The translations under genes and the position numbers were made by a program. From Trueperaceae bacterium (GTDB taxonomy: Bacteria > Deinococcota > Deinococci > Deinococcales > Trueperaceae), in contig JAXHNB010000008.1 of NCBI GenBank assembly GCA_034520945.1, positions 64,001-128,000 of the forward strand: 64,000 nt of DNA. The letters run 5' to 3'. A model generated the notes under the pieces. It saw only the letters and a list, made by a program, of their open reading frames with translations. It was not told where the DNA came from and ran no database searches. Position 1 is the stretch's first letter, and each line of letters opens with the position of its first letter. Below, one piece after another: positions 1 to 64,000 of the stretch.

Positions 1-38
1 CAGCGTCAGGAACCGGTCCAGTACCGACAAGCGCCGTG

Positions 39-362
39 TCACGCCGTCACCCCCTCGCCCGCGCGGGCGTCCGCCGCGCGGGCGAACCGCTCGAACGTGC
101 CCGCCAACACCCGCAACGCCTCCGCGTCGAGTTCGTAGTGCACCCACCTGCCCTCACGCGCGGCACGCACCACGCCCGCCTCCACCAACCGCTTCATGTG
201 ATGACTCACCGTCGGCTGCGACAACCCCAAGAACGCCTCCAAGTCACAACCACACACGCCATCATCATGGCGGCACTGCGACTGGACCGGAGCGGCGAGA
301 AACTCCAAGATCGCGAAGCGGGTGGGATCGGCCAGGGCGGAAAGGACGGTCGAGGTGGTCAT
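39..362 (-). CDS. ArsR/SmtB family transcriptional regulator
   Basis: ALADPTRFAIL...VCGCDL...LSQPTVSHHMKRLVEAG...REGRWVHY motif; leaderless start (TATGCT 6 nt before ATG). Confidence 0.92.
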   Translation of the reverse strand: MTTSTVLSALADPTRFAILEFLAAPVQSQCRHDDGVCGCDLEAFLGLSQPTVSHHMKRLVEAGVVRAAREGRWVHYELDAEALRVLAGTFERFARAADARAGEGVTA

Positions 363-631
363 GGCGTGAGCATACCGCGACGTATCGATGCGGGCCTATA
401 TGACGAAGGTCCCGCTTGCGTTCGAACAAGGATGCGCGGGGCGGCGGGGGTGTTCCGTGGGGCATGTGGGGCGGAGGAACTCCAAGGGGAGCCGCTTCAG
501 GAGCGTATGCATGCGTGGATCTTCTTCGTCGCTCGCCTCCAGCAATGCGCGGCGCGATCCGTGCCGCTTCGTTCAATGCCTTGACGAACGTTGTTCGCTA
601 TGCAACATTGAGCCATCGTTGCTTGAGAACG

Positions 632-652
632 GTGTTCTGTGTTAGAGAACAC
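632..652. promoter_or_regulatory. Inverted repeat GTGTTCT-N7-AGAACAC, probable IclR operator
   Basis: Perfect 7-bp inverted repeat in the AT-richer region upstream of the IclR gene. Confidence 0.5.
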
Positions 653-714
653 GAGCAAGAGATTAGGCCTCTCATACGTCGTCTTGTCATGTTCGTAGAC
701 CGAACGGAGACCAC

Positions 715-1569
715 ATGTCGCAAGAGCATCGACGGGAGAAGGAGAAGGACGGCCCGCTGGCCGCGGTCATCGAGAAAGCGACGCGTGCCGAGCCCAAACT
801 CAACAAGGCTGTCGTGCGTGCCATGCGCGTCCTTGCCGAGTTCGACGAGGATACGCCCGAATGGACCGTCAACGCCCTGTCACGTCGCCTCGGCATCGCG
901 AAGAGCAGCGTGAGCACGGTCTTGGCGACACTCGCAGAGTTCGATCTCGTGGCACGCGCGGAGGACGGGAGCGGACGGTATCGGCTCGGGCTTCGCTGTA
1001 TGGAAATGGGGTACTTGTCCTCGTCGCGGCTACAGGTACGTGACCTCGCGTTCCCACTGCTAGAACGGTTGTTGGGGGAGACCCAGCAGATCGTCTATCT
1101 GGCCATCCCCTATCAGCGTGAAGTGCTGTACGTCGAGGCGATGTATCCCCCGCACCGGAGGATCAACTTCTCGTCGCAAGGGCGGAGAGCGCCCCTGTAT
1201 TGCACGGGAATCGGTAAGGCGATCCTCGCCTTCCTGCCCGTCGAGGATCAACGGGATTACCTGTCCCGTGCCCCCTTCCCCAGGCTCACGTCCAATACGC
1301 TTTGTCGCCGCGAAGAGCTTGAACGCGAGATCGAGGAAACGCATGCTCGGGGGTACGCAACGGACCACGAGGAGCGTGAACACGGGATTCGATGCGTGGC
1401 GTCGCCCGTTCTCTCACGTTTCGGACAGGTCGTGGCCGCAGTGAGCATCAGCGGGTCTAGCGACGAGATCGACGAAGACCGAATTCCGCAGTTGGCGCAA
1501 ATCGTGCACGCGACCGCTGTGGACGTGGGTCGCAAATTGCAGTTTGCCGGTCATGGAGGTCGCCCGTGA
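715..1569 (+). CDS. IclR family transcriptional regulator
   Basis: N-terminal HTH (LSRRLGIAKSSV); C-terminal PLYCTGIGKAILAF and RGYATDHEE...GIRCVASPV effector-domain motifs. Confidence 0.95.
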   Translation: MSQEHRREKEKDGPLAAVIEKATRAEPKLNKAVVRAMRVLAEFDEDTPEWTVNALSRRLGIAKSSVSTVLATLAEFDLVARAEDGSGRYRLGLRCMEMGYLSSSRLQVRDLAFPLLERLLGETQQIVYLAIPYQREVLYVEAMYPPHRRINFSSQGRRAPLYCTGIGKAILAFLPVEDQRDYLSRAPFPRLTSNTLCRREELEREIEETHARGYATDHEEREHGIRCVASPVLSRFGQVVAAVSISGSSDEIDEDRIPQLAQIVHATAVDVGRKLQFAGHGGRP

Positions 1570-1747
1570 CGTACGGGTGCCCCTCCTGTCGCGGCTTGCG
1601 CTCGGTTTGCGTCCAGCTGGACGCAGCGATCGGTTGGAGGAAGCGCATGGCTTCGGAGAGGAGGTGGTGGCAAGGAAGCGCAGAGTGATCAGCCAGTCAG
1701 GTACGTCGACCCGGGCACGCCACGAATCCCGAAGCAAAGGAGTTCAA

Positions 1748-3001
1748 GTGAAGCACCTAAGATTCCTACTCGTTACCCTCGTGCTCGTCATCGGTGGAAG
1801 CGTACTCGCGCAAACCGTTCTTCGGATGAATACGCTGTTCCATAGTGGCGACGCGCAGGCAATGGTTCGCATCGTCGACGAGTTCAACGAGGTCCACGAC
1901 GACGTTCAAATCGAGCTGACGCAGGGACAGTGGTCGGACTACTACGCTCAGCTTTACAACGCCGTCGTGGCCGACAACGCCCCGCACATCGGTGTCGTTC
2001 ACACCACGTTGCTTCCGCAGATGGCCCCCGCCCTCACCCCCCTCGTCGACGGCCCTGCGGGGAACCTCCTGACGGCGGCCGGCATCGATCCGGATGACTA
2101 CATCGCCAACCTCTGGGACGCCGGTACGTATGAGGGGCAGCGCTACTTGGTACCCCTGGACACGCACATGTTTGGCCTTTGGTACAACAAGGACATCTTC
2201 GCCGAAGCGGGACTGGACCCCGAGAGCCCACCCCAAACGCGCGAAGAGTTCGAGGCCGCCGCCGACGCAATCGTCGCGAACACGGACGCGTATGGTTTCC
2301 ATCCTGCCGAAGATGCGCTACCGCGGAAACTGCGCCGCGCATGGTACTACCTGTACTGGCAGCAAGGCGGAGAACTGTTCGACGCTGACCATAGCGAAGC
2401 GACCTTCAACAACGACGCTGGGCTTCAGGCTTGCGAATACCTGGCGGACATGGTCGGTGAGCGGGGTTGGAACATTCCCTCGGGTGATGGCTTTGCGCAG
2501 TTCAGCGCGGGCGACCTCGGCATGCTCGTGGCAGGCAACTGGTACTACTGGACGGCCGAAGAAGCTGGATTGAACTATGGGTTCGCCAAGATGCCCGTGT
2601 TCTTCGATGAGCTCCGGACGTGGGGAAACAGCCACAATCTGGTGATCCCCCAACAGCCCGACGGCACGTCCACGGAAACGTACGTCGCGGCGGCCGAGGC
2701 CATTCGCTGGATCACGGAGAACAGCGACACCTGGGGCATCTATGGTGGGCACATTCCCGCCCACAGCCAGGCTCGCGCAAGTGAAGCCCTGCGGGAATCG
2801 GATACCTGGCAGAAGTCACTCGGAACGTTCGCCGAGATGGCCGAGCAGGGCGCCGTCCACTATCCCATCACGCACGAGCGCGCATCCGAGCTCGAAGAGC
2901 CCATCACCGTCAACATTCAACAAGCCTACAACGGCAGCATTACGTGCCAGGAGGCTCTTGACCGGGCCGAGTCGGGCGTCAATACCATTCTCGGCAACTG
3001 A
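1748..3001 (+). CDS. Sugar ABC transporter extracellular solute-binding protein
   Basis: GTG start after AAGGAG; signal peptide ending VLA-Q; LWYNKDIFAEAGLDPESPPQT motif of family-1 SBPs. Confidence 0.92.
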   Translation: MKHLRFLLVTLVLVIGGSVLAQTVLRMNTLFHSGDAQAMVRIVDEFNEVHDDVQIELTQGQWSDYYAQLYNAVVADNAPHIGVVHTTLLPQMAPALTPLVDGPAGNLLTAAGIDPDDYIANLWDAGTYEGQRYLVPLDTHMFGLWYNKDIFAEAGLDPESPPQTREEFEAAADAIVANTDAYGFHPAEDALPRKLRRAWYYLYWQQGGELFDADHSEATFNNDAGLQACEYLADMVGERGWNIPSGDGFAQFSAGDLGMLVAGNWYYWTAEEAGLNYGFAKMPVFFDELRTWGNSHNLVIPQQPDGTSTETYVAAAEAIRWITENSDTWGIYGGHIPAHSQARASEALRESDTWQKSLGTFAEMAEQGAVHYPITHERASELEEPITVNIQQAYNGSITCQEALDRAESGVNTILGN

Positions 3002-3018
3002 GATCGACCGCCGCGAGC

Positions 3019-3048
3019 GGAGTCGGGGGCATGTCCGTCCCCGACTCC
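3019..3048 (+). terminator. Stem-loop after the SBP gene (mRNA-stabilising or attenuating hairpin)
   Basis: GGAGTCGGGG / CCCCGACTCC 10-bp perfect stem between SBP and permease. Confidence 0.6.
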
Positions 3049-3072
3049 TGCAGCGCGAAAGGACCATCGCCC

Positions 3073-3966
3073 GTGAAACGCTTGCTGAAGAGTCGAGAGT
3101 TCGTCGGCATCCTATACATCCTTCCCTTCGCCATCATATGGCTGGCGTTTCTGGTTTGGCCCGTGGTCTACGGCTTCTACATAAGCCTCTGGCGCTGGGA
3201 CCCACTCCGCGGTTCCGAGTTCGTGGGATTTGCGAACTACCTGCGACTGTTTGGCGAGGCGCGCTTCTGGAACTCCGTTCGGAACACGTTCGAGTTTGCG
3301 CTCATCAGCATTCCGCTGATCGTCGGGCTCGGCCTCCTGTTTGCGGTCTTGCTTCACGGTCGAGATTTCCCTGGCAAGAATCTGGTCGAGGCAGGCTTGT
3401 TCCTTCCCTATTTGTTGAACGTGTCGATCATCAGTTTGGTATGGGCGTGGCTCGTCGATACCGACTACGGAATACTCATCGCCTTCCTGGAACGGATTGG
3501 ATGGGATGCCCCGGCGTTCCTGAACGATCCGTTTTGGGCGATCCCCGTCATCGCCATCGCCACGGGGTGGTGGTTGTCGGGCTATCGCGTCGTGATCTTC
3601 CGTGCGGCGCTTCAGGACATCCCCAAGAACATCCTGGAAATGGCCGAGCTCGACGGCGCGAATGCCTGGACGCGCTTCACCCGAATCATGCTCCCCCTCA
3701 TCAAGCCGTCGATTCTGTTTGCGGTCGTGTTGACGTCCATTTCAGGCTTCCGCGTATTGGGGCAAGTGCTGATCATGACGGAAGGGGGACCAGGTCGCGC
3801 GTCGGAAGTCCTTGCGCTGTACCTGTACCGCTTGGGCTTTCAGTATCTCGACATGGGGCGAGCGGCAGCCGTTGGATTCGTCTTGTTCGTACTGATCCTG
3901 ATCGTGTCCTTGATCGCGACGCGATTCCTCGGCCTAGAGTCAGAGTTCGAACGTAGGGAGGGGTAG
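3073..3966 (+). CDS. Sugar ABC transporter permease (MalF/UgpA-like)
   Basis: Multiple TM segments, FVGFANY, EAA-type loop (LEMAELDGANAW); GTG after GAAAGGA. Confidence 0.93.
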   Translation: MKRLLKSREFVGILYILPFAIIWLAFLVWPVVYGFYISLWRWDPLRGSEFVGFANYLRLFGEARFWNSVRNTFEFALISIPLIVGLGLLFAVLLHGRDFPGKNLVEAGLFLPYLLNVSIISLVWAWLVDTDYGILIAFLERIGWDAPAFLNDPFWAIPVIAIATGWWLSGYRVVIFRAALQDIPKNILEMAELDGANAWTRFTRIMLPLIKPSILFAVVLTSISGFRVLGQVLIMTEGGPGRASEVLALYLYRLGFQYLDMGRAAAVGFVLFVLILIVSLIATRFLGLESEFERREG

Positions 3967-3968
3967 GC

Positions 3969-4796
3969 GTGCCACGACGTCGCTGGTCCACCTACGGCTG
4001 GAGCGCGCTCTACATCGTTGGGGTGATCGCCTGGCTCGTCCCAGTTTGGTGGATGTTCGACACAGCGTTCAAGCCAGAGGCCTACATCTTCCAGCGACCC
4101 CCGACCTGGTGGTCGCCGGAGTGGACGCTCAAGCATTTCCGCGAGGTGTTCTCAGAGTGGCCGTTCCTTCGCTGGGTCCTGAACAGCACCCTCATCGCGG
4201 GCGGGGCGACCGCATTGTCGTTGGTGCTGTCGATTCCGGCGGCCTACTCCTTCGCCCGCATCCGTTGGCGCGGCCGCAACATCGTGTTCTTCGTGATGAT
4301 CGCCTCGATGCTGATCCCCTGGCAAGTTAACGCGATCCCGCTGTACTTCATCATGAACGACCTAGAACTCCTGAATACGCGGGTGGCCGTGATGCTGCCG
4401 ATTGCTGCGATGCCGGTGGGGGTGTTCCTTCTGCGCCAATTCTTCATCAACATTCCACGTGAGCTCGAAGAGGCAGCTCGAATCGATGGCTGCACCACGT
4501 TCGGCATCCTGTGGCGGATCGTGTTGCCCATTTCGCTACCGGCACTCGCTGCGCTTGGCATCTATCAATTCGTATTCACCTGGAACGAGTTCTTCTGGTC
4601 CATCATTGCGCTTGGGCGCGAAGACATGTACACGATTCCAATCGGCCTGCGAGCATTGCAGGGTTCGTACGACATTCAGTACGGCATCTTGATGGCTGGC
4701 GCAGCGCTGGCATCGCTCCCTGTACTGCTGGTCTACTTGGTGCTGCAGCGGCGCATCATTTCAGGGATCACCATGTCCAGCGCAGAGTTCAAGTGA
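3969..4796 (+). CDS. Sugar ABC transporter permease (MalG/UgpE-like)
   Basis: IPRELEEAARIDGC EAA motif, WNEFFW, TM segments. Confidence 0.94.
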   Translation: MPRRRWSTYGWSALYIVGVIAWLVPVWWMFDTAFKPEAYIFQRPPTWWSPEWTLKHFREVFSEWPFLRWVLNSTLIAGGATALSLVLSIPAAYSFARIRWRGRNIVFFVMIASMLIPWQVNAIPLYFIMNDLELLNTRVAVMLPIAAMPVGVFLLRQFFINIPRELEEAARIDGCTTFGILWRIVLPISLPALAALGIYQFVFTWNEFFWSIIALGREDMYTIPIGLRALQGSYDIQYGILMAGAALASLPVLLVYLVLQRRIISGITMSSAEFK

Positions 4797-5746
4797 TGCG
4801 TCCGACCCACGTGAGCACCCTGTTCGACGAGCTAACGCCGCGGAGCGTGCATTGCGCCACGATCACGGATGTGGGTGGAGGGGAACTCCTTGCCGCGTGC
4901 TACGCGTTCTCGTACGAAACGTCCCCCGACTCGATCATCGTGACGTCGCGCTTCCGTGATGGGGCTTGGGGTCCCATTGCCACGCCCATCGACTACCCAG
5001 GGATCGCCGTTGGCAATCCCGTCTTGTACATGGACAGTGAGGGCATCGTACATCTCTTTTTCGTCGTGGTGATGGGGGAAGGATGGACTGACGCGTACGT
5101 CGTCCAGGCCACGTCCCGCGACGGAGGTCGAAGTTGGGGCAACGCCAACCGGGTGCACGAGAGGCGTGGACTCATGACCAAGACGCGACCGATCGAGGTC
5201 GATGGACGGTTGCTGCTTCCGGTCTACGACGAGGGTCAATGGTGCTCCATGGTGCTCGTTCGTGAACGTGATGGGATATGGCGTCTCCACGGCGATACGA
5301 CGTCGCGGGGTCGCACGCTCCAGCCGGCGATCGTCGCTCGAAGCGACGGGTGCCTCGACATGTATTCACGGGGCCGAACCGGTCGGGTGTTCCACGCGTT
5401 GTCCGTCGACGGCGGGTACAGCTGGACGGCGTCGCGCCCGACCGAACTGCCCAACCCCAACGCAGGCGTGGAAGCCCTACGCACGCAAGGAGGCGCGCTC
5501 ATGCTGATAGGCAACCCAGCGACCATGGGAAGGGAGCGGCTCGCCTTCCAGGTCTCGCACGACGACGGTCGCTCCTGGAGCGAACCGCTGGACATCGAGA
5601 CCGTGGATGACGGCGAACTCTCGTACCCCTACGCGATTCTCGATACCCAGGGATTCATTCAGCTCCTCTACACACGCCAGCGCACCGAGATCGTCCATGT
5701 GGTTTGGTCGCCCGGCTCGCTCGACGAGGGCGAGATGTACGCATGA
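4796..5746 (+). CDS. BNR/Asp-box repeat sialidase-like protein, cytoplasmic
   Basis: Asp boxes SRDGGRSW, SVDGGYSW, SHDDGRSW; LPNPNAG and LSYP motifs; TGATG coupling to the permease; no signal peptide. Confidence 0.85.
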   Translation: MRPTHVSTLFDELTPRSVHCATITDVGGGELLAACYAFSYETSPDSIIVTSRFRDGAWGPIATPIDYPGIAVGNPVLYMDSEGIVHLFFVVVMGEGWTDAYVVQATSRDGGRSWGNANRVHERRGLMTKTRPIEVDGRLLLPVYDEGQWCSMVLVRERDGIWRLHGDTTSRGRTLQPAIVARSDGCLDMYSRGRTGRVFHALSVDGGYSWTASRPTELPNPNAGVEALRTQGGALMLIGNPATMGRERLAFQVSHDDGRSWSEPLDIETVDDGELSYPYAILDTQGFIQLLYTRQRTEIVHVVWSPGSLDEGEMYA

Positions 5747-6627
5747 TGCGACTCTCCGGCATCTACCCGGCCCTGTTGACGCCGTTCGCGGCTGACACCT
5801 CGCTCAGGCTCGATCTCATCGACGATTATGTCGAGTTCCTGCTGAATGCGGGCGTGCATGGTGTACACCCCGGTGGCACGACCGGCGAAGCACCTCTGAT
5901 GACGTCACGCGAGCGAATCGAAGTGGTCGAGCGTGTCGTCGATGTCGTGAATGGCCGACGCCCCGTGATCGCCCAGGTCGGGCACATTCGTACGGCCGAA
6001 GCGACGATGCTCGCAAGGGAGTGCCGTGCGGTCGGTGCTGACGCCGTAAGCATCGTCACGCCGTACTACTACGTTCTGCCCGAGGAGGCGCTCGAGGCGT
6101 ACTTCCTGGCGGTGATCCGCGCGCTTCCGGACGATACGCCCATCTACCTCTACAACATTCCGCAGTCGACGTTGAATGTCGTTGGAGCGCCTCTGCTGCA
6201 GCGCCTTCGCGCGGCGGCACCCAATGTGCGTGGCCTCAAGCACAGCGAGGCCAACGTGGGTCGACTCGGCGCCTACCTCGAGGACGAGGGTACGGACGTC
6301 TTCGTCGGGAGCGACGGACTCGTGCTTGCGGGCCTCGCGATGGGCGCCGTCGGGGCCGTAAGCGGGAACGCCAACGTGGCGCCCGAAGCGTTCGTTCGTC
6401 TGTACGACGCGTGGCGTACGGGAAGGCTGGACGAAGCACGCCGTCAGCAGCGTAGGATCGTTCATATTGCTTCATTGCTCGGCAACGGAGGGCATCTCGA
6501 TGCGTTCAAGACGGCGCTCCAGCGTCGCGGTGTAGACGTGGGAACGGTCCGCGATCCACTTCCGCGCGTACGTGAAGCAATGCACGATGCGATCGATGAA
6601 GCGGTTGCCCTGGCCACGACGTCGTGA
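5743..6627 (+). CDS. DapA/NanA-family class I aldolase
   Basis: GGTTGE, YLYNIP, Schiff-base Lys in GLKHS, GAVSGNANV; ATGA overlap. Confidence 0.9.
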   Translation: MMRLSGIYPALLTPFAADTSLRLDLIDDYVEFLLNAGVHGVHPGGTTGEAPLMTSRERIEVVERVVDVVNGRRPVIAQVGHIRTAEATMLARECRAVGADAVSIVTPYYYVLPEEALEAYFLAVIRALPDDTPIYLYNIPQSTLNVVGAPLLQRLRAAAPNVRGLKHSEANVGRLGAYLEDEGTDVFVGSDGLVLAGLAMGAVGAVSGNANVAPEAFVRLYDAWRTGRLDEARRQQRRIVHIASLLGNGGHLDAFKTALQRRGVDVGTVRDPLPRVREAMHDAIDEAVALATTS

Positions 6628-6690
6628 CGACATGAGCAGTTGGGTCGTACGTTGTGGCGTTGAGTGCGTCTTGAAAGGAGTTCACCGAAC

Positions 6691-8295
6691 ATGAGTCAGG
6701 ACGTGTATTTGGTCGCCAGTGGGGACCTGCGTCCCGCTGCGAATGAGGAGGGGTGGCCTGCGCAACGGGCCCTGGAGGAGCGGCTTACGGAGGCCGTGGC
6801 GCGCGAGGGTCGGTCGTTGCGGCGCGCTTTCGCCGTGGACGAGCGCACCGGCCATGGCTTCGTGTCGTCGCAGCGGATGGGGATGGACGTGTTTGGGGGC
6901 GTGCCGCGGGAGGCGCCGGTGATCGTGGCGACGGCGGTGTGGCAGTATTCGCATCATGTGTTGCCGGGGTTGCGTCGTCATCGGGGGCCGATCTTGACGG
7001 TGGCGAATTGGAGTGGGCAGTGGCCGGGGTTGGTGGGGTTGTTGAACCTGAACGGATCGCTATCGAAGGCGGGCGTTCCGTACGAGTCGTTGTGGAGCGC
7101 GTCGTTCGATGATGCGTTCTTCCAGGACGGCCTGCGGCGTTGGTTGGCGGGGGAGCGCGTGCGGCATGATGTGTCGCACGTGCGGCCGTTCGACGTGGAC
7201 GGCGTCGATGAGGCGGCGCGCGCCGTCGGAACGAGCGTGGCGGAGGGTCTCGCGGAGCGGATGGCGATCCTGGGCGTGTTCGATGAGGGGTGCATGGGCA
7301 TGTACAACGCCATCTTGGACGACGAGGTGCTGAACGGGATGGGGGTCTACAAGGAGCGCTTGTCGCAGTCGGCGTTGGTGGCGGAGATGCGCAAGGTCGA
7401 AGACGAGGAGGCCGCGGCGGTGCGGGCGTGGTTGGACGAGCGCGGCATGACGTTCCATACCGGTCCCGACCCCGCGAAGCACCTGACCGATGGGCAGATC
7501 CACGAGCAGTGCAAGATGTACGTGGCGGCGGCACGGATGGCGGAGCGCTTCGGGTGTGATGCGATCGGGATTCAGTACCAGCAGGGTTTGAAGGAGATGA
7601 CGCCGGCCAGCGATCTGGTGGAGGGGTTGTTGAACGATCCGGACCGTCCGCCGGTGCGGGGCGAGGGGGGCGTCGTGATCCGTGATGGCGAAGCGATCCC
7701 GCATTTCAACGAGGTGGACGAGGGCGCGGCGGTGGATGCGTTGGTCACGAATCGGGTGTGGTCGTCGTTGGGGTTGGATCCGAGCACGACGTTGCATGAC
7801 GTCCGGTGGGGGGAGCATTTCGCGGGGGGTTCGTTGGAGGCGTTCGTGTGGGTGTTCGAGATTTCCGGGTCGGTGCCGGCGTCGCACTTGGCGGGCGGGT
7901 ACGCGGAAGCGGAGGGCAACCGTCAGCCGGCGGTGTACTTCCCGATGGGGGGGAGCACCTTGTCCGGCGTGTCGAAGCCGGGCGAGATCGTGTGGAGTCG
8001 CGTGTACGTCATGGACGGTGCGTTGCATGCCGACGTGGGGTTGGGCCGGTCCGTGGCGTTGCCGGCGGAGGAGGTTCGGCGCCGCCGGGAGGCGACCACG
8101 CCGGAGTGGCCGATCATGAACGCGGTGTTGTACGGCGTGTCGCGGGATCAGTTGATGGCGCAGCACAAGGCGAACCACGTGCAGGTGGCGTATGCGCCGG
8201 ATCGCGCTGCGGCGTTCCGGGCGGCCGGCGCGAAGGCGGCCGCGTTCGGTGCGATGGGCATGAGGGTGCACGCTTGCGGGGAGGTGCAGCCGTGA
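6691..8295 (+). CDS. L-fucose/L-arabinose isomerase-like protein
   Basis: WPGLVG, IGIQYQQGL, HFNEVD, TTLHDVRWG, ANHVQVAY motifs; AAAGGAG RBS; coupled to a sugar kinase. Confidence 0.75.
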   Translation: MSQDVYLVASGDLRPAANEEGWPAQRALEERLTEAVAREGRSLRRAFAVDERTGHGFVSSQRMGMDVFGGVPREAPVIVATAVWQYSHHVLPGLRRHRGPILTVANWSGQWPGLVGLLNLNGSLSKAGVPYESLWSASFDDAFFQDGLRRWLAGERVRHDVSHVRPFDVDGVDEAARAVGTSVAEGLAERMAILGVFDEGCMGMYNAILDDEVLNGMGVYKERLSQSALVAEMRKVEDEEAAAVRAWLDERGMTFHTGPDPAKHLTDGQIHEQCKMYVAAARMAERFGCDAIGIQYQQGLKEMTPASDLVEGLLNDPDRPPVRGEGGVVIRDGEAIPHFNEVDEGAAVDALVTNRVWSSLGLDPSTTLHDVRWGEHFAGGSLEAFVWVFEISGSVPASHLAGGYAEAEGNRQPAVYFPMGGSTLSGVSKPGEIVWSRVYVMDGALHADVGLGRSVALPAEEVRRRREATTPEWPIMNAVLYGVSRDQLMAQHKANHVQVAYAPDRAAAFRAAGAKAAAFGAMGMRVHACGEVQP

Positions 8296-9803
8296 GCGAA
8301 GGGCTGTTGTTGGGCATCGACGTGGGCACGTACTCCTCGAAGGGCGTGCTGGTCACGCCGGCGGGCGAAGTGGTGCGGCAGGAGATGGTGGAGCACGGCA
8401 TGGACGTCCCGAAGGCGGGCTGGGCGGAGCACGATGCGGAGGGGGTGTGGTGGCACGACGTGGTGGCCCTGTGCCGGCGCCTGTTGGACGGGGAGCGGTA
8501 CCGAGGGTCCGACGTGGTGGGGGTGGCGGTGAGCGCGATCGGGCCGTGCCTGCTTGCGTTGGACGAGGCGGACCGCCCGTTGCGGCCGGCCATCTTGTAC
8601 GGGGTGGACACCCGCGCGCAGGCGGAGATCGCGGAGTTGACGGACGCCATCGGCGCGGAGGAGGTGCTTTCGTTCTCGAAGACGGCGTTCACCAGTCAGG
8701 CGATCGGGCCGAAGATCGTGTGGCTCAAGCGGCACGAGCCCGAGGTGTGGGCCCGCACGGCACGCCTGACGACCGCGTCGTCGTACCTGGTGTTCCGCCT
8801 TACCGGTGAGCACGTGATGGACCGCCACACCGCCAGTCATTGGATGCCGTTGATCGACATGGAGCGCATGGCGTGGAGCGAGCGATACGCCGAGCACGTG
8901 GCGCCCACCTCGATGCTTCCGAACTTGGCGTGGAGCGACGAGCGGGCCGGCGTCGTAACGCAGGCGGCTGCGGACGAGACAGGCCTGGCGGCCGGCACGC
9001 CGGTCGCGGTCGGCGCGGTGGACGCCCTGAGCGAGGCGTTGAGCGTGGGGGTGGCGGCGCCGGGCGACCTGATGATCATGTACGGCAGTACGGCGTTCTT
9101 CATTCTGGTGTTGGAACGCCCGTTGGCGGACCCACGGGTGTGGATGACGGGCGGTGCGTTCGACGGGCAGTACGCGCTGGCGGCGGGCATGGCGACGACG
9201 GGGAGCCTGACGCGCTGGATCCGGGACGCCTTCGCGAAGGACCTTCCTAGCGAGGGGGCGTACCAGGCGTTGTTCGATGCGGCGGCGGGCGTCCCTCCCG
9301 GCAGCGAGGGGTTGTTGATGCTGCCGTACTTCAGTGGCGAGCGTACGCCCATCAACGACCCGAACGCGCGGGGGGTGCTGGCGGGCTTGACGCTGGCGCA
9401 CGGGCGGCCGCACGTGTTCCGTGCCGCGCTGGAGGGCGTCGCGCACGGCATTCGGCACAACCTGGAGGTGTTCGAAGAGCTGGGCGCACCGATCGAGCGG
9501 TTGGTCGCCGTCGGCGGCGGCGTGCAGGGCGGCCTCTGGCCGCAGATCGTTAGCGACGTCACCGGTCGCACGCAACACGTGCCCGAACGCACCATCGGCG
9601 CCAGTTACGGCGACGCGTTCCTGGCCGGCCTGGCGTCCGGCACCCTCGACCGCACCGACCTGAACAGCTGGGTGCGCGGCGGCACCACCGTTCACCCTCA
9701 GCCCGACGCGGCCGCCCGGTACGACCAAGACCACCCGCTGTTCCGGCGTCTCTACCAGGACACCCGCGACACGGTCCATGCGCTTGCGCACCGAGGAAAC
9801 TAA
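8292..9803 (+). CDS. FGGY-family carbohydrate kinase (xylulokinase-like)
   Basis: LLLGIDVGTYSSKG, LPYFSGERTP, AVGGG; GTGA overlap. Confidence 0.93.
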   Translation: MSEGLLLGIDVGTYSSKGVLVTPAGEVVRQEMVEHGMDVPKAGWAEHDAEGVWWHDVVALCRRLLDGERYRGSDVVGVAVSAIGPCLLALDEADRPLRPAILYGVDTRAQAEIAELTDAIGAEEVLSFSKTAFTSQAIGPKIVWLKRHEPEVWARTARLTTASSYLVFRLTGEHVMDRHTASHWMPLIDMERMAWSERYAEHVAPTSMLPNLAWSDERAGVVTQAAADETGLAAGTPVAVGAVDALSEALSVGVAAPGDLMIMYGSTAFFILVLERPLADPRVWMTGGAFDGQYALAAGMATTGSLTRWIRDAFAKDLPSEGAYQALFDAAAGVPPGSEGLLMLPYFSGERTPINDPNARGVLAGLTLAHGRPHVFRAALEGVAHGIRHNLEVFEELGAPIERLVAVGGGVQGGLWPQIVSDVTGRTQHVPERTIGASYGDAFLAGLASGTLDRTDLNSWVRGGTTVHPQPDAAARYDQDHPLFRRLYQDTRDTVHALAHRGN

Positions 9804-9916
9804 AGAATGGTGGCTACGAGCTCACGACTGAGTGATGTGCGCATTCGTGCTGTGGGGTCGCCAAGGTGTTGCTCTGCAGGCAACTGGTGCTCGTCACCCA
9901 GGATCAGCGGATCCAT
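9800..9916 (-). pseudogene. Possible truncated HepT/DUF86 toxin remnant (38 codons, MDPLIL...)
   Basis: ATG overlaps the end of the MNT gene where a HEPN partner normally starts; only the first residues look plausible, then an early stop. Confidence 0.35.
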
Positions 9917-10311
9917 CGGTTTCGTCGCGCTTCCAGCAAGCGGCGCCGGAGCGGCAGGAAGTCTTCGACGTCCGCGAGCATCTTGGTGATCAGCTGATCC
10001 CGTGTGCGGCGGTCCCGGCAGATCAGGGGGCGCCCCTTGCTCAACGCGGCCTGCAGGAGGGGTACGCCGGCGGTGCGAAGGTCGACGAGATCGAGGGGGT
10101 GCCCTGTTGCCGCCGCGATCTCCCGCACGAGGCGCGTGCGTTGCTCGGTTTCGAGCGGGCCGCTCGCGAGCACGCCGACGTCGACGTCGCTGTCAGGCGT
10201 CATGCCCCCCTGTGCGGCCGAACCGAACAGGTACGCCACCAGGATGTCCGGATCGCGACGAAGGACGTCCGTGACCTGTTCCGTGATGTCGGCGGGATCA
10301 CTGCTCGCCAT
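9904..10311 (-). CDS. Minimal nucleotidyltransferase (MntA-type antitoxin)
   Basis: AYLFGSAAQG...DSDVDVGV and LDLVDL motifs; leaderless (TACACT-N6-ATG). Confidence 0.9.
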   Translation of the reverse strand: MASSDPADITEQVTDVLRRDPDILVAYLFGSAAQGGMTPDSDVDVGVLASGPLETEQRTRLVREIAAATGHPLDLVDLRTAGVPLLQAALSKGRPLICRDRRTRDQLITKMLADVEDFLPLRRRLLEARRNRWIR

Positions 10312-10421
10312 GAAGGCAGTGTAGCGTGCCGGGTACGCTGAACGGTGCGCTGCGCCGGGCGGGCGGTGAGCGGGCCCGCTACAGGGCGGTAGGGACGATG
10401 CGGCGCGCGAGGGGAGACACG

Positions 10422-11402
10422 ATGGCCGCCGAACCGACCGAAGGGTTCGACGCGCAACGCTTGCGCCACGAGGTGGAACGGTTGGCCCAGCCCGAAGGTC
10501 GGCGCGTCGGGACGCCCGGTCACGACGTCGCACAAGGGCTGCTGTCCGGCCGCCTTGCGGGCATCGGACTGGCACCGTACGGCGACGCCTTTGCGTTGCC
10601 GTACGGTGCAGGGGGTCATGCCTTCGCCAACCTGGTCGGTGTCGCGTCCGGTCGTGACCGGGAGGCACCGCCGGTCCTGATCGCAGCGCACTACGACACG
10701 GCTGGCGACTGGCCCGGGGCGGACGACAACGCGGCGGCGGTCGCGATCGCGTTGGAGGTCGCCGCGCGCCTGGTGGCCGAGCCCGCAGCGCGGGACGTGG
10801 TGATCGCCCTGTTCGACGCGGAGGAACCTCCCTTCTTCCAGACCGAGCGGATGGGCTCCGTCCACTTCTACGAGCGGCAGGCGACGGGACCGGTGCACGC
10901 CGCGCTGGTGATGGACCTGGTGGGGCACGCGCTTCCGCTGCCGGGCGTGGAGGACCTGGTGTTCGTGACGGGGATGGAGAGCGATCCCGGCCTGCAGCAA
11001 ACGATGAACGGCCTGTCCGCGCCGGAGGGGGCGCGGTTCGTGACGGCGCTGAACGCCTACGTGGGCGACATGTCCGACCACCACGTGTTCCGCCTGAACC
11101 GGGTGCCGTACCTGTTCCTCTCCTGTGGGCACTGGGCGCACTACCACGAGCCCAGCGACACGCCCGACCGGTTGGACCATTCCAAGATGGCCGCCATCGC
11201 GGGCGCGCTGGAGGAGATCACCCGTGACGTCGCGTCGCGCCGGCTGGACGGGCCGTGGGAGGGCTACGACACTACCCCGACCGACCTGGCCACCATGCGC
11301 GCGGCGTTCGGCGACGTGGCGCGCCAGATGGGGCTTCGGCTGGAGGGCCGGCGCGACATCGACCGGCTGGCCCGGCACCTGATTCAGACCATGGGGCTGT
11401 GA
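10422..11402 (+). CDS. M28 family metallopeptidase
   Basis: AAHYDT, GADDNA, DAEE, MDLVG, SDH, YHEPSD zinc-ligand motifs. Confidence 0.9.
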   Translation: MAAEPTEGFDAQRLRHEVERLAQPEGRRVGTPGHDVAQGLLSGRLAGIGLAPYGDAFALPYGAGGHAFANLVGVASGRDREAPPVLIAAHYDTAGDWPGADDNAAAVAIALEVAARLVAEPAARDVVIALFDAEEPPFFQTERMGSVHFYERQATGPVHAALVMDLVGHALPLPGVEDLVFVTGMESDPGLQQTMNGLSAPEGARFVTALNAYVGDMSDHHVFRLNRVPYLFLSCGHWAHYHEPSDTPDRLDHSKMAAIAGALEEITRDVASRRLDGPWEGYDTTPTDLATMRAAFGDVARQMGLRLEGRRDIDRLARHLIQTMGL

Positions 11403-11610
11403 GCGCAGGCGCGTCTGGTCCCTGAATCCTGGCCGGTCAAGTATCGGACCGCCAGCCGCGATCCAGGGGTGGCATGCTTCAGGAACATTCGAAACGACGA
11501 AGGAGGTGACGAAAGGCCCGACACATTTCGAGATCGACAGTCGAAGGCCCACGGACTCCGGGCAGGTAGCACGTGGGCCACGTCACGAACCGCTGAAAGG
11601 AACGTAGACG

Positions 11611-12378
11611 ATGATAAACGTAGCATACGCACGTCCCCTCGTGCGCACCCTCCTCCTTACCCTCAGCCTGGTGATGCTGGCCAGTGCCTCGCTCGCGTCG
11701 GCGCAAGGTCTGGACGCGCAGCAGCCGCCGGACGGCTTCGACGTCACGCTCGTCTACATGGCGACCGGCGTGTACGACGCCGACGATCCCGGTTTCGACG
11801 CGCCCGACGGCGATACCTTCCACCGCGAGATCATGGGTCGCTCCGACGCCGAGATCGCGCAGGACCGGGCCGACGCGCTGGCGTTCTTCGAGACGCGCTT
11901 CGGCCTGAATCCCGAAGGCGACGACGGTCTGATGATGACGGACTTCATGCTCGATCCGCGCAACGAGTATCGCGCCTACGTGTCGTCCGAATCGCCGGTC
12001 CCGAGCGAAGGCTGGGTGGTGCGGGACGGCGGTTGGAACCTGTCCGTCACGGATCCGGAAGGACGTACGCTGGGCGGCGAGTTCGAAGGCACCCACGTGC
12101 CGCAGGGCGCCATGTTCGTCTACGGCGACTACAACATCGACGTTCCCGGCGACGACCCGATCGTGATCCACTACCAGTCCGGCTCCCCGATCGTGATGGG
12201 GATGGACGGCATGATGTTCCGCTGCGAGATCTCGCACCCCGAGTGGGGCACGGGCCTGGCGCAGGGCGTCTCGGCCCCCGCAATGCTCGAAGACGGTCGC
12301 ACCCACGCCAACATTCGCAACGTGCTGACCTTCCCCGGTCTCGGCGATCCCGGCGGCGTGCCCGACGCCCAGAACTGA
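11611..12378 (+). CDS. Secreted hypothetical protein
   Basis: Signal peptide (ASA-Q), GAAAGGAA RBS, host-like codon usage; no family recognised. Confidence 0.8.
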   Translation: MINVAYARPLVRTLLLTLSLVMLASASLASAQGLDAQQPPDGFDVTLVYMATGVYDADDPGFDAPDGDTFHREIMGRSDAEIAQDRADALAFFETRFGLNPEGDDGLMMTDFMLDPRNEYRAYVSSESPVPSEGWVVRDGGWNLSVTDPEGRTLGGEFEGTHVPQGAMFVYGDYNIDVPGDDPIVIHYQSGSPIVMGMDGMMFRCEISHPEWGTGLAQGVSAPAMLEDGRTHANIRNVLTFPGLGDPGGVPDAQN

Positions 12379-12556
12379 CCGAGTTGCGCCATGGCCTCGC
12401 CGCGGGCATCCATCCCGTCCGCGCGTCGAGCTTCCGCGATGGCGTCTGCGTCCCCGAAGCGCCCGGTCCTGGTACCGGGCGCTTCGCTGGCGTGGGTATG
12501 GTGAGACGGACCGCCCGATCCATCTGAGTTCTCTATCGAACGAAGAAAGGTGCCCC

Positions 12557-13861
12557 ATGCGTACACTCGTCACGCTCCTCGCGACACTCTCGTTTCTCGC
12601 CGCCACCGCCCTGGCGCAGCCGTCCAACCGCATCGACGTGCAACGGCCGGACGCGCCCGAGCTGGCCGCCTACGGCCCCCACGACGTGGGCGTGCGCACG
12701 ATGAACGTCGTGGACGAGGACCGGCTCGACATCCTGGCAGCGACCGAGGGGGAGGAGATTCCCCGCTACGACCGTCCGTTGACGCTGGAGGTCTGGTACC
12801 CCGCTACGCTGGAGGACGGGACCGAGGCAGGCACGACGTACACGGTCACGACCCGCGACGGCAGCACGCAGGCCGACCTTACGGGCCGCGCCGTGCGTGA
12901 CGCGACGCCGAACGCTGGCGACGCCCCCTACCCGCTGGTGATCGTGTCGCACGGCTACCCCGGCAACCGCTTCCTGCTGTCCCACCTGAGCGAGAACCTG
13001 GCCAGCAAGGGGTACGTCGTCGCCGCGATCGATCACACCGACAGCATGTATTCCGACCAAGCCGCGTTCGCCAGCACGCTGTACAACCGGCCCCTCGATC
13101 AGCTGTTCGTTCTGGACGAGATGGAACGGTTCTCGGCCCCCGACGAGGGCTTCCTGTCCGGCCTGGTCGACGCCAGCACGACCGCCATCGTGGGCTACTC
13201 GATGGGTGCGTATGGCGCCGTCAACGTGATCGGCGGCGGCTACACCGAAGCGAGCACGCAGTTCGGGTTCTCCCCACCGAACGGCGTCCTGGCCCATCAC
13301 CAGGCCGGAACCGAGTCGTTCGAGGCGCGGCAGGACCCGCGCGTGGTGGCGGCCATCGCCATCGCGCCGTGGGGCATGAACGCGGGGTTCTGGAACGCCG
13401 AGGGCCTGGCCGGCATCGACACGCCCGTGCTGTTCATGGCCGGCAGCGTCGACGACGTCGCGGGCTACGAGAACGGCACGCGCGCCATCTTCGAGGGCGC
13501 CGTGAACGCCGATCGGTACCTGCTCACCTTCCAGAACGCCAACCACAACGCCGCCGCGCCGATCCCCGCCCCCCGCGAAGCGTGGGAGACGGGCACGTTC
13601 GACCACTACGGCGACGCGGTCTGGGACACCGTCCGCATGAACAACGTCGCGCAGCACTTCGCCACCGCGTTCCTCGCTCAGCACCTGAAGGCCGACGCGG
13701 ACATGGCGCCCTACCTCGACCTGGTCGAACGCGCCGCGGACGGCGTCTGGTCGGTCGACGACGACGGCGAATTCACCGACGAGCACACCTACTGGAAAGG
13801 GTTTCCCAACCGCACGGCCGTCGGCTTGATCCTGGAGCACGGCACGCCGCAGGGGGACTGA
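12557..13861 (+). CDS. Secreted alpha/beta hydrolase (dienelactone hydrolase/PAF-AH-like)
   Basis: Signal peptide; SHGYPG, GYSMG nucleophile elbow, GSVDD, ANHN. Confidence 0.9.
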   Translation: MRTLVTLLATLSFLAATALAQPSNRIDVQRPDAPELAAYGPHDVGVRTMNVVDEDRLDILAATEGEEIPRYDRPLTLEVWYPATLEDGTEAGTTYTVTTRDGSTQADLTGRAVRDATPNAGDAPYPLVIVSHGYPGNRFLLSHLSENLASKGYVVAAIDHTDSMYSDQAAFASTLYNRPLDQLFVLDEMERFSAPDEGFLSGLVDASTTAIVGYSMGAYGAVNVIGGGYTEASTQFGFSPPNGVLAHHQAGTESFEARQDPRVVAAIAIAPWGMNAGFWNAEGLAGIDTPVLFMAGSVDDVAGYENGTRAIFEGAVNADRYLLTFQNANHNAAAPIPAPREAWETGTFDHYGDAVWDTVRMNNVAQHFATAFLAQHLKADADMAPYLDLVERAADGVWSVDDDGEFTDEHTYWKGFPNRTAVGLILEHGTPQGD

Positions 13862-14081
13862 CCGGAGGCATTCGACGCGATCCCCGCGGTGCGTTCCGGA
13901 GGTGGAAGGGGATGGGCCGGCACGCCCGCGCCCCTTGCGCCAGACGGGGCGCCCGGGGTCGCGCACGGCCCGCCCGTTGCGCCGCGGGGCCGCGTCGACA
14001 CCTACGCTACGAGGATGATGCGACGGGGAGTGACGCCTCGCGCCCTCTGGATGCGTCGACCGGACACGGACGCCGCGCACG

Positions 14082-14098
14082 GGTATCAATCTGATACC
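14082..14098. promoter_or_regulatory. TA autoregulation operator GGTATCA-ATC-TGATACC overlapping a leaderless -10 (TACCAT)
   Basis: Perfect 7-bp inverted repeat immediately upstream of the antitoxin ATG. Confidence 0.7.
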
Positions 14099-14106
14099 AT
14101 GCGGCC

Positions 14107-14313
14107 ATGGCGCTGACGCTCAGGACCGACGAGGAGCTCGAGCACGCCCTCGACGTGTTGAGCAAGAAGGAAGGTTCGTCACGGCAAGAAGTCATCCGCC
14201 GTGCCGTGCTCGAGAGATTGGAGCGCGCGGGGCATCGTGAGCGCGTGGACGCAGCGGCCGACCGCCTGATCGACCGCTGGCGCGACGTGCTGGATCGTCT
14301 CGGCTCTGCGTGA
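14107..14313 (+). CDS. CopG/ribbon-helix-helix antitoxin
   Basis: MALTLRTDEELEHALDVL...SRQEVIRRAV; coupled to a Doc toxin. Confidence 0.85.
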   Translation: MALTLRTDEELEHALDVLSKKEGSSRQEVIRRAVLERLERAGHRERVDAAADRLIDRWRDVLDRLGSA

Positions 14314-14675
14314 GCCCAGGTACGTACCTGGACGTCGAAGACCTGTTGGCGCTGACGCGGGCCCTCGCCGCCGGGCCGGTGCGGGACCTCGGGCTGTTGG
14401 ATGCGGCGTGCGCGCGGCCAAGGTCCAGCGCGTTCGGCGTCGATGCGTACACGACGCTTGCCGCGAAGGCGGCGGCGCTGCTCCACTCGATCGTTCGGAA
14501 TCACGCTCTGGTGGACGGGAACAAGCGCCTGGCGTGGCTCGCGACCGTGGTGTTCTTGGATCTGAACGGGTTCGGGGTCGACCTCAGTGATGATGAGGCG
14601 TTCGAGCTCGTCATGGAGGCGTCTCAGGGGAATCTCGATGTCGAAGCCATCGCGAGGTGCCTCGTACGCGAATGA
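14310..14675 (+). CDS. Death-on-curing (Doc/Fic) family toxin
   Basis: VRDLGLLDAACARP, KAAALLHS, NHALVDGNKR motif. Confidence 0.9.
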   Translation: MSPGTYLDVEDLLALTRALAAGPVRDLGLLDAACARPRSSAFGVDAYTTLAAKAAALLHSIVRNHALVDGNKRLAWLATVVFLDLNGFGVDLSDDEAFELVMEASQGNLDVEAIARCLVRE

Positions 14676-14806
14676 GGCCTCGGCCCAGGGCTGCTGTGGA
14701 AGCACGGCCCGGCGCGAAGCCCTTGGCTACAGATCGGACCGTCTGGGTCGTGCGGTGCAGACGAGCAACGGCGGTCGAAACAGGGCGGGCATGCAGGGTG
14801 CTTTGG

Positions 14807-15226
14807 CTACCCGTCAGGCATGGGCACGGCTACCACCTCGAGTCCGTCGATCCCTGCGAAATCGTCCGGGTTCGCGGTGTAGAGCGGGAGTCCGTGAGCG
14901 AGCGCGATGGCCGCGATCATGGCGTCGAAGGCACGAGCGCGTGCCTTCCTGCCCGAGCGCCGGAGCGACGTAGCGACGGTGCCGAACGCGCGTGCAGCCG
15001 GCTCGTCGAACGGAAGAGGGTCGAAGTCGGCCTCGGCCTGTTGCAGGTGGGCTTGACGCGCCGCGCGTTCGTCGTCGGTCGTTGCCACCAGAGGCCCGAC
15101 GGTCAACTCTGCCAAGGTGATGGTCGAAATCAGCGGTTCGTGAGGTAGACGCGAGGCGTCCTTCGAGCGGGGCAATAGAATGAGCGCATTCGTGTCCAGG
15201 AGCCCTCGCGTCGCGCGTCCTTCCAC
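14807..15226 (-). CDS. vapC: VapC PIN-domain toxin
   Basis: LLDTN, TLAEL, FDAMIAAIA, LYTANPDDF. Confidence 0.92.
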   Translation of the reverse strand: MEGRATRGLLDTNALILLPRSKDASRLPHEPLISTITLAELTVGPLVATTDDERAARQAHLQQAEADFDPLPFDEPAARAFGTVATSLRRSGRKARARAFDAMIAAIALAHGLPLYTANPDDFAGIDGLEVVAVPMPDG

Positions 15227-15469
15227 TTAGAGAAGCGGGTCCATGATCTCGTCGATGTCGCTACGCAGACGACGGGCATCGAACGAGGGTAGATGCTGCC
15301 AGCGGAGGAGGAGCTCATCTGCCGGCAGGGCCGGACGTGGGACCGGGCGGAGTTCAGCCACGGGACGTCCAGCCCGCGTGACCGTGAGATGTTCGCCGGC
15401 GAGGACGCGTTCGATGACCTCGCGGCCGTGGTTGCGGACATCGCGAATGGTGACGTCATGCTTGCTCAT
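15227..15469 (-). CDS. Phd/YefM family antitoxin
   Basis: VTIRDVRNHGREVIERVLAGEHLTVTRAGRPVAEL; leaderless TACAAT-N5-ATG. Confidence 0.9.
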   Translation of the reverse strand: MSKHDVTIRDVRNHGREVIERVLAGEHLTVTRAGRPVAELRPVPRPALPADELLLRWQHLPSFDARRLRSDIDEIMDPLL

Positions 15470-15476
15470 GCCGCAT

Positions 15477-15494
15477 TGTATCACGTGTGATACA
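15477..15494. promoter_or_regulatory. Operator palindrome TGTATCAC-GT-GTGATACA
   Basis: Perfect 8-bp inverted repeat over the -10 of the phd-vapC pair. Confidence 0.7.
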
Positions 15495-15750
15495 CCGGCG
15501 GGCGTAGGTGGCGCGGGGGTCGTCCTCGAGCGAAATTCCCTAGTCGGCGTGGCCAACTCGGTACGCGCGCTGTGCGCTGTCGTTGCCGTACGTGCCCGTG
15601 ATGCTTCGCGCTTGGCTCACGTGCCCTGCTGCTCGGTCCGGAGATGGCGTGGCGACGTACCCACCACTGGCTGGCGTGTTGATGCTCGAAGACATCGGCG
15701 TGATGAAACAAATATATAAAGTCGTTCGAGTCGACAAAGTCAGCGCTCGG
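15481..15750 (-). pseudogene. Decayed PIN-domain toxin
   Basis: Frame reads (P)SADFVDSNDFIYLF, like the PIN N-terminus MSADFIDSNVFIYLF; expected ATG is CCG; similarity lost afterwards. Confidence 0.6.
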
Positions 15751-15982
15751 TTATCTCGTCGCGCGTGAAACGCCTACCCCCTGTGCGCGCGTCGCGTTGG
15801 ATGTGTTCGATGGTCGCCTTCGCCCGATCGGCTCGGGGCTCCCGGCACGCGTACTCGGCCAGCCAGCGTCGAAACGCTTCGTTCAGCGTCGTCCTCTCTG
15901 CCCGGGCACGTGCCCTCGCCGCGTCGATCAGCTCCTTTTCAGCGCTGAACGTCACGCTCTTCAGGGGTTCTTTTCGCCGCAC
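15740..15982 (-). CDS. Small RHH-like antitoxin, possibly decaying
   Basis: KSVTFSAEKELIDAARARARAERTTLNEAFRRWL...RRFTRDE; not called separately in the ORF track. Confidence 0.7.
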   Translation of the reverse strand: MRRKEPLKSVTFSAEKELIDAARARARAERTTLNEAFRRWLAEYACREPRADRAKATIEHIQRDARTGGRRFTRDEITER

Positions 15983-16132
15983 AAGGCCAGCGTATGCGAG
16001 TTTCGTGCGACGGGCCGTTGTCTGGGGAGGTGCTCGCGGCTTGCGCGCCGCGGGTCGCGGAGGACCCCTTTGGATTGCGTTGGGCCGAGGTCGTACCCGC
16101 AGAACCCACCCCACGCATGGCAGGATCAGCCC

Positions 16133-16987
16133 ATGACCCTCGCCGCCCGTACCCGGACCTTTCTCGGGGCCGGCCACCACCTGTGGCTGGGCCTCGCGCT
16201 GATCGCTCTCTTCTGGCCGCTGAATTGGTTCCTGCCCGGTACGCCGACGATGTACCTGTTCTTCCCGTTGTGGCTGGGGTACGCGCTGGCGGTGGACGGG
16301 CTGGTGCTGCGGCGGCGAGGCGATTCGCTGTTGGTGCGCCACGGCGTGCGCGGGTACGCGATGTTGTTCGCGATCTCGGTGGTGGCGTGGTGGGCCTTCG
16401 AGGCAGTGAACGCCCGGACCGGCAACTGGGCGTACGTCGGCGCGGATCAGGTGGGGCCGGTCGCGTACGCGCTGCTGTCTTCGCTGTCGTTCTCGACGGT
16501 GATTCCGGCGGTGCTCGGCACGGCGGAGCTGGTTCGGAGCTTCGGGTGGGTCGAGCGGCTGGGACGGGGTCCGCGGATCGCGCCGACGCGGGGCGTGCTG
16601 CTTGCGTTCACCGGCATCGGCGCGGCGATGCTGGTGCTGGTGCTGGCGTGGCCGACGTGGTTCTACCCGTTGGTGTGGGGTGCGGGGTACCTGCTGCTGG
16701 AGCCGCTGAACGCGGCGCTCGGCAGGCCGTTGCTGCTGGATTGGTTGCGGCGCGGCGACTGGCGTCCGGTGGTGTCGCTCGGGTTGGGCGCGTTGATCAC
16801 CGGCTTCTTCTGGGAGTTTTGGAACTTCTTCAGCTTCCCGAAATGGACGTACCACACGCCAGGGGTGGAGTTCGCGCACCTGTTCGAGATGCCCGCGTTG
16901 GGGTACCTGGGGTACCCCCCGTTCGCGCTGGAGTTGTTCGCGCTGCTGCAGCTGCTGGCGTGGCGGCCGGTGCGGTTGCGGTTGTGA
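16133..16987 (+). CDS. Integral membrane protein of unknown function
   Basis: Several TM helices; repeated W-x-x-E-x-x-N...W-x-Y motifs (WWAFEAVN, GFFWEFWN), FEMPALGYLGY. Confidence 0.8.
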   Translation: MTLAARTRTFLGAGHHLWLGLALIALFWPLNWFLPGTPTMYLFFPLWLGYALAVDGLVLRRRGDSLLVRHGVRGYAMLFAISVVAWWAFEAVNARTGNWAYVGADQVGPVAYALLSSLSFSTVIPAVLGTAELVRSFGWVERLGRGPRIAPTRGVLLAFTGIGAAMLVLVLAWPTWFYPLVWGAGYLLLEPLNAALGRPLLLDWLRRGDWRPVVSLGLGALITGFFWEFWNFFSFPKWTYHTPGVEFAHLFEMPALGYLGYPPFALELFALLQLLAWRPVRLRL

Positions 16988-17003
16988 ACGCTCGGTGGCG
17001 CTC

Positions 17004-17954
17004 ATGACCCGCACCACCCGCAAGGCGCAGCGCCTCACCGAGTTGGTGGACCTCCTGCAGCGCCGCCCGCGCGGGGTGGGGGAGCTGGCGCAGCGCTTCG
17101 GCGTGACGCGCCGCACCATCGAACGCGACCTCGAGGCGGTGCGGGAGATGGGCCACGCGTTGCAGGAAGAAGACCACCGCTACGCGCTACCGGTGCCCGG
17201 CGGCGGGTTGAACGAGGTGGAGGCGTTGGCGGTGCACAGCGCCACGCGCTTGCTGGTGCATACCGGCATCGGGGAGCGGCACTACCAGGCGGCGCTGGAG
17301 AAGCTGGCGCGGTACCTGCCGGAACCGGCGCGCTCGACCCTGATCGACAGCGTGGAGCGGTTGGAGCCGGCGCCGGACGACCGCAACCTGGACCTGGTGG
17401 CGCAGGCATGGTTCCAGGGGAGGGTGCTGCGCTGCCGGTACGACTCGTTCTCCAGTGGCCGGACGCGCACCTGCGAGTTGGAGATCTACTACTACGAGGT
17501 GAACCGCCGCAACCTGGACCCGTACGTGGTGGCGTACGAGCGGGTCAACGCCCAGGAGATCCGGACGTACAAGCTGGCGCGCATGCGCCAGGCGCGCCTG
17601 CTGGAGGACGCGTACCGGATTCCGGTCGGTTTCGATCCGCACGCGCACCTGTCCGGCGCCTGGGGGGTGGTGGTGGGCGAGCCGGTGCGGGTGCTTCTAC
17701 GCGCCGCGCCGTACGTGGCGCCGTGGTTCCGAGAGCGCGAGCGGCGCGACCGCTACCTGCGCATCATTGACACCTACGCCGACGGCGGCGTGAAGGTGGA
17801 GCTGAACGCCAACCTCGCACGCGGCGGCGGCACGCACGAGCTCAGCGGCTTCCTGCTCGGGTGGGGGCCCGCCATCGAGGTGCTGGCGCCGGCATCGGTC
17901 CGGGCGCGGGTGCAAGGCGACCTGCGCAAGGCGGCGGAGGCGTACGGGGAGTGA
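17004..17954 (+). CDS. WYL-domain transcriptional regulator (HTH-WYL-WCX)
   Basis: ELAQRFGVTRRTIERDL HTH; PYVVAY...IRTYKLARM WYL core; LGWGPAIEVLAP...R WCX tail. Confidence 0.92.
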   Translation: MTRTTRKAQRLTELVDLLQRRPRGVGELAQRFGVTRRTIERDLEAVREMGHALQEEDHRYALPVPGGGLNEVEALAVHSATRLLVHTGIGERHYQAALEKLARYLPEPARSTLIDSVERLEPAPDDRNLDLVAQAWFQGRVLRCRYDSFSSGRTRTCELEIYYYEVNRRNLDPYVVAYERVNAQEIRTYKLARMRQARLLEDAYRIPVGFDPHAHLSGAWGVVVGEPVRVLLRAAPYVAPWFRERERRDRYLRIIDTYADGGVKVELNANLARGGGTHELSGFLLGWGPAIEVLAPASVRARVQGDLRKAAEAYGE

Positions 17955-18032
17955 GCGTTGGACGGGTCGGCTGAGCACGGAAGCGTGGGTTGGCAGGCCG
18001 GCAGGCGTGCCTGCGCCTGCACGGCCGGTTCG

Positions 18033-19463
18033 CTACCTCCCCCCGGGCGTGGCGCCATGGGTGGCGTCGCCGACGCCGTTGCGTGGGCGCGCCTCGCTTG
18101 GTGGCGGGACGCGCGGGAGCTGAACCGTTGCGACGGTTCGTACGCCAGGCGTGGAGGTTAGCCACACCTGACCGCCTAGGCTGTCGATGACGTGGCGCAC
18201 GATCGCCAAACCTAGGCCCGTGCCGGCCCGAGCGTGCGACCCGGTCGCGTACGGTTCGAACACCCGCTCGAGGTCTTCGGCCGGGATGCCGACCCCCTCG
18301 TCCTGGACCTCGATCGATGCGGCCTCGTCGCTTGCGTGCGTCGCGATGGTGACGCTGCCGCGATCGCCTGGCAGCGCGCGCATGGCGTTGGTTGCCAGAT
18401 TCATCAACACCTGGTGTAGCTCCCCTTCGGTCGCATGCACACATGCCCCTTCGGCGTTCAGGACGACATGTACATGCACCCCGTGCGGCTGGGACGGTCG
18501 GAGCAACGCCGCGACCTCCTGCACGAGCGGGTCGACCGCGACAGGTGCACGCTCGGCGTTATCGCGACCGAAGGCGACCATGCGGCGCGAGAGCTCGCGA
18601 GCGCGTTCGGCCGCCGTCACGACCAGGTTCAAGCGCTGGCGTTGCGTGCTCCCCGGATCGGCGCTGTCCCGGGCTGCCGTGCCTGCCGCCAGCATCGGCA
18701 CCAGGAGGTTGTTGAGGTCGTGCGCCACCCCGCTCGCCAGCGTGGCCACGGCGCGAGCCTTTCCTGCCGCCACGAGCTCGCGTTCCAGGCGCTGTCGTTC
18801 CTCCAGCGACGCCTGCAGGCGATGCGTCGCGTCATGTAGTTCTTCCGCGTGGCGCCGAAGCCCGCCGAACACATGGAGGATCGCTGAGGACAACAGCACC
18901 GCCAGGAATGTCACGCTTCCGGCGCCTGCCGCCCAGGTCGGCAGCGTGTATGGCTGACCCGGGACGCCCGGAGGGCGCGTCGTGACGCCCGTTTGCAGGG
19001 CAACACCGTAGGCGACCGCGAGCACCGCGAGCCCGCCGACCGCCGCCCATGCGCCGGGCCTCCCGAACAGCAGGGCGGCCAGTACGGGGAGCGCCAGCAT
19101 CCAGGCGAGCCCTGCGCCGATGGGGCCGGCCAGGGCGGTGAGCGCTGCCGAAAACGCGAACCACAAGGCCAGGAAGGTGACGGCCCGCGTGCGGTAGGGA
19201 AGGGCACGCCACGATGCCAAGATGCCCACGGCGGCCCACCCGAGCGTGTTGAGCACGACGATCGTCCACACGCCGTCGGAGGCGGCTGCGTACGTGCCGG
19301 GGACGTATGCGACGGCGGCGACGAGGGCCGTGGTGGTGAGCACGCCCTGCAATGCCTGGGTGCGCCAGCGGGCCAGCGCGGTCGTGGGATCGGGGACCGC
19401 GTGCGACGCGTCGGCTCGGTCGGCGCGGCCCTGGGCGACCTCAGGCGTCGACGTTCGGCGCAT
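18033..19463 (-). CDS. Membrane sensor histidine kinase
   Basis: About 6 TM helices; H-box GVAHDLNNL, N-box LMNLATNA, DEGVG, FEPY, GTGLGL. Confidence 0.92.
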   Translation of the reverse strand: MRRTSTPEVAQGRADRADASHAVPDPTTALARWRTQALQGVLTTTALVAAVAYVPGTYAAASDGVWTIVVLNTLGWAAVGILASWRALPYRTRAVTFLALWFAFSAALTALAGPIGAGLAWMLALPVLAALLFGRPGAWAAVGGLAVLAVAYGVALQTGVTTRPPGVPGQPYTLPTWAAGAGSVTFLAVLLSSAILHVFGGLRRHAEELHDATHRLQASLEERQRLERELVAAGKARAVATLASGVAHDLNNLLVPMLAAGTAARDSADPGSTQRQRLNLVVTAAERARELSRRMVAFGRDNAERAPVAVDPLVQEVAALLRPSQPHGVHVHVVLNAEGACVHATEGELHQVLMNLATNAMRALPGDRGSVTIATHASDEAASIEVQDEGVGIPAEDLERVFEPYATGSHARAGTGLGLAIVRHVIDSLGGQVWLTSTPGVRTVATVQLPRVPPPSEARPRNGVGDATHGATPGGR

Positions 19464-20643
19464 CGGTGTCCCTTCGCTCGAGCCAGGCGTGGAGGTCTTC
19501 CTCGTACATGGGAGGGGCCAAGTGGTACCCCTGAGCGGCATCGCAGCCCAACTCGGTCAGGTACGCGAATACCTCGGCGTCCTCGACCCCTTCGGCGGTC
19601 ACGCGCAGACCGAGCCCGTGCGCCAGGCTGACGGTCGCGCGGACGATGGTTCGCGACTCGCGCGAGGTGGCCGCGTTCATGACGAAGCGGCGGTCGATCT
19701 TCAGCTCGGAGAACGGCTGTCGCGCCAGTTGCGTCAAGGTGGAGTGGCCCGTTCCGAAGTCGTCGATCGCCAGTCCGACGCCCTTGATGCGCAAGCGGGT
19801 GAGGATCGCCAACGCCTCCACCTCGTCGTCCGGCGTGGCGGTCTCCGTCAACTCCAGCACGACCCGGGCCAGGGCGATCCGATGCGTGGCGCAGAGACGT
19901 TCCAACCGGTCGACGATCGTGGCGTCCGTGAGGGACCGCGCCGATAGGTTCAACGCGACGTGCGTGGTGCCGTTCGGGTCCGTGCGTGCCAGCCAAGCCA
20001 GCGCCGTGCCGAACACGTGGTCGCTCAAGGCGTCGATCAGACCCTCGCGCTCGGCCAGCGGCACGAAGACGTCGGGCGGTACCACGCCGAGGGTCGGGTG
20101 GTGCCATCGCGCCAGGGCCTCGAATCCCAGCACGGCCCCTCCGGCGCAGGCGATCTTCGGCTGGTACGCCACGCCGATCTGCCTCGATTCCAGCGAGGCG
20201 CGAAGGGCCGCCACGTCGGGGCGGCCGCGCACCTGCGCCTCCGTGGCGCCGCCGCTCGTGGCGCCCGCGTGGACGGCGAGCAACGCGTGCAACGCCCGGG
20301 CCTCGAACGGCTTTGGCAGCGTGCCTGCGAGGCGCAAGCCGTGTTCCACGGCGCTTTGCCGCGCCGCCTCGAGAACTCGGCGTTCTAGCCCACTCGACAG
20401 AATCACGGAGCCCGCGTAGCCGTGGTCGGCCAACCGCCGCAGAACCTCGATCCCGTCCGTGCCAGGCATGTCGAGGTCCAGAACGACGTGGCTGGCGTCC
20501 GATGTCCGCAACGCGTCCCAGAACGCCTCGAATCGCGACGTCACCTGGACGGGGTAGCCCGCGTCCTCGACGATCATGCCGATCGTCGCGCCGACGAGCT
20601 CGTCGTCGTCCAGGACCAGGACATGGCTGGCGGGTTCGGTCAC
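19441..20643 (-). CDS. Response regulator with REC + EAL c-di-GMP phosphodiesterase domain
   Basis: VLDDD, LDLDMPGTDG, KPF; YQPKI, FEALARW, ELTET, IDDFGTG, ELKIDR, AEGVE, AQGY. Confidence 0.95.
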   Translation of the reverse strand: MTEPASHVLVLDDDELVGATIGMIVEDAGYPVQVTSRFEAFWDALRTSDASHVVLDLDMPGTDGIEVLRRLADHGYAGSVILSSGLERRVLEAARQSAVEHGLRLAGTLPKPFEARALHALLAVHAGATSGGATEAQVRGRPDVAALRASLESRQIGVAYQPKIACAGGAVLGFEALARWHHPTLGVVPPDVFVPLAEREGLIDALSDHVFGTALAWLARTDPNGTTHVALNLSARSLTDATIVDRLERLCATHRIALARVVLELTETATPDDEVEALAILTRLRIKGVGLAIDDFGTGHSTLTQLARQPFSELKIDRRFVMNAATSRESRTIVRATVSLAHGLGLRVTAEGVEDAEVFAYLTELGCDAAQGYHLAPPMYEEDLHAWLERRDTDAPNVDA

Positions 20644-20895
20644 GGGCGTGCCGCGTCCATCCGCTCGACGCGTGCCCAGGTGAGGAAGCGGATTCGGTGC
20701 GGTTTACCGCCCCACGGCATGGGGCATTATGAATCAGGTCGGCGTCGCACGTGTCGGATCCCCTTCGTTCGGTGGCGCAGGCGACATCAGATCGTAGGTT
20801 CGCCCAACCTTTGGGGCGCGGCACATCGGCGCCTCCTCTGGCCCCAGCGTCATGGTCTGCTCGGTCGGTCAGAAGATCGGAATGATTCCGAGCTA

Positions 20896-20934
20896 TTGAC
20901 ACCGTTGCGCCCCACATATACCCTAGGGGGGTAT
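20896..20934 (+). promoter_or_regulatory. Sigma70 promoter (TTGACA-N17-TACCCT) with overlapping CsoR/RcnR-type operator ATACCCTAGGGGGGTAT
   Basis: Consensus -35 at 20896, -10 at 20919; TAC-C-tract/G-tract-GTA pseudo-palindrome typical of CsoR family boxes. Confidence 0.75.
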
Positions 20935-20972
20935 CGTTCGGGCGCAAGCGAGCGCCCCCAAGGAGGACGACC

Positions 20973-21641
20973 ATGTCCGAAATCAGCGAAGCCCCCACCA
21001 CGAACGTTGCAGGCCTGCCCCGCCTGAACGAGCCCGCGCCTGCTTTCACGGCGCAGACCACGCAGGGCCAACTCTCTTTGACCGACTACCGAGGTAAGTG
21101 GGTGGTGCTGTTCAGCCACCCGGCCGACTTCACCCCGGTGTGCTCGACGGAGTTCATGGCCTTCGCCCATCATGCCGACGACTTCAGTCAGCGCGACACG
21201 CAGCTGATCGGCCTGTCGATCGACTCGGTGCACGCGCACCTCGCCTGGTTGCGCGATCTCGAGGAGATGTCCGGCGTCGAAGTGCCCTTCCCGGTGATCG
21301 CCGACCTGGATATGAAGGTCGCGCACGCCTTCGGGATGATCCATCCCGGCGCGTCGCAGACCGCGGCGGTGCGCGCGGTGTTCCTGATCGATCCCGAGGG
21401 GATCCTGCGCGGGATGCTGTACTACCCGCTCAGCGTCGGTCGCAGCATCCCCGAGATCCTGCGCTTCCTCGACGCCCTCCGCTTCAGCGACGAGCAGGGC
21501 ATGAGCACGCCCGCCGACTGGAATCCGGGCGACCCCGCCATCGTCGGCGCACCCAAGACGATGGACGAGATCCGGGCGGACGATCCAAGCAAGTACCACG
21601 AGTTCCGGCGTTGGTACTTGCGCTTGAACGAAGCGGCCTGA
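20973..21641 (+). CDS. Peroxiredoxin (Prx6/1-Cys type)
   Basis: FSHPADFTPVCSTEF, VRAVFLIDP, YP..VGR, TPADW; AGGAGG RBS. Confidence 0.95.
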   Translation: MSEISEAPTTNVAGLPRLNEPAPAFTAQTTQGQLSLTDYRGKWVVLFSHPADFTPVCSTEFMAFAHHADDFSQRDTQLIGLSIDSVHAHLAWLRDLEEMSGVEVPFPVIADLDMKVAHAFGMIHPGASQTAAVRAVFLIDPEGILRGMLYYPLSVGRSIPEILRFLDALRFSDEQGMSTPADWNPGDPAIVGAPKTMDEIRADDPSKYHEFRRWYLRLNEAA

Positions 21642-21669
21642 CCGCCCGCGTCGACCCCGAAACGGATGC

Positions 21670-21706
21670 GCGACCTGGCGCCGTGAACATAGCGGCGCCA
21701 GGTCGC
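21670..21706 (+). terminator. 14-bp perfect hairpin downstream of the peroxiredoxin
   Basis: GCGACCTGGCGCCG-N9-CGGCGCCAGGTCGC. Confidence 0.75.
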
Positions 21707-21858
21707 CGTCGTTCGTTCGGTTACGCCGTGCGGGAGGAGCACGACCGGGCGTGACGAGCAGATCGAGCGCTCCCTGGGCCGGCTGCGGGAAGGTGCCATC
21801 GCAACGGCGTCACGTCGGACACCGTTGTACAGTGAGGGACGATAGGTGGGTGGTTCCG

Positions 21859-22896
21859 ATGAGTTCCAGTGCCGATCGCCGAGCTGCCGTCGCCGCCGTC
21901 GCGCAACGCACGACGGCACGTCTCTACGAACGCTTTCCCTCACTGACGGATCGGTACGGAGACGCGGGCCGGGCTCGTTGCGAAGAGGACGTTCGCTTTC
22001 ACGCCGGGTACCTGCTGGCGGCCGTCCGAAACGATTCGAGCGACTACTTCCGGAGTTACGTGCGGTGGTCGCGTCAGTTGCTGGCGGGGTACGGCATGGA
22101 CGCCGATATGCTCGAGGCCACCCTCGAGGTTCTCGGCGAGGAGGTCCGGTCCGAGCCCGTGCTGGTGCGTGACCGCGAGCGCGCCCTCGCGGCAGCCCTC
22201 GAGGCAGGGATCGCGGCGCTGCATGATGCCAACGACGAGGATGTGCTGGGCCCTGCCGTGTCGCGTGCGTTGGTCGCGCCGGCCTCGTTTGCGCAGGAAC
22301 TGATCCGCGAGCCGTCCCCGCAACTGTGGCGCCGCCTCGAAGCCGAGCTCGTGGAGGGGCGCAGCTACGAAGACGTCGCGGTCGGCATGATCGAGCCGGC
22401 AATGTACCAGGTCGGGCTTCTGTGGCAACAGGGCGAGATCTCGGTCGCGCTCGAACACCTGGCGACCAGCAAGGCGTCGTTGCTGTTGACGCGCGCATTC
22501 GCGGTGGCCAGCACGGACGCGTCGCTGGGCGAGCGGCGGGCCGTCTTCGCGGCGGTGGAGGGGAACCGCCATTCGATGGGGTTGCGGATGATCGCGGACA
22601 CCTTCTCGCTTCACGGCTGGGACGCCGACTACTTGGGCGCGGACGTCCCCGTTCGTGACCTGTTGACGCATGTCGACGCGGTTCGACCGGAACTCCTCGG
22701 CCTCGCCGCTACCATGCCGAACGACCTGGAGCGGATGGCGGACGTCATCGAGCGCGTCCGGCACGAATTCGGCCCCCAGGCGCCGCAGATCCTGGTCGGG
22801 GGCCTTCCGTTGCGCGAGATGCGCGACGCGTGGCGCGCGCTCGGCGCCGACGCTTGGGCCGCCGATGCCAGGGAGGCGGTCGATGCCGCCGGATGA
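21859..22896 (+). CDS. Phycobiliprotein-like globin domain fused to a CarH-type cobalamin-binding photoreceptor domain
   Basis: N-term LYERFP..RYG...RCEED (globin/phycocyanin-like, C41-x2-D44); W-x9-EH (WQQGEISVALEH); NRHSMG, LGADVP, LVGG B12 Rossmann motifs; no DNA-binding domain. Confidence 0.88.
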   Translation: MSSSADRRAAVAAVAQRTTARLYERFPSLTDRYGDAGRARCEEDVRFHAGYLLAAVRNDSSDYFRSYVRWSRQLLAGYGMDADMLEATLEVLGEEVRSEPVLVRDRERALAAALEAGIAALHDANDEDVLGPAVSRALVAPASFAQELIREPSPQLWRRLEAELVEGRSYEDVAVGMIEPAMYQVGLLWQQGEISVALEHLATSKASLLLTRAFAVASTDASLGERRAVFAAVEGNRHSMGLRMIADTFSLHGWDADYLGADVPVRDLLTHVDAVRPELLGLAATMPNDLERMADVIERVRHEFGPQAPQILVGGLPLREMRDAWRALGADAWAADAREAVDAAG

Positions 22897-23905
22897 CGTG
22901 ACGCGCCGACAGGATGTATCGACGGCGGCAGACCTGGTCCCGTACCTCGGGGAGGAACGATGGCTCGCGCTGCTCGAGCCGTTCTCGGCGGTGGTGTTCG
23001 GCGTCCTCGACGACGAGAGTCGCGTCGTGCGCACGAACCGGGGTTTCGACGCCCTGCTCGGACGGGGGGACGACACCTCGCCCGACGAGCGCTTGGCGTC
23101 GCGATTCGTCCAACCGACGTTCGCGGACCTTCGCGACGCCGAGCCCGACGAGAAGGCCGCGACGTTCCGCGGAATCCTGACGGTGCTGGACGAACGCGGC
23201 CGAAGCCACTCGGTGAACGGCGTGGCGCTGCGATTCGACACCGTCGTCATCGTGCTCGCCGAGCATGACGTGGCCGAGTACCGCACCATGTTCGAAGAGA
23301 TGCTCGAACTCAACGAGGAGCTCTCTCAGACGCACCGCGAGCTGATTCGGGCCCAGCGCGAACTGAAACGCCAGCGCGACCTTCTCGAGCACGAGTCGAC
23401 GACGGACGAGCTGACCGGCCTGCGCAACCGCAGGTTCCTGATGGAGCGAATGGGCGACGAGATCGCCCGCGCCGAGCGCCGTGACGTACCGCTCACGGTG
23501 GTGGCCTTCGACATCGATACGTTCAAAGCGGTCAACGACACCTTCGGTCACGCGGCTGGCGACGATGCCCTCAAGGCCGTGGCCGACGTGTTCCGGACCG
23601 AGAGTCGGGCCTACGACGTCGTCGGCCGGATGGGCGGCGACGAGTTCATCGCGGTGCTGCCCGATACGGCGCTCGACGACGCCGTCGCCTTGGCGGAACG
23701 GCTGTGCGCGGGCGTGCGCGACGTCGAGCTTTCGAGCGTGCCTCGAGGGCTGACCGCCAGCTTCGGCGTGGCGGCCCGCCGCAGCGGCGACGACCTGCAC
23801 GGGCTGCTCCGGCGGGCCGACCGGGCCCTGTACCGAGCCAAGAGGGCCGGAAGGAATCGCGTGCATGCCTTCGCCGGCGAGGACGACGCGGAGGCGGACA
23901 CGTGA
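22883..23905 (+). CDS. Diguanylate cyclase (PAS-like + coiled coil + GGDEF)
   Basis: TDELTGLRNRR, DIDTFKAVNDTFGH..GD, RAYD I-site, RMGGDEF, ADRALYRAK..GRN; overlaps the upstream gene. Confidence 0.95.
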   Translation: MPPDDVTRRQDVSTAADLVPYLGEERWLALLEPFSAVVFGVLDDESRVVRTNRGFDALLGRGDDTSPDERLASRFVQPTFADLRDAEPDEKAATFRGILTVLDERGRSHSVNGVALRFDTVVIVLAEHDVAEYRTMFEEMLELNEELSQTHRELIRAQRELKRQRDLLEHESTTDELTGLRNRRFLMERMGDEIARAERRDVPLTVVAFDIDTFKAVNDTFGHAAGDDALKAVADVFRTESRAYDVVGRMGGDEFIAVLPDTALDDAVALAERLCAGVRDVELSSVPRGLTASFGVAARRSGDDLHGLLRRADRALYRAKRAGRNRVHAFAGEDDAEADT

Positions 23906-24210
23906 TCATGGTGGTGTCGCGCATCCGCATCGTCGCGGGCGATCCCGACGCGGTCGAACGGCAGTACCGCGAACGCGTGGGCCACGTCGATCGCGCCGAC
24001 GGCTTCCTCGGCATGGAGGTTCTGCGCGACCAGGACGATCCGGCGTCGTTCTGGGTGCAGGTGCGCTTCCGGGACCGCGCCGCGTACGACCGCTACAAAA
24101 GGAGCGACGCGTTTCGCGACGCGCACGCTCGCCTCGCCCTTCAGGACGAGAAGGTCCGAATCGACCCCGACGCGTACGACGTGCACGTGCTCGATGTCGT
24201 GGCTCGCTGA
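23902..24210 (+). CDS. ABM-family monooxygenase, IsdG/HmoA/MhuD-like (heme-binding)
   Basis: About 100 aa; GFLGMEVLR, S-x-x-F-x-x-AH (SDAFRDAH) with the heme-ligand His; GTGA overlap with the GGDEF gene. Confidence 0.8.
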   Translation: MIMVVSRIRIVAGDPDAVERQYRERVGHVDRADGFLGMEVLRDQDDPASFWVQVRFRDRAAYDRYKRSDAFRDAHARLALQDEKVRIDPDAYDVHVLDVVAR

Positions 24211-24913
24211 GCTTCGGGGCGATACGGCCGAGGCGTTCGCCTCGCTGCAGGCTTCGGCGCCGGCGTCGCTTCCAGACGAACTGTCGGAACGCCACGGCCG
24301 CCTCGGGTCGGCCTCGGCCACCATGCGGACCGAAGCGTGGCGCGGACCCGTCCTCGCCTGGGCACGCTGCGCCCGCCTCGACGCGCCACCTCGCAGCCGC
24401 GTCCTGTCGGTGCTGACGCTGCCCGACCCGAGCTATGACCTGCCGATGTTCGGTGCCGAGATCGTCGAGATCGGCGGGACCGTCACTGTCGTCGCGATCG
24501 ATTGGATTCCGGTCGCGCCGGACGGGCGTCACCTGGCGCCCCTGGCGGACGTGCGCGAGCGCCATCGCGACTTGCCGGAGGGGGGCGAGCTCCCCGCCTG
24601 GGCGGCCGCATGGTTCTCGCCCCATGCGATCTTCTCGCGACCGGCAGGCACGGTGTCGATCGACGGGATCGTGCACGCCTACCGGGACGCGCTCGGCGCC
24701 TACGTCGGCACCTGCCGTGACGCCGAGCCGGCCGGCGACCCGGTCGCGACCTGGGAGGCGCAGCGCCGCTACTGCGACGCGCACCGACGCGACGATCCGG
24801 GCAGCGCCATGCTGGCGCGGGCGTTCGGTGCGGCGTGGAGCGAGCGGTACGCGGAGGACGTCCTGTTTCCCGTGGCGCGCCCTCCCAACGGGGATGGCTG
24901 GTCTTCGTCGTAA
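24194..24913 (+). CDS. Ferredoxin-dependent bilin reductase (PcyA/PebA/PebB/HY2 superfamily), divergent
   Basis: PDPSYDLPMFGAEIV, AIDWIP, ELPAWAAAWFSP..IFSRP, QRRY...DDPG..ML.RAFG..W...Y...VLF. Confidence 0.85.
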   Translation: MSWLAELRGDTAEAFASLQASAPASLPDELSERHGRLGSASATMRTEAWRGPVLAWARCARLDAPPRSRVLSVLTLPDPSYDLPMFGAEIVEIGGTVTVVAIDWIPVAPDGRHLAPLADVRERHRDLPEGGELPAWAAAWFSPHAIFSRPAGTVSIDGIVHAYRDALGAYVGTCRDAEPAGDPVATWEAQRRYCDAHRRDDPGSAMLARAFGAAWSERYAEDVLFPVARPPNGDGWSSS

Positions 24914-24997
24914 TTCAGCGCCGACCCTTCATGCCCGTCTCGGTGACGTGACGGTGGCACTCTGCGTGCCATGATTGGTGGCAGAGGAGGTTGGCTC

Positions 24998-25261
24998 ATG
25001 CCGGCAACTTCGAAGAAGAATCTGCATGTTCCGCTGCCGCCGGAGCTTCATTCGGCCCTGAAGGAGCAGTCGAACCGCCTTCGAACGCCCGCTACGACCC
25101 TTGCTCGTGAGGCGATCGAGGAGTGGATTCGCCTTCGCAAGCGGGAACAGGTCGCTCAGGAACTCCGCGCATACGCCGATGAGATGGCGGGGACCGACGC
25201 GGACGTGGATCCGGCCTGGGAGGATGCGGGCGTCGACTCGTGGCTCGAGAACGACCCTTGA
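24998..25261 (+). CDS. RHH-type antitoxin
   Basis: KKNLHVPLPPELH...TTLAREAIEEW; GAGGAGG RBS; TGGCAC-N5-GTGCCA repeat upstream; coupled to a toxin. Confidence 0.8.
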   Translation: MPATSKKNLHVPLPPELHSALKEQSNRLRTPATTLAREAIEEWIRLRKREQVAQELRAYADEMAGTDADVDPAWEDAGVDSWLENDP

Positions 25262-25608
25262 GGCGGGGCGAGGTTCATTGGGTGAATCTTCACCCGAGGA
25301 CCGGAAGTGAGCAGCGTGGGCACCGTCCGGCCGTGATCGTGTCCCACGATGTGTTCAACGTGCACCCGAGGTGGAACAGCTTGATCGTCGTCCCCATGAG
25401 CACGTCACAACGGCAGCTTCGCAATCAAGGGTCTTCGGTACGGATCGAGGCCGGGGAGAGCGGCCTACGCCGTACTTCCGTGGCGCTGTGCCACCAGGTC
25501 ACGACCATCGACCGCAGCAAGGTAGGTCAACCGGTGGGGATGCTCTCCTTGGCTGCGCTGCAACGGGTGGAGGACGGGTTGCGGGCGGCGTTGGACCTGC
25601 TGCCATGA
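25258..25608 (+). CDS. mazF: PemK/MazF family toxin
   Basis: RRGEVHWVNL.P..GSEQRGHRPAVIVS, VVPMST, CHQVTTIDRS. Confidence 0.92.
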   Translation: MRRGEVHWVNLHPRTGSEQRGHRPAVIVSHDVFNVHPRWNSLIVVPMSTSQRQLRNQGSSVRIEAGESGLRRTSVALCHQVTTIDRSKVGQPVGMLSLAALQRVEDGLRAALDLLP

Positions 25609-25671
25609 GGCGTTGGGACCAATGGGCGCCCGCTTGATCCGTTCGCACGGCTTCCCGCGCCGTGCGACAAG

Positions 25672-26982
25672 CTACTCGACCACGTCGTGAACGAGGTTTC
25701 GAACGCCGTGGGCGGAGGCGTGGCCGTCGGTCCGCGCCGGCCGATGGGGGTCCACGCCGCGGTCGCTGACCAAACCCTCCAACAGCCGCACCGCCCGCTG
25801 GGCCCCGCCGGCCGCCCTGAAGGCCTCCGCGACCCGTTCCGCCGCGGGCTTGCGTGAGCGGGCGTCACGCACGGCCGCGCGCAGGCGTTCGGGCGTGAGC
25901 TTGGCCTTCGGGACCATCACGCCTGCGCCGCAGTGCTCGGCGCGGCGGGCGGACTCGCTCTGGTCGCGTCCCCAGGGCACGACGCACACCGGCACGCCGG
26001 CGGCGAGGGCGCGCTGCACGGTGCCCATGCCGCCGTGCGTCACGACGGCGTCGACCTCGGGGATCACCGCGGCGTGTGGCAGGAAGCGGGTGATGCGAAC
26101 CCGGTCGTGCGGCGGCTGGAACGTGGACGGGTCCAGGGCGGAGGTGGTGACGATCACGCTGCCGGGTTCGTCGGCGAGTGCCTCGAGCGCGGTGGCGACG
26201 ATCGCGCCATCGTCCTGCAGCTCCGTCGACACGCTTACCAGAACGCGTGGGCGGGGAAGCTCGTGGAGCCAGGCGGGGGCCTCGCCGGGTGGGGCCCATA
26301 GGCCCGGGCCGATCGCGTGGAGATTCGCCGGCCAGTTGCTGCGCCGGTACTCGAACGGCTCGGCGGTGCGGTAGAGCAGCAGGTCGGCGCGGTCGAATAG
26401 CTCGAAGTGGCGGCGCAGCGGTGGGACGCCGAGCTCGGCGCGGAGCTGGTTCAGGCCGCGGGTGGACCCGCGGACCGCGCCCAGCATGGCGCGCCAGACG
26501 GCGCGGTCGCGAAGGCGGTGCAACGCGTGTCGGGGCGGCGCGAAGCCGGGACCGAACGCGGGCGTGTCGGGCGAGGGGACGGGCAGGGCGTACGGCAGGA
26601 ACATCGCCCAGGGGCGCCCCTGCGCCTCGGCGAACGCTGCGGCGCCCCAGGTGTTGGCGTCGATGATCAGCAGGTCGGGCGCGATCTCGGCGCTGGCGGC
26701 GCGCAGGTCGTCGACCTCGTGCGGTGCTCGCGCCAGCCAGCAGCGGAAGGCGGCCTGGACCTGCTTCAGTGGGCTGGAGGCGCGGTAGTCCTCCAAGGTC
26801 GTGGCTTCGATGGCCGGGGCGATCGGGCGGTGCTGCAGGCCTTCGCCCTCGACGCGCTCGCGTTCGGCGGCCAGCGTTTGGACCGTCACGTGGTGGCCGG
26901 CTTCGCGTAGCGCCACGGCCACGTCCATCATCGGGTAGAGGTGCCCGCGGGCGGGGGAGGTGTAGATCAGGACTCGGGGCAT
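25672..26982 (-). CDS. GT1 glycosyltransferase (MGT/UDP-glycosyltransferase-like)
   Basis: PARGHLYP; FLPHAAVIP..DAVVTHGGMGT...GVP..VVPWGRDQ UGT signature. Confidence 0.92.
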   Translation of the reverse strand: MPRVLIYTSPARGHLYPMMDVAVALREAGHHVTVQTLAAERERVEGEGLQHRPIAPAIEATTLEDYRASSPLKQVQAAFRCWLARAPHEVDDLRAASAEIAPDLLIIDANTWGAAAFAEAQGRPWAMFLPYALPVPSPDTPAFGPGFAPPRHALHRLRDRAVWRAMLGAVRGSTRGLNQLRAELGVPPLRRHFELFDRADLLLYRTAEPFEYRRSNWPANLHAIGPGLWAPPGEAPAWLHELPRPRVLVSVSTELQDDGAIVATALEALADEPGSVIVTTSALDPSTFQPPHDRVRITRFLPHAAVIPEVDAVVTHGGMGTVQRALAAGVPVCVVPWGRDQSESARRAEHCGAGVMVPKAKLTPERLRAAVRDARSRKPAAERVAEAFRAAGGAQRAVRLLEGLVSDRGVDPHRPARTDGHASAHGVRNLVHDVVE

Positions 26983-27554
26983 GGTGCCTCCAGCACGCCC
27001 CGGACCAGGCGCGTCATCACGCTGCGGGCCTGCGCTGGCGACCGTCCCAGGTCCAGGCGCAGCAACTTCCACAGGTAGAGGTCGGTGGCGGCCACGAGGG
27101 CGTCGATCGTGCCGCGCTCGCGGTCGGGGAGGCGCGGGGCGAAGGTGCGCTGGACCCACGCCCGGTGCACCTCGCGCCCCTGCTGGGCGGCGCGCTGTGC
27201 CAGCGCCTCGCCGCTGCGCTCTTGGGCGAGCAGGTTCAGCACCAGCCGACCTTCCGCCTCGTAGTGTTCGAGGAGGTCACCGATGGCCGCGTCGACGTCG
27301 CCGGGCGCGCTGCGGCTTCGCTGCGCCTCGACGCGGGCGGCGACGCGGTGGCCGACGGCGTCGATGCAGCCGTCGCGCGAGCCCATGTGGCGCAGCACCG
27401 TCTGTACGCTCACGCCGGCGCCGTCGGCGATGGCCTGCAGCGTGACCTCGCCGATGGGGTGAGCGGCCAGCAGCGCCTCGGCGCTGGCGGCGATGCGCTC
27501 GGCGGTGCGCTCGGTACGGCGGGCGCGGTGGGTCATGTCGTAGACGCGGGGCAC
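26967..27554 (-). CDS. TetR/AcrR family regulator
   Basis: TLQAIADGAGVSVQTVLRHMGSRDG HTH; GGAGGAGG RBS before GTG. Confidence 0.9.
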   Translation of the reverse strand: MPRVYDMTHRARRTERTAERIAASAEALLAAHPIGEVTLQAIADGAGVSVQTVLRHMGSRDGCIDAVGHRVAARVEAQRSRSAPGDVDAAIGDLLEHYEAEGRLVLNLLAQERSGEALAQRAAQQGREVHRAWVQRTFAPRLPDRERGTIDALVAATDLYLWKLLRLDLGRSPAQARSVMTRLVRGVLEAPCPES

Positions 27555-27590
27555 GTCGACCTCCTCCTCTCGGCGCTTCGGGGCGCGAGG

Positions 27591-27626
27591 TATTGATGTT
27601 AAGCGGATCCACATTTCGTGTCAATA
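27591..27626 (-). promoter_or_regulatory. Sigma70 promoter TTGACA-N17-TAACAT flanked by a TATTGA/TCAATA inverted repeat (probable TetR operator)
   Basis: Read directly on the minus strand upstream of tetR. Confidence 0.7.
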
Positions 27627-27713
27627 GGGGTCACACGACTTCGTGCGTGTCGCCAGGCGACGCGCGTGTCACGGACACGAACGGCGCACGCGGAGGCACG
27701 TACACTGAGGCTG

Positions 27714-28460
27714 ATGCCGAAGCTACAGGCTGCGATGCATGCGAATCGAACCGGCACGGGCCTACGAGACATCGCGGGTCCGCATCTCCGCCTGGCGCTG
27801 CTTCTCGCCTTCAGCTGTTTGGCGACGATGCTCCTCCTGGCGCTCGCACCGCCCGCCCACGCGCAAGCCTTGCCCGACGGCGTGGAGACGGTGCCGTGGA
27901 TCTGCCCCGAGCGCGAGATCGACGACGAGGCGCGCGCACGCCGCGTCGCGGCACTATCTGCCGAGGAACGCGCCCGTCGCGCCGAGTACCGGCGGGTGTT
28001 TCCCGCCTACGTCGAGGCCGTCGGCAGCGCGCCGGACACGGAGCTGCTCAACCCGGTCGAGGGCACCCGCGTATCCCAGATCGCCGACACCTGGGGCGGC
28101 GCACGCGCCGGCAACCGCGTCCACGAGGGGCAGGACATCTTCGCGCCCGAGGGTAGACCGGTGCGCAGCGCCACGGAGGGGTACGTGTGGCGCATCGGCG
28201 AACGCGCGCTGGGCGGCAAGACCGTGACCGTGATCGGCGACGGCGCACGGCGCTACTACTACGCGCACCTGTCCGAATACGCCGACATCCGCGAAGGACA
28301 GCGCGTGACGCCGGACACCGTGATCGGGTACGTCGGCAAGACGGGCAACGCCGCCGCCACGCCGCCCCACCTGCACCTGGGCGTCTACGAGAGCTGGTCG
28401 GACGGCGAGCCGTGCGGGTGGGAGGCGCTGGACCCGCTGCCGCTGCTGGTGGATCGCTGA
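27714..28460 (+). CDS. M23 family metallo-endopeptidase
   Basis: HEGQDIFAP, YYAHL, GYVGKTGNA, PHLHLG; signal peptide; TACACT-N7-ATG. Confidence 0.9.
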   Translation: MPKLQAAMHANRTGTGLRDIAGPHLRLALLLAFSCLATMLLLALAPPAHAQALPDGVETVPWICPEREIDDEARARRVAALSAEERARRAEYRRVFPAYVEAVGSAPDTELLNPVEGTRVSQIADTWGGARAGNRVHEGQDIFAPEGRPVRSATEGYVWRIGERALGGKTVTVIGDGARRYYYAHLSEYADIREGQRVTPDTVIGYVGKTGNAAATPPHLHLGVYESWSDGEPCGWEALDPLPLLVDR

Positions 28461-28852
28461 GGAACAGTCTCACGCGGTTTGGCGGGGAGGTCGCGAGAAC
28501 GTGGGTGGATTGCGCTCGTCGAACGCGCCTCGAACGTCGGCGACGCCAGGGGCGCAATCATGGCGGCCGTTCACAGGGACGATCATGCAGTGCTCTGGCG
28601 GGTCCGACCGAACCGTGACCGCCACTTGACAGACACAGGTGCGCACCGCGCATAATGCGTGGGAATAGAAACGAACGACTGTGCGGGCATGCGTTGCCTA
28701 CTGGTTGGCTCGACCCAGTCGACCAGGGGGGCAGTGGTCACGCAACCCCGCACGGCCCAGCGGCCGCGGCACGCGCCGCGCGGTCGAGAAGGGAGGTGGT
28801 ACGGTCCACGATTTCCCCACCGAACGCCGATCCGGAGATTGAGAGGTCAGCC

Positions 28853-29794
28853 ATGACCATACGAAACCGCCTTCCCGAACGTTTGGAAAAACGCCGCTCG
28901 AGCCCACGTGACATCCGCCGCCACGACTCGAACGGCGGGTGGTTGCCGCCCGCCGCCTTCGTTGCGCTTCTACTGGGTGCGCTGGCGCTGGCCATGGGAA
29001 GTGCCCTCGCTTCCGGCTCGGGCGGGGACGGATTCCCGTCCTGGCACCAAGACTTCGAGCAAAACGTCGACGGCTGGATCGGCGACGACGTGGCGGGCGG
29101 AGGAGGCTGGTGTGGCACCATCGACCACCGCTCCTCCGCCGACGGCCCTGTCGAGCCTAGTTCGGGCGACGCCTACGCCGTGGCGATCGGCGGGCCCTGC
29201 AACGCGTACTACCAGGAGCTAGATTTCCCACCCAACGGTCCGTACTCGTATGGCGCAGCCTACTCCACGTCGTTCCCGGAAGGTGGGTTCGCGGTCGAGC
29301 TGGACATCTTCTTGGATCCAGCGCAGGACCTCGAGTTCACCTACTGGACCTCCTTCAGCAAGCTCGACGTGCGCGACGAGCCGGGCCCCCCGAGGGACGA
29401 CGACCCGGAGGGGGACTTCGGCAACTGGGCCAGCAGCCTTCGCTATCAGGTGGTTCCCCTGGACGGCGGTGACGGAGACATCGTCGTCGGTGACAATGAA
29501 CTGACCGGCGGAGAACACCGTGTCGGCGAGGCCGGCTGGTATACCTTCCGGCACTCGTTCACGAAGGCCGCCGACGGCGACGTGAACGTCGAGTTCGAGC
29601 TCGAACGTGCCGGCGAGGTCGTGTTTTCCGCCTCGCCCGACACCGCCTACACGCCCGAGGGTGCCGAAGGCCCGACCTTCGCGCTGTCGGAGATCGCGGC
29701 GGAGAACGTGGGGACGGGCTACATCTGGCTCGGTCTGCCGGGTGGCATGGAGCTGCCCATCGACCGGCATCAGGTGCGAACGCTCGGTCCATGA
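28853..29794 (+). CDS. Secreted/anchored acidic hypothetical protein
   Basis: Hydrophobic signal segment then a beta-rich acidic domain; GAGAGG RBS. Confidence 0.7.
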   Translation: MTIRNRLPERLEKRRSSPRDIRRHDSNGGWLPPAAFVALLLGALALAMGSALASGSGGDGFPSWHQDFEQNVDGWIGDDVAGGGGWCGTIDHRSSADGPVEPSSGDAYAVAIGGPCNAYYQELDFPPNGPYSYGAAYSTSFPEGGFAVELDIFLDPAQDLEFTYWTSFSKLDVRDEPGPPRDDDPEGDFGNWASSLRYQVVPLDGGDGDIVVGDNELTGGEHRVGEAGWYTFRHSFTKAADGDVNVEFELERAGEVVFSASPDTAYTPEGAEGPTFALSEIAAENVGTGYIWLGLPGGMELPIDRHQVRTLGP

Positions 29795-29991
29795 TCACTT
29801 GGGTCCTGACCGACCCTCCCGCCTCTTGGACGGGCACGTCCCCACTTCCGTGAGTCCGTGAAACCAATCGGTATGCCCGTGATCCACCCCCCGCCCTCGC
29901 CGCGAGGGCGGGCACTTCTCATTCGGGGCCCCGGCCCGCGAACAGTTCGCCGGCACGCCGGGCACGTGCAAATGCACGGTGGGATGGTAAC

Positions 29992-30660
29992 TCAGTCGCT
30001 ACCCGCCTCGTGCCGCGCCGCCTCGATCACCTTCCAGTCCTCCGCGAAGCCGGCGCACGCTTCGTCCACCAGCGGTTGGGTCAGGAATCGCTCCACGTCG
30101 CGCGCCCACACGAAGCATGCGCCGACGCCCATGCGGGCGTAGGTGGGGATCTCGGTGGCGTCGTAGATGCCGGGGCAGAGCTGCACGTCGCTCTCCTGCG
30201 CGTCGAGGAGGTCCTGCATGCGGCGCACCTCGTCCTGCTTGGAGGCGAGGCCGGCGCGTTGCAGCATGCCGCCGTACGGCGCCACCATCCGCGCGCCGGC
30301 GGCCACGGCGAAGGTCAGCCAGGTGGCGGTGGGGACGACGGTCGCCATCGGCTCGATGTCTTGGTCGTGCAGGGTGCGGATCACGCCCAGGCCGCTCGGC
30401 GTGGCGGGCACCTTGATGCCGACGCGGCGGGGGTCGATCGCCAGCATGCGCTCGGCCTCGTCCAGCATCTCCTCGCGCGAGGCGTCGCGCAGTTGGTACC
30501 AGGCGTGCCCGGCGACGCCGATCAGGTCACGGAACAGCGCCGCCGGGTCCCGCTTCTCCGCGGCCACGACGGCGGGGTTGGTGATCACGCCGCGCCATAT
30601 GCCCAGCCGCATGTGGGTCTCGACGGTGGCGGGGTTCGCGCTCGCTAGCCAGAAGTTCAT
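29992..30660 (-). CDS. Transaldolase/fructose-6-phosphate aldolase family protein, divergent
   Basis: GVITNP, IKVPAT..GL, AGARMVAPY; the usual N-terminal Asp is replaced (FWLASAN). Confidence 0.82.
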   Translation of the reverse strand: MNFWLASANPATVETHMRLGIWRGVITNPAVVAAEKRDPAALFRDLIGVAGHAWYQLRDASREEMLDEAERMLAIDPRRVGIKVPATPSGLGVIRTLHDQDIEPMATVVPTATWLTFAVAAGARMVAPYGGMLQRAGLASKQDEVRRMQDLLDAQESDVQLCPGIYDATEIPTYARMGVGACFVWARDVERFLTQPLVDEACAGFAEDWKVIEAARHEAGSD

Positions 30661-31580
30661 GCCTCGCTCCGTTCCCGGCCGAAGAGGGCCGCGCCGATGC
30701 TACCCGAGTGCCGGCCGAGCTCGGCGGGCACGACCGGGACCGCCAGGCCGCCGGGGCGCCATTCGACCTCGTCCAACTCGGTGGTGAGCGGCGCGAACAA
30801 GACGTCGCCCGCCGCCGCCAGCCCACCGCCCAGGATCACACGTTCGGGGTCGAACACGTTCACGATCGAGGCGATCCCTGCGGCCAGGGCCCGCACCATG
30901 CGGCCCCACTCGGCGGTGGCGGCAGGTTGGCCGGTGCGCACGTCCGCCAGCAGGGCTTCGTTCGACGCGTAGCGCCCGCCGGTTCGGTCGGCCAGGTAGG
31001 CGGCGCCAAGGTGCCACTCCAGCGTGCCGGGGGTGGGAAACACGCTGGGCGGCCCGTCGGGATCCAGGCTGATGTGTCCCAGGTGCCCCGCGCGGCGGTT
31101 GCGGCCCTCGAACAGCTGACCGTTCAGCATCACGCCGCCCCCAACGCCCGTGCCGAGGGTGAGCATCGCGATGTCGCGCGCCCCGCGGCCCGCGCCGAGG
31201 CGTGCCTCGCCGAGGACGGCGGCGTGGGCGTCGTTCAGCGCGTGCACGCGCGGTGCGTCCGTGCCGGCGGGCAGCGCGTCGCGCAGCGCTGCGGTCCAGT
31301 CGATCCCTTCCAGCCCGGCCAGCTTGCCGGGCAGCGACACCACGGCGCGATGCGCGGCGTCGACGATGCCGGGCGTGGCGATGCCGACGCTCGGGACGGC
31401 ACCGGCGTCGCGCAGCTCGCCAATCGCCGCCGCGATCAGCTGGAGCCGTTCGCGGCGGTTGCGATCCGGGTCCGGCTGGTCGGCCACGTCGTGCACGCGC
31501 GTCCAGCGGACGGACGGTGCAGCGTCCAGCAGGGCCAGTTTGACGGAGCTCCCGCCGATGTCGATGCCTAGGTGGTGCAG
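30657..31580 (-). CDS. ROK family sugar kinase
   Basis: LGIDIGGSSVK, GIATPG, NDAHAAVLGE, TLGTGVGGG, GHLGH; only a CTG start (after GGAGG) is available upstream of the first motif. Confidence 0.88.
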   Translation of the reverse strand: MHHLGIDIGGSSVKLALLDAAPSVRWTRVHDVADQPDPDRNRRERLQLIAAAIGELRDAGAVPSVGIATPGIVDAAHRAVVSLPGKLAGLEGIDWTAALRDALPAGTDAPRVHALNDAHAAVLGEARLGAGRGARDIAMLTLGTGVGGGVMLNGQLFEGRNRRAGHLGHISLDPDGPPSVFPTPGTLEWHLGAAYLADRTGGRYASNEALLADVRTGQPAATAEWGRMVRALAAGIASIVNVFDPERVILGGGLAAAGDVLFAPLTTELDEVEWRPGGLAVPVVPAELGRHSGSIGAALFGRERSEA

Positions 31581-31684
31581 GGCGCCTCCGTTGGGTTAGC
31601 GTCGAGCCACGCATGAACGGGTGCCGTCCGAACTTCGGGGGTACTTGCTGCCAGCAGAGCGCTCGTGTCCAGGTCGTTCGTCAA
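31568..31684 (-). pseudogene. Truncated VapC PIN toxin
   Basis: LDTSALLAASTPEVRTAPVHAWLDA, coupled to the Phd gene; stops after about 38 codons at the ROK gene start. Confidence 0.65.
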
Positions 31685-31929
31685 TAGCGTTCCTCGTCGC
31701 GCATGCGGCGCACGAGTTCGCTGCTGGACTCCGGCTGGTGCGGCAACCTTCGCACCAACGCGCGTGCTGCGGCGACGTCCAGGGGCCGGCGTGTCGTGCG
31801 CACGGGGGTCAGGACCGCCACGGGCCTGCCACGCTTGGTGATCACGATCTCTTCCCCGTGTTCGGCGCGTTCGGTCAGTTCGCTGAGGCGGGCCTTGGCT
31901 TCGGCCAGGCCGATGGTTTGGCGATCCAT
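31681..31929 (-). CDS. Phd/YefM family antitoxin
   Basis: IGLAEAKARLSELTERAEHGEEIVITKRGRPVAVL; TCTGACCC-N6-GGGTCAGA operator at 31943-31964. Confidence 0.9.
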   Translation of the reverse strand: MDRQTIGLAEAKARLSELTERAEHGEEIVITKRGRPVAVLTPVRTTRRPLDVAAARALVRRLPHQPESSSELVRRMRDEERY

Positions 31930-32042
31930 GTGCGGCCCCTTTTCTGACCCGTTCGTGGGTCAGACCGTAGCATGCAATGTGCGATTGGCCGCCGCGGTCA
32001 CGAGCAATATCGATGCCCCTCGACGAATCGGTGGAACATGCG

Positions 32043-32346
32043 ATGGCGACCCACGTGCCCCCTCGCCGGCGATGTCGCACTGGCGACGGGTGGGCGTTCA
32101 GGTATCGGATGCGCCCTGGCGCAAGGTTGGATCGACACGGACCTGAACACCGATTTCGAGGGGCCAATGGGCGACCCGGACGCGTTCCAGCGCAAGGTTG
32201 GGCGCATCCATCCCGTCGGTCGTCCCGGGATCCCGGAGGACGTCGCGTCCGTCGTCGCCTTCCTCGCTGTCGACGAAGCAGCGTTCATGTCCCGTCAGGT
32301 GTATGCCATGGACGGGGGAGGTTCATCCATTCGAGCCTCCCGTGAT
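32043..32346 (+). pseudogene. SDR oxidoreductase remnant with internal deletion
   Basis: VALATGGRSGIG (TGxxxGIG) joined directly to C-terminal GWIDTDLN...PVGRPGIPEDVA..VAFL...DGG; catalytic YxxxK region absent. Confidence 0.75.
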
Positions 32347-32428
32347 GAAGTTTCGCTCCGCGGCCCGGCTCATCGAGTGGGCAGCGCGCCCGTGGTATAC
32401 GGCGCGCTGCCCGAAGCCGCCACCGTGG

Positions 32429-33346
32429 CTACGGCAGCTCGTCGAGGAACGCGTCGATGGCGTCTGCGTACGCAGCGGGCCGTTCGATGAAGCCCATGTG
32501 CCCCGCCTGCGCGACCTCGACGACGCGGGCGTTCTGGGCGGCCTCGGCGTTCGCGGCGATCCCTTCGGGAACGATCGTGTCCTGGTCGCCGTGCACGATC
32601 AACAGCGGTACGTCGATCGCCCGGAACTCCTCGAGCCAGTCCCAGTCGCCCATCGATCCGAAGATGGTGCCGAGCGTGAACTCGATGTTGGCGTCGTACT
32701 CGTTGGGAAGCGCGCAGGCCTTGGCGTTCAGCACGTCGAGCACGGAATCGTCGGCCACCTGCGAGGCATTGATGATGTCGGCGATGCCGACGCAGAGGTC
32801 GAATGGGTCGATGTCTTCGGCGGTCGAGGCAAGGTACGCCTCCACGGCGTCGAAGTCCGGGCCCGGGCTGAGCATCTCCATGGCGCCGAAGGGCTCGGCC
32901 GCCGGCTCGATGGGGCTGAGCGCGATCACGCTGGCGACGCGATCCGGATTGCGCACTGCATACCTTTGCGCGAAGGCGCCCCAGAGCGACCAGCCCAGCA
33001 CGCTGACGCGCTCTACCCCGAAGTGATCCTGCACGCGGCCGAAATCGGCGATCTCGTGCTCCATGCCGAGCAGCGCCGCGTCGTGGATCGGGGTCGAAAA
33101 GCCCCTACCGCGCGTGTCGTAGAACACCACCGTGCGCCCCTCGGCCAACGTGGCCAGTGGGCGGGCCGCGTAAAGGTGGTTCGACACGATGAGGTCGGGG
33201 GCGCCGGAGCCGTACTTGACGTAGAACAGACGGACGTCGTCGCCGACGGAAACGAAGCCTTCTTCGATCGGCGTCTGCGCCACGACCCAGGTGGCGAAGA
33301 ACGCGGCCAGGATGCATGCGAACGCCTTTGCACGGGCACGTACCAT
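32429..33346 (-). CDS. Secreted alpha/beta hydrolase
   Basis: Signal peptide; YDTRGRGFS, GWSLWG, LIVHGDQD, AGHM. Confidence 0.88.
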   Translation of the reverse strand: MVRARAKAFACILAAFFATWVVAQTPIEEGFVSVGDDVRLFYVKYGSGAPDLIVSNHLYAARPLATLAEGRTVVFYDTRGRGFSTPIHDAALLGMEHEIADFGRVQDHFGVERVSVLGWSLWGAFAQRYAVRNPDRVASVIALSPIEPAAEPFGAMEMLSPGPDFDAVEAYLASTAEDIDPFDLCVGIADIINASQVADDSVLDVLNAKACALPNEYDANIEFTLGTIFGSMGDWDWLEEFRAIDVPLLIVHGDQDTIVPEGIAANAEAAQNARVVEVAQAGHMGFIERPAAYADAIDAFLDELP

Positions 33347-33591
33347 GCTCTCTCTCCCTCTCGTCCGAGGACCATCACCCAGTGCACGACCTGGTTTCGG
33401 CCAGGCCGTACGCCGCCAGCAGCAACCTCCTTTCCTCCCATGGTGAACACGAGCATAGCGCAAAAGCATGCAAGTGCATGCACATGCATCACGGCGTCGA
33501 GGTCGGACGCGTTCCCGTCGACCATTCTGCGGCGTCGCGGTGGTCGGCACCTGCCGCGTCGGGGTGGCACGACGCGCGGCCTTGCGCCCTC

Positions 33592-33870
33592 CTACTTCAC
33601 GCTCCCCGGTGTGATGCCGCTGATGAAGAAGCGCTGGAGGAAGAAGATCGCCAGGTGCGGCAGCTCCACCAGCGTCGAGGTGGCCATGAGCAGGTCGCAC
33701 TGCGAGTCGTGGGTGGACGATTGGAACTGCAGGCAGACGTGCCACATGATCCGTAGCTCATTTGCACCGTCGATGCGGGCCGCCTCGCAGATCTCGCTGG
33801 GGATCTGCATCAGGAACTGCCGTAGCAGGAAGGTGTAGAACGGGTTGCCGAAGAACGTCGGGACCACTCC
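33592..33870 (-). pseudogene. Sugar ABC permease fragment
   Basis: FLLRQFLMQIPSEICEAARIDGANELRI then an abrupt jump to the C-terminus FFLQRFFISGI. Confidence 0.75.
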
Positions 33871-34080
33871 GGGATGCCGCCGGGCGCACAGCGCACGCGG
33901 AGGCGATGGAGGCACGACACGCGGACGCGTAGGGCGGAGAGATTCCGTTGCCACGCAAGCCGTGCGTCGCGCGTCGAGGCGGGACGCGACGCGGGCGCCG
34001 ACCGGGCAACCTACGGCGGCCTATGCTGAGGCACGCGAGACGGCCCCCGCGTACGTGGGTGCGGAGCGGAAGGGGGGACG

Positions 34081-35564
34081 GTGGTTTTGGACGCCCTTGA
34101 AGGCGGCCGTGACGCGTACGCCCGCGCGGACTGGCCCGAGGCCTGCCGGTGCCTGGAGCAGGCCGACCGCGCCGGTGGCCTGGGCGGCGAGGACCTGTGG
34201 CGCCTCGCGGTCGCCTCTCACCTCACGGGGCGGTGCGATCGCTTCGCCGCGTTCCTCGAGCGGGCGTGCGCCCTGCACCGCGAGGCAGGCGTGTACGCGG
34301 AGGCGGCCTGGTGCGCGTTCTGGTTGGGCCTAGACCTGATGGATCACGGCGAGGCGGCGCGCGGCTCGGGCTGGTTGGCGCGGGCGGAGCGGCTGGTCGC
34401 GCAGGTGCCGGAGCGTTGCGTGACCGAAGGGTGGCTGCTGATCCCGCAGGTGCAGATGCGGTTGGGCGAAGGGGCGCACGAAGAGGCACTGGCGCTGGCC
34501 CAGCGCGCCACCGCGGTGGCGGACGAGCTCGGGAACGCCGACCTGCATGCGTTCGCCCTGCACGCGCAGGGCTTGGCGCACGTGCGCATGGCGTGCGTGA
34601 GGGAGGGACTGGCGCTGCTGGACGAGGCGATGGTGGCGGTGACAGGAGAGACGCTGCTGCCGTTCGTCACCGGCATCGTGTACTGCTCCGTCATCTCCGC
34701 CTGCCGCGAGGTGTACGCCCTGGACCGGGCGCGCGCCTGGACGGCCGCGCTGCACGACTGGTGCGAGGGGCAACCCGGCCTGGTGCCGTTCGCCGGCACG
34801 TGTCTGGTGCACCGCGCCGAGGTGCTGCAGCAAAGCGGTGCATGGACGGACGCCTACGAGGAGGCGCGACGCGCCGAGGCACTCTGCCGCCAGGACGGCG
34901 ACCCGGCGGACGTGGCCGCTGCGCACTACGTGCAGGCCGATCTGTTGCGATTGCGAGGCCGCTATGGCGAAGCGGAGGCCGCCTACGAGGAGGCGGCACG
35001 CGCCGGCCGTGACCCGCAGCCGGGCCTCGCGCTGCTACGCGCCGGCCAAGGCAAGCACGGTGTGGCGCGTTCGGCCTCGTCACCGCCCACGCCCGCGGCG
35101 CGGTGGCGTTGGCGCGGGGCGACGCCGCCGACGCGCTGGCCTCGTTGCGCGCCGCCTGGCGTGGCTGGCAGGCGCAGGAGGCGCCGTACGAGGCGGCCCG
35201 CACGCGCGAACTTGTGGGACGCGCCTGCGCGTCGCTCGGCGACACCGAAACCGCCGCGCTGGAACTGGACGCCGCGTGGGCGTCCTACCGCCGCCTCGGC
35301 GCCGCGCCCGACCTGGCGCGGCTCGACCAGGCCGACGAGGCGGTGAGTGCGCCCAGGCACGGCCTGACCGCGCGCGAGCTCGAGGTGCTCCGCCTGGTGG
35401 CGGCCGGTCATTCGAACAAGCGGATCGCCGGTCAACTCGACCTGAGCGTACGCACCATCGAGCGGCACCTCGCCAACGTGTTCGCGAAGCTCGATGTGGG
35501 TTCGCGTTCGGAGGCTACTGCCTATTCCTTCGAGCACGGCCTGGTCCGAACCCAGACTACGTAG
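34081..35564 (+). pseudogene. Large LuxR-family regulator (TPR-like + HTH), frameshifted/deleted near 35060-35100
   Basis: GIVYCSVISAC...ARAWTAAL...CLVHRAE in one frame; GLTARELEVLRLVAAGHSNKRIA...RTIERHLANVFAKL in another. Confidence 0.8.
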
Positions 35565-35679
35565 AAACCCCCACGCCCACCGGTCGGACCTGCGTGGTCA
35601 CCCCGATGCGCCGCGCATGGCGGACCCCCTAGCGTAGGTGCGTACGACGCCGACGTCGCGCCCAAGGAGAGGGAAGACC

Positions 35680-37092
35680 ATGCAAGAGGCTATACGGAAC
35701 ACACGTGCGCAGCAGACGTCCCGCAACCCGCGCCCCCGCGCAGAACGGGCGGTCGTGCTCGGCGCAGGCCTGGCCAGCCGGACCGCGGCCGCGGCCCTCG
35801 CCCCCCGTGCCGGGCACGTCACCGTGCTGGACCGCGACGCGCTGTCGCGGGTGGACGAGGCCCGCAAGGGCGTGCCGCAGGGGAAGCACATCCACCTGCT
35901 GGTGCCCGCAGGCCGTGCCGCCCTGGAGCGGCTCTTGCCCGGCGTCACCGACGAGTTGGCGGCCGCCGGCGCGCAGATCCTGAACCGGGCCGGCGACTTC
36001 GCCATCCACATCGGCGGTGGGCGCCTGAACGTGCAGGGCCTCCACCCCGACTTCGTGCTGATCGGCGCGACCCGCCCGTTGATCGAGGGCGTGGTCCGCG
36101 AGCGCGTGCGGGCGCTGACGAACGTGGAGATCCTCGGCGGACGCGAGGCGCGCGGGTTGATCGCGTCGGGCTCGAACGGGGCGGTGACGGGCGTCCGCGT
36201 CCGGCCGAAGGGCGAGGCGGCGGCCGAGGAGACGCTGCCCGCCGACCTGGTGGTGGACGCCACCGGGCGCGGCTCCCGCGCGCCGCGCTGGCTGGAGGAG
36301 CTCGGTTACGAGGCGCCGCACGAGGAGAGCGTCCGCATCGACGTGCGCTACGCCACCCGCATGTTCCGGCGCCCGCCGGGCCGGCCCGACGGCGTGCGCA
36401 ACGTGCTCATCGGCGCGCTGCCCGGCGAGGGGCGCGGGGCCGTCGCGCTGGCCGTGGAGGGCGACCGCTGGATCGTGACGCTCAGTGGCATGTTCGGCGA
36501 GCAACCCCCCACCGCGTTGAGCGATTTCCGCGCCTACGCCCGCTCCTTGTGGTGCGGCGACGTGCACGCCATCGCCGCGCGCGAAGAGCCGCTGGGCGAG
36601 GCCACCACCGCCAGCTTCCCCGCCAACGTGCGGCGCGGCTACGACCGTCTGCGCGGACACCCGCCCGGCTTCGTGGTGCTGGGCGATGCCATGTGCGCGT
36701 TCAACCCCACCTACGGGCAGGGCATGAGCGTGGCCACGCTCGAGGCGGAGGCGCTGGCCGGCGCGCTGGAGCGCGCGGGCACGGCTCGGATCGGCAAGAC
36801 CTTCTACCGCGCAGCGCGGCCGATCGCCGACAACGCCTGGGCGCAGGCGGTGGACGACGACCTGCAACACCCGCAGGCGGCGGGACCCCGTTCGCTTCGG
36901 TGGCGGCTCACCAGTGCCTACATGGCCCGCTTGTTGCCCGCGGCGCATCGCGATCCGGCGGTGGGGCAGGCGTTCCTGAACGTGATGGGGATGCTGGCGG
37001 CGCCGCCCAGCGTGCTGCGTCCCGGCGTGGCCCGGCGGGTGCTGTTCGGGGGCCGGCGGCCCGCAAAGGCGTACGCGGCGGTGGGGTCGTAG
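35680..37092 (+). CDS. FAD-dependent monooxygenase/epoxidase-like protein
   Basis: AVVLGAGLAS, RKGVPQGKHIH, ADLVVDATGRGS, GDAMCAFNPTYGQGMS. Confidence 0.85.
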   Translation: MQEAIRNTRAQQTSRNPRPRAERAVVLGAGLASRTAAAALAPRAGHVTVLDRDALSRVDEARKGVPQGKHIHLLVPAGRAALERLLPGVTDELAAAGAQILNRAGDFAIHIGGGRLNVQGLHPDFVLIGATRPLIEGVVRERVRALTNVEILGGREARGLIASGSNGAVTGVRVRPKGEAAAEETLPADLVVDATGRGSRAPRWLEELGYEAPHEESVRIDVRYATRMFRRPPGRPDGVRNVLIGALPGEGRGAVALAVEGDRWIVTLSGMFGEQPPTALSDFRAYARSLWCGDVHAIAAREEPLGEATTASFPANVRRGYDRLRGHPPGFVVLGDAMCAFNPTYGQGMSVATLEAEALAGALERAGTARIGKTFYRAARPIADNAWAQAVDDDLQHPQAAGPRSLRWRLTSAYMARLLPAAHRDPAVGQAFLNVMGMLAAPPSVLRPGVARRVLFGGRRPAKAYAAVGS

Positions 37093-37372
37093 GGGGCGGT
37101 GAGGGGAGGGGCGCAACCTCGACGCCCGCGTAGGCGGTGCTTTTGCGCGGAGTCGCCTTCCTGCTGCAGTGAAGTGAGGTGGAGGGCCGTTCGGCTCGGC
37201 CGTGGGGACGGTTCCAGTGCATCCAGGCGGCGATCTCCTGGACCTGAACCTGTCCGTCGTGCAGCACGACGCGCAGGTCGTTCGCGAGCACCGCTGGGTG
37301 GGGAGCTTGGGTAAGCGCGACGATGGCGAGCGCCCCCGCCAGAATGAGCAGGATCGAAGGGGTATGGTTCAT
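36908..37372 (-). CDS. Possible small exported protein; 3' end overlaps the opposite gene and may be spurious
   Basis: Strong GGAGGAGGG RBS and a signal-like N-terminus. Confidence 0.3.
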   Translation of the reverse strand: MNHTPSILLILAGALAIVALTQAPHPAVLANDLRVVLHDGQVQVQEIAAWMHWNRPHGRAERPSTSLHCSRKATPRKSTAYAGVEVAPLPSPPPTTPPPRTPLRAAGPRTAPAGPRRDAARWAAPPASPSRSGTPAPPPDRDAPRATSGPCRHW

Positions 37373-37431
37373 GGCATCCCTCCTCCGCCCGAACCGTAGG
37401 GGCTTGGGCGTGACGCGGGCGTGATGCCGGC

Positions 37432-37704
37432 GTGGGGGATCCGTTCCACGCGCTGGCGGCGCCGGCGCGGCGCGCCATCCTCGGTGCGCTACGCGTGCCC
37501 GACGAGCAGACGCTGTTCGAGTTGTGCAGCCGCCTCACGATGGTTCACGGCGTGAACCTCACGCGCCAGGCGGTCTCCCAACACCTCGAGGTGCTCGAGG
37601 ACGCCGGCCTCGTGCGCACGCGGACGGAGGGCCGCTACGAGTTTCACTCCCTCGATCCGGCGCCGCTCCGTGGGCTCTTGGGTCGCTGGTTGGACGAGCC
37701 CTGA
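37432..37704 (+). CDS. ArsR family regulator
   Basis: FHALAAPARRAIL...QTLFELC...TRQAVSQHLEVLEDAGLV. Confidence 0.88.
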   Translation: MGDPFHALAAPARRAILGALRVPDEQTLFELCSRLTMVHGVNLTRQAVSQHLEVLEDAGLVRTRTEGRYEFHSLDPAPLRGLLGRWLDEP

Positions 37705-37778
37705 ACCGCGAACCCGCCACAGGCGGAGCCGCACCGCGCTTGCGGATCCCGGTCCGCAGATTCGAAGGGACGGACGAC

Positions 37779-38165
37779 ATGCGCATCTACATCACGAGCG
37801 TCTTCGTCGACGATCAGGAGAAGGCCCTGGCGTTCTATCGGGACGTGCTGGGGTTCGCGCCCAAGCACGACATTCCCATGGGGGAGGACCGTTGGCTCAC
37901 CGTGACCTCTTCGGAGGCGCCGGAGGGGCCGCAACTGTTGTTGGAACCGTCGGGCCACCCGGCGGTGCCGCCGTTCAAGCAGGCGTTGGTGCGCGACGGG
38001 ATTCCCGCTGCGTCCTTCGCGGTGGACGACGTGCAGGCGGAGTACGAGCGGCTGCAGGAGCGCGGGGTGCTGTTCACGCAAGCGCCGGTGACGATGGGTG
38101 AGGTGACGATGGCGGTGTTCGACGACACCTGCGGCAACCTGGTGCAGATCGTGGCGGGTGGGTAG
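37779..38165 (+). CDS. VOC/glyoxalase family protein
   Basis: SVFVDDQEKALAFYRDVLGF...FDDTCGNLVQI. Confidence 0.92.
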   Translation: MRIYITSVFVDDQEKALAFYRDVLGFAPKHDIPMGEDRWLTVTSSEAPEGPQLLLEPSGHPAVPPFKQALVRDGIPAASFAVDDVQAEYERLQERGVLFTQAPVTMGEVTMAVFDDTCGNLVQIVAGG

Positions 38166-38207
38166 ACGTGCTGAGGGGCGGGTGCGAGCGTATGAGAGGA
38201 TGGAAAC

Positions 38208-38471
38208 ATGCCCGACGACGACGCTCGTACGTACGCTTGGTCTGGTGCGAGCAACGAACCGCACGGGGACGAAAGCTACGAGGACGGTATGCTCGGTCGC
38301 ATCCTGGACGACGCGACCCGCGTGCTCGGTAGCGAGGAGGAGGCGCGCCGCTGGCTGCATACGCAGATCGTCAGCCTCGGCGGTCGGCGTCCCATCGAGC
38401 ATCTCACCAGCCTCGAAGGGTACGAGCGCGTCAAGAACACCCTCGCCAAGATCGAGCACGGGATGTACTGA
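38208..38471 (+). CDS. Orphan Xre/MbcA/ParS antitoxin C-terminal domain protein
   Basis: ARRWL...SLGGRRPIEHL...EGYERV...IEHGMY; paralogue of the C-terminus of 57134-57631. Confidence 0.8.
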   Translation: MPDDDARTYAWSGASNEPHGDESYEDGMLGRILDDATRVLGSEEEARRWLHTQIVSLGGRRPIEHLTSLEGYERVKNTLAKIEHGMY

Positions 38472-38767
38472 GCCACCAGATAGTGGCGTTCCACAGGTTC
38501 TCCACACATTGCGTGCGAAGCGCCGTTCGACCTGCCCGAGTGGGCATCACCAGCATCGCAAAAGCCGGACGCGCTGGGGCCGGTTGTTGGGTCGCAGCCT
38601 AGAAGGGGCGAGTCGGATGCCGACCGTGGCGATCGGTCCGCAACGTGCAGAGCCCCCACGCTGGAGCGCGTGGGGGCTCGAATCGGTGCCAGGTTCGTGT
38701 GCACGAGCCGAGGCACACGTTCGTAGGGGGAACGAGCGAATACGGCATGAAGCCGGTCGCAGTCAGT

Positions 38768-40633
38768 TCATGGACCCTCGGCGTCGCCCTCCTCTACCGT
38801 GATCGTGGTTCGTGCGCCCAGTTCGTAGCCGTCGTCCCAGAAGAACCGGATCTCGTACGCCCCCGGCTCCGACGGCGCGACGAATTGCGCGTAGCCCGTC
38901 GGACCGGCGACGTACTGCCAGTCTTCGAAGCTCTCCATCGGCGCATCTACGTTCGCGACCCCGAGCCAGTCCCTGGGGTTGCCTTGCCCATTCGCGTAGA
39001 GGACTTCGATGGGTTCGCCCGGGGCGTACGCGTCCGCGGTGGTCGTCACGGCCGGGTCGTCGGTGCGTTCCGCGAGGGCGGCGGCCTGCTCGGCGAGGGG
39101 CCCACGGCGAGCCAGGTCGACCTTGCCGCCGGGCTGGCAGTTCACGCTGGGGCCGGCGTTGATGTCCCCCTCCGGTCGGGGAATGTCGTAGAAGGCCTGG
39201 ATTCGCGCGTCCAAGCCGTCGACGAGCGCTTCACCCATGCGGAGCGCGTTGCGGGCTTCGGTGTTGCTGTAGTACGTCAGGTACTCGCCAGCCAGATCGT
39301 CGTCACCAGCGTCCAGCAGGCGCGTGGCGATGGCCTCGACGCTCACCAGATCCTCGATCCAACCGTTTTCGTAGCTTTCGAGCGTCTCCGTCACGTCCGG
39401 AAGGAAGCGCCCTGGGTCGGAACAGGTGTAGTACATCAGGCGCTTGAAGGTCCGGTACGCGAAGGGGGTGGCCTCCTGCAACTGGTATTCGGCGTTCAGG
39501 AACTCGGAGCCGGCGTCCCGGTAGAGGTAGCGATGCTTCCCGAACTCCGGCGGCACGTCCGTCGCGCCGATGTGCCAAGGAACGAACGGCGCCGTCACCG
39601 AACCGGTCGGCGCGACCCACAGGCGGGCCAGTTCAGCGTGTTCCAGATCGTCGCGAAGCTCCGCCACCTGCCCGTACCCGTTGGTGTCGCTGGACACGGC
39701 GGGATCCCGCACGACGGCCATGAACTCCCGCAGCGTGACGGGGGCGAGCTCGCGCAGGCGTGCCTCGAAGTCCTGGACGGTGCTCGAGGGCGTGGCGTTC
39801 GCGGCGTAGACCTGCTGCGGGTCGAAGGCCTCACCGGCCTCGGGGTCGTACCAGCCCTGCTCGACCGCGAAGGGGATGAAGTTGTCGGACGCCAGGAACT
39901 GGGCGTCCTCGCCCCCCTCGACCTGCATGGCGTCGAAATCGATGTGATCGCGCGGAATGGGGTTCAGGTACGCGGGGTACGACATCCGCACCTCGTCCGG
40001 CCCGAGACGCTCGGCGACCCACAAGCCCTGACCGCCGGCGTACTGGATCATGACCCACCCCTCGTTGGAGTCAGCAAACAGGTGCGAGTTGCCCCCGTAG
40101 GTCGAGAAGCCGTGCTCGTCGATCACCGCGCCGACGATCTCGACGGCTTCCCGCGCGGTGGTCGCGCGTTCCATGGCGATGCGCGCCAGGTCGCTGTACT
40201 GCGGACCGCGCTGCGGGTCAGGGGTCATCTCCCTGAGTTCGTTGCGCGAGGGCGACCAGATGTCCCTACCGGCGACCTGGTGCTCGTTCAGCCCCCCGTT
40301 GGTCAGCGGGGGCGGGAATCCGGCGAAGTCGGAGTAGTTCGAGGTGATGTACTTGAACGTCGTCTCGACCTGCGGGATCTCCGTGAATTCCCCCGGGTAC
40401 CGGGCTTCCTCGGTGACCCCAACCCGGATCGTCTCGCCCGGCTCGTGCGTCTGGCGCGGCACGATCTCCAGCCAGTGGCCCGAAACCTCGTCGCCGCTAC
40501 CCCCGAGGAAAACGGTGCCATTCTCGGTGAGGTTCTTGCCGACGTAGAGTCCATAACTCGCGTAGGCAGCCGACGACGCCATCAAGACGGCAACCGCAAT
40601 GAGCAAACACGTGTAAAGTCGCGTGCGGATCAT
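38768..40633 (-). CDS. Secreted C69 dipeptidase-like Ntn hydrolase with C-terminal Ig-like domain
   Basis: Signal peptide AYA then SYGLYVGKNLT; GGLNEHQVA, ERATTAREAV...IDEHG, ADSNEGW. Confidence 0.82.
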   Translation of the reverse strand: MIRTRLYTCLLIAVAVLMASSAAYASYGLYVGKNLTENGTVFLGGSGDEVSGHWLEIVPRQTHEPGETIRVGVTEEARYPGEFTEIPQVETTFKYITSNYSDFAGFPPPLTNGGLNEHQVAGRDIWSPSRNELREMTPDPQRGPQYSDLARIAMERATTAREAVEIVGAVIDEHGFSTYGGNSHLFADSNEGWVMIQYAGGQGLWVAERLGPDEVRMSYPAYLNPIPRDHIDFDAMQVEGGEDAQFLASDNFIPFAVEQGWYDPEAGEAFDPQQVYAANATPSSTVQDFEARLRELAPVTLREFMAVVRDPAVSSDTNGYGQVAELRDDLEHAELARLWVAPTGSVTAPFVPWHIGATDVPPEFGKHRYLYRDAGSEFLNAEYQLQEATPFAYRTFKRLMYYTCSDPGRFLPDVTETLESYENGWIEDLVSVEAIATRLLDAGDDDLAGEYLTYYSNTEARNALRMGEALVDGLDARIQAFYDIPRPEGDINAGPSVNCQPGGKVDLARRGPLAEQAAALAERTDDPAVTTTADAYAPGEPIEVLYANGQGNPRDWLGVANVDAPMESFEDWQYVAGPTGYAQFVAPSEPGAYEIRFFWDDGYELGARTTITVEEGDAEGP

Positions 40634-40886
40634 ATGTGTACCTCCTTAAGAAGGGTACACGACCTTCGTGAGAAGATCGACGCAGTTGCGCCCATTGCCG
40701 AGAACGGTGGTGTCGACGCACGGGTCAGGCACGCCGATCCGCTTGGCGAGTCCCCGACGCACGCCGGTCGGCCGCGTATCATGCCGCCGAAGCGCTGCCG
40801 CGCTGTTCGAGGAGCTCGCGGCCCTGACGGAGGCGGGCTTCGAGGACGACCGGGCGCAGGGGTACGCGTAGGGTCTCGCGCGTCGT

Positions 40887-41249
40887 TCAGGGGCCGGTGA
40901 CGTGCACCTCGTCGGATCCCTCGCGGAACGCTTCGTCGCGGCGGTCCCACAGCGTTCCCTGCCAACCGCTGATCCGGCCCTGGTCCTCGCACTCGGGACA
41001 GATCCAGAGGATTGCGTTTCCGTCTTCGTCTGGCGAGGCGATGATGGTGCCGGGGCACGGCCTGTGGCCTGGCTTGCGGCGGCACGCGACGTTGGTCGGG
41101 TTCGGGGCGTACAGTTCCCAGATCGTCACCCACTCGACGATCGCGCCTTGGAACCGGGCGAGCGTTCGCGCCGGGCCGGGAATGTCTTCGGGAAGCCTGC
41201 CTTCCGGGTCGAGGAAGTCGCGAATGTAGGTGACGGTCATGGTTGGCAT
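40887..41249 (-). CDS. Hypothetical Cys-rich (zinc-ribbon-like) protein
   Basis: CRRKPGHRPCPG...WICPEC..G.ISGWQGT.WD; leaderless TACGAT-N6-ATG. Confidence 0.75.
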   Translation of the reverse strand: MPTMTVTYIRDFLDPEGRLPEDIPGPARTLARFQGAIVEWVTIWELYAPNPTNVACRRKPGHRPCPGTIIASPDEDGNAILWICPECEDQGRISGWQGTLWDRRDEAFREGSDEVHVTGP

Positions 41250-41370
41250 GGCGCGATCGTAGCGGAACGCGTGCCGGCGCGGTCCAGGCAGGGCCGATGT
41301 GACGTGCTCACGCCTCACGTTCGGCGAAGGCCATGACGAAGCCCTGACTGCGCCTTACGCGAGCGCGGCC

Positions 41371-41763
41371 CTACAGCGCCGACGCCACGTCCGTATGACC
41401 GAAGTCGCTGCCCTTGAACAGGAGCGGCTCACTCACGGCTTGCGCGAGTGCGTAGGCGAAGCAGTCGCCGAAATTCAGTCGGGCAGGATGTCCGCTTCCC
41501 TTGCCGAAGTCGCGGTAGGCGGCGCGCGCTTCCGCTCCTTGCTCGACCGTGACGGGTTCGATGCGTACGCGCGCAGTGTGGAGCAGTTCGTCGAGCCGGC
41601 GGCTGGCGATCGGATCGCGCGAGCCGTCGATGACGGCGCCGGTCTCGACGTACGACGCGACCGACAGGCGTCGAACGTCGGCGGCGGCGATCGCCCGAGC
41701 GAAGGTCGCCGCATCGGGCTCGGCACGCAGGATGGCGACGAGCGCCGAGGTGTCGATCACCAT
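41371..41763 (-). CDS. vapC: VapC PIN toxin
   Basis: [36 protein letters not shown]. Confidence 0.95.
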
Positions 41764-41779
41764 GGCCGGCGGACGCCCG

Positions 41780-42034
41780 TCACCGGGGCAGGCCGGCGTC
41801 GTCGTAGAGCAGGGTCGCGTGGTCGGTACTGGCGTACGGCTCGCGCAGGTGCGCAGCGCAGTCGCGGCCGATGTCGAGGAGCTCGTCCGCGAGCACTGGG
41901 CGCCGTGTATGGCGCTCGCGCTCCAAGCGTTGACGCAGCGCTTCGGTCACGGCGGCGGTGAGCGATTCGCCCGTCATGTCGGCGAGCTCGCGCGCCAGGC
42001 GGTGGGCGTCATGGTTCTTGATGTTCAAGCCCAT
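41780..42034 (-). CDS. vapB: VapB antitoxin
   Basis: LNIKN...LARELA..TGESLT.AV..AL; ends LYDDAGLPR. Confidence 0.92.
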
Positions 42035-42050
42035 GGTAGATATCTACCAT
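42033..42050. promoter_or_regulatory. 18-bp perfect palindrome ATGGTAGATATCTACCAT (vapBC operator)
   Basis: Abuts the vapB start codon. Confidence 0.75.
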
Positions 42051-42162
42051 TTTTCGATAGCGTTCTACCGGTCTTTGACGTGCGGTCCTCTTGAGGGCGC
42101 GCGGTGAGCCGGGTACGCGACTCCGCACGACCGGCCTGTCGATCGACGATGCGGACGCCCTG

Positions 42163-42706
42163 ATCGTTCTGCCGACCGCCGGCGTTCGTTGCGCGTCCTG
42201 ACCCGGAGCGAAGCATCGACGCGGAGGAGGCGACGCGGCGGTCGATCCTCCGCTACCTGGCGGCGTTCGGCCCCGCGTCGCGGCGGGACTTCGCGCAGTT
42301 CGCGCTGCTGCGGCAGGCCGAGGTCCGTCCCGCCTTCGAGACCCTGGGCGACACGCTGGTGACGATGGAGGGGCCGGGCGGTGCGACGCTGTACGACGTG
42401 CCGGGCGCGCCGCTGCCGGGCGAGGATGCCCCCGCGCCGCCGCGGCTGCTGGGGATGTGGGATTCGGTGCTGCTGGCCTACGCGGACCGGAGCCGCGTGA
42501 TCCCCGAAGACTACCGCCCGCACGTGATCCGCCGGAACGGCGACGTGTTGCCGAGCGTGCTGGTGGACGGGATGGTCGCTGGCGTGTGGCGACATGCGGA
42601 CGGCGGCATAGAGGTGATCGCGTTCGGCCGCTACCCTGCGCCATCGTTGCGCAGGGTCAAGCGGTCGCTGCGGAGTCGGTGGGAGGCACTGAACAGGCGG
42701 CGGTAG
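42163..42706 (+). pseudogene. C-terminal fragment of an AlkZ/YcaQ-like winged-helix DNA glycosylase
   Basis: RYLAAFGPASRRDF...PRLLGMWDSVLLAYADRSR...LVDGMVAGVW; N-terminal half missing. Confidence 0.75.
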
Positions 42707-43446
42707 GCCAGCAACGTGACGCCCAGGGCGCCCAACGCCGCGGCCGAGGCGATCATGAACACGATCACGATCTGGTAGCGCACGGCGTCGGCGGGGGCGG
42801 CGCCGGCCAGGATCTGGCCGGTCATCATGCCGGGCAGGCTGACCACGCCCATCACCATCATGGCGTTGATGGTCGGGATCATGCCCACCCGCATCGCCTC
42901 GGCCACCAGCGTGTGCGCGGCCTCCCAGCGCGTAGCGCCGAGGGAGAGGTAGAGCTCGATCTCGTCGCGCCGCGTGACGACGCCTTCGGTGAACCGGTCC
43001 AGCGCCAAGGAGATCCCGTTCAGGATGTTGCCCAGCACCATGCCCAGCAACGGCACCAGGTACTGCGCCTCGTACCACGGCCGCACACGCAGGATGCCGA
43101 CCGCGGAGAGGCCGGTGACCACGAACGCTGCGGTGGTGGTGGAGAGGAGGCTGTCCCAGTAGACGCCGGGGAACCGCCGCGACGTCCGGTTCACGGCCGA
43201 GACGCTGGCGAGCGTCGTCATCACCACGGCGACGGCGAGGACCGGCACGGGATCGTCGAGCTGAAACACCCACTCCAGCACGAACCCGACCAGCAGCAAC
43301 TGCGCCGACATGCGAAGCGAGGCCACCACCAGACTCCGTTGCAATCCCAGGCGCAGCGCCACCGAGAGCCCGACGTTCACCAGAATCAGCAGCGCCGCCA
43401 GGCCGAGCTGCCAGGCGTGGATGGGAAGGTAGGCGGCCTCGCTCAC
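42631..43446 (-). CDS. fetB: ABC permease, FetB/YbbM (UPF0014) family
   Basis: QLLLVGFVL, VPLLGMVLGN, LSLGAT..EA, GVVSLPGMMTGQILAG..P..AVRYQI. Confidence 0.9.
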   Translation of the reverse strand: MSEAAYLPIHAWQLGLAALLILVNVGLSVALRLGLQRSLVVASLRMSAQLLLVGFVLEWVFQLDDPVPVLAVAVVMTTLASVSAVNRTSRRFPGVYWDSLLSTTTAAFVVTGLSAVGILRVRPWYEAQYLVPLLGMVLGNILNGISLALDRFTEGVVTRRDEIELYLSLGATRWEAAHTLVAEAMRVGMIPTINAMMVMGVVSLPGMMTGQILAGAAPADAVRYQIVIVFMIASAAALGALGVTLLAYRRLFSASHRLRSDRLTLRNDGAG

Positions 43447-44090
43447 GCGGCCGCGCCGATCCACACGCTTCGGTCGGTGACCCGCGCGAGTTGGGCCGCG
43501 TGGTGACTCGTCCACATCACCGCGCGCGAGCGATCCGCGTGCAGCCAGGCCCCGACGAGGGCCTCGAGCGCGTCGCTGGCCTCCTCGTCCAACGATGCCG
43601 CGGGTTCGTCCAACAGCAGCACCTGCGGCGCGATCGCGAATGCGCGCAGCAGGGCGACGAGTTGCGCTTCGCCGCCCGAGAGCCGTTCGGCGGGCCTGCG
43701 CAGGAACGTCTCGTCGCGCCCCAATGCCGCCAGGTCGGCGAGGATCGCGTCGCGCGGGAATGGCCGGCCGTGATGGACGCGAAACCGAAACGGCAGGCGA
43801 AGGGCGTCCTCCACGGTGCCCGCTACGGCAGCGGGCCGCTGGGCGAGGTACACGACCTGTGCGCGGTAGCTCGGCATCGTGGTGCCGACGAGCTCACGGT
43901 CCCGGTACCGGATCACGCCCTCCTCGAGCGGCTCGAGTCCCGCCAAGGCCCGCAGCAACAGGGTCTTGCCGGCCCCGGACGGCCCACGCACGGCCAATCG
44001 TTCCCCCGGTGCGAGCGCGATGTCGAGCCCACGCCACAACCAACGCTCCTCCACGCGCTTCGCAAGGCCCTCGGCTTCGATCAGCGCCAC
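43443..44090 (-). CDS. fetA: ABC ATP-binding protein, FetA/YbbL-like
   Basis: GPSGAGKT, LSGGE, LLLDEP. Confidence 0.88.
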   Translation of the reverse strand: MALIEAEGLAKRVEERWLWRGLDIALAPGERLAVRGPSGAGKTLLLRALAGLEPLEEGVIRYRDRELVGTTMPSYRAQVVYLAQRPAAVAGTVEDALRLPFRFRVHHGRPFPRDAILADLAALGRDETFLRRPAERLSGGEAQLVALLRAFAIAPQVLLLDEPAASLDEEASDALEALVGAWLHADRSRAVMWTSHHAAQLARVTDRSVWIGAAA

Positions 44091-44216
44091 GTCGTGAAGT
44101 CCATCGTTTCACGCGTCATACGCTTATGGTGGCATGGCCTGCAACGTCCGTAGGATGGCTGCCCGCATGGCGTACGCGATCGTCGCGATCGGCACGGCCG
44201 CCGCGGGCCGCGGCCG

Positions 44217-44750
44217 TCAGCCGTCGTGCCTGTGCTTCGCAACCTCGATGTGGGCAAGGTGGTGGTCGCCGTGCCAGGCGTAGGTCAGCAGGGTGTCGCC
44301 GATGGTAATGCGTCGCCCCTGGGTCGGATGGGTCCACGCCCGCTCGAAATCCCCGGCGTCCAGCGAGGCGAACCGGGCGACCCAGCGCTGGTGCAGGCCG
44401 TCGAGCAGCGTCAGGGACGGCTCGACCGGGCCGGAGCGCGCGTCGGGAATGTCGGCCCAGACGGCAGGGTCGTACCCCTTGATGGTCGGCCCGTCCTCGG
44501 TCAGCGCCCAAGTACAGCGCAGGTAGGCGTGGAGGTGGCTGTCGGCGAGGTGGTGCACGACCTGCCGTGCGGTCCAGCCGCCGTCGCGGTAGGGCGTGTC
44601 CAGCTGGGCGACGCTCAGGCCGGAGACCACGGCGCGCAGTTTGGCGGGGTGGCCCGCGATGCTGGCGATCGCGTCGCGACGAACGGCTTCGTCGCTGGGG
44701 TCGAGGTCGGGACGGCGGCCGATCGGGTAGCGAAGATCCCGTTCGTTCAT
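44217..44750 (-). CDS. YfiT/DinB-family bacillithiol transferase
   Basis: DLRYPIG, LDTPYRDGGWT..QVVHHLADSH, YAWHGDHHLAHI. Confidence 0.92.
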   Translation of the reverse strand: MNERDLRYPIGRRPDLDPSDEAVRRDAIASIAGHPAKLRAVVSGLSVAQLDTPYRDGGWTARQVVHHLADSHLHAYLRCTWALTEDGPTIKGYDPAVWADIPDARSGPVEPSLTLLDGLHQRWVARFASLDAGDFERAWTHPTQGRRITIGDTLLTYAWHGDHHLAHIEVAKHRHDG

Positions 44751-44901
44751 GCAGGCATCGTAGACCACGGCCGCCGCTCGAGCGGCGCTGGGGCCAGGCC
44801 GGCATGGCGCCGTTGTAGGTTTGGCCAGCAGCGACACGTTGCCCTCGCGGGCGTCAAGCAAGGGACCGACCGGACCGCACCGCGAAGGAGATGCTGGCCG
44901 C

Positions 44902-46884
44902 ATGGAGTCCCGAGGCGACGATCCCAACCCCAACGACGAGCTGACCTGGCACAAGGCGCTCGAATCGGACCAGCTCGGTGAGGGCCGGGTGGCGGGCGTG
45001 ACCTGCGGTCACCGGCAGCTGTGTTTGACCCGCCACGAGGGCCGCTACGGTGCGCTCGACGGTCGCTGCCCACATCAGGGCGGTCCTCTGGCCGAGGGCT
45101 CGATCGAGAACGGCTGGCTGCGCTGTCCCTGGCACGGCTGGGACTTTCACCCGACCAGCGGTCGCCCGCCGGGAGGGTTCGACGACGGCGTCGCGACGTT
45201 TCCCGTCGAGGAGCGAGACGACGGCGTCTACGTCGGTCTGCCGGCCGAGGCTGAGCGCGCTCGCACCGTCTCCGACGCGATGGTCGAGACGATGGCGCGC
45301 TGGGGCGTGCGCTGGGTGTTCGGGATGGTGGGGCACTCCAACCTGAACGTCGCCGACGCCGTGCGGCGCGCCGCGGACGACGGCCCGCTGCGCTACGTCG
45401 CGATCCGGCACGAGGGGGCAGCCGCCTTCGCGGCGTCGGCCTACGGAAAGCTGACGGGGACGCCCGCCGCCTGCTTGGCGATCGCGGGTCCCGGGGCGAC
45501 CAACCTGCTGACGGGACTCTGGGATGCGCACGTCGACCGCAGTCCGGTGCTGGCCCTGACCGGGCAGGTGGCGACGCAGGTGCTCGGCACGGGCGACTTC
45601 CAAGAGGTAGACCTGCGGGCGGCCTACGGAGGCGTCGCGGCCTGGAGCGCGACGGTGCTCCCCGACTCGAGGCACGTCGAGCTGATGGCGCGCGCATGCA
45701 AGAGCGCAGTGCTGGAGAGGGGCGTTGCCCACCTGGTGTTCCCCGACGAGGTGGCGGGCGGGCCCAGCGACGAAGAGGCCGCGAGCCCCGAGGGGCGCCT
45801 GGCGGAGCCCGGCATCCGGGCGCCCGAAGCCCCGTTGGCGCAGGCTCAGGCGATGCTGGCGTCGGCACGGCGGCCCGTGATCGTGGTGGGTCACGGCGCA
45901 CGATCCGACATGTCGGCCGTGACCGCGCTGGCCGAGCGCCTCGGAGCGCCGGTCCTGACCACCTTCAAGGCCAAGGGGCAGATCGCCGACGACCACCCGC
46001 TGGCCGCCGGCGTGCTGGGCCGGTCGGGCACGCCGGTTGCGTCCTGGTTCATGAACGAGGCGGACCTGCTGTTGGTGTTCGGCGCGTCGTTCTCGACCCA
46101 CACCGGCATCAGCGCCAAGACGCCCACCATCCAGGTGGACCGCGACCGGATGACGCTGGCGAAGTTCCACGCCGTCGATGTTCCCCTGTGGGGCGACATC
46201 GGCCCGGTGGCCGGCGAGCTGCTGGCCGGCCTCGGCGACGAGGCGCCGGACCCGTCGCAGCGCCAGGAGTTGGCGGAGCGCTGGCGCCTGTGGCGTACCG
46301 AGAAGGAACGACGCCGCGGAGACGATCGCGGCCGCGGGCTCCCGAGCGCCGTGCTGTTCGAGGCTCTACAGCGGCACGTGCCGCACGACGCGGTGATGCC
46401 GGTCGACGTCGGCAACAACACCTACAGCTTCGGCCGGTACTTCGAAACCTCCGGACAGACCGTGCTCATGTCCGGCTACCTCGGATCGATCGGCTTCGCG
46501 CTGCCGGCGGCGATGGGCGCCTGGGCCGCGACGCAGGAGCCGGGCCCATGGTCCGGACGCAAGGTGGTGTCCATCTCCGGCGACGGGGGGCTGGGCCAGT
46601 ACCTCGCCGAGCTCACCACCCTCGTCCGGCACGGTATGGACGTGACGCACGTGGTGCTGGTCGACGACCAGCTCGGCAAGATCGCCAAGGAGCAGCGCGC
46701 AGGCGGCTGGGATGTATGGCAGACGGACCTGGTCAACCCTGACTTCGCGGCCTTCGCGCGCTCGTGCGGCGCCTTCGGCGTACGTGTGGACCGTCCGGGC
46801 GAACTGGAGCCCGCGCTCGAGGCGGCGCTCGCCGTCGCCGGGCCTGCCCTGGTCGAGGTCCGCACCGACCCGGCGTTGGTGTGA
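44902..46884 (+). CDS. Rieske [2Fe-2S]-fused thiamine-pyrophosphate enzyme (pyruvate oxidase-like)
   Basis: CPHQGG...CPWHGW; RHEGAAAFAASAYGK, GPGATN, ISGDGG TPP motif. Confidence 0.9.
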   Translation: MESRGDDPNPNDELTWHKALESDQLGEGRVAGVTCGHRQLCLTRHEGRYGALDGRCPHQGGPLAEGSIENGWLRCPWHGWDFHPTSGRPPGGFDDGVATFPVEERDDGVYVGLPAEAERARTVSDAMVETMARWGVRWVFGMVGHSNLNVADAVRRAADDGPLRYVAIRHEGAAAFAASAYGKLTGTPAACLAIAGPGATNLLTGLWDAHVDRSPVLALTGQVATQVLGTGDFQEVDLRAAYGGVAAWSATVLPDSRHVELMARACKSAVLERGVAHLVFPDEVAGGPSDEEAASPEGRLAEPGIRAPEAPLAQAQAMLASARRPVIVVGHGARSDMSAVTALAERLGAPVLTTFKAKGQIADDHPLAAGVLGRSGTPVASWFMNEADLLLVFGASFSTHTGISAKTPTIQVDRDRMTLAKFHAVDVPLWGDIGPVAGELLAGLGDEAPDPSQRQELAERWRLWRTEKERRRGDDRGRGLPSAVLFEALQRHVPHDAVMPVDVGNNTYSFGRYFETSGQTVLMSGYLGSIGFALPAAMGAWAATQEPGPWSGRKVVSISGDGGLGQYLAELTTLVRHGMDVTHVVLVDDQLGKIAKEQRAGGWDVWQTDLVNPDFAAFARSCGAFGVRVDRPGELEPALEAALAVAGPALVEVRTDPALV

Positions 46885-46913
46885 GGGGCTCGCCCGAGGA
46901 TTGGAGGGGGATC

Positions 46914-47780
46914 ATGTCGAACGAAGCCACGCAGGAGCCCTGGGGCTGGATCGAGGACGTGGACATCGGGCGGCTCCGGGAGGCGCGCGTTCAGTTGCAC
47001 CACGCCCTGCAGGTTCCCGCCGCCCTGCACGCCAGCCGGTTCGCGCCCAGGGAGGATCAGAGCGAGACGGCGTTCTCGTTCCAAGGTTGTCGCTTCGTCA
47101 GCGAGGGCGACCCCGAGCTCGGGTGGCGAGCAGCGTTGAGGATCGACACGCTCGAGGTGGCGCTGGAGCGGAGCGATGGCCGCTCGGCGGGAACGCTCGC
47201 GCTCGAGGGCCGCACGCTGCAGGACGCGTACGAACGGTTCGCGGCGCTGCTGGAGGCGGCGGCCGGTCCCGGGCCGTTCCGGAGGCTGGAGGCTGAGCTT
47301 CCCGACCACGCCGTGGTCCGGGGCGCCCCGTTCGATCGCGACGTCCCCGCGCTGCACGCCTTGTGCCGGCTCTACGCCGACTCGGCGGCGACCCTCGAGC
47401 GGCTTCGCCCGGAGCTCGTCCGTCCGTCGCCCATCCGGGTGTGGCCGCATCACTTCGATATCGCGGTCCTCGACGATGTTGACGGTGGGATTGGCCACGC
47501 CGGCCAGGAGCCGCGAAGCATCGGCGTCGGCATGACGCCCGGTGACGAGGGCGTGCGGGAGCCGTACCTGTACGTCACGCCCTGGCCGTACCCCGCCTCC
47601 GCCAGCCTGCCGGAGCTTTCCGAGGGACGGTGGTCGACCGAGGGATGGGTCGGGGCCGTCCTGATGCTCGCCGAGTTGGCCCGTGACGACGTCGCGCGCC
47701 GAGGCGAGCGGGTGCGGGCATTCCTCGACGGCGCCCTGCGGGCCTGCCGGGCGTCGTTGGACGGCGGAGAGGGCGCATGA
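46914..47780 (+). CDS. Conserved hypothetical protein (DUF5996-like)
   Basis: QLHHALQ, WPHHFDIA, PGD...EPYLYVTPWP motifs. Confidence 0.7.
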   Translation: MSNEATQEPWGWIEDVDIGRLREARVQLHHALQVPAALHASRFAPREDQSETAFSFQGCRFVSEGDPELGWRAALRIDTLEVALERSDGRSAGTLALEGRTLQDAYERFAALLEAAAGPGPFRRLEAELPDHAVVRGAPFDRDVPALHALCRLYADSAATLERLRPELVRPSPIRVWPHHFDIAVLDDVDGGIGHAGQEPRSIGVGMTPGDEGVREPYLYVTPWPYPASASLPELSEGRWSTEGWVGAVLMLAELARDDVARRGERVRAFLDGALRACRASLDGGEGA

Positions 47781-48253
47781 TCGACCCGGTGCGCCTGATC
47801 GCGGCGATGACGCGCGACCGTGTGATCGGTCGAGGCGATGGCATGCCGTGGAACGTCCCGGACGAGTATCGGCACTTCCTGGACAGCGTTCGCGGCGGCG
47901 CGGTGATCATGGGCCGGCGCAGCTTCGAGATCTTCGGCGCGGACCTGAGAGACGCCCGCCCGATCGTGCTGACGCGCCGGGACAGCGCCCCGCACGGGGC
48001 GCTGCCTGCCGGCGACCTCGAAGCGGCCCTGCGCGCCGCGCGGCGGCTGGACCTGGCGCCGTGGATCGCCGGCGGCGCAAGCGTGTACGAGCAGGCGCTT
48101 CCGCTGTGCGACGAAATGCACCTGTCGATCGTGCCTGGCCGTTACGACGGGGACCGTTGGTTCCCCGACTGGGACCCTGCTGCGTGGCGTTTGGCCGAGG
48201 AACGGCCCCGGCCGGGCTACCTGTTTCGGCGCTACGTCCGCCGGTCGCGCTGA
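47777..48253 (+). CDS. folA: Dihydrofolate reductase family protein
   Basis: LIAAM...VIG..DGMPW..P.E...F, VIMGRRSF, IAGGASVY, GDRWFP. Confidence 0.88.
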   Translation: MIDPVRLIAAMTRDRVIGRGDGMPWNVPDEYRHFLDSVRGGAVIMGRRSFEIFGADLRDARPIVLTRRDSAPHGALPAGDLEAALRAARRLDLAPWIAGGASVYEQALPLCDEMHLSIVPGRYDGDRWFPDWDPAAWRLAEERPRPGYLFRRYVRRSR

Positions 48254-48283
48254 ACCGATCGCCGTTCGACGTCGCGGTCCCCT

Positions 48284-48796
48284 TCAGTCGTCCGGGTACG
48301 CGACCGCCACGATCTCGAGGTCCTCGCGGCCGCGGCCTGCGTCGACGGTGACGCGTTCGCCCACCTTGCGGCCCAGCACGGCCGCCGCGGTGGGGGCGAC
48401 GAAGGCGACCAGGCCCTCGAGCGGGTCGGCCTCGTCGACGCCCACGATGCGGAAGCAAAGCTCCTCGCCCCCGTCGCTACGGGTGGTGACGTCCGCGCCG
48501 AAGGCCACCTCGCCGGTCGCGTCCGGCGGTACCTGTACCAGGCGGGCGCTCGCCAGCCGCGCCTCGAGGTCGTCGATCCGCTCGCGCACCACCGTCAGCT
48601 GCCGGGCCCGCTCGGGCGTCTCGTCCGCATCGCCCTGCACCTGCAGAAGCTCGTCCTCGAGCGTTTCGCGCTCGCGTTGCAGCAGGGCCAGGCCACGCGG
48701 CGTGACCAGGTTGGGCGTCCCATCGGGCAGCAGGGCCCGCTGGGGCACCATCACGCGTTCGTTGTCGGCGTCGTCCTTGACGAAGGCTCGGCTCAT
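48284..48796 (-). CDS. GreA/GreB family elongation-factor-like protein
   Basis: MSRAFVK, VTPRGL, VAFGA.V, FRIVGVDEAD...G..FVAP.A.AVLG..VGE. Confidence 0.9.
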   Translation of the reverse strand: MSRAFVKDDADNERVMVPQRALLPDGTPNLVTPRGLALLQRERETLEDELLQVQGDADETPERARQLTVVRERIDDLEARLASARLVQVPPDATGEVAFGADVTTRSDGGEELCFRIVGVDEADPLEGLVAFVAPTAAAVLGRKVGERVTVDAGRGREDLEIVAVAYPDD

Positions 48797-48970
48797 GTTG
48801 GGACGCCTCCTCGTGCGTCGGAGCCAAGAATCGGCCCGACGCGTCTCGACCCATCCTACGACCGAACGGCACGCGGCGCGGCCACGGGCACCGGTACGCT
48901 AGGCGCGTGAGCGAGTCCGTTCCCACGGACCCCATGGCCGCCGGATCTGGGCGGCACCCGCCACGGGCTC

Positions 48971-50113
48971 GTGTCCACGCGCCGGCCCGACCTGGCGACT
49001 TCGCCGGTTCCGGTGCGCCGGTGGGGGCCGTCGCCGGGCGCGCGACGCACGGCGATCGTGCGCGAGCGGGTGCTGCGGTTGGGCTGGAACGCCAGCGCGT
49101 ACCAGCTGCTCGCGCCGGGTTTCTCGCACTGGCTGGCGCCGGATCACGACGCGGCGGTCGGGTACGTGCGGCACGCGGGCGTGCGGGTGGCGGCGGGAGC
49201 GCCGGTGGCGCGGGAGGCGGACGTGGCGGAGGCCGCGGCGGCGTTCGAGGTCGAGGCCCGCCGCCATGGCGATGCGGTGTGCTGGTTCGCGGCCGAGGCG
49301 CGGCTCACCTCGGCCTTCGAGGACGCTCCCGACCACGACCGTGTGCTGCTGGGCGGCCTGCCGGTCTGGGACCCCCGCCGTTGGCGCGAGGTGGTGCGCA
49401 CGCACACGAGCGTCCGCTCGCAGCTGTCGCGGGCGCGCAACAAGGGCCTGCGGGTCGACGCCTGGCGCGACCCCTCCACCGCGCAGCTGGCGGAGCTGCG
49501 CGAGCTGCAGGCCGACTGGCTGGCTCGCAAGGCGCTGCCCAGGCTGCACTTCCTGACCGAGGTGGACACGCTGCGTTCGCTGCGTGACCGCCACCTGCTG
49601 GTCGCGAGCGTGGGCGAGCGGCCGGTCGGCTTCCTGGTCGCCTCGCCGGTGCCGACGCGGGCGGGCTGGCTGGTCGAGCAGGTGGTGCGCACCGCCGCCG
49701 CCCCCAACGGCACGGCCGAGTCGCTCATCGACGCGATGATGCGCGCGGCCGCCGAGGAGGGCTCGGGCTACCTGACGTTGGGGCTGGTGCCGCTGGCGCA
49801 GCGGGCCGAGCTGCCGCGCGACACCCCGCCCCGCTGGCTGGCCCTGACCCTGCGGCTGGTGCGGGCGTACGGGCAGCGCTTCTACAACTTCGCGGGGCTC
49901 GAGCACTTCAAGGCCAAGCTGGCGCCCGAGCGTTGGGACCCGGTCTACGCGATCGCGAACGAGGCGCGCTTCTCGCCCCGGACGTTGTACGCGATCGCGG
50001 GCGCCTTCGCCGGCGGCCCGCCGCCGGCGCTGGTCACGCGGGCGCTGGTGCGGGCGGCGGCGGAGGAGACGCGGGGACGGCTGGCCCAGGCGCACCCGGT
50101 GCGGGCACGTTAG
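48971..50113 (+). CDS. Stand-alone aminoacyl-phosphatidylglycerol synthase (DUF2156/MprF C-terminal) domain protein
   Basis: APNGTAE, LTLGLVPL, FYNFAGLEHFKAKL.P.W.PVY; start uncertain. Confidence 0.85.
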   Translation: MSTRRPDLATSPVPVRRWGPSPGARRTAIVRERVLRLGWNASAYQLLAPGFSHWLAPDHDAAVGYVRHAGVRVAAGAPVAREADVAEAAAAFEVEARRHGDAVCWFAAEARLTSAFEDAPDHDRVLLGGLPVWDPRRWREVVRTHTSVRSQLSRARNKGLRVDAWRDPSTAQLAELRELQADWLARKALPRLHFLTEVDTLRSLRDRHLLVASVGERPVGFLVASPVPTRAGWLVEQVVRTAAAPNGTAESLIDAMMRAAAEEGSGYLTLGLVPLAQRAELPRDTPPRWLALTLRLVRAYGQRFYNFAGLEHFKAKLAPERWDPVYAIANEARFSPRTLYAIAGAFAGGPPPALVTRALVRAAAEETRGRLAQAHPVRAR

Positions 50114-50168
50114 CGTTGGCGCGCCGCTCATGTCCCGCACGTGCTACCACGCATCGCGAACGGATTCC

Positions 50169-50564
50169 TTACGCGTGCGGCGTCAGGTACACGCACCCGT
50201 CCGTGCACTCGGGTTCGGGGTTGGCTTCCGCCCAGGCCAGGCGCTCCTGGAGTTCGCCTTCGAGCGCGCGAAGGTTCCGGAGGCGCGCGCGAACGTCCGC
50301 GAGGTGCTCCCGGAGGCGGCCACGCACGTGCTCGCACGGCGGAACGCCGCCCGAACGCAACGCGAGGAGGTCGCGGATCTCGTGCAGACGAAGACCCAGC
50401 GCCTGTGCCTCACGCAGGAACGAGGCGCGCGCCACCATCTCTTGGGAGAAGAGGCGATAGCCGGACGCGCTCCGTTCGGCCGTGAGGAGACCTTCGTCTT
50501 CCCAGTAGCGCAGCGTCCGGACCGCCTCGCCCGTCGCGGCTGCGAGTTCGCCGATCCGTAGCAT
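50169..50564 (-). CDS. MerR family metal-responsive regulator
   Basis: LRIGELA...TLRYWE..GLL...R..SGYR.F, PCEHV, C-terminal ECTDGCVYL. Confidence 0.92.
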   Translation of the reverse strand: MLRIGELAAATGEAVRTLRYWEDEGLLTAERSASGYRLFSQEMVARASFLREAQALGLRLHEIRDLLALRSGGVPPCEHVRGRLREHLADVRARLRNLRALEGELQERLAWAEANPEPECTDGCVYLTPHA

Positions 50565-50620
50565 GCCCGCATGATGCCGCAGCGTCGCCCGCGCGCCCGT
50601 CGCCTGACTCGCGGCGCGCG

Positions 50621-51969
50621 TCACACCATGGTAGCGACGTCCGATGCGGCCGAGGGGTGCACCAGGATGCTGGTCTTCAGGTCCCGCGCCGTCAGGCCGT
50701 GCCGGATGGCGAGCGCGAAGATGCCGATCGTCTCGTCCGCGTCCGGACCCAGGAGGTGGGCGCCGAGGATCCGCTGCGACTCCTTCTCGACCAGCACCTT
50801 CGACGCCCCGACCTGGTGCCGGGTCCGGCGGGCGGAGAACCAACCGCTGGTGTCACGGGACTCGACCTCGAACGCGAGCCCTTCGCTCGCTGCCTCCGAC
50901 TCGCTCCGCCCGGCGTAGGCGAGCCGGGGCAGGGTGAAGACCACGCTGGGCGTGCCGGCGTAGTCGGGGCGTTTCTGGTTGCCGCGCAGCAGGTTGGTCG
51001 CGGCAATGATCGCTTCATGTACGGCGATGGGCGTCAGGGGCGGGCCGGAGGTGGCGGCCGCATCTCCCGCGGCGTACGCGCGGGGGTTGCGGGTGCTCTG
51101 CAGGTACTCGTTCACCTGGACGCCTCCGTGGGGGCTTTCGTCGATCCCGCCGCTGGGGAGGTCCAGATCGGCCAGGTCGGGCACCCGACCGGCCCCGTGC
51201 ACGACCAGGTCGGCCTCCAGCGTGTCGCCGTTCGTGGGTGCGTACGACGCGTGCGTCGTCGTTGCTCGTGCACGGATGCGACCTCGGTCTCCAGCCGAAC
51301 GTCGATGCCGAGGCCACGGGTGGCGTCCACGAGCAGGTCGACGTGATCGGGGTCGAACCGCGGCAGCGGCCGCTCCCCCCGGTGCAGGATGGTGACGTGC
51401 GCCCCGGCCCGGGCGGCGATGTGCGCGAACTCGAGCGAGACGTACCCGCCACCGATGAACACGATCCGCTCGGGGAGTACCTCGAGGTCGAGGAACTCGG
51501 TGCTGGTGGCGACCAGGTCCGCGCCGGGGATGGCGAGGGGTCGCGGGCGGGCGCCGGTGGCGATCAGGAACCGTTCGGCCGTGACGCGCTCGGTTTCGAT
51601 CTCCACCGCGCCTGGATCGACGAAGCGCGTCGGGCCGTGCAGGGTGGTGACGCCCACGTCGCGAAGGCTGGCTTCCAGCCTGTCGGGGAGCGGCTCGGTA
51701 AAGGTTCGCTTGAACGCCATCAGCGCCGACCAGTCGAGGTGGGTCTCGCCGCTGACGCCGTGATCGCTCATTCTTCGCTGCGCGTCCACGATGTCGGCGG
51801 CACCGACCAGGACCTTCTTCGGGTCGCAGCCGCGCAGGGCGCACGTGCCGCCGTAGGGCCGCACGTCGGCGATGGCGACCCGCTTGCCGGCGGACGCCGC
51901 CTTGCGTGCGGCGGCCAGGCCGGCCATGCCTGCGCCGATGACGAGGAGGTCGAACGCGCGTTCGCTCAT
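50621..51969 (-). pseudogene. Pyridine nucleotide-disulfide oxidoreductase (glutathione reductase/MerA-like), frameshifted near 51250-51270
   Basis: VIGAGMAG, GGTCALRGCDPKK, IGGGY in one frame; GAGRVP, YAAGD, PSVVFT.P, ILGAHL in another. Confidence 0.85.
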
Positions 51970-52283
51970 GCCGCGACGTCGCTCTTCGCGGCGTTCAACC
52001 GTTCTTGCAAGAGGGCGGCGGACGGCCAGCCGCGCCCGTCGTTGTCCTGGTAGCGGCGGCAGGCCATGACGGAAGGTCCGTCGTAGCCTTCCAGGTCGAC
52101 CCCGTCGATGCGAAGGGTCGGGGAGCCGGCGAAGCCGGTGCGCTCCGCGTGGGGGAGGTTCTCGATATTCCGCAGGCGGACGGTCGCGTCGACGCCGGTG
52201 TGGGCGAGGGCGCGGCCGAGCTCATTCCACGCGTGTTCCCATGAGGGGCAGCCGCCGAAGTAGAGGAGTTCTATGGTGGTCAT
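51966..52283 (-). CDS. Thioredoxin-like protein (mer-operon-associated type)
   Basis: IELLYFGGCPSW, GFAGSPTLRIDGVD, ACRRY. Confidence 0.8.
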   Translation of the reverse strand: MTTIELLYFGGCPSWEHAWNELGRALAHTGVDATVRLRNIENLPHAERTGFAGSPTLRIDGVDLEGYDGPSVMACRRYQDNDGRGWPSAALLQERLNAAKSDVAA

Positions 52284-52289
52284 GCCCGA

Positions 52290-52321
52290 ACGGTAGACCC
52301 TCCACCTCGGTGGAGGGTCAA
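52290..52321 (-). promoter_or_regulatory. MerR-type promoter TTGACC-N20-TACCGT with 11-bp dyad GACCCTCCACC-TC-GGTGGAGGGTC
   Basis: Perfect inverted repeat in an elongated spacer; leaderless ATG 6 nt downstream. Confidence 0.85.
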
Positions 52322-52429
52322 GCCCTCGGCGCGCACGCTACGCCTTTGCTTGGCGCATCCACCGCCGCGTGCGACGGGGACGCCCGGTGCCATTACGACG
52401 CCCCGCACCACCTGGACCGCCATGCGGGC

Positions 52430-52610
52430 TAGCACCGTCCGGCTCCAGGCGGCCTCGCTCAGCGACAAAACGACGCCCATGAAGGCGACCATTCGACGAT
52501 CGACGGACCCGACTGCGTGAAACGGGTCGCACCGCCGAGGGTTACCATCGCGGTGGTGAGCAACGCCCCGCTCCAGAGCCAGATGTGTGGTCGACGGCGG
52601 GTGGACCGAC
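52430..52610 (-). pseudogene. Heme A synthase (COX15/CtaA) N-terminal remnant
   Basis: IWLWSGALLTTAMVTLGGATRFTQSGPSIVEW then frameshift and loss of similarity. Confidence 0.7.
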
Positions 52611-52669
52611 GAAGACCCCGGACCAGCGCGCCGCCACCATTAGGCTGAGGGGAATCGAGGAGGTCAGGC

Positions 52670-53089
52670 ATGGAGATCGTACGCGTCGGTACGCGACCCT
52701 CGAAGCAAGGTCCGAGCGAGTGGTTCACGGGAGCGGTGCGACTCGATCCGCTGTTTCCCGCGCGGCCCCCGGCCCGTGTGGCGGGCGTGCGCGTGACGTT
52801 CGAACCGAGCGCCAGGACCGCATGGCACACGCACCCGCTGGGCCAAACCCTGCTGATCGTGTCGGGCATGGGTCGCGTGCAACGCGAAGGCGGGCCCGTC
52901 GAAGAGGTGCGGCCCGGCGACGTGGTGTGGTTCGCACCGGGCGAAAAGCATTGGCACGGCGCCACCGCCACGACCGCAATGGAGCACGTCGCGGTGCACG
53001 AGGAACAGAACGGCGTGTCGGTCGAATGGCTCGAAGCGGTCAGCGACGAGGAGTTCAGCGACGAGGAGTTCATCGCCCCGATCGCGTGA
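52670..53089 (+). CDS. Cupin domain protein
   Basis: [38 protein letters not shown]. Confidence 0.93.
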
Positions 53090-53155
53090 CGACGGGTTCG
53101 GGCGCGGGTTGCGATTCGCGTCGTACCTCCTGCGCGACCGTTCGTCAGGTCGCCT

Positions 53156-53362
53156 TCAGGCCGGCGGCCACGCCCCCAGGATGGCGCCGGCCACGACGAG
53201 CGCCAGCACGTGGTACCCGCCGTCGATCAGGAACAGCGCGGGCGTGCGACTCTCGTACATGAACGTCACCGACATCAGCGCGAACCCGATGCCGATGCCG
53301 ACGAGCGCGAAGTACACGACCGTTGCGACCAGGACGGCCCAGACGTTGACGGTGATGTCCAT
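53156..53362 (-). pseudogene. DUF1761-like membrane protein, internally deleted
   Basis: NVWAVLVATVVYFAL joined to the C-terminal YE.R...LFLIDGGYH...GAILG; only 68 aa. Confidence 0.6.
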
Positions 53363-53545
53363 GCGTGGATCTCCCTTCGAAGCCTTGACCGGCGCCGCCG
53401 TCGGCCGCTAGTCGTCGCGGATTCCGGCCATCATGCACGATGGCGTCGGTGGCGTGGGTCGGGGGCCAGCAGATCGAAGTCCTTCTGGCGCATCAGGCAT
53501 TGACGCCGATGGGCGTGGTGATTACATTGTGCGTACGGAGGCGTG

Positions 53546-53791
53546 ATGAGAACGCGCATCGTCAGAATCGGCAATTCGCAAGGCATTCGGATTCCCAAGC
53601 CGCTGCTGGAGCAGGCCGGGCTCAGCGGGGAGGTCGAGCTGGTGCAGGAGGGCGACGCTCTGATGATTCGACCTGCCCATGCGCGCCAGGGTTGGGACGA
53701 GGCGTTCCAGGCCATGGCCGAGAGGGGAGACGATCAACTCCTCGATGCGCCGGACGGTACGCGCTTCGATGACGAAGAATGGATGTGGTGA
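53546..53791 (+). CDS. mazE: AbrB/MazE antitoxin
   Basis: RIVRIGNSQGIRIPKPLLEQAGL. Confidence 0.92.
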   Translation: MRTRIVRIGNSQGIRIPKPLLEQAGLSGEVELVQEGDALMIRPAHARQGWDEAFQAMAERGDDQLLDAPDGTRFDDEEWMW

Positions 53792-54105
53792 ATCGGTTCG
53801 AGGTGCACCTCGTCACGCTGGACCCGACCCGGGGGTCCGAGATTCGTAAGACGCGACCGTGCCTGATCGTCTCTCCGAACGAGATGAACCGGCACGTCCG
53901 GACGGTCCTCGTCGCCCCGATGACGACGGGTGGAAAGGCGTATCCGACGAGGGTCCCCGTCCGTTTCCGCGGGCGGGAGGCCGTGATCGTCCTGGACCAG
54001 CTCCGCACGGTCGACAAGGAACGTGTGGTGGAGTCGCTCGGCTCTCTGGACGAGGGCGTGCAGGACCAGGTGATCGCCGTACTGCAGCAGATGTTCGCGC
54101 GTTAG
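53779..54105 (+). CDS. mazF: PemK/MazF toxin
   Basis: LDPTRGSEIRKTRPCLIVSP, VAPMTT, LDQLRTVDK. Confidence 0.94.
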   Translation: MDVVNRFEVHLVTLDPTRGSEIRKTRPCLIVSPNEMNRHVRTVLVAPMTTGGKAYPTRVPVRFRGREAVIVLDQLRTVDKERVVESLGSLDEGVQDQVIAVLQQMFAR

Positions 54106-54117
54106 TGGCGGTGCGAA

Positions 54118-54171
54118 GGACGAAGTCGAGACGGGTGTCGTGGCCCGCTCCACCGACGCCGCGTTCGACGG
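54118..54171 (+). repeat. About 40-bp copy of 55613-55654 (part of the XRE gene)
   Basis: GAAGTCGAGACGGGTGTCGTGG(C/T)CCGCTCCACCGA(C/T)GC at both positions. Confidence 0.85.
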
Positions 54172-54180
54172 TTGGTCCTT

Positions 54181-55377
54181 CTACAACGGCTCCGTGCCTT
54201 CGGCAAGCATCGCGACGTACCGTCGGTAGCGCCAGATCCTGTCCCGCGCTTTGCCCGTCACTTCCGTGACGATGCCGAGGTTCGCGAGGTCGTCCATGCG
54301 CTGCCTCACGGTCGGAAAGGTGAGGCCGAGCGCATCCGCCGCACCGCGGATCGACGTGTAGGGGTGGCGCTTGAGATGGTCGTGGAGCCGGAGCCCCGTG
54401 TTGGCCGTGCGTCCGAGCGTCTCCACGCGCGAGCGGTCTTCGTCGAACAGCCGAACCAATGCGCGGGCGGTGGCATGCGCCTGCTGCCCCGTCTCGCGTA
54501 CGCCCTCCAGGAAGAAGTCGAGCCACGCTTCCCACGCGCCTTCGGTACGGACGCGCTGTAGCAGGTGGTAGTAGGCGTCGCGATTTCGCTTGAAGTAGAG
54601 GCTCAAATACAGGCTCGGTTCCTGCAGCACGGTGTCGCTACACAGGGACAAGGTGATCAGCAGACGACCGAGGCGGCCGTTGCCACCTGGGAACGGATGG
54701 ATGCTCTCGAACTGGACGTGAGCTACGGCAGCCTTCAGAAGGGGCGGTGTGTACGTCGTCTCGTCGTGCAGGAAGCGCTCGAGGTCGCTCATGAGGTCGG
54801 GCACCATTTCGTGTGGCGGCGGCACGAAGGTGGCGTTGCCCGGCCGCGTTCCGCCGAGCCAGTTCTGGGAGCGTCGAAACGCGCCGGGCGCTTTCGCGGC
54901 TCCCCGGCCGCCTGCAAGCAGAAGCGCGTGCATCTCGCGCAGGAGGCGGGACGAGAGCGGGAAGCCGTCCTCGCGGATGCGCCGGAGCCCATGCGTGAGG
55001 GCGCGCACGTAGTTGGACACCTCGGCCACGTCGTCCAGGGGAACGCCCGGCATCTCGTCGATTTCGTAGAGCAAGAGGTCGGAGAGCGACGATTGCGTAC
55101 CTTCGATCTGCGAGGAGAGAAGCGCCTCCTTGCGGACGTACATGTACAGGAAGAGGGTCGTGTCGGGCAGGAGCGTGTCGATCCCGTCGAGGCGCCCGAG
55201 GGCGCGATTGGCCGCTTCCAGCGTCCCCAGACGCTGCCCGGTGAGCTCGATCGGAGGGTCGATGGGGAGGGGCGGTGGCACGTAGGCGTGTACCTTCTCG
55301 CCGGTGACGGTGCGCGTGGCGTACGTGCCCAGTCGGCGGTTGGGGGATCGCTGTGAAGGGCCCGTTTCATTCGGCAT
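54181..55377 (-). CDS. Fic family protein (N-terminal inhibitory helix, C-terminal wHTH)
   Basis: EALLSSQIEGT; FESIHPFPGGNGRLGR (degenerate); C-terminal G..RDRIW.Y. Confidence 0.92.
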   Translation of the reverse strand: MPNETGPSQRSPNRRLGTYATRTVTGEKVHAYVPPPLPIDPPIELTGQRLGTLEAANRALGRLDGIDTLLPDTTLFLYMYVRKEALLSSQIEGTQSSLSDLLLYEIDEMPGVPLDDVAEVSNYVRALTHGLRRIREDGFPLSSRLLREMHALLLAGGRGAAKAPGAFRRSQNWLGGTRPGNATFVPPPHEMVPDLMSDLERFLHDETTYTPPLLKAAVAHVQFESIHPFPGGNGRLGRLLITLSLCSDTVLQEPSLYLSLYFKRNRDAYYHLLQRVRTEGAWEAWLDFFLEGVRETGQQAHATARALVRLFDEDRSRVETLGRTANTGLRLHDHLKRHPYTSIRGAADALGLTFPTVRQRMDDLANLGIVTEVTGKARDRIWRYRRYVAMLAEGTEPL

Positions 55378-55529
55378 TCCACTATTAAAGCATGCGCGGA
55401 AAATCTTTCATAGTGGAGGCCGTTCGTGCTCGTCGGCGTCTCTGCTGGAGGCATCCGCGGGACGTCCCGGTGCCAAGTTCGCGCGGGGTGGGTGACTCAG
55501 ATATGGTTCGTACCCTGAGGAGGGACCCC

Positions 55530-55955
55530 ATGAGTGCCAAGCGCAAGAAGCCTGCTCCGGATGTCGACGAGGTCACCCCAGAGTTGAAGGACCTGATCGC
55601 ACACTTCTCGGAGGAGGAAGTCGAGACGGGTGTCGTGGTCCGCTCCACCGATGCGCCCGCGTCCACTCGGCGCTACGACGCGTACGACGTGCAGCGTCGC
55701 TTCGAGGCCGCGCGGGCCGAACGGTCCCTGTCGCGCCTCTTGCGCTCTGCGCGTTCGACGGCGGGCCTTTCGCTCGCGGATGTCGCGGAGCGTCTCGGCG
55801 TTTCGCGGAGTTGGATTCAGCAAGTCGAGAAGGAGGGGGCGAACCTCCAGATCGACACGCTTCGCCGGGTTGCCGATGCGCTCGGCTACGACGTACACGT
55901 AAGCTTCGTGGCCCGTGACGAAGACGAACCATCCCTCACCGCTCCGCTCAGCTAG
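55530..55955 (+). CDS. XRE-family HTH protein (antitoxin-like)
   Basis: AGLSLADVAERLGVSRSWIQQVEK...TLRRVADALG; GAGGAGG RBS. Confidence 0.88.
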   Translation: MSAKRKKPAPDVDEVTPELKDLIAHFSEEEVETGVVVRSTDAPASTRRYDAYDVQRRFEAARAERSLSRLLRSARSTAGLSLADVAERLGVSRSWIQQVEKEGANLQIDTLRRVADALGYDVHVSFVARDEDEPSLTAPLS

Positions 55956-55984
55956 GAGGCCAGCGACGGACGTCATTTCCCGTA

Positions 55985-56236
55985 CCGTTACGGCTTGGCA
56001 ATCAGCGGCGAATCGTCGTTCCGGCCCAGCTGCGCCAAGAATTGGGCCTGCGACCCGGTGACGAGCTCCTTGCCCGCGTCGACGACGGCAGACGCGTCAT
56101 CGAACCGCGGCGGCCGGTGTTCGACCGCCTTCGAGCCCGGTTCGGCGGCGTCGATGGTTCCCTCGCGGACGAGCTTCTGCTCGACCGGCGCGCGGAGGCC
56201 GCGCGTCGAGGGCGTCCGGGCGCGGGGGTTCCCTGA
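55985..56236 (+). pseudogene. AbrB/SpoVT-type antitoxin remnant
   Basis: LGNQRRIVVPAQLRQELGLRPGDELL...SLADELL.DRRAEA; no good start, no toxin downstream. Confidence 0.65.
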
Positions 56237-56322
56237 ACGAGCAACGAAACGTAGAAACGTGGGAATCGTGGACGATGACTACCACATTTCTGACCTTCCG
56301 TCGACGCGTAGGTTCTGCCTGC

Positions 56323-56991
56323 CTACGGCAGCGGGACCACGCGGATGGTCCACGGTCCCAGCGCGTTGACCTGCAGGTAGTACCGACCGCCACGCGGTTG
56401 GTACGACGCTCCGGGACCCGGTCCGGACTGGTTGGCGGCGACGTCCACCAGGTCGCCGTCCTCGGTGTAGAGGTACACCTGGAAGAGGTCACCGCCCGCG
56501 GACCACTGCAGCTCCCACGCGCCAGCGGTCTCGAACGGGCGCGTGTTGGCTGCGCCCGACCCCGTGTACTCGATCGGCGCGTCCGAGGTGGCGGGCCCCG
56601 TGGCGGCATCGTCTTCGAGGTCTACGATCCGAATCGTCCAGGTGCCGATGGCGTTGACTTGCAGGTAGTAGCGTCCGGCCGCGGCTTGGTACGAGGCGCC
56701 GCTGCCCGGGCCGGACTGGTTCGCTGCGACTCCCACCAGCTCGCCGCTGGCGTCGTGCAGGTAGAGCTGGAACACGTCGCCTTGAGCGGTCCACTGGATC
56801 TCCCAGCCGGCGTCCACGGTGAACGGTCGCGTGTTGCGGATGCCGTCGCCTTGGTACTCGGTGACGATGGGGTCCTGGGCGAAAGCGACGCTCACTGACG
56901 CCAACGCGAAAAGCAAGACGAGAATGGTTTTCGGGAAGGTGAGGAGCGGTGACGACGGTGTGACGAGTGCGAGCAGCGTGTAGGGTCGCAT
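56323..56991 (-). CDS. Secreted protein with two tandem beta-rich repeats
   Basis: Signal peptide AFA-Q; duplicated NTRPF...WE.QW...GD.FQ.YL...VAANQSGPG.GASYQ...GRYYLQVNA.G.WTIR.V. Confidence 0.85.
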   Translation of the reverse strand: MRPYTLLALVTPSSPLLTFPKTILVLLFALASVSVAFAQDPIVTEYQGDGIRNTRPFTVDAGWEIQWTAQGDVFQLYLHDASGELVGVAANQSGPGSGASYQAAAGRYYLQVNAIGTWTIRIVDLEDDAATGPATSDAPIEYTGSGAANTRPFETAGAWELQWSAGGDLFQVYLYTEDGDLVDVAANQSGPGPGASYQPRGGRYYLQVNALGPWTIRVVPLP

Positions 56992-57133
56992 GGTTCGAGT
57001 ATGCGGCACGCGCGCGACGGGAAGTGACGCAGGCACGCCCGTGCGCCATCGTCCCGCTCCGGCATCTCGCGCAGGGCACCTGGACAGACTGTCTGCTATG
57101 ATGGACATGGTGGCCCCCACCTAGGAGGAGCGC

Positions 57134-57631
57134 ATGCCCGTGACCCAAAAGCAGAAGAGGGAACCGGTGCGGCCCGCCCGGTCCGACCGGTCGGGCGATC
57201 CGGGCGAGAAGCATGGCGCGCATCGGGCCGGCCAGGCGCCTGGCGTGATGGAGGTGCGGTTCGCGAGTGCAAGCGCGTCGGCGGCGCCGTCCTACCGCGT
57301 CGTGACCTTCGGTTCGCTTGGACGGTTGGCCCAGCGCGCCGGTTTGGACCAAGCCGGGCTCGCGAGCTTCCTCGGCGTCAGTACCAAGACCCTGAAGCGA
57401 CGCGCGGAGAAGGGCGTGCTGGACGAAGCCGAGAGCATGAAGACCGAGATGCTGGCCTACACCTTGCACGAGGCGTGCCGCGTCATGGGCGACGAAGGGA
57501 AGGCCCGACGTTGGCTCGTCACGCAGGTCGCCTCCCTGGACGGCCTCAGGCCGATCGATCACCTCGACAGCATCGAGGGCTACGAGCGGGTTCGGGAAAC
57601 CCTGACCAAGATCGAGTACGGAATGTACTGA
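57134..57631 (+). CDS. Xre/MbcA/ParS antitoxin
   Basis: LGVSTKTLKRR HTH-like; ARRWL...SLDGLRPI..L; AGGAGG RBS. Confidence 0.88.
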   Translation: MPVTQKQKREPVRPARSDRSGDPGEKHGAHRAGQAPGVMEVRFASASASAAPSYRVVTFGSLGRLAQRAGLDQAGLASFLGVSTKTLKRRAEKGVLDEAESMKTEMLAYTLHEACRVMGDEGKARRWLVTQVASLDGLRPIDHLDSIEGYERVRETLTKIEYGMY

Positions 57632-58135
57632 ATGCGGGCGTACCGCATTTTCGACCATGAACGACCATGGGCACGCGTGGACGGCTTCGATCCGTTCGAC
57701 GGGGAAGGGGCGATGCACGGCCCGGCTCGTTGGCACCACAAGGGTACGCGCGTGGCGTATGCCGCCGCCAACCCGAGCCTCGCGCTCCTCGAGATCCTCG
57801 TTCACATGAATCCGGCCGACTTTGGCGAGAAGACCTTGCAGGTCGCCGAGTTGCCCGACGACGCGGTCGAGGACGTCGGCATGGCGCAGATCGTGCAACT
57901 CCTCCGCGACGCGGCCGACGACGCCCGTGAACGCGCCAGCCGTGACTTCGGCACCGCCTGGGCGCGCGAAGGTCGCAGCCTCGCGCTGCGTGTTCCGTCG
58001 CTGGTCATGCCGCACGACCGGAACGTGATCCTGAACCCTCTCCACCCGCGCATGCGCGAGGTGTCCGAGGTGCGGCGGGAACGGGTGAGCCTCGACCCTC
58101 GCCTGCGCCTGGCCAGGCTCGAGGCCGCGCAGTGA
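57632..58135 (+). CDS. RES-domain toxin (NAD+-degrading family)
   Basis: G.GA...ARWH..G..V.YAA...SLA.LE.LVH, LRVPS, N.ILNP.HP. Confidence 0.92.
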   Translation: MRAYRIFDHERPWARVDGFDPFDGEGAMHGPARWHHKGTRVAYAAANPSLALLEILVHMNPADFGEKTLQVAELPDDAVEDVGMAQIVQLLRDAADDARERASRDFGTAWAREGRSLALRVPSLVMPHDRNVILNPLHPRMREVSEVRRERVSLDPRLRLARLEAAQ

Positions 58136-58186
58136 CGACGCGCTGCCTCGGCGCGGGCGTTCGTTCCGATTCTTGAGGAGGCAGTG

Positions 58187-58898
58187 ATGGCCGCATCCGA
58201 AGTCGTTCCCGGGCTCGTTCGGATTCCGCTCGGGTACGTCAACGCCTACGCCTTGCTCGGAAGCGATTCGGTCACGCTGATCGACACCGGGATGCCGGGC
58301 CGGCACGAGCAGGTGTTGGCCGCGCTCGCGCAATTCGGCTGCGGCGCCGAGGACGTCACCACGATCGTGATCACGCACCTGCACGTGGACCACACCGGCG
58401 GCCTGCGGGCGCTTCGCGAGCGCACCGGGGCGCGGGTCTACGCCCACCCCGTCGACGCGCGCGCCATCCGCGAAGGCGTCTCGCTACGCCGGATCGGTCC
58501 GGAAGGCACCTGGCTGGGCCGGGTGGTCGGGCTGGTGGGCCGATACGTGCCGATGTTCACCGCGGACGCCGCGGACGTCGACGTGGAGGTGGAGGACGGT
58601 GCGACCCTCGACGCCACGGTTCCGCTCGAGGTCGTGCACGCCCCGGGCCACAGCGCCGGCCAGATCGCGCTGCTGTGGCGCGAGCATGGCGGGGTGCTGA
58701 TCGCGGGCGACGCCGCGACGCAATCGCTCCAAGCTGGGCCCGCCGCCGTTCTACGAGAACACCGAGGACGGGCAGGCGACGCTCCGGAGGCTGGCGGGAC
58801 TGGACTTCGAGGTCGCGGTGTTCGGGCACGGCGACCCGATCGGGTCGGGCGCGGCACAGGCGTTTCGGGAGCGGTTCGGAAGCGAGCGACGGGGCTAG
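58187..58898 (+). pseudogene. MBL-fold metallo-hydrolase, frameshifted near 58730
   Basis: THLHVDHTGG, PGHSAG, IAGDA; continuation KLGPPPFYEN...VFGHGDP in a shifted frame. Confidence 0.8.
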
Positions 58899-59090
58899 GG
58901 TCCGTTTGGGACCCTTCATTGGGGCCAGATGACGATCATGGCGATGAGGACGCAGGCTTCGTAGCTGCGTCCTTGCTCGTCGTAGATCCCGATGGTTGGT
59001 GTGTGGCCTGTCGGTCGTGGTGTTGGGCGGCGTCTTCGCCGCCGTCCCTTCCGTGCCTCGCCCGGTGGCGCGGGGGCGTGAAGCACGCTC

Positions 59091-59663
59091 CTAGAGGAAC
59101 GATCGGTACCTGAGGAACTCGGGTCGGGGGCCCTTCGTCGTCACCAGGAACGTGCAGCCCTCCTCGCCCGACGCGCGCATCTCGTGGTTCTGCTTCGCCT
59201 CGACGCTCATCGCGTCGCCCGGTCCCAAGGTGCACGCGTGATCGTCGGTCCGGGCCTCGAGGTTGCCGGCGAGGACGTAGACGTGCTCGCGCATCCCGAG
59301 CGGGTGGGGGCTCAGCGGACCGGTGCTCTGGCCGCGCGGTAGGCGCACCAGGAGGATGCCGACGCCCTCGGTACGCCAGTCCGGGGCGAGGACCTCGAAC
59401 TCGACGCCCGTCTCCGGGTCGCGCTCCACGGTTCGCTCGGCCTGGCGGTCGACGGTCGGCTCCCGGGCCTCCTCCGCAACGAGCTCGCTGATGCTCACGC
59501 CCAGTCCCGAGGCCAGCTGGCTGAGGGTTCTCAGGGTAGGACTCTTGGCGTCTCGTTCGATTTCGCTCAGCATGCTGCGGCTGCAGCCGCTGCGTTCCGC
59601 GAGCGCCTCGAGCGAGAGCCGCTGATCGGTACGGAGCTGCCGTATGCGGCTGCCGATCTTCAT
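59091..59663 (-). CDS. XRE-cupin transcriptional regulator
   Basis: IGSRIRQLR...LSLEALAERSG.SRSMLSEIER...PT; cupin H..E..YVL.G...GPGD...H. Confidence 0.92.
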   Translation of the reverse strand: MKIGSRIRQLRTDQRLSLEALAERSGCSRSMLSEIERDAKSPTLRTLSQLASGLGVSISELVAEEAREPTVDRQAERTVERDPETGVEFEVLAPDWRTEGVGILLVRLPRGQSTGPLSPHPLGMREHVYVLAGNLEARTDDHACTLGPGDAMSVEAKQNHEMRASGEEGCTFLVTTKGPRPEFLRYRSFL

Positions 59664-59790
59664 CGTGTCCTCCCGTATCCATGATCGTGGAGAAATTCTC
59701 CTCTATCCATTATAGTGGTCATAAAGCACCATGATGGTGCTCTCGGATGGCCAGCCGCCGTCCGCAGCGTTTTCGCGTGAAGGAGGAACC

Positions 59791-60219
59791 ATGGCACAGC
59801 TCGAGCTGAAGGACTTCGGCCCCCGCCCCTACACGGTCGACATCGAAGAGGCGACCATCCAGAACGGGAACTACCGCACGGCGCTCTGGACCGGCAAGAA
59901 CCTCCAGCTGACGCTCATGAGCATCCCCGTCGGCGGAGAGATCGGCCTCGAGGTGCACACGGAGCTCGACCAGTTCCTGCGGATCGAACGGGGCCGCGGT
60001 CGGGTCCAGATGGGCGACACGAAGGACCACCTGGACTTCGACCAGGAGATCGGCGACGACGAGGTCGTGCTCGTGCCCGCCGACACGTGGCACAACATCA
60101 CCAACGTGGGGGACACGCCCCTGAAGATCTACTCGATCTACGCTCCGCCGGAGCACCCGCACGGCACCGTGCACGCCACGAAAGAGGAGGGGGACGCGGC
60201 CGAAGGGCACGACCACTGA
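59791..60219 (+). CDS. Cupin domain protein
   Basis: NYRTALWTG, EIGLEVH..DQFLRIE.G, VPA.TWHN, YAPPEHP.GT. Confidence 0.92.
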   Translation: MAQLELKDFGPRPYTVDIEEATIQNGNYRTALWTGKNLQLTLMSIPVGGEIGLEVHTELDQFLRIERGRGRVQMGDTKDHLDFDQEIGDDEVVLVPADTWHNITNVGDTPLKIYSIYAPPEHPHGTVHATKEEGDAAEGHDH

Positions 60220-60290
60220 CCGAGGCGTCGGTCTCCGCGACCGACGCCTGCGTTCCTCATCGGCGTGGATGTCTGGGGAGGGCCACGAGC

Positions 60291-61595
60291 TTGAGTTCAC
60301 TCGCCCAACGGATCTACGTGCGTCTCGTATCGACGGGGCACGCGGGTAGGGCAGCCGACGAGGCCGAACGGGACGTATCCACGAACGGACTGCGCATCAT
60401 CGGCGCGTCGGGCCTGCAGAACGTCGGCGATCAGGTCGTCAACGCCGCGACCGTCCTGCCCTGGCTGCTGACCGCGCTCGGGGCACCCGTCGGACTGATC
60501 GGGCTGCTCGTTCCGATCCGGGAGTCCGGATCGCTTCTGCCTCAGGCGGTACTGTCCCCCTGGATCCAGCGGTGGAGCCGACGAAAGTGGGTATGGGTCG
60601 CGGGCGCTGCCGTGCAGGCTACGGCGACCGTCGCGATGGCCCTCGTCGCGGCGACGCTCGAGGGGATCGGCGCCGGCGTCGCGATCCTCGTCGCCTTGGC
60701 GCTTTTCGCCCTGGGCAGGGCCCTGACCTCGATCGCCTCCAAGGACGTCATGGCACGCACCATCCCGAAGGGCCAGCGTGGCCAGATCAACGGCGTCTCC
60801 ACGCTCGTATCGGGCGTCGCCGCCGTCACGATCGGGTTGGGGATCCGCCTTCTCGCCGGGGACCAAATGAACGTCGCGATTCTGGCGTTCCTGCTCGGTG
60901 GCGCCGCCCTGGCGTGGGTAGCGGCCCTGCTGGTGTATGCGGGGGTGAAGGAACCGACCGGGGGGACGGCAGAAACCGACGCCGACGATGAAGGCTGGTG
61001 GCGTCGGTCGTGGCAGCTGCTCGCCACCGACGCTCCGTTCCGCAGGTTCGTCCAGATGAGGACGCTGCTGCTCGTCTCGGCACTCAGTCCTCCCTTCCTG
61101 ATCGCCCTCGCGGCCGCGGACGGCGAGGCACGCCTGAGCGGCCTCGGGCTTTTCGTGATCGCCCAGGGGGCCGCGCGCATGATCGGAGGTCGGTTCTTCG
61201 GCCGGCTCGCCGACCGATCGAGCCGGCGGCTGATGACGCTCGGAGCGTTGATGGCGTCCCTCTCGATCATCGTCCTGCTGGCGCTGTCGATCGTTCCGGG
61301 GCTGGGCGAGTCCGTCTGGCTCTACAGCCTCGGCTACTTCCTGCTGGCGCTCGTCCATACCGGGGTCCGTGTGGCACGCAAGACCTACGTCATCGACATG
61401 GGGGAGGGCGACCAGGTGACCGAGTACGTGGCGGTCTCCAACACGGCGATGGGCCTTCTCCTGCTCGTGGTGGGAGCCGTGAACGCCGGCCTCGCCGTCT
61501 TCGGCGCCGAGGTCGCGCTCGCGTTCCTGGCCGGCATGGGCCTGATCGGCGCCTTCGTCGGCCGAAGCCTGCCGGAGGTGGGAGGGCGGGCGTGA
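60291..61595 (+). CDS. MFS transporter
   Basis: About 12 TM helices; LVPIRESGSLLPQ, GRLADRSSR, YVAVSNT; start uncertain. Confidence 0.88.
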   Translation: MSSLAQRIYVRLVSTGHAGRAADEAERDVSTNGLRIIGASGLQNVGDQVVNAATVLPWLLTALGAPVGLIGLLVPIRESGSLLPQAVLSPWIQRWSRRKWVWVAGAAVQATATVAMALVAATLEGIGAGVAILVALALFALGRALTSIASKDVMARTIPKGQRGQINGVSTLVSGVAAVTIGLGIRLLAGDQMNVAILAFLLGGAALAWVAALLVYAGVKEPTGGTAETDADDEGWWRRSWQLLATDAPFRRFVQMRTLLLVSALSPPFLIALAAADGEARLSGLGLFVIAQGAARMIGGRFFGRLADRSSRRLMTLGALMASLSIIVLLALSIVPGLGESVWLYSLGYFLLALVHTGVRVARKTYVIDMGEGDQVTEYVAVSNTAMGLLLLVVGAVNAGLAVFGAEVALAFLAGMGLIGAFVGRSLPEVGGRA

Positions 61596-61606
61596 CGCAC
61601 CGCCCG

Positions 61607-62563
61607 CTACCGCACCTCGAAGACCTGGTACAGGGGCGCGTCCGCGGCGCGTTCCGACACCCAGGCGTAGCGGCCCGGCTGCAGGTCCACGCTCAGGTAG
61701 GCCGACTGACCCTGCGGCATCTCGTGCGTGCCGCCAAGGAACGTCGCCGGCGCGGGCGTTTTCAGGCCGCCTGGGTTGCTCCAGTCCATCCAGGCCGCCA
61801 CGTCGGCCACGTCCTCGCCGCCTGCCAGCCGGACCAGGTGCAGGTCGTTGGCCAGCAGCGGTGGGTCCTCGCTCGTGAAGCGCACCTCGACGACCTGCGG
61901 GCCCGGGGCGGGCGTTCCCTCTACCTCGATGCCGCTCTCGGGCGCGCTGCCGTCGTCGGGTTGGGGGTTGCTCAAGCTGACCACCAGGTCGGCGGCGGGC
62001 GGCTCGCCGGCGTGCGGGACGTCCGCGACGGTGATTTCGTCGATCATTCCCCGCACACTGTGGAACACGCCGTCCTCGGTCTTGACGTAGCACTCGATCA
62101 CGTAGGTGCCCGGCTCCAGGAACGCGACCACTTCGGTCGTGCCGCCGGGCGAGACCATCCCCGGTCCGCCGCTGTAGACCACATTGCCGTACCACTCGGG
62201 GAGGCCGCCGAGCGCGGCGAAGCCCTCCTCGACGTCGCCCGCCATGATGAGGTCCATCGCGTCCTGGAACACGGGCACGACCTCGCGGACGCTGTCCTCC
62301 ATGCCTCGGCCTTCGGGCATGAGGCCGAAGAGGGCGAAGTGCGGTTCGTCCGATTCGTTGCGGAGCCGGATGGTGGTCCAGCCGGATGCGATTTCATCGG
62401 CGGACAGGTCGAAGGTGTGCCCGCGGGTGACGATCTCGAGCACCGGGGACGCGTTCTCGGCCGCCGAGGTGTCCCCCACGAGCACCAGGGGGTGGCCCAC
62501 CTGGGCCAGGCACGTGGCGGCGAGGGCCAGCAGGAGCGTGGGGACGAGGGTGCGAAGGGTCAT
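61607..62563 (-). CDS. Secreted cupredoxin-like protein
   Basis: Signal peptide; N..DEPH...PG.YVIEC...G.FH...GM (His/Cys/His/Met set); second repeat lacks the ligands. Confidence 0.65.
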   Translation of the reverse strand: MTLRTLVPTLLLALAATCLAQVGHPLVLVGDTSAAENASPVLEIVTRGHTFDLSADEIASGWTTIRLRNESDEPHFALFGLMPEGRGMEDSVREVVPVFQDAMDLIMAGDVEEGFAALGGLPEWYGNVVYSGGPGMVSPGGTTEVVAFLEPGTYVIECYVKTEDGVFHSVRGMIDEITVADVPHAGEPPAADLVVSLSNPQPDDGSAPESGIEVEGTPAPGPQVVEVRFTSEDPPLLANDLHLVRLAGGEDVADVAAWMDWSNPGGLKTPAPATFLGGTHEMPQGQSAYLSVDLQPGRYAWVSERAADAPLYQVFEVR

Positions 62564-62716
62564 GGCGATTCCTTTCTGCGAGTCGTGCATGGCGTTTCGC
62601 CTCCTTCCGCGAGCGCCGCTCGTCGGCGCCGCATCGCGACCGTAGGAACCGCGCCGTGATGCCGGTGCGACGTGGGCGTGACGTGGCCGCACGTGTCCGC
62701 TACGGTGGGAGGGGAC

Positions 62717-64000
62717 GTGAACGTTCGGTTGCGACTGCTCGGCGAGGTCCAGGTGCAGGTCGGCGGCCGGTGGATGGCCCCGCCGGCCGACAAGCGCCTG
62801 GGCCTGCTGGGCTACCTCGCCTGCGCTGACGGGTGGGTCGAGCGGGACCGCCTGGCGTGGCTGTTCTGGCCGGACGTGCGCTCGTCCCGGGCGCGGACCA
62901 ACCTGCGTGGCCTGCTGAGCCGGACCCAACGTGAGGCGTACGCCCAGGGGCTGGAGGCCGAACCGGAGCGGCTCCGCTGGGACGTTCCTCACGACGTCGC
63001 CGCGTTTCGAGCGGCGCTGGCCCGCGAGGACTGGGGCGAGGCGCTACGCATCTACGGCGGGACCTTCTTCGGCGACGCCGCCTGGGACGGCGTCGGCGAG
63101 CTCGGCGGCTGGATCGCGGAGCAGCGCGAGCGCCTCAGGGCCGAGCACCGGCGGGCGGCCCTGGCCTGCGTCGCCGCGCGGCCGGACGGGGACGCCGAGG
63201 TGATCGACGCCCTGGACGCACTGTTGAGGGAGGACCCGTTCGACGAGGAGGTGGCGCGTCACGCCATCGCCGCGCGGGCCGCGGCGGGCCGACGCGACGA
63301 GGCGCTTCGACTGGCCGCGTCGCTGCGCGCCAGGCTCCGGGAGGAGCTGGACGCCGCGCCGTCGGACGCGACGGAGCAGGTGATCGCGGAGCTCGACAGG
63401 CCGCCCGTCTTCGTGTCCTCGAACGAGATGCCGGATGCGGCGGCGGCGCTGACGCCGTTCGTCGGTCGTGGGTCCGAGCGTCGCGAGTTGGCGCAACGAC
63501 TGGCGCGCGACGACTGCCGCCTGCTGACCCTCACCGGACCCGGCGGGGTGGGCAAGACGCGCCTGGCGCGGCAGCTGGCGCAGGAGGCGGCCGGGCGCTA
63601 CCGCGACGGCGCCCACCTCGTGGATCTGGCCGTGGCGCGGACGGCGCAGGACGTGGCGACCGCCGTCGCGCGGGGCTTGAACCTGTCCCTGGAGGGGGAC
63701 GAGGCGGCGGAGGATGCGGTGAAGGAGGCGTTGGCCGGCGCCGAGGCGTTGCTGGTGCTCGACGACATGGACGGCGCGCTGGCGGCGGCCACCTGGCTGA
63801 CCGAGCTGCTGAACGCGTGCGCGGGCGTGACGCTGCTGGTCACCTCGCGCCGGCGCCTGGAGGTGCCGGGCGAGTGGGTGGCACCCCTGGCGGGGCTCGA
63901 GCTGCCGGACGAGGGCGCGTCTCCCGAGGAGGTCCGGGCCGCGGACGCGGTGCGACTGTTCGCGGACGCCGCGGCCCGGATCGAGCCAAGCTTCGTGCTG
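62717..64000 (+). CDS. SARP/BTAD + NB-ARC ATPase regulator (partial, runs off the window)
   Basis: LLGYLA...V.RD.LA.LFWPD..AR.NLR; DPFDEE; TPFVGR, LTLTGPGGVGKTRLA, LLVLDD, LVTSR. Confidence 0.9.
   Translation, partial: MNVRLRLLGEVQVQVGGRWMAPPADKRLGLLGYLACADGWVERDRLAWLFWPDVRSSRARTNLRGLLSRTQREAYAQGLEAEPERLRWDVPHDVAAFRAALAREDWGEALRIYGGTFFGDAAWDGVGELGGWIAEQRERLRAEHRRAALACVAARPDGDAEVIDALDALLREDPFDEEVARHAIAARAAAGRRDEALRLAASLRARLREELDAAPSDATEQVIAELDRPPVFVSSNEMPDAAAALTPFVGRGSERRELAQRLARDDCRLLTLTGPGGVGKTRLARQLAQEAAGRYRDGAHLVDLAVARTAQDVATAVARGLNLSLEGDEAAEDAVKEALAGAEALLVLDDMDGALAAATWLTELLNACAGVTLLVTSRRRLEVPGEWVAPLAGLELPDEGASPEEVRAADAVRLFADAAARIEPSFVL

Follow-up and report, generated by a model that had tools for sequence, protein, structure and literature searches.

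A photocobilin gene in a four-gene operon with genes for a GGDEF cyclase, a haem-degrading-type protein and a bilin reductase in a Trueperaceae bacterium

Genes and features at the locus

The window, meaning the whole 64,000-nucleotide stretch of DNA analysed, contains four genes that follow one another in the order photocobilin, GGDEF cyclase, ABM protein and ferredoxin-dependent bilin reductase (FDBR) (Table 1). The joints between them are a 14-nt overlap, a 2-nt gap and a 17-nt overlap, and the four overlapping or abutting genes form one operon. The first overlap lies between the cyclase start (ATG at 22883, with GGGAGG just before it at 22871-22876) and the sensor stop codon (22894-22896). 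The start assigned to the photocobilin (P0001), the ATG at 21859, agrees with that of a 91%-identical homologue (P0002), which begins MSSR.

Independent assemblies of public data bridge the joints of the operon. Two such records come from run X3, one (record 14) spanning 22705-23996 and the other (record 15) spanning 24058-24639. In run X6, a relative with approximately 90-93% identity has the peroxiredoxin, sensor and cyclase genes on one contig and the ABM and FDBR genes on another. A low-depth contig of that run (depth 2.1) joins 21975 to 24186.

The GC content of the operon (0.67-0.71) was the same as that of its surroundings, so there was no compositional sign of recent transfer. An Rfam search of the intergenic region upstream of the sensor gene gave nothing of note (the best match, Pxr, had an E-value of 0.13 and was far below the gathering score). 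A promoter and terminator scan detected no sigma-70-like site on the + strand upstream, and no promoter or terminator was found. The best named matches of the upstream peroxiredoxin were to Thermus or Thermaceae proteins (68-70%).

Table 1. Features of the photocobilin operon. Positions are those of the window.
Feature	Position	Strand	Description and basis
Upstream intergenic region	21642..21858	+	follows peroxiredoxin gene; presumed promoter region; no recognised element
Stand-alone photocobilin, P0001	21859..22896	+	345 aa; domains in order: photoglobin, four-helix bundle, Rossmann B12; ORF, Pfam, SasPcob match, AlphaFold2
Photoglobin (bilin-binding-type globin) domain	21859..22233	+	residues 1-125; PDB profile search, domain model, structural matches, conservation
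Cys41 (TGC)	21979-21981	+	translation
Asp44	21988-21990	+	translation
Trp70	22066-22068	+	translation
Four-helix bundle cap	22282..22506	+	residues 142-216; Pfam PF02607 at residues 161-203, helices in model
W-x9-EH adenosyl-pocket motif, Trp189	22423-22425	+	conservation, SasPcob alignment
W-x9-EH adenosyl-pocket motif, Glu199-His200	22453-22458	+	conservation, SasPcob alignment
Rossmann B12-binding domain	22537..22881	+	residues 227-341; Pfam PF02310, conservation
His238	22570-22572	+	predicted lower axial ligand, in N-x-H-x-x-G; aligns with SasPcob His108
Diguanylate cyclase	22883..23905	+	340 aa; putative PAS-like N-domain, coiled-coil linker, GGDEF domain; Pfam, motifs from translation
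ABM-fold protein, IsdG/MhuD/HmoB haem-degrading type	23908..24210	+	100 aa; putative haem oxygenase; Pfam ABM, profile search
FDBR, pre-PcyA-like	24194..24913	+	239 aa; Pfam PF05996, PDB matches

Assignment of P0001 to the photocobilin family

The photoglobin-B12 or photocobilin family was described computationally in 2021 (Schneider 2021, PMC8717448) and experimentally in 2024 (Zhang 2024, PMC10979010; PDB 8J2W, 8J2X, 8J2Y). Judged by its sequence, P0001 is a further member of this published family and not a new kind of protein. In a phmmer search of PDB sequences, its best match among solved structures was the photocobilin SasPcob (8J2W/8J2X; E = 1.4e-21), which was matched separately by residues 163-342 (B12 half) and by residues 8-115 (globin half), with approximately 25% identity over the aligned parts. 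AlphaFold2 modelled full-length P0001 with a pLDDT of 93.4 and a pTM of 0.91. A Foldseek search with this model returned B12-domain matches only, because the domain order is swapped.

The original prediction had described this ORF as a phycobiliprotein-like globin with a Cys-x2-Asp motif fused to a CarH-type half. The 345-aa translation contains the strings it quoted, including Cys41, Asp44, W-x9-EH and His238. We found no DNA-binding or enzyme domain in P0001 with Pfam, including no HTH, in line with its statement that a MerR HTH is missing. Its further statement that there is no output domain holds for P0001 itself, but not for the locus, where the adjoining and overlapping gene for the putative PAS-like GGDEF cyclase encodes the probable output.

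The globin-first order of P0001 is already described in PMC10979010 and in PMC8717448. It is also common: in an exhaustive protein search, from which family size was taken, 450 cluster representatives matched at E ≤ 1e-30, and a word-index search gave only 24 relatives. Conservation was counted over 134 full-length representatives, namely the 150 matches listed minus 16 whose length fell outside 320-400 aa. The equivalents of the functional residues of SasPcob (Asp44, Trp70, Trp189, Glu199-His200 and His238) were kept in 127 to 134 of the 134.

P0001 resembles SasPcob from Saccharothrix syringae (8J2W dark, 8J2X light; PMC10979010) in combining a stand-alone CarH-type AdoCbl module with a phycobiliprotein-like globin. 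It differs in its reversed domain order, with the globin first, and in several residues. Opposite Cys41, SasPcob has Thr when the ungapped profile alignment is used and the Ala next to it when the sequences are aligned pairwise. Asp267 of P0001 aligns with SasPcob His137, whose salt bridge reaches the bilin across the dimer. In addition, no bilin reductase is reported with SasPcob. The characterised photocobilins were loaded with added biliverdin (PMC10979010), and the peer-review file of that paper mentions for S. syringae only a mycobilin-type haem oxygenase, encoded elsewhere in the genome.

The photocobilin-diguanylate cyclase fusion AbDPcob (8J2Y; PMC10979010) pairs this kind of sensor module with a GGDEF cyclase. 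Its c-di-GMP synthesis increases in light, with more than 10-fold activation, and SasPcob and AbPcob modulate a cyclase domain in trans (PMC10979010). Unlike AbDPcob, P0001 and the cyclase are the products of two translationally coupled genes, and the cyclase carries a putative PAS-like N-domain of its own. In AbPcob the key Asp position is occupied by His, and biliverdin binding is poor, whereas P0001 keeps the Asp. The accessible part of PMC8717448, a computational work, describes a phycocyanin-related non-haem globin fused to the domains B12-binding_2 and B12-binding, which stand "either before or after" the globin, in signalling operons. GGDEF and ABM monooxygenase figure among the domains and neighbouring genes that it associates with this globin, and a bilin reductase in photoglobin operons is not described in that part. 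The earlier proposal of a two-chromophore sensor acting through protein contacts agrees with the family literature; both domains of P0001 match SasPcob, and the predicted ligand residues are kept.

The globin domain resembles phycobiliproteins

Pfam gave no match to residues 1-150 of P0001 at E ≤ 0.1, and PF00502 (Phycobilisome) did not match the protein at that threshold. A profile of the N-terminal domain (A3, 31 sequences) was more informative. Searched against the PDB, it placed the photocobilins 8J2W (8.4e-10) and 8J2Y (1.5e-8) on top, followed by phycocyanin alpha chains (2VJR_A, 1.6e-6), and the best 60 rows listed were all photocobilins, phycobiliproteins or the allophycocyanin-derived smURFP. 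The likeness of the globin domain to phycobiliproteins is beyond chance.

The structural check proposed with the original prediction, run on residues 1-130, gave a globin fold. The AlphaFold2 model of these residues had a pLDDT of 94.0. Its best match by VIA-align was the SasPcob globin domain (8J2W residues 226-345; Z 14.9, rmsd 2.9 Å over 117 residues), followed by smURFP (Z 13.8) and allophycocyanins (Z 13.7). Foldseek with the globin domain alone gave a TM-score of 0.71, with a best E-value of 1.7e-2 and no match at E ≤ 0.001. The fold assignment was made from the TM-score of approximately 0.7 together with the VIA-align Z-scores and the sequence profile.

The residues expected around a bilin are well conserved. 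Asp44, which aligns with SasPcob Asp270, was found in 127 of 134 relatives, and Trp70, which aligns with SasPcob Trp296, in 131. In SasPcob, Asp270 binds the bilin pyrrole nitrogens and Trp296 is at the bilin-corrin contact (PMC10979010). Cys41 was less conserved (Cys in 90/134); among globin-first photocobilins, Cys was present at the Cys-x-x-Asp site in 62 of 76 loci. This attachment motif is CXRD in phycobiliproteins and CXQD in photoglobins (PMC10151467), and in P0001 it reads Cys41-Glu-Glu-Asp44. Located at the phycobiliprotein attachment position, Cys41 may form a thioether with a bilin. Such a link would be unprecedented in the photocobilin family, because neither of the two photocobilins that have been characterised has the Cys, and both hold biliverdin non-covalently and flipped by approximately 180 degrees relative to phycobiliproteins (PMC10979010).

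Compared with phycocyanin and allophycocyanin, then, P0001 shares the globin fold (Z 12-14), the profile similarity and the Cys-x-x-Asp motif at the bilin site. It differs in having CEED rather than CXRD, in lacking light-harvesting partners and in not matching PF00502. It also lacks the N-terminal pairing helices, and structural matches begin at approximately residue 35 of the phycobiliprotein chains.

The B12 module is of the CarH type

The C-terminal half of P0001 matched two Pfam domains, B12-binding_2 (residues 161-203, E = 3.2e-7) and B12-binding (residues 227-341, E = 6.8e-15). The W-x9-EH motif, which is typical of light-dependent CarH-like receptors (PMC10979010), was complete and nearly invariant, with Trp189 in 134, Glu199 in 133 and His200 in 134 of the 134 relatives. 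Trp189 aligns with SasPcob Trp61, and Glu199-His200 with Glu71-His72. The predicted lower-ligand motif reads Asn236-Arg-His238-Ser-Met-Gly241, and its His and Gly were found in 134/134. The original prediction had regarded the Asn as standing in place of a usual Glu or Asp. This did not hold up: at that position the relatives have Asn (66), Glu (55) or Asp (11), and Asn236 is no anomaly because Asn is the commonest residue there in the family.

One position of the module is unusual. Position 283 is Ala in P0001 and Ser in 131 of 134 relatives, which counts against the explanation that we favour below; Gly314-Gly315 is kept. The homologue P0002 also has Ala at this site. In the general B12-binding signature DxHxxG...SxL...GG, Ala283 falls at the Ser of SxL.

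The module is like that of CarH and LitR (for example 5C8A and 5C8D) in its four-helix bundle and Rossmann AdoCbl fold, its W-x9-EH motif and its His lower ligand. The N-terminus of P0001 differs, with a globin domain in place of the MerR-type HTH. An HTH-B12 protein of the CarH/LitR type is encoded separately in the same genome. The genome also has a PduO-type adenosyltransferase, so AdoCbl can be made from cobalamin.

The adjoining cyclase

The second gene encodes a GGDEF domain (PF00990, E = 4.5e-42), and its translation contains RAYDVVGRMGGDEF, an intact GGDEF motif with an RxxD site five residues upstream. The N-domain of the cyclase had no Pfam match; Atlas features and structure give a lead that it may be PAS-like. 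A complex prediction of P0001 with this N-domain (residues 1-170) gave a score of 0.00 and a mark of 0.32, which favours neither binding nor its absence.

A haem-degrading-type protein and a bilin reductase

The locus is at its most informative in the last two genes of the operon, which the original prediction did not include. The third gene encodes a protein that matched Pfam ABM (E = 6.1e-17). Its NCBIfam matches to IsdG-type haem oxygenase and HmuQ were weak and below cut-offs (for example, 34.7 versus 115 bits). A profile of 38 sensor-linked ABM proteins (A4), searched against the PDB, matched TT1380 (4.4e-18) and then HmoB (9.9e-13), IsdI (1.7e-11), IsdG (3.9e-11) and MhuD (9.2e-11). His73, aligned with the haem ligand, was invariant (38/38). 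In all 38 aligned members, Ser occupies the position aligned with an Asn of TT1380, and the protein in the window has Phe where most relatives have Trp. We take the aligned Asn to be the catalytic Asn of IsdG-type enzymes, and we assume that the conserved Trp and the axial His likewise have their IsdG roles. The characterised enzymes IsdG and MhuD are known to give staphylobilin and mycobilin, not biliverdin, which is a point against the model below, in which the ABM product is the substrate of the FDBR.

The fourth gene encodes an FDBR that matched PF05996 over profile positions 7-228 of 228 (E = 8.1e-41; 140.6 bits versus a cut-off of 31). Its best PDB sequence matches were 6QWQ (4.4e-19) and Synechocystis PcyA (1.5e-18). 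All three catalytic residues of PcyA, Glu76, His88 and Asp105 in Synechocystis numbering (PMC10151467), are replaced, by Ala60, Ser72 and Glu89, respectively. In the published signatures, pre-1 enzymes lack Asp105 and typically have Glu, pre-2 enzymes have Asn and Asp, and pre-3 enzymes have Thr and Asp (PMC10151467). With its Ser72 and Glu89, the FDBR of the window agrees with the Glu signature of the pre-1 type. The nearest relative was P0027 (47% identity), followed by P0028-P0030 (37-39%), which have the pre-2-like Asn and Asp and lie in BBAG-2-type clusters. The pre-1 enzyme that has been tested was poorly active in co-expression assays (PMC10151467), and 3(E)-phytochromobilin is reported as the product of characterised pre-1 and pre-2 enzymes (10.64898/2026.05.08.723791). 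Products of pre-PcyA enzymes serve as bilin ligands of BBAG globins (PMC10151467).

We surveyed the genome (97.4% complete) for other proteins that make or bind bilins. It contains one FDBR and one photoglobin domain, both encoded in this operon, and there were no matches to PF01126 haem oxygenase, PHY or PAS_2. A six-frame search of the whole genome for Phycobilisome (PF00502) gave 0 matches. There is no other recognisable bilin-binding protein and no recognisable canonical haem oxygenase. The ABM protein is the sole member of the A4 profile in the genome, and the FDBR is the only one among 364 genomes of the class.

Recurrence of the gene neighbourhood

We scanned 80 loci with homologous sensors, using a 16-row alignment as the query (a 121-row alignment was too diverse). 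Immediately downstream of the sensor, and on its strand, 56 of the 80 have a homologue of the cyclase N-domain. An ABM homologue was immediately upstream, again on the sensor's strand, in 43 loci and downstream in one, and three more were found with Pfam; these neighbour counts are drawn from related genomes and are not independent. An FDBR was present in 0/80.

The ABM gene adjoins the FDBR gene in four loci, namely the window and three metagenomic clusters of the BBAG-2/pre-2 type. Two of these (L088 and L090) have genes for a B12 protein, a globin, an ABM protein and an FDBR in a row; the third (L089) has globin, ABM and FDBR genes on a contig that begins at the globin. In a tree of ABM proteins, the copy in the window grouped in a clade with the three FDBR-linked ABM proteins (support 100/98), on a long branch (1.58) and with deviant composition.

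The operon is comparable to the published clusters of BBAG-2, B12 protein and pre-2 FDBR (PMC10151467; 10.64898/2026.05.08.723791), in which an FDBR occurs with a globin and a B12 protein that correspond by homology to the halves of a photocobilin. The BBAG-2 globins bind bilin (PMC10151467), and one globin from the clusters of the relatives of the window's FDBR carries the BBAG-2 RGMC motif. In the window, in contrast, a single polypeptide of the photoglobin type combines globin and B12 protein, the CxxD Cys is present and the RGMC Cys is absent (Asp81). A cyclase gene intervenes, Ser and Glu take the place of the pre-2 Asn and Asp in the FDBR, and the host is not a myxobacterium. Term searches of the main texts of PMC10151467 and 10.64898/2026.05.08.723791 found no ABM gene beside the FDBR gene.

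A model for the operon and alternatives to it

We consider it likely that P0001 is the light-sensing subunit in a four-gene operon whose other genes provide its output enzyme and, probably, the supply of its pigment, and that it acts as a self-supplied B12-plus-bilin sensor controlling c-di-GMP synthesis. In this model, the IsdG-type ABM protein would open haem to a bilin, and the pre-PcyA-like FDBR would reduce that bilin to a phytobilin with electrons from ferredoxin. The bilin would bind in the globin pocket, with Asp44 holding the pyrrole nitrogens, Trp70 at the contact with the corrin and Cys41 possibly forming a thioether. AdoCbl would bind base-off/His-on at His238, under the cap formed by Trp189 and Glu199-His200. 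Light absorbed by either pigment would lead to breakage of the Co-C bond and a change in the quaternary state of P0001, and direct contact with the putative PAS-like domain of the co-translated cyclase would pass this change on and alter c-di-GMP synthesis.

A more specific version of the model is tentative, and we think it rather less likely than not to be correct: that the native red-absorbing pigment of P0001 is not free biliverdin and is instead a phytobilin made by the operon, through IsdG-type opening and FDBR reduction, and attached through Cys41.

Part of the evidence could be read differently. The globin might carry little or no bilin and mainly shield or position the corrin, so that P0001 would be a green-light B12 sensor and the FDBR product would serve another acceptor or purpose. 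Biliverdin occupancy of AbDPcob was only approximately 20%, the authors suggest a changed role for its globin, and in crystal structures the globin domain covers the corrin edge (PMC10979010). Cys41, moreover, is not universal (90/134). We nevertheless regard this reading as unlikely. The weak binding of AbPcob was ascribed to His replacing Asp270 (PMC10979010), and P0001 keeps both Asp44 and Trp70; the FDBR and haem-degrading-type genes share its operon; and the genome encodes no other recognisable bilin-binding protein. The B12 module, for its part, could be a corrinoid protein with a dark function, carrying methyl groups or sensing redox state or B12 availability, rather than a photoreceptor. 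The best NCBIfam rows for P0001 were indeed the methyltransferase corrinoid proteins MtgC (E = 3.9e-14) and MtbC (E = 2.6e-12), all far below cut-offs. With W-x9-EH complete in P0001 and invariant in the family, SasPcob as the best match among solved structures and no methyltransferase genes nearby, we judge a dark function to be very improbable.

The role assigned to the ABM protein could also be read differently. Instead of a haem oxygenase, this protein could be a helper for bilins or other tetrapyrroles, such as a sensor, a carrier or a lyase-like factor for attachment, with the bilin coming from an unrecognised route or from outside. The Ser at the presumed catalytic Asn site in 38/38 members, the Phe for the conserved Trp in the window and NCBIfam scores far under the equivalog cut-offs all point that way, as do ABM domains fused to longer proteins in other loci (for example, a 363-aa ORF in L067). 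Against it, the best PDB matches of the profile after TT1380 are the haem-degrading HmoB, IsdI, IsdG and MhuD, all aligned members keep the His that matches their haem ligand, the ABM gene abuts an FDBR gene in four loci, and the genome lacks a canonical haem oxygenase. On balance a helper role seems quite unlikely, and we prefer haem opening by the ABM protein.

The locus bears on which bilin photocobilins carry in the cell and on the source of that bilin. If the phytobilin-Cys41 version of the model is correct, one small protein would carry phycobiliprotein-style Cys-bilin chemistry beside AdoCbl, and the operon would be a self-sufficient, four-gene light-to-c-di-GMP cassette. A branch of the IsdG family would also feed bilin reductases, which would imply a biliverdin-type product. 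The operon can be reconstituted as a unit, because the sensor, the probable output enzyme, the haem-degrading-type protein and the bilin reductase are encoded together, in a genome with no other haem oxygenase or bilin-binding protein that we could recognise. Reconstitution could address the supply of FDBRs by IsdG-type proteins, the covalent Cys-bilin link and the communication between photocobilin and cyclase. The relevance to phycobiliprotein origins raised in the original prediction is not new, as the link is already described in PMC10151467. The locus also joins two published types of cluster, the photocobilin-cyclase type and the BBAG-2/B12 protein/pre-2 FDBR type.

The sensor belongs to a known family

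All of the strings quoted in the original prediction were found in the translation of P0001, the 345-residue sensor, and the codon for Cys41 is TGC at 21979-21981, where it had been placed. A longer reading from a GTG codon at 21751 is possible but gains no support from P0002, a homologue with 91% identity, which starts MSSR. Pfam placed B12-binding_2 at residues 161-203 and B12-binding at residues 227-341 and gave no match within residues 1-150. It gave no HTH domain in P0001, in agreement with the absence that had been claimed.

The top match of P0001 among PDB sequences (phmmer) was SasPcob, the photocobilin of Saccharothrix syringae (8J2W/8J2X; E = 1.4e-21). Residues 163-342 matched its B12 module and residues 8-115 separately matched its C-terminal globin domain, so the two proteins have both domains in common, in reversed order. 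A profile (A3) built from 31 N-terminal domains found 8J2W (8.4e-10) and 8J2Y, the photocobilin-diguanylate cyclase fusion AbDPcob (1.5e-8); phycocyanin and allophycocyanin chains came next after the photocobilins, from 1.6e-6 onward. AlphaFold2 gave confident models of full-length P0001 (pLDDT 93.4, pTM 0.91) and of residues 1-130 (pLDDT 94.0). The latter model was closest to the SasPcob globin domain (Z 14.9), with smURFP and allophycocyanins at Z 13-14, which bears out the phycobiliprotein-like globin first proposed from the sequence. With Foldseek, this short helical domain gave TM values of ~0.7 with a best E of only 1.7e-2, and the full-length model matched B12 domains only.

We numbered SasPcob residues as chain index + 6, set from Trp61, Glu71 and His72. 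Sequence alignments pair Trp189 of P0001 with Trp61, Glu199-His200 with Glu71-His72, His238 with His108, Asp44 with Asp270 and Trp70 with Trp296, all SasPcob residues with described roles (PMC10979010). SasPcob has no Cys at the position of Cys41: the ungapped profile alignment puts a Thr there, and the pairwise alignment the adjacent Ala. We consider P0001 to be almost certainly a photocobilin.

Passages in three papers describe this family. Schneider et al. 2021 defined photoglobins, with B12 domains "either before or after" the globin, a conserved Asp, a frequent Cys, and GGDEF proteins and an ABM monooxygenase among the neighbours (PMC8717448). According to Zhang et al. 2024, AdoCbl and biliverdin are both ligands of SasPcob and AbDPcob, and red light works via the bilin. 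Light converts the SasPcob dimer to a monomer, photocobilin domains alter GGDEF domain activity in trans, and predicted photocobilins form groups that carry the AdoCbl domain N- or C-terminally (PMC10979010). Rockwell et al. 2023 linked photoglobins to BBAG globins and phycobiliprotein origins and noted a CXQD motif (PMC10151467). The initial idea of a two-chromophore sensor acting by protein contacts is supported by the photocobilin literature; it was right, and these papers show that the kind was already known. P0001 is an uncharacterised member of it.

Conservation of the globin-first type

An exhaustive protein search with P0001 recovered 10,510 cluster representatives at E ≤ 1e-3, of which 450 reached E ≤ 1e-30, and most of the 150 representatives listed are collinear with P0001 end to end. 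Conservation was determined for the 134 of these 150 that are 320-400 aa long, leaving out 16 (B12-only proteins of ~220-250 aa, other short entries, and fusions of 562-819 aa). Trp189, His200, His238, Gly241 and Gly314-Gly315 are present in all 134, Glu199 in 133, Trp70 in 131 and Asp44 in 127. Position 41 is Cys in 90, Thr in 17, Ala in 6 and Ser in 6, and the residue preceding x-His is Asn in 66, Glu in 55 and Asp in 11. At two positions of the B12 domain P0001 and P0002 depart from nearly all relatives: they have Ala283 (22705-22707), which is Ser in 131/134 relatives, and Asp289 (22723-22725), which is His in 80 and Gln in 39.

The genome collection contained 479 sensor relatives, and we retained the best 80 loci. 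These are mostly from Pseudomonadota, with some from Planctomycetota, Chloroflexota and Verrucomicrobiota, all at ≤40% identity. Among the 76 of these 80 with a match spanning the motif, position 41 is Cys in 62. Flagged separately was 1102-2040 (-) of locus L004 (genome G000, contig C6).

The sensor gene heads a four-gene operon

The genes for the sensor, a GGDEF cyclase, an ABM protein (IsdG-type) and a ferredoxin-dependent bilin reductase (FDBR) lie head to tail.

Features of the operon and its surroundings in the window
Feature	Position	Strand	Remarks
MASE11-type membrane histidine kinase and REC-EAL c-di-GMP phosphodiesterase	18033-19541 and 19441-20643	-	~1.2 kb upstream of operon, past peroxiredoxin gene
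Sensor (P0001)	21859-22896	+	First operon gene; 345 residues
Cyclase	22883-23905	+	14-nt overlap with sensor; GGGAGG six bases before start
ABM protein	23908-24210	+	2-nt gap after cyclase
FDBR	24194-24913	+	17-nt overlap with ABM gene
Ribbon-helix-helix protein	24971-25261	+	Weak match, E 0.0035
PemK/MazF-type toxin	25240-25608	+	E 1.4e-27

Both an intact GGDEF motif and an RxxD site are present in the cyclase. Pfam gave no match for its 170-residue N-domain; a PAS-like character, from Atlas features and structure, is a lead only. The operon joints were confirmed in public assemblies: in run X3, one contig piece covers 22705-23996 and another 24058-24639 at ~98% identity. In a relative from a metagenome run, X6 (~90-93% identity), peroxiredoxin, sensor and cyclase are on one contig and ABM and FDBR on another. 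A 250-nt contig of X6 (depth 2.1) joins 21975 to 24186, from sensor start to FDBR start, skipping 2210 bases; this may be a deletion variant in the relative or an assembly artefact. The best named matches of the upstream peroxiredoxin are from Thermus (68-70%); judging by this one protein, the host probably belongs to Deinococcota. Immediately beyond the FDBR gene, the ribbon-helix-helix and toxin genes make up a type II toxin-antitoxin-like pair.

The genome (3.47 Mb, 10 contigs, 97.4% complete) also encodes a PduO-type adenosyltransferase and, on another contig, a CarH/LitR-type HTH-B12 protein distinct from P0001. Whole-genome searches found no PF01126 haem oxygenase, no phytochrome domains (PHY, PAS_2) and no phycobilisome protein, and the only photoglobin domain and only ABM protein of the sensor-linked family were those of the operon. 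By these searches, the FDBR product has P0001 as its only recognisable acceptor, and no candidate haem-opening enzyme other than the ABM protein is present.

The ABM protein and the FDBR resemble those of BBAG-2-type clusters

The ABM profile matched TT1380 first among PDB sequences (4.4e-18), then HmoB, IsdI, IsdG and MhuD. One His, invariant across 38 aligned sensor-linked ABM proteins, aligns with a His of TT1380 and HmoB in profile alignments, where the IsdG family has its haem ligand; a Ser is invariant at the site of TT1380 Asn. The window protein is divergent, with 16-35% identity to the other 37 and Phe replacing a nearly invariant Trp. It is 40-43% identical to ABM proteins of three metagenomic loci (L088, L089 and L090), and the tree groups it with these three (support 100/98), separately from the 37 ABM proteins that lie upstream of sensors. 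Its branch in the tree is long and its composition deviant.

No second FDBR was found in this genome or across 364 class genomes, including 10 of the same genus, and the photoglobin profile matched in at least 3 of the 364 (up to 12 candidates scored per genome). A 5.8-billion-protein index contained only six relatives, at 85%, 46% and 37-39% identity, with one distant at 26%. Glu76, His88 and Asp105 of PcyA align with Ala60, Ser72 and Glu89. Judged by sequence, the site is pre-PcyA-like, with Glu89 as typical for pre-1, and the 37-39% relatives carry Asn and Asp, as in pre-2 enzymes (signatures from sections of PMC10151467 and 10.64898/2026.05.08.723791).

Scanning metagenomes with the FDBR alignment gave four loci. 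In L088 and L090, genes for a B12-binding protein, a globin, an ABM protein and an FDBR are consecutive with overlapping ends; L089 has the last three, its contig beginning at the globin. The L088 globin (246 aa) has the BBAG-2 motif SRGMC, and its CxxD Cys is replaced by Ala. In L088 (4255-9944), the four genes are followed by those for a PAS-PAS histidine kinase and a PAS-SpoIIE phosphatase, which suggests that BBAG-2-type clusters like this one also feed signalling outputs.

Most simply, the operon would join a photocobilin-cyclase pair to an ABM-FDBR pair of BBAG-2/pre-2 type. It is an unreported arrangement built from known cluster types. The main texts of PMC10151467 and 10.64898/2026.05.08.723791 do not mention an ABM gene beside pre-2-type FDBRs, and a literature search found six publications mentioning photocobilin, none of them together with IsdG.

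Neighbours at homologous sensor loci

We searched the 80 retained loci with the window proteins (tblastn). An ABM homologue immediately precedes the sensor, in the same orientation, in at least 43 and is downstream in at least one; a homologue of the cyclase N-domain immediately follows the sensor, in the same orientation, in at least 56. These are lower bounds because some loci are incomplete. No FDBR was detected at any of these 80 loci, incomplete ones included. Pfam analysis of 64 upstream ORFs from the 32 loci that lacked such an ABM match added three ABM proteins; PF01126 haem oxygenases were absent from these ORFs. An ABM gene adjoins the sensor in 42 of 62 loci with Cys at position 41, compared to 4 of 14 without, an association that is a lead only because the genomes are related. 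In some sensor loci the ABM domain lies within a longer ORF instead of forming a free protein of ~99 aa (L067, 6865-7953, 363 aa; L050, 3251-3811, 187 aa). An Atlas cluster of 330 aa has ABM in 95% and PAS_4 in 20% of members.

A proposed chain from haem to cyclase

P0001 is very likely an AdoCbl-dependent light sensor, and bilin binding is predicted with nearly as much confidence. We think it probable that the genes act as a chain in which the ABM protein would open haem, the FDBR would reduce the bilin, and P0001 would hold this bilin and AdoCbl and, in light, act on the cyclase. Control of the adjacent cyclase by P0001, taken by itself, is somewhat less secure, though still favoured, and a covalent bilin link at Cys41 is a tentative suggestion. 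Several points raise doubt about the chain. Characterised photocobilins hold biliverdin non-covalently and flipped (PMC10979010), and P0001 has Ala for the family Ser at 283. In addition, the ABM protein deviates from IsdG catalytic residues, and the FDBR is without those of PcyA; IsdG and MhuD are not known to yield biliverdin. What makes the operon moderately interesting is that it would allow one to test, in a compact natural setting, where photocobilin bilin comes from and whether the Cys common in the family is used. Together, the light-linked GGDEF cyclase and the upstream kinase and REC-EAL phosphodiesterase might belong to a single c-di-GMP circuit.
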